A stretch of DNA of 11,799 nt, from the NCBI GenBank assembly GCA_038217285.1, contig JBBQPO010000196.1:1-11799 (forward strand), given 5' to 3'. This document shows, piece after piece, positions 1 to 11,799 of this stretch. How positions within the stretch are numbered: position 1 is the stretch's first letter; each line of letters opens with the position of its first letter. Origin of the DNA: Chthonomonadales bacterium. GTDB lineage: Bacteria; Armatimonadota; Chthonomonadetes; Chthonomonadales; Chthonomonadaceae. The notes beneath the pieces are model-generated. The model was not told the DNA's origin and did no database searches. It saw nothing but the letters and a program-made list of their open reading frames with translations. The position numbers and the translations under genes were made by a program.

Positions 1-828
1 CTGCTCTTTGAAATCACGAAACATCTCTTCGATCCAGAAGCGACGGCTGTAACGCTCCAGATTGTCTTTGCCCGCTCGGAAAGGTGTCAGCAGATACCAG
101 GGTTCGTCCCTGGGATCGATACTGCTCCAGCCACAGTTGAGACTCAGACGCAAACCAGGCAGATCGCGCAGGCAGACATTGTCTTCAAAGTTGATCGTGC
201 CCCGGCGCAAGGGTATCTCCCCAATCTGAAAACGACGCCCGTTTGCCATCTGACACCAGATGTCTTTCTTCATCCGGATCACAAACGACCAGCCTTGCTT
301 CTGCAGAAACTCAAACAATCCGACGCTGCCATATTCTCGGTCGGCCATGAGCACGATGCGTGTGTCCGTGGGCAGTAACTTGGCAACGGCTGTCAATAAC
401 TTGGTTTGCTCCGCAACGCCGCTACAGCCTTCGTGAGGCAGCAGACGCCAGTAGATCGGGATGGCGCGCTTTCGGAAGGCGAGAGCGACAAAAAGCAGCG
501 GGAAGCGGTCGTCCAGATCGGTCTGATCCATAATCAGTTCGATCTCCCTTCCTTTCCAGGTTGCAAGTACCGCCTTGGCAACGCCTTCATACCAGAGGGT
601 GGGTTGGATCGCCTTGTTTTTGAGGAAGCGTTCCAGCCTCTGCAAGGCGTTTCGGGTGTTTCCCGTCACCGGTAAGGTGAGTGCAATCTTGGGCAGATGG
701 ACGTGTCCTGCCAGAAGTAGTCCGTAGACGAAAAGGGCGAGATTGTTGAGTTGTGGTTTCCAAGCCTCAGTAACCAGAGGACTCAAGACCTCGCAGAGGG
801 TATTATAATCAGGACAAGACCGTTGCAT
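1..828 (-). CDS. IS4-family DDE transposase, 5' part (276 codons; C-terminus outside the window)
   Basis: My translation of the minus strand from ATG 828 is open to base 1: MQRSCPDYNTLCEVLSPLV...LIMDQT...VLMADREY...EPWYLLT...YSRRFWIEEMFRDFKEQ. It has a DDE triad (D101, D163, E267) and the IS4 Y-(2)-R-(3)-E-(6)-K signature. RBS GGAGG at 838-834. Confidence 0.95.
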   Translation of the reverse strand, partial: MQRSCPDYNTLCEVLSPLVTEAWKPQLNNLALFVYGLLLAGHVHLPKIALTLPVTGNTRNALQRLERFLKNKAIQPTLWYEGVAKAVLATWKGREIELIMDQTDLDDRFPLLFVALAFRKRAIPIYWRLLPHEGCSGVAEQTKLLTAVAKLLPTDTRIVLMADREYGSVGLFEFLQKQGWSFVIRMKKDIWCQMANGRRFQIGEIPLRRGTINFEDNVCLRDLPGLRLSLNCGWSSIDPRDEPWYLLTPFRAGKDNLERYSRRFWIEEMFRDFKEQ

Positions 829-895
829 GTGTTCCTCCGGAAAAATGTGTGTTGGCACTTACATTTTACCGAACCGGGAGCCGAAACGGTCTTGT
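814..895 (-). promoter_or_regulatory. Long imperfect hairpin enclosing the transposase RBS and start codon
   Basis: Perfect 11-bp inverted repeat ACAAGACCGTT (814-824) / AACGGTCTTGT (885-895), with an inner pair AAAATGT (842-848) / ACATTTT (861-867). The RBS (834-838) and ATG (826-828) lie inside. Confidence 0.65.
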
Positions 896-1056
896 TTTGT
901 CAAATCTAAATGTGAGGGGTAGTCAGGTCCAGACCATAATGCAAACGCCAATGCTATAACTGCTTTTTCCTTGAACGATGACTGAGGTTATATTCGGAAG
1001 AGGCATTGCACTCGCCATATCGGGCTTACTCGAAGGCACACCAAGGATAGATAAGT

Positions 1057-1725
1057 ATGTCTGACACTCATTCCGCCTGGGGATACCCGATTGTCCTGAT
1101 TCAGTGGGGGGATCCACGCAAGGAGTTTCCTGATATCGAGGAAATCAGCGCTTTGATAGAGCATGATGTTGCTGATGTGTTCCGCAACGCAGGCATCACG
1201 GAATTGCCGGAGATGGTCAAACTTGACGTCGCGAATGACAATCCTCAGTTGTTCAGAGAAGAAATCGTGCAATGCCTTCAGCGCAACCGGGAAAACGTTC
1301 AGATAGTCTACATCGGCGCGCACGGCAATCAACGTGGCATTTGCTTCGACAATACTGGGGCAGCTGTGTTGACCTACGAGGAAATTGCAGGCATCGTTCA
1401 GGAAGTATTTTTTGATGATAATTGCCTGAAAGTTGTTTTCGGAGTCTGTACGGTGATGTCTGACGAGGTTGCTGTCGAAAGTAAGTTTCCGTCATCTGTA
1501 TCGCGTATTATTGGCTTTGCGGACAAGCCAGCGGGGCAAGACGTCGCCGCGCTGGTAGCAGGCGAAATAAAAAATATGATGCAACTGTATGTAGATCTCC
1601 ATAAGCAGTCGGTGGTTGCCATAGGTGAATCTACCACACCCGATAGAAGCGCTGCGTTTCAGGCGGAACTTGTCAATCGAAATGATCAAATCGTTTTGGA
1701 CACACACCGTAGAAGAACATGTTGA
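1057..1725 (+). CDS. Caspase/CHAT-like (clan CD) cysteine-peptidase-fold protein, probably frameshifted near the C-terminus
   Basis: IVYIGAHG (His89, 1321-1323) and VVFGVC (Cys131, 1447-1449), followed by IIGF, match the HG...C dyad and strand order of CHAT/caspase-like domains. AAGGA upstream at 1043-1047. Confidence 0.65.
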   Translation: MSDTHSAWGYPIVLIQWGDPRKEFPDIEEISALIEHDVADVFRNAGITELPEMVKLDVANDNPQLFREEIVQCLQRNRENVQIVYIGAHGNQRGICFDNTGAAVLTYEEIAGIVQEVFFDDNCLKVVFGVCTVMSDEVAVESKFPSSVSRIIGFADKPAGQDVAALVAGEIKNMMQLYVDLHKQSVVAIGESTTPDRSAAFQAELVNRNDQIVLDTHRRRTC

Positions 1726-1852
1726 TAATCCAGAGCAATTGGTAGTAGGCGTACTCGGGACGAAGGTTATAATTGCAGAGAAGGACGACCAAACCAAAAC
1801 GTGGAGACGAACCGTAAAACTAATCGCGCGTAATCCAGATGTAGGCGTTTAG
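1707..1852 (+). pseudogene. Probable out-of-frame C-terminal continuation of the caspase-like gene
   Basis: The +1 frame reads TVEEHVDNPEQLVVGVLGTKVIIAEKDDQTKTWRRTVKLIARNPDVGV*, which looks protein-like and has no evident start of its own. The junction falls at an (AC)4 run at 1700-1707. Confidence 0.5.
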
Positions 1853-1876
1853 AACGTCATGGTCGAAGGAAGCTCG

Positions 1877-1935
1877 ATGTCCAGATTGTCGCGGTTTCTG
1901 CCGCACTCGACCGAAGATCATGGTTATCTGGACAT
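1877..1935. repeat. 10-bp inverted repeat enclosing a small inner stem
   Basis: ATGTCCAGAT (1877-1886) / ATCTGGACAT (1926-1935), with inner GCGG...CCGC at 1891-1904. Function unknown. Confidence 0.45.
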
Positions 1936-2560
1936 TCTGGTATCTCTGAGGCCCTGACCTCTCTCGCGACCGCTGTTGCGTAACCCGATTGGGGTCTCAT
2001 ACGAAGAGATGGGTAAGGCCACGCTTCGTCATACCCGTCCCAAAGCCCTCACATCGTTACACTACGGTAGACCAGGCAACGAGTGGTCCTCACCCTTTTT
2101 CCCTGTACGGCCTCCTCCGTTCGCTGAACCCTTCTCGACAATGTGCAGTGAGGGCGGCGACTTGCTCTTGCGGTGCCTAAACCGGTGCGCTGGATGCAAA
2201 CCCTTAACTCACGCTCTATGAGTTCGACGACGGGCACGTATACGGGAGGCGTTAGTTCGGCGGAAGCCCATGGTATTGACGGTACCTCGGACCTATTGAC
2301 ACTTAATACCGAACGATGTGAACCATACTGGATACAAGATGAACACAACAGCCGTTCTTCCTAACCCTACTCAGGTCGATGGCTAGATCTTACATGCAGA
2401 ATAAGCAGGGGAACGAAGGGTTAACGATGAATATAGGCCATTAAGAGTTGTGTTCGGTAGAACTCTCTTGCCTGGTGGCGCATAATACTAGGAACTCGTC
2501 TCGTTTACTCCCGCGCAGCGCCTTCACCTGCATCCCCCTTTGTTTGATGGAAGCTTACAG

Positions 2561-4804
2561 ATGCGAAACTTGAACGTAAAAATCCAGCGAATGACGATTG
2601 TGATACCGATGGCGCTGCTCGTTTGCCTTTCGGGCTGTAGCTCACTCTTTGGACCACCCTCGGGGTCGAGCCGCCCCGCTGGAGGTATCGAGCAGGCCAA
2701 AGGCGCGGAGCCGCCAGAGATAGATCTGGTCTTTGTGGTAGACCAGTCGGAAAGCATGGGAGGCAGCCCTCACGAACGCGGTACTGACCCGACAGGGTTG
2801 CGTTTCCGGGCGCTCCGCTATGCGATCGACAGCCTCCGGATGAAGGCCACGGCGAGTCGCCCACACCGAATGGGCCTGGTGCAGTTCGGCACGGACGCAC
2901 CCGCAGAACTGTCTAGCAGCCTGATAGCAACGACCGATTCAACAGGCATTGCGCACCTCCAGGCGAAGTTGCAACCCCGCAACCTGGTATGGACTAATTT
3001 TGGGTCAGCGATGAAGCGCGCGGCTGGCATTCTTCGCACAGGCGGTGCGTTTGCACCGAATCATCGACCGGCCATTGTCGTATTTACCGACGGCACGCCC
3101 GAAGATACGCGTCACTTACCGCGGTCGGCTTACTTTCAGGAGATCGAGCGCCTGGTCGACGCCGAGTTGGGGCAAACGGGGTGCCTGGTGTATCTTGTCG
3201 CCGTAGACGCGTCAGGCCGCTTCTGGGGACAGGACAGTGCCGAGTGGAACCGGATTACCGGCGGGCGGGCGAGATCGATTGCAAGTGTGGAGGAATTAAA
3301 GCCGCAATTCAATGAGATCCTGCTGGACCTGCTTCAGCTTCCGAAGATGGCGAAGGATGAAGTGCATCCCGGAATGACAGCGTTTACTGTTGGGCCTTAC
3401 CTGGAACAACTCGAATGCCATGTTCTCGGCCAACCGCTACAGGGACTGGAACTGGTAGCCCCAAACGGTCACGCGGTACAGCCGGTTCGCTGGACCAGTC
3501 AAGATTACACGATCCTCACCGTTAAACGGCCTCAGGCTGGCGCATGGTCCTACCGTCTGCCCAGCAAAGCAACGACACTCACGATCTACCGTAATGAAAC
3601 GCCGGTCCGCCCCCGTCTGGTTTCCCCGCTGCCGATCCACCCTGCCGGAAAGGCGATGCGCGTAATCGCGGAGGTGCGGTATGTGAATGGCGATGCGCTC
3701 ACCGAACTGCCCGCCTATCCTCTCAGAATTACTACCCGGGTCACTCCTGGCGGGAAGCAAGCAAGCAACTACACGATGCGTCCGAGAGGCTCCGGGCTCT
3801 TCGATACGGACGGCGACACACCGATCCCTCCCCAATCGCGTGAAGTTCAGGTCGAGACGGTCTTACATGCCGGGACGAGCCGCGAGTACACGACATCTTC
3901 CAGGATTGACATTACACGCACACCCTATTTTGACGTCTCGCTGCAGACAGGGGGGTGGCTGCGCCATTACGGCGACCAGATCGTGGTGACCGCTCAGTTA
4001 CGCGAGGCAGGCGCGCCGGTGGCTCCCGAGCAAGTATTTCAAAGTCCCACGGCAGTGATCCGCGCCGAACTGGTCGGTTCCCCGGAAAATCAGCGCTCGA
4101 CTTCCATGTGGCTGGATGAGCGGCGCGAACAGCCCGGCACCTACGTTGCTTATCTTCCTGCCGCCGTCCGCGCGCCGGGGCGCTACGAGGTGACTTACGC
4201 CCTGGGCGCTACCGACGTACGCTCCGGCAAGCGCGTTGAGGGGACCGAGACGATCTCCGTTATGGTCCGCCCCACCTGGCTGGACTGGTTGGTTGTCGGA
4301 GGGACGTTGGCGGCCCGATTAGCGGCGATCGGCCTGACGGTTCTGATCATCACGCTCTTGTGGGCGTTTCTCTGGGCACTGCGACTGCCCCGTATGCGTG
4401 GGGGAAAGGTACAGATCCTGGCTCCGGAAAGACCGCAAAATCCCGCTCGGACGCCAGCCAACGCGAACCGTCCGAAAACCCAGCCCTCTGGCGGTGGGCT
4501 TGCCGGACTCATGCAGACTGCTGCCGCGGCGACTCCTGCACAGGCGTCCGAGGGACCGTCGCCTGCTCCGTCTCGCGACCACAGCTATCCCCTGCGGGGC
4601 AAGTTTTTACTCTGCCGCTATGGACGCCTGTTCTTTATTCATGAAGTCCGGGCCCGTCGTGGCTCTCAGGGGCCGCTTGGCGGCGGAGCCCGCATGGATG
4701 TCCGTCAATATGCCGTTCGCTTCTTTGTATATGGCGTCCCAGGCATTGTCCGGTGCGAGTCGGGTAAGGACGTCATGGTTGGCAGGTACAGGGTGAAATT
4801 TTAA
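2561..4804 (+). CDS. vWA-domain lipoprotein with beta-rich middle region, C-terminal TM helix and cytoplasmic tail (747 aa from ATG 2561)
   Basis: Basic n-region, hydrophobic h-region and lipobox LSGC (Cys at 2636-2638). Complete MIDAS: VFVVDQSES (Asp at 2741), WTNF, VVFTDG. Beta-strand/Pro-rich middle region, hydrophobic segment WLDWLVV...LLWAFLWAL (about 4277-4383), then a P/A/Q-rich linker. ATG 2561 preferred over TTG 2540. Confidence 0.88.
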   Translation: MRNLNVKIQRMTIVIPMALLVCLSGCSSLFGPPSGSSRPAGGIEQAKGAEPPEIDLVFVVDQSESMGGSPHERGTDPTGLRFRALRYAIDSLRMKATASRPHRMGLVQFGTDAPAELSSSLIATTDSTGIAHLQAKLQPRNLVWTNFGSAMKRAAGILRTGGAFAPNHRPAIVVFTDGTPEDTRHLPRSAYFQEIERLVDAELGQTGCLVYLVAVDASGRFWGQDSAEWNRITGGRARSIASVEELKPQFNEILLDLLQLPKMAKDEVHPGMTAFTVGPYLEQLECHVLGQPLQGLELVAPNGHAVQPVRWTSQDYTILTVKRPQAGAWSYRLPSKATTLTIYRNETPVRPRLVSPLPIHPAGKAMRVIAEVRYVNGDALTELPAYPLRITTRVTPGGKQASNYTMRPRGSGLFDTDGDTPIPPQSREVQVETVLHAGTSREYTTSSRIDITRTPYFDVSLQTGGWLRHYGDQIVVTAQLREAGAPVAPEQVFQSPTAVIRAELVGSPENQRSTSMWLDERREQPGTYVAYLPAAVRAPGRYEVTYALGATDVRSGKRVEGTETISVMVRPTWLDWLVVGGTLAARLAAIGLTVLIITLLWAFLWALRLPRMRGGKVQILAPERPQNPARTPANANRPKTQPSGGGLAGLMQTAAAATPAQASEGPSPAPSRDHSYPLRGKFLLCRYGRLFFIHEVRARRGSQGPLGGGARMDVRQYAVRFFVYGVPGIVRCESGKDVMVGRYRVKF

Positions 4805-4809
4805 GGTTG

Positions 4810-4825
4810 GCGCCCATGCGCCCAT
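4810..4825 (+). repeat. Perfect 8-bp tandem duplication GCGCCCAT x2
   Basis: Directly visible at 4810-4817 and 4818-4825, between the vWA stop codon and the tubulin RBS. Confidence 0.8.
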
Positions 4826-4837
4826 TAGGAGACATGT

Positions 4838-7800
4838 ATGGCTCGAGGGAATCTCATTATAAGCGTTGGCGGAGCTGGCAAGGGTGTCCTTAACTACATC
4901 AAACAGACCCTGGTCGATCGTCATGGTTCTGTGCAGGCCAGCGGCACTGTGTTGCTGTCCATTGATGGTCCGCCGCCGGAAAGCGACGGAGACTACCTGG
5001 CGACTGGAGGCTTCTCCCTCAGTTCCAGGCAAGCCGACCAGGAATTTTATGGGCTGAAGGCCGACCCGAAGCCGGAGTTCGAAGCGCTGGCTGCCGGCAA
5101 TCCTGCCGGGTGCCACTCCCCCTATCTGGTACGCACCGTAACGCGGTACGAGGCCCAGAAGCTCACACGCCTGGTACAGAATATGTCGCCCAAAGCGGGG
5201 TGCGGCGGTTGCCGGCCCGCTGCCTTCGGCAGCTTCTGCCTGGAAACTACCTCGCTAAAAACGGAGATTTCGCGGGCGATCGAAACAGCGCGTCACCTCG
5301 CGCCGTGGGGCGACGTTGAGGGCCGGCGTATCCAACTCTTCAATGTCATTCTCGTGGGATGCCAGTTCGGTGGCACAGGATCCGGACAACTGACTAGCAC
5401 CGCCCAGTTGCTGAGGTCGCTTATGCGGGCGGAAGATCGCCTCATTCTGGCGCTCTTTCTTCCAGATGCCTTTGAATATGTACTGCGCAAGGACACCGAC
5501 TCGCGCGACTACGCCGACGCCAAGGGATGGTGCGGGCTTGCCGAGTTGGCACGGTTAAGGAAGTCGCTTGGGATTCAGGACAGCATCGAGTATACCAGCC
5601 AGACATCGGCGAGCTACGGACAGCTCTTTGATGTCTGCTTCCTACTCGACGGCCGCGGTACGAACGTGAACCAGACGCAGAGCGTGCCTCGTAACAGCAT
5701 CGTTCCGGCTGCGGCAGACGCGCTTACCAGTCTGATCCTGGACGACCTGCACTCGGTCACGAAGTATATTGACTGGGCCAACCGGTCGCTCGTCAATAAG
5801 CACTACAGTGCTCTCGGCTCCCACACCTGGGTGTTTCCGGCGAAGCGGCTTGTGGCCGAGTATGCGTTGCGTTTTACCGCGTCTCTGTACCAGAAGATGT
5901 TGGATGCGGCGAATGTGGAAGAGGAGGCTCGCCAGCGGGCGCGAGTTCTGCTCAATAAGACCCTGATTACGCAGATGGCGATTGATGCCAGCCAGAACAA
6001 GGGCCTGCCGACCCATCCGACGGAATGGCGCGCTCTGCGCCCGCGTATGACCGTAACCGTGAACCCGCCGCAATGGCCGCAAAGCGATAGTTTCGATATC
6101 TGCCGTCTGGAGAAGGAAGTGCGCCACTGCCGTCATATATTCGGAGGACCCAACAATTCCGAGGTCAAGCAGGATACGGACCAGACGGTAGAAGCGTATC
6201 TGGGCAAACCGGACGACCAGCGAGAGCTTACCGTGCATGGCTGGTTGAACGTCAACGCAAGTGTGGTCAGGACCGTCCTGGTAGACAACCTCTTACTACA
6301 ATTCAAAGACCTCTTTTACCGTCGTGACAACACGGGGGTGTACCAGGTGCGTCCCCTGTCCGAGCAGGCCAACACGATTACGGAGGCCCGCCTGTTCCTG
6401 GCGGAGACGATGCGTACGCTTGGGATGCTTCGCGATCAGTTCAAGACCGATCAGGAGAAAGGCTATATAGCCGACCCGGACGTGCCAGGCCAGCGGGTGC
6501 TTATCACCACGTTCGCACGCCGGGCTGTGGATGCCCTGAGCCCCCAGATGGGCGCTGGACGCGACCGCGGCCTACAGGAACAGTATATTGCTGCAAGCCA
6601 GGTCTATCTCGAAGCGCGGGTGTGGGAGGAGTTGATGACAGCAGGGCATCGGCTGGCCGAAGACTTGCTTAACCTCCTAGAAGTGAGCTGGGGATGGGTG
6701 GGAGACGCCGCCTCCGGTTGGGAGGCCTTCTTGCGCGATGTCTGCCTCAAGACCGTGGAAGGGGAAAGGACGCGCCTGCGGACCGTGGCGCAGGAGGAAG
6801 ACGATATCGCCTGCCGGACCAACTTCCCTTCCGCCGGGGGAGCGGCGGAACGCGCGCTCTACGAACAGACCACCGGCGACATGGACCTCATTGACGCTGC
6901 GCTCAGCCGGATGAGTTGGGAATTGACTGAGATCGCTCCGACGGGCGACCCGCGGAAGGATCTGGAGGGCAGGCAACTCCTCCTGAGAACCGGCATGGAG
7001 GTTCCACCCAACACCGCCACCCAACTGGTCGTTGGGCGGGATCTGCTCACGAACGAGAAGCGAGAACTCCAGGTATCGCAGCACTCTCCAGAGCAGTTGC
7101 GATCCTTTGCGGAGGCGCACGTACGCCCGCGAATAGACGAGCTCTCACTTTGGGACGCCCTCTATGCGGTCTTCCGCTACGAGGCGCTCCCCGCCGGCGC
7201 GACGCCGACGGACGCCGCGATGCAGAGCTTCGTCAGCGCAAAAGTCCAGGACCTGCATATGAAATCGGAAGTCCTCTTCCGCAACGCCGGGCGCGCCGGC
7301 GATGCTGTCACCTACTGCTTCTCCCGGTTTGTGGTCGAGGAAACGCCGAGCGGCCAACTCAGCACTGCATTCCAGAGGGAACTCGAGCAGACTTTCGGCG
7401 CAACCCACGGCTTAGACCAACTCCGGCAGGAGCTACGTGTCGCCTCCTTCGCTCATGGTCTGGACCACGCCGACTGGAGCTATTTTGACGAGGCGTACAG
7501 GAAGTACGGTGACCATGAGGATGCGAGCCGTCTTCCAACCTCGCAGATATACGCCAACGAGAAATATGCGTTCGAGCTGGAGACCATCATCGGCCAGCGG
7601 ATCCGCCGTGCCGTAAGGCGGCCTCTGCCTCCGGAGATTTCTTGCTTGATGAACTACCCGGAAGATCTGGAAACGTTCGTGATGGCCTGGCTGGCCCGCT
7701 TGTTCGATAGAATTGACGATCCGAAGCTGCCCAATTCCTTCCCGTTTGTTGGGATTACCAGTCCCCGTCAGGTGGATCTAGGGCGCCCTGAACACTTCGA

Positions 7801-8086
7801 CATGGTACTCAGAGAGTACCTGGCTCGGGGCGCTGGCCGGATCGGCGCTCAGGAGGTGCGCGATGAGATTTCCAGGCGGCTCACCGCTAAAATGCTGGAC
7901 CTTAAGGACCAGCCCACGCAGGAGCTCTTCTACCGTGGACTTATCCAGGAGGCCCAGGGGAATGACCCATTCTGGCTTAAGGGAGCGACGATGGACGCGG
8001 GGGTCCCGAAAGATATCTGGATCGAGGTATTCCTCGCGATTGTCTTACGGCGTGCCGATCGCTACCGCATCGCCCTAACTATCTAG
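4838..8086 (+). CDS. Tubulin/FtsZ-like GTPase (FtsZl1 / Tubulin_2-type) with long C-terminal extension, 1082 aa
   Basis: N-terminal LIISVGGAG, GCGGCR at the position of GAGxxR, tubulin signature FGGTGSG (GGTGSG at 5369-5386), LFLPDAF, FDVCFLLD and YSALG, all typical of Tubulin_2-type proteins. RBS AGGAG at 4827-4831. Adjacent to a vWA gene, as is known for this family. Confidence 0.9.
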   Translation: MARGNLIISVGGAGKGVLNYIKQTLVDRHGSVQASGTVLLSIDGPPPESDGDYLATGGFSLSSRQADQEFYGLKADPKPEFEALAAGNPAGCHSPYLVRTVTRYEAQKLTRLVQNMSPKAGCGGCRPAAFGSFCLETTSLKTEISRAIETARHLAPWGDVEGRRIQLFNVILVGCQFGGTGSGQLTSTAQLLRSLMRAEDRLILALFLPDAFEYVLRKDTDSRDYADAKGWCGLAELARLRKSLGIQDSIEYTSQTSASYGQLFDVCFLLDGRGTNVNQTQSVPRNSIVPAAADALTSLILDDLHSVTKYIDWANRSLVNKHYSALGSHTWVFPAKRLVAEYALRFTASLYQKMLDAANVEEEARQRARVLLNKTLITQMAIDASQNKGLPTHPTEWRALRPRMTVTVNPPQWPQSDSFDICRLEKEVRHCRHIFGGPNNSEVKQDTDQTVEAYLGKPDDQRELTVHGWLNVNASVVRTVLVDNLLLQFKDLFYRRDNTGVYQVRPLSEQANTITEARLFLAETMRTLGMLRDQFKTDQEKGYIADPDVPGQRVLITTFARRAVDALSPQMGAGRDRGLQEQYIAASQVYLEARVWEELMTAGHRLAEDLLNLLEVSWGWVGDAASGWEAFLRDVCLKTVEGERTRLRTVAQEEDDIACRTNFPSAGGAAERALYEQTTGDMDLIDAALSRMSWELTEIAPTGDPRKDLEGRQLLLRTGMEVPPNTATQLVVGRDLLTNEKRELQVSQHSPEQLRSFAEAHVRPRIDELSLWDALYAVFRYEALPAGATPTDAAMQSFVSAKVQDLHMKSEVLFRNAGRAGDAVTYCFSRFVVEETPSGQLSTAFQRELEQTFGATHGLDQLRQELRVASFAHGLDHADWSYFDEAYRKYGDHEDASRLPTSQIYANEKYAFELETIIGQRIRRAVRRPLPPEISCLMNYPEDLETFVMAWLARLFDRIDDPKLPNSFPFVGITSPRQVDLGRPEHFDMVLREYLARGAGRIGAQEVRDEISRRLTAKMLDLKDQPTQELFYRGLIQEAQGNDPFWLKGATMDAGVPKDIWIEVFLAIVLRRADRYRIALTI

Positions 8087-8117
8087 CAGGTGGTACGGAG
8101 AAAGGACGGGAGCTTTG

Positions 8118-8777
8118 GTGCAGGGAGAACTACTGCTCATTGGAGACTACGACTCTCGTACTGCAGAAGCGTTATCGGAATGGCTGCGAAGAGTCGGGAT
8201 TCAGAAGACGCGGTTCGTGCCGCTCCCGCAAGGAGACATCGCAGCCTTGCTCCCAGAACTATATCGCGCTCGCGGACTAGTGATTTTCGCGGAGGCTCGC
8301 GCTACGCCGCTTACATTGCGTAGCGCACTGAACGGCGTGGAACTGCTTACGTGGGTTCTTGGGCATGAAGCGCTGCAGGTCTGTCTCTTGCCAGCCGTCC
8401 TGTTGACGTTTCTGGATACAACTCAATTGCCTGACTACTGCCCGCCACGCCTGGTTCAGCGTTTGCCGTGCCAGGCGGACGCGCTGGCGGGTCGCTTCGC
8501 AGAACTTGCAGATGAAAGATTGGTTCGGGAGGCGATCAACTATTTCCGCAGCCGGCATATCGAAGCATTGCGTAGGGTGCTTGTCGATCGGCTCGATCAT
8601 GCAATTGGGAAACTTGTGCCGCCACAGGTGAGGCATGGCGATCTCATGGAGAGGTCGCGGCTGCTGCGCTTATCGCTTGTCGGGGCCAATTCCATTTTAG
8701 AGCTTGAGGCTCTCCGTAACCACGTGGTCCAGTTCTCCAACGCGGTTCAGGAAGCCTGGTATATGCTCTTACGTTAG
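8118..8777 (+). CDS. Degenerate (pseudo-)receiver domain followed by a His-containing helical region
   Basis: Receiver-like order ELLLIGD / LVIFAE / NGVELL / LPAVLLTF / RLP, lacking the canonical phosphoacceptor Asp and Lys. C-terminal helices contain LDHAIGKLVP. Start is GTG 8118 or TTG 8115, with GGGAG and AAGGA upstream. Confidence 0.6.
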   Translation: MQGELLLIGDYDSRTAEALSEWLRRVGIQKTRFVPLPQGDIAALLPELYRARGLVIFAEARATPLTLRSALNGVELLTWVLGHEALQVCLLPAVLLTFLDTTQLPDYCPPRLVQRLPCQADALAGRFAELADERLVREAINYFRSRHIEALRRVLVDRLDHAIGKLVPPQVRHGDLMERSRLLRLSLVGANSILELEALRNHVVQFSNAVQEAWYMLLR

Positions 8778-8793
8778 AAGAAAGAGGAGACCC

Positions 8794-10665
8794 ATGGGTG
8801 ACCTGCCCTTAGTTTTGAAGGCAGTGGCGGATAGCGTAAGCGAGCAACTTCGAAGACGGGACCGTACTAAGCCATTCATATTGGTCTGTGATGATAGCCC
8901 GGCGGAAGGCGCGATGCTTATGGCCTGCTTGCCTTCGTCATACGGTTCTCTGTACGTTCAGCATCCCCGTGTCTTACTGGAAGCACTCACGCAGGCACTG
9001 CGGTGGGACGCACTACGTGGAGTGGTGATCGTGTTGGACAACATCTTTGAGTACGACGGCGCTATTGAGGAAGGCTGGATTATCGGCCCTCCGGAAGACT
9101 TTGAAATAAACCACCAGGGGGAACTGGTGCATGCGGAACTTAAACGCAGCGTCCCGAAGGTACCGGTGATCCTTCTTACCCGGCAGGATCCACAGAACCT
9201 GTTATTCATCGAAAAGGTGACCTTTCTGCGAGAAGCGGAGGCACGCATCGTTGAAGCAGCCATGCAGGCGGGCTGGTACGATCTCATTGATGCCCGCTTG
9301 GTGCTTAATATGTGCCTTCGCCGACATGGTCGCACAAGCGACGAACTATTCGACGGATTCGCCGTAAACCACGCGCTTACCCAGCTTGTGCCCCTACGGA
9401 ATCGAGAAGACTTTCTGGCCATTGTAGAGGGCTTCGTTGCCCGCGCTACGCGTGACCGGAGCCACCAACCCATGGTGATCTCCGCTCGCCAGGCAATGAC
9501 GCAAGTAGCAGACGCTGTCGAAGCCACGATCAAGGCGAACGAGCTATCCGACCCTTTCTCGCCGCTCTTCCCAGGGGGGCAATGGGAATGGCTGTATCAG
9601 GATCTCGTAGACAGTCGGACGGAGTGGCAACTTTACGTGAATGCGATGTGGGACTTCTCCAAAATTAACCGAATGGCGTTGCATGACTGGCAACACGTGG
9701 AGCATGTCTACCGCATTGTCGCCCACCTTGTCGGGCTCCTGCAACAAGCCCAGCTTCTGGATCCGCCTTTGACGGCGCCAGAACTCTACGCGCTTGCCGG
9801 GGCGGCTATTCTGCACGATTCCGGCAATAGTGGCGGGCGCGCGCGAACAAGCGATGACCGGGTCGTGACGCTAACGGACAAACACGATGTACGCAAGATG
9901 CACAGCCTCATCATAGAGTACGAATTGAAGCAAGAAAGCGGAGAACTCATCGGACTTGATCGCTGGGCGCAAGAAGCCATCGGTTACCTGTCGCTTTACC
10001 ACCCCAGTAAGCCACCGCTCACCGGCAGTACTCCAGTCCAAATGGACACGAGCCGCTACCAGTTCGAGGTGCGTCCGTGCGCGCCGGAGAAACAGTACTA
10101 TATGCTGAGCCGAAAGCACCGGTACGAGGGACGCAACTGCATCTTGCGGACCCAGTTGCTTGCTGGGATTCTCAGGCTGGCCGATGCCCTGGACGTCGAT
10201 TATATGCGTGCGGGGGTCGGCCTCCAGCATACAGTCATTCGCCGCCAGAGCCAGCACGAGATTGAGGCGCTGTTGCAGGAACTCACGGTCAAACTCGAGT
10301 CCGATCTGGTGACGGATGTCCGGGACGTCTGGGACGACATGAATCCACAGTCCATCGTAGAACGGCTTCGTATTCATGAAGAGCAGGTGGTAGATCCGAA
10401 CGATCAGATGCGATTGAAGGAACTCGAGTACCTGTGTTTCCAGGTGCAGCACTTCCGAAAGCACTTATCGCTTGGCGAGGTTCAACTCTCGCTGGAATAT
10501 CAAGATGGCCGTCCGTTGCTTGTGGCAACCTACCCTGTCAGGGACCCGGACCAGAAGTGGGTTTTGAGCGTGGTCGAGGACGATCTCAAGAAGGAATTTG
10601 CCTCCGTACAGAGCATCGGGGTCTTCGAAAAATTAGGCCCTATCGTTGTTCGAGCCAGTCATTAG
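8794..10665 (+). CDS. Receiver domain + helical linker + HD-superfamily phosphohydrolase (HD-CE-like), 623 aa
   Basis: RBS GAGGAG (8784-8789) supports ATG 8794 over TTG 8704. Receiver motifs: ILVCDD, IVLDNIF (Asp at 9037), VPVILLT, IEK. HD motifs: LHDWQH, AAILHDSG (9814-9819), VRKMH, LYH, LAGILRLADALD, and C-terminal HFRKH. Confidence 0.85.
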   Translation: MGDLPLVLKAVADSVSEQLRRRDRTKPFILVCDDSPAEGAMLMACLPSSYGSLYVQHPRVLLEALTQALRWDALRGVVIVLDNIFEYDGAIEEGWIIGPPEDFEINHQGELVHAELKRSVPKVPVILLTRQDPQNLLFIEKVTFLREAEARIVEAAMQAGWYDLIDARLVLNMCLRRHGRTSDELFDGFAVNHALTQLVPLRNREDFLAIVEGFVARATRDRSHQPMVISARQAMTQVADAVEATIKANELSDPFSPLFPGGQWEWLYQDLVDSRTEWQLYVNAMWDFSKINRMALHDWQHVEHVYRIVAHLVGLLQQAQLLDPPLTAPELYALAGAAILHDSGNSGGRARTSDDRVVTLTDKHDVRKMHSLIIEYELKQESGELIGLDRWAQEAIGYLSLYHPSKPPLTGSTPVQMDTSRYQFEVRPCAPEKQYYMLSRKHRYEGRNCILRTQLLAGILRLADALDVDYMRAGVGLQHTVIRRQSQHEIEALLQELTVKLESDLVTDVRDVWDDMNPQSIVERLRIHEEQVVDPNDQMRLKELEYLCFQVQHFRKHLSLGEVQLSLEYQDGRPLLVATYPVRDPDQKWVLSVVEDDLKKEFASVQSIGVFEKLGPIVVRASH

Positions 10666-10736
10666 TCAGTAACCGGGTGCCGTGTCTTAACAATAGAGAC
10701 ACCACTTCAACGGAAGTCTAACTTAAGGGAAACAAG

Positions 10737-11381
10737 ATGTCTGAACCAATCTATCCGCGTTTGGTGGCCTATCTGGATAGTCTCGTGCCTCCGCGAGATC
10801 CCATTCTGGAAGAAATGGAAGCGTATGCAAAGGAAATCGGATTTTTCATAATCGGAGCGGCGGCAGGCTATCATAACTATCTGATCGCCCGAATGATGGG
10901 GGCGCGGCATATCTTCGAATTGGGATCTGGTTTCGGGTATTCGACGGCCTGGTTCGCACGTGCGGTGAAAGAGAACGGCGGCGGCATTGTGCACCATGTC
11001 GTCTGGGAGGAAGACATGTCCCAACTGGCCCGCAGCTATCTAAGCCGAATGGGCTACGCCGATACCGTGCAATTTCATGTCAGCGAAGCCGTTGAAACCC
11101 TCAGAAATACGGAGGGCCCCTTTGATCTCATCTTTAACGATATAGATAAGGACGGCTATCCGGCTTCGATCCCGGTTATCAAGGAAAAGCTGAGGCCGGG
11201 CGGCGCTCTGATCATTGACAATATGCTTTGGGAGGGGGCGATCTTCGACGATACGGATCAGTCTCCAGACATCGTTGGGATTCGCGAAGTCACCCGTCTC
11301 CTTACACAGGATCCGGAGTTTATCAGCAGTCTGGTTCCGATTCGCGATGGCATGATGCTGGCTTACTATCAACCCAAATAG
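10737..11381 (+). CDS. Class I SAM-dependent O-methyltransferase (Methyltransf_3 / caffeoyl-CoA-OMT / YrrM-like)
   Basis: FELGSGFGYS SAM-binding motif, GPFDLIFNDIDK, LRPGGALIIDNMLW, and C-terminal VPIRDG. AAGGGA RBS upstream. Confidence 0.93.
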   Translation: MSEPIYPRLVAYLDSLVPPRDPILEEMEAYAKEIGFFIIGAAAGYHNYLIARMMGARHIFELGSGFGYSTAWFARAVKENGGGIVHHVVWEEDMSQLARSYLSRMGYADTVQFHVSEAVETLRNTEGPFDLIFNDIDKDGYPASIPVIKEKLRPGGALIIDNMLWEGAIFDDTDQSPDIVGIREVTRLLTQDPEFISSLVPIRDGMMLAYYQPK

Positions 11382-11406
11382 ATCCCATCCGGTAGAAGTC
11401 AGGCGA

Positions 11407-11799
11407 TCAGTCGTCGATCACGATGCGCGCATTCAAAATCCACCCTGCTTTGGCATCGTTGGCGAGGACAGCTTCGGCAATTTTTTTGGTTTGGCCTGGA
11501 TCGGTGATCCCAAACCAAGGTTCGCAAGCCTTACCAATACGCATGCGGAAGTTCTTCACCAATTGTTTGAGCGCCTCCTGTGCATCGAGGCTGTCATAAA
11601 CCTCTTCCAGCACGACAGCAGTGGGCACAGGGCGGTTCTTGCGTTCTGCGAGCAGCCACAGCATTTTGTACTGGTTTGGAGTCAGTTTCCATGGCTCATC
11701 GAATACCTCAACATACATCTCCTCCTTCTTGTTTCGCCATAGATGAATATAGGGAAGTTCATTAAGGTCGGGGAGGGGAAGCAAGGCCTGACGGGCTGC
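11407..11799 (-). CDS. C-terminal part of a protein with an OmpR/PhoB-type winged-helix DNA-binding domain
   Basis: KLTPNQYKMLWLLAE...VLEEVY...LKQLVKNFRMRI...AGWIL matches the Trans_reg_C pattern. The frame stays open to the window edge (AARQA precedes TTG 11784), so the real start is probably outside. Confidence 0.75.
   Translation of the reverse strand, partial: AARQALLPLPDLNELPYIHLWRNKKEEMYVEVFDEPWKLTPNQYKMLWLLAERKNRPVPTAVVLEEVYDSLDAQEALKQLVKNFRMRIGKACEPWFGITDPGQTKKIAEAVLANDAKAGWILNARIVIDD

Follow-up and report, generated by a model that had tools for sequence, protein, structure and literature searches.

Operons that encode FtsZl1 (Pfam Tubulin_2) together with a vWA protein were described by Makarova and Koonin (2010; PMC2875224), who proposed membrane remodelling as their function in the portion of the paper available to us. 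Tubulin and vWA components are also reported, in the accessible part of a later survey, for GTPase-centric conflict systems of the GAP1-N2 type (Kaur, Burroughs, Iyer and Aravind 2020; PMC7159879). The window considered here (the whole stretch of DNA that was analysed, 11,799 nt) contains a vWA gene and a tubulin-like gene, g1 and g2, which belong to the known FtsZl1 (Tubulin_2)/vWA operon class and are followed by two further genes, g3 and g4. All four are co-oriented on the plus strand and span 2561-10665 (Table 1). An earlier note on this DNA had read them as one candidate new system, and its layout was reproduced on recomputation, with spacers of 33 nt (g1/g2), 31 nt (g2/g3) and 16 nt (g3/g4), GGAG-type ribosome-binding sites upstream of g2, g3 and g4 (a weak one for g1) and no terminator-like site in any of the three gaps. 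The architecture does not appear to be a named system already, as PADLOC placed none over the locus and had no model for g1, g2, g3 or g4, and the literature searched did not contain the four-gene arrangement.

Table 1. Features of the window, with positions counted from its first nucleotide.
Feature	Position	Strand	Description
IS transposase fragment	1-858	-	DDE_Tnp_1 (Pfam)
ORF	1057-1725		Called caspase-like in the earlier note; no supporting match
g1	2561(ATG)-4804	+	747-aa lipoprotein-type surface protein: vWA, beta-rich middle domains, one membrane helix, cytoplasmic tail
g1 vWA (MIDAS) domain	2723..3256	+	Predicted extracytoplasmic; Pfam VWA
g1 membrane-spanning helix	4286..4396	+	Predicted, aa 576-612; Kyte-Doolittle 19-residue window, peak 2.37
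g1 cytoplasmic tail	4397-4801	+	Predicted, ~135 aa, C-terminal of the membrane helix
g2	4838-8086	+	1082-aa Tubulin_2/FtsZl1-type GTPase, C-terminal extension ~730 aa
g3	8118(GTG)-8777	+	219-aa orphan; N-terminal alpha/beta part and C-terminal helical bundle in model
g4	8794-10665	+	623 aa: weak receiver-like N-terminus, helical linker, HD-CE domain, ~130-aa C-terminal region
g4 receiver-like region	8869..9228	+	~aa 26-145, weakly supported; receiver HMM
g4 HD-CE domain	9673..10263	+	aa 294-490; Pfam HD-CE

The domain calls for g1 and g2 held up well. For g1, Pfam returned VWA_2 (2.9e-9) and VWA (1.8e-8), the latter covering aa 62-239 in a 754-aa reading of the gene, equivalent to aa 55-232 in the reading from ATG-2561. 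Its MIDAS is intact (D61-x-S63-x-S65, T145 and D177), and a lipobox, L23-S-G-C26, could be read as a motif from the sequence; C26 and the five MIDAS residues are invariant across all 10 g1 family members. The surface topology claimed previously agrees with this lipobox and with the two hydrophobic segments found, at aa 6-32 and at the membrane helix, which is directly followed by RLPRMRGGK and then by the tail. Residues W605, L609 and R611 are nearly invariant among family members, and a C-terminal block is conserved as well (F692, R720, G735). When compared with the PDB, the g1 family profile matched pilus-tip adhesins in their vWA domains (SpaC, 2e-7). We therefore predict that g1 is a lipoprotein-anchored, outward-facing, adhesin-type vWA protein, linked to the cell interior by its helix and tail. 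The tubulin-like call for g2 was likewise borne out by Pfam Tubulin_2 (2.2e-19, 70.4 bits against a cut-off of 27, aa 6-351). Both GTP-binding loops are intact (GGAGKG at 11-16, GGTGSG at 178-183), with G11, G12, G14, G16, G174, G178, G179, G181 and G183 invariant in 13/13 aligned rows, and relatives were found that are 43–52% identical. A hydropathy scan found no hydrophobic segment in g2, which is a predicted cytoplasmic GTPase of the tubulin superfamily.

These two genes are the only conserved unit of the four. At all 11 loci with upstream DNA, the gene immediately before the g2-like ORF is a g1-like one, and the tubulin-like genes at L041, L043 and L044 also have such a gene upstream; in every related locus with upstream DNA, this partner resembles g1 in being a vWA lipoprotein with a single membrane helix. 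The pair has diverged in parallel from its counterpart at L004, with g1 showing 48% identity to L004:7692-9983 along its entire length and g2 showing 49%. The pair occurs sporadically, with hits for the g2 query in 2 of 41 relatives and for the g1 profile in 14 of the 401 genomes in our phylum sample, and g1-like vWA genes also occur without a tubulin gene (G233, G106). No g3 or g4 orthologue was found beside any other g1-g2-type pair, and since neither gene has detectable orthologues elsewhere, all four genes together were seen only once, on this contig.

The third gene, g3, is an uninterrupted frame of 219 codons that occupies precisely the interval from g2 to g4, and its GC1/2/3 values (0.69/0.41/0.60) are coding-like, resembling those of g4. 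The pseudo-receiver call made for it in the earlier note was not confirmed. Neither Pfam, NCBIfam and PADLOC nor the sequences of the PDB gave a match to g3, and a search of 1.84 billion representative proteins returned g3 alone. The single-sequence AF2 model was poor (pLDDT 56.5); it alternates strands and helices over aa 5-80 and has long helices at 133-218, and its fold matches fall within the noise range. We propose that g3 is an adaptor or regulator.

For g4, the HD-CE domain named in the earlier note was confirmed by Pfam (2e-14, 54.4 bits against a cut-off of 27), with an identical range in the genome search. H301, H341-D342, H403 and D464 line up with columns conserved among 15 HD-CE domains, so g4 appears to retain its metal-binding residues and is predicted to be a metal-dependent phosphohydrolase; we propose that it acts as the effector. 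It has no paralogue in its own genome, and a word-based search of 5.8e9 proteins found only g4 itself. The receiver domain claimed for its N-terminus fared less well. An HMM built in this analysis from 53 receiver domains of one genome (G000) scored 8.6 bits (E 6.4e-4 in a set of 6 sequences), matching in two collinear segments, with ILVCDDSPA at 29-37 followed by ELKRSVPKVPVILLTRQD at 115-134, and with D33, D34, D82, T129 and K141 as candidate receiver residues. However, Pfam Response_reg gave no match even at E<=10. The AF2 model of aa 1-290 had a pLDDT of 39.5, too low for use.

The GC content of g3 (57.0%) and g4 (56.1%) is below that of g1 (60.9%) and g2 (60.1%), as would be expected for a separately acquired cassette; the genome is at 60.4%. 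Regarding the surroundings, the neighbouring IS reported earlier is the transposase fragment on the minus strand, while searches did not support the caspase-like neighbour. Apart from this fragment, Pfam and PADLOC recognised no defence gene in the window flanks. Transposases flank both the window and L004. The contig is short, IS-flanked and mixed in composition.

Across this phylum, HD-CE is a domain of immune type: it is fused to CARF beside RAMP genes, to TIR or to HATPase_c, or lies beside C5 DNA methylases. HD-CE proteins were found in 112 of 401 genomes. A hand tally of the 39 genomes with both HD-CE and Tubulin_2 puts the two within ~5 kb of each other, on the same strand, in 3 of them, each from a different family, compared with a rough expectation of ~0.1 under random placement. 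Related pairs in two further genomes have HD-CE proteins at their flanks, contrary to the refuting case named in the earlier note, in which HD or receiver homologues never occur with the tubulin-vWA pair. Directly upstream of the pair at L004 (genome G060) are a 384-aa protein of unknown function and a 1233-aa protein with HD-CE (4e-13), TCAD9 (5.9e-14) and receiver (18.3 bits, ~1e-6 in a targeted test) matches. At L041 (G052), an 896-aa HD-CE protein (2.1e-11) is directly downstream of the tubulin gene, followed by a UvrD/GajB-like helicase, and a ClpB-like AAA+ protein is upstream. Other pairs have other neighbours: a 591-aa TIR_2 protein (5.6e-18) is upstream at L009 (the same DNA as L010), and the pair at L003 (G030) has Cas6 upstream of it and, on the downstream side, a CRISPR array with 8 repeats. 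With duplicates removed, conflict-type neighbours were present at 5/14 pair loci, including all 3 window-clade lineages with known flanks in the tubulin tree. Six loci, belonging to more distant pairs, had none: at L007 and L011-L014, HEAT or Liv-type transporter genes follow the pair, and the L043 pair is located among priA, def and fmt. The remaining 3/14 were too short for a flank call. As different effector-type genes flank related cores, the effector looks like an exchangeable part, suggesting a defence module whose effectors can be swapped.

Our best explanation, to which we assign a probability of roughly 0.45, is that the vWA protein g1 and the tubulin-like g2 form a core for sensing and thresholding, to which an exchangeable effector cassette is attached; in the window this would be g3 and the HD-CE hydrolase, the coupling being suggested by gene order. 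As part of this tentative reading, g3 and g4 would be a lineage-specific cassette appended to the core, with g3 as the orphan protein (alpha/beta plus helical) and g4 as the HD-CE phosphohydrolase. Ligand binding or an envelope disturbance at the g1 MIDAS would be passed across the membrane to g2, whose GTP-dependent assembly would serve as a threshold or scaffold. This scaffold might recruit or release the HD-CE enzyme via g3 and the receiver-like N-terminus of g4, and what the enzyme then degrades would be nucleic acid, nucleotides or a signal made of nucleotides, as happens in abortive infection or dormancy. The signalling route from the vWA protein across the membrane to the GTPase and on to the HD protein is inferred.

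It is rather unlikely, though deserving of serious weight, that two unrelated neighbours are involved: a self-contained g1-g2 module, and an independent g3-g4 pair of regulator and HD hydrolase (a small defence or signalling unit) that landed in a variable, IS-rich region, with co-orientation and short gaps resulting from insertion and read-through. The absence of g3/g4 relatives beside other pairs, the GC difference, the transposases around the window and L004, and the many tubulin-free architectures of HD-CE (3 co-located among the 112 genomes) would all fit. So would the distance from pair to effector-type gene, which is 178 nt at L004, 189 nt at L041 and 465 nt at L009, compared with gaps of 16–31 nt in the window; as unrelated systems cluster in defence islands, those genes could belong to units of their own. 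However, the window's own 31 and 16 nt gaps carry ribosome-binding sites and lack a terminator-like site, HD-CE adjoins the pair in three families where chance predicts about 0.1, and every window-clade lineage with known flanks has an effector-type gene beside the pair.

Less probable still is a role in envelope or cell-biology signalling rather than conflict, in which a membrane-remodelling or envelope-sensing pair is tuned by g4 as a response-regulator-like HD phosphodiesterase that, like receiver-HD-GYP enzymes, turns over a nucleotide second messenger. Besides the membrane-remodelling proposal itself, the available part of PMC2875224 includes a reviewer's remark on a c-di-GMP phosphodiesterase beside one FtsZl1 gene; some pairs sit among housekeeping or transporter genes, g4 has its weak receiver-like N-terminus, and its atlas neighbours include receiver-plus-HD_5 clusters (at a low score, 0.79). 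Yet g4 matches HD-CE and not HD_5/HD-GYP, HD-CE is partnered in the phylum by CARF, TIR, HATPase_c and DNA methylases, the pair occurs sporadically, and its TIR and CRISPR-Cas neighbours would be unexpected for a housekeeping role. We consider it very improbable that g3 is not a real gene or that the cassette is a decaying remnant, leaving only the annotated domains meaningful. While g3 has no homologue and a low-confidence model, and the contig is of the short, mixed kind noted above, the unbroken frame fits its space exactly, it has a ribosome-binding site and g4-like codon composition, and the catalytic or binding motifs of g1, g2 and g4 are all intact.

Compared with the FtsZl1/vWA operons, as presented in the accessible part of PMC2875224, the locus shares a divergent GTPase of the tubulin superfamily whose C-terminal extension is long, a vWA partner with intact MIDAS, signal peptide and membrane segment, and a patchy distribution with further lineage-specific neighbours. 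It differs in that their frequent partners (protein kinases, a diverged P-loop GTPase and OmpA-like proteins) are absent from the window, in the attached HD-CE hydrolase and orphan (HD neighbours might be listed in Additional files 5 and 6 of that paper) and in the function proposed, which there is membrane remodelling and not conflict. The GAP1-N2 systems, in the portion of PMC7159879 available, resemble our reading in that they are predicted conflict systems in which tubulin-family proteins are combined with vWA proteins that are bound to the membrane and face outwards, with NTP-dependent assembly as the proposed threshold and variable effectors. However, they centre on GAP1-N2 TRAFAC GTPases and FNIII-repeat proteins, whereas none of the 8 window ORFs scanned with Pfam matched a P-loop GTPase or FNIII family, and they are reported there from Firmicutes and Actinobacteria, while the relatives found here are Armatimonadota by record titles. 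Among the MoxR-vWA ternary conflict systems, as covered in the same portion, a vWA partner and an NTPase are likewise combined with hypervariable effectors, but the window has no MoxR AAA+ ATPase by Pfam, its NTPase being the tubulin-like GTPase, and its vWA domain is predicted to be extracellular; TCAD9, named after those systems, occurs in the L004 HD-CE protein beside a related pair. Finally, while the regulatory domain of g4 is weakly receiver-like and not CARF, and the window has no cyclic-oligonucleotide synthase or CRISPR gene, g4 resembles sensor-domain-HD immune effectors, of which the CARF-HD-CE proteins encoded next to type III CRISPR genes at L036 and L037 are examples, in placing an N-terminal regulatory domain before an HD-CE domain with conserved catalytic residues.

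The earlier note had proposed the vWA protein, tubulin-like GTPase, pseudo-receiver and receiver-HD genes (g1–g4) as one operon, and the four proved co-oriented and closely spaced as described, with gaps of 33, 31 and 16 nt. A promoter and terminator scan detected no promoter-like or terminator-like site in any of the three gaps. The ribosome-binding sites claimed for the last three genes were also found (GGAG-type before g2, g3 and g4), while the g1 site is weak. The window is the entire 11,799-base contig of its assembly, and the insertion sequence noted beside the cassette was confirmed as an IS4-type transposase fragment. By comparison, the caspase-like call for the 222-aa ORF did not hold up, as searches of Pfam, NCBIfam, PADLOC and PDB sequences gave this ORF no significant hit, the best in PDB having an E of 0.23. 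It has no paralogue in its own genome (G000) at E<=10, and its GC content is 48.7% versus 60.4% for the genome. If the OmpR-type regulator at the contig end has a receiver domain, that domain would fall beyond the contig.

Coordinates of the features in the window, and genes neighbouring the vWA/tubulin pair at the window and at related loci
Locus	Feature	Position	Strand	Details
Window	IS4-type transposase fragment	1-858	minus	Pfam scan of window ORFs
Window	ORF without family match	1057-1725		222 aa
Window	g1, vWA protein (putative lipoprotein)	2561-4804	+	747 aa
Window	g2, Tubulin_2 GTPase	4838-8086	+	1082 aa
Window	g3, orphan	8118-8777	+	219 aa, GTG start
Window	g4, HD-CE protein	8794-10665	+	623 aa
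Window	O-methyltransferase	10737-11381
Window	OmpR-type regulator, Trans_reg_C DNA-binding end	11407-11799	minus	ORF extends past contig end
Window	g3 and g4 (HD-CE)	downstream of pair
L004/G060	384-aa protein and 1233-aa protein	upstream, end 178 nt before vWA gene
L041/G052	896-aa HD-CE protein, then UvrD/GajB-like helicase	189 nt downstream of tubulin gene
L009/L010	591-aa protein, C-terminal TIR_2 (5.6e-18)	465 nt upstream
L003/G030 (G030:C78)	Cas6 upstream, CRISPR array downstream of pair	457-1269 and 7943-8499

g1 matches Pfam VWA_2 (37.9 bits, cut-off 27) and VWA (35.2 bits, cut-off 23.8), and in PDB its family profile matches the vWA domains of pilus-tip adhesins (SpaC 2e-7). The MIDAS residues D61, S63, S65, T145 and D177 (DxSxS...T...D) are invariant in 10/10 g1-family sequences, as is the lipobox cysteine C26 among ten family members. 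Two segments are hydrophobic, aa 6-32 and aa 576-612; basic residues open the tail beyond the second, and a conserved block closes it. Considering the lipobox, these segments and the basic residues after the second, g1 is most likely a lipid-anchored protein with an outward vWA domain and beta-rich domains, from which a single membrane helix leads to a cytoplasmic tail (~135 aa). Within the phylum sample, 14/401 genomes are matched by the g1 profile at E<=1e-10. Two loci, L046 (G233:C12, 3759-5999) and L047 (G106:C25, 5729-8506), carry a g1-like vWA gene in metabolic surroundings with no adjoining tubulin gene, and genomes G233 and G106 have no Tubulin_2 match.

g2 aligns with almost the whole of Pfam PF13809 (Tubulin_2; 70.4 bits, cut-off 27, E 2.2e-19, profile positions 1-355 of 356) and has no hydrophobic segment. 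Its loops GGAGKG (11-16) and GGTGSG (178-183) have glycines that are invariant in 13/13 aligned relatives; we take the former to be the T1 loop (GGxGxG) and the latter the T4 signature of the tubulin/FtsZ GTP-binding loops. T6-H7 elements are not identifiable in the FtsZl1 family, according to the part of Makarova and Koonin (2010; PMC2875224) that deals with them. A PDB search with the g2 family profile detected no solved-structure relative by sequence. Its sole match, a histidine-phosphotransfer protein (E 0.087), was dismissed because the His-bearing stretch faces a variable profile segment in the alignment. No family relative was found in viral contigs, and neither g2 nor g4 had a tblastn match in plasmids. 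Tubulin_2 is present in 148/401 phylum-sample genomes, yet g2 itself is sporadic: among 41 close relatives, the g2 query matches only the window and G030 (2/41), and the nearer relatives, at 43-52% identity, come from an Armatimonadota genome and metagenomes. G000 encodes a second Tubulin_2 protein (C34:27003-28019, ORF of 1093 aa, 1.2e-36), which genomes of the same genus (G001 and G003) also have and which gives no match to g2 at 1e-5. The sporadic copy in G000 is the window copy and not the C34 gene. No g1-like gene occurs in G000 outside the window.

The adjacency of the tubulin-like gene to a vWA gene, with g1 directly upstream of g2, is as the earlier note stated, and it is conserved. 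In 11/11 loci with upstream DNA, the g2-like ORF is immediately preceded by a g1-like ORF that shares the full-length architecture, and the same order is seen in L041, L043 and L044; identity to the counterparts in L004 is 48% for g1 and 49% for g2. Duplicates were removed (L005 = L003, L040 = L004, L042 = L007, and L009/L010), leaving 14 pair loci. L009 and L010 were ruled out as independent loci, as their sequences agree completely over 1935 + 285 nt.

Immune-type genes beside related pairs are recurrent, not universal. Conflict-type neighbours were found at 5/14 pair loci and are absent from 6/14 (L007, L011-L014 and L043); the remaining 3/14 (L015, L016 and L044) are too short for their neighbours to be judged. 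L007 and L011-L014, which belong to a single clade of close relatives, have HEAT-repeat and Liv-type transporter genes downstream of the pair, and L043 is surrounded by priA, def, fmt and a TPR gene. The earlier note would have taken the absence of HD homologues beside tubulin-vWA pairs in other genomes as refuting the proposal; HD-CE proteins were found beside such pairs in G052 (L041) and G060 (L004). The 1233-aa protein of L004 matches HD-CE (4e-13) and TCAD9 (5.9e-14), and a targeted test gave 18.3 bits for a receiver with the Asp, Thr and Lys positions. Genes for a nucleoside hydrolase and a ClpB-like double AAA+ protein lie upstream of the L041 pair, and farther out come CARF and RAMP genes. 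The CRISPR array of L003 has 8 copies of a ~37-nt repeat, 73-75 nt apart, and begins ~700 nt downstream. In a tree of the tubulin proteins, which resolves four well-supported clades, the window's clade has an effector-type neighbour in 3/3 lineages with known flanks, a count that leaves out a fourth lineage, P0006 (a g2 relative of 43% identity). The accompanying genes differ between loci: g3 and g4 are unique to the window, with no BLAST match across the fetched loci at E<=0.01.

There were also several observations around related pairs. Three loci, each from a different tubulin clade (L004:1124-2194, L015:351-1388 and L041:14264-15424), have an IU_nuc_hydro gene (E 5e-85 to 8e-77) upstream of the pair, and this inosine-uridine nucleoside hydrolase could reflect synteny or be a further component. 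ClpB-like double AAA+ proteins with a weak YbjN-like N-terminus are encoded directly before the vWA gene at L041:11855-14107 and L044:2-1835; they share 64-83% identity, and the L044 frame is split in two. In L010, a second Tubulin_2 paralogue (3976-6021, 51% identical to g2) stands in tandem behind the first. Downstream of a distant pair, L014:15665-17200 encodes a 511-aa protein with a sub-threshold match (E 6.8e-4, 20 bits versus a cut-off of 27) to CATRA-N, the caspase- and TPR-associated N-terminal domain.

g4 matches Pfam PF24391 (HD-CE) at aa 294-490 (54.4 bits, cut-off 27, E 2e-14), covering profile positions 4-211 of 263, with the final fifth of the profile unmatched. When g4 is aligned to 14 further HD-CE domains, its residues H301, H341-D342, H403 and D464 occupy conserved columns (H...HD...H...D). 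As these metal ligands of the HD superfamily are kept, g4 is predicted to be catalytically competent. A word-based search for relatives returned g4 itself alone, and it has no match in PDB sequences. As to the receiver that the earlier note assigned to g4, Pfam PF00072 (Response_reg) does not match aa 1-303 even at E<=10, but a receiver HMM that we built from 53 receiver domains of G000 gave 8.6 bits (E 6.4e-4 for 6 sequences), so the N-terminus may be described as weakly receiver-like. This alignment consists of two collinear pieces, beta1 with its acidic pair (ILVCDDSPA) and alpha4-beta4 (ELKRSVPKVPVILLT), and the candidate residues D33, D34, D82, T129 and K141 are assigned by spacing only. 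A single-sequence AF2 model of aa 1-290 reached a pLDDT of 39.5, too low for the model to bear on the (beta-alpha)5 flavodoxin-like fold of receivers. As a lead only, a protein atlas places g4 near a cluster (0.91) whose members carry HD-CE in 100% and Response_reg in 38% of cases.

g3 matches nothing in Pfam, NCBIfam, PADLOC or PDB sequences, and when 1.84 billion representative proteins were searched in full with HMMER, the only match was g3 itself. Neither g3 nor g4 has a paralogue in G000 at E<=10. The GC1/2/3 pattern of g3 is coding-like and similar to that of g4. The pseudo-receiver that the earlier note saw in g3 would need a receiver-like fold without the phospho-acceptor Asp. In the AF2 model of g3 (pLDDT 56.5), strands and helices alternate over aa 5-80 and a helical bundle comes after them; the best structural hits of the N-terminal part, to the BaeR receiver at Z 7.4 (rmsd 3.7, 92 aligned) and to TadZ at Z 7.0, fall within the noise range. 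Foldseek with this model found nothing at E<=1e-3 (CikA pseudo-receiver, E 0.3), the receiver HMM gave E 0.7, and Pfam Response_reg is absent even at E<=10. The atlas, again as a lead only, places g3 near the receiver-like N-domain of Orn/Lys/Arg decarboxylases (0.89).

HD-CE had been put forward as a described conflict-system effector. We found no paper describing HD-CE, PF24391 or TCAD9; the statement is based here on our own phylum survey, which revealed immune-type contexts. Across 13 phylum-sample loci (L027-L039), HD-CE is fused to CARF (Cas_APE2256) beside RAMP genes, fused to TIR plus IF-2B or to HATPase_c, or adjoins C5 DNA methylases; judging from these contexts, HD-CE behaves as an immune-type domain in this phylum. 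HD-CE matches occur in 112/401 genomes (70 of them above the cut-off), and by hand tally 39 genomes have both HD-CE and Tubulin_2. The two lie within ~5 kb on one strand in 3/39 (G000, G052 and G060, representing three different families) and on different contigs in 35/39, while G116 could not be assigned to either class. Random placement predicts ~0.1 such co-locations, by rough arithmetic and no formal test (one or two copies each, ~5 Mb genomes), and the co-location counts are inflated by the clustering of defence genes in islands.

Compositional steps in the contig are strong (1-2500 and 10700-11799 versus 2500-8100, with g3–g4 at 56-57%). Compared with 60.4% for the genome, GC is 60.9% in g1, 60.1% in g2, 57.0% in g3, 56.1% in g4 and 49-54% in the flanks. 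These steps suggest a mosaic of pieces acquired separately, and the figures fit a core at host composition, a g3–g4 cassette acquired separately and flanks acquired recently. The same composition, together with the absence of g3 and g4 from other loci, has to be considered for the somewhat unlikely alternative that g1–g2 and g3–g4 are two unrelated neighbouring units; to be set beside it are the 31-nt junction between them and the HD-CE proteins next to pairs in two further genomes. We regard it as improbable that the locus serves envelope signalling through a second-messenger phosphodiesterase, a reading to be weighed against the immune-type surroundings of HD-CE. That the locus is a remnant, with a transposase fragment on its flank and with MIDAS residues, GTPase-loop glycines and HD ligands all kept, is very improbable.

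We favour a core (g1–g2) with a swappable effector, at a probability of roughly 0.45. On this core-and-effector reading, we infer that g1 is a sensor of something outside the cell and signals through its tail to g2, which would assemble and control both g3 and g4; the finding as a whole draws on comparative genomics alone. A bolder proposal, which we consider rather doubtful, is that a tubulin-superfamily GTPase is the assembly platform of a transmembrane immune system that senses at the surface, before DNA entry. A phage or foreign cell would be detected by g1 as an outward adhesin-type vWA lipoprotein, whose cytoplasmic tail would bring about GTP-dependent assembly of g2. The polymer would in turn activate whichever effector cassette is attached, here a receiver-gated HD-CE hydrolase (g4) with its own orphan adaptor (g3) and elsewhere TIR or receiver-HD-CE-kinase-like proteins. 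Defence would then act ahead of DNA entry and be built on a cytoskeletal protein. The testable hypothesis given by this locus and its relatives is that one vWA/tubulin clade is a sensing and thresholding core to which different immune effectors (HD-CE, TIR) can be attached, with one version placed in a CRISPR-Cas locus. If this hypothesis is true, a cytoskeletal GTPase would join the known NTPase scaffolds of prokaryotic immunity, as would a rare case of outside-of-cell sensing. At 8.1 kb, the four-gene cassette is compact and thus suited to expression tests.

The cassette, a candidate new system in the earlier note, matches no PADLOC model: a PADLOC-DB 2.0.0 search gave 0 families for g1, g2, g3 and g4 at E<=0.01, and the L004 pair and the HD-CE proteins of L004 and L041 likewise had 0. 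Literature searches found no experimentally known function for Tubulin_2/FtsZl1 proteins, and no account of HD-CE or TIR proteins joined to a vWA/tubulin-like pair, or of such a pair acting as an anti-phage system, although the supplementary tables of PMC2875224 and PMC7159879 could list such pairs. Tubulin-plus-vWA conflict systems with GAP1-N2 GTPases and FNIII proteins are predicted for Firmicutes/Actinobacteria in the relevant portion of Kaur et al. (2020; PMC7159879). In contrast, no P-loop GTPase or FNIII family was found among the 8 ORFs scanned here, an absence limited to the window because the contig is just 11.8 kb and genes past its ends are unseen. The window also differs from the MoxR-vWA ternary systems (Kaur et al. 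2020) in having no AAA+ match; ahead of related pairs, a ClpB-like double AAA+ protein is found only at L041 and L044. The g1–g2 pair itself belongs to the FtsZl1/vWA operon class, as this class is presented in the pertinent part of Makarova and Koonin (2010; PMC2875224).
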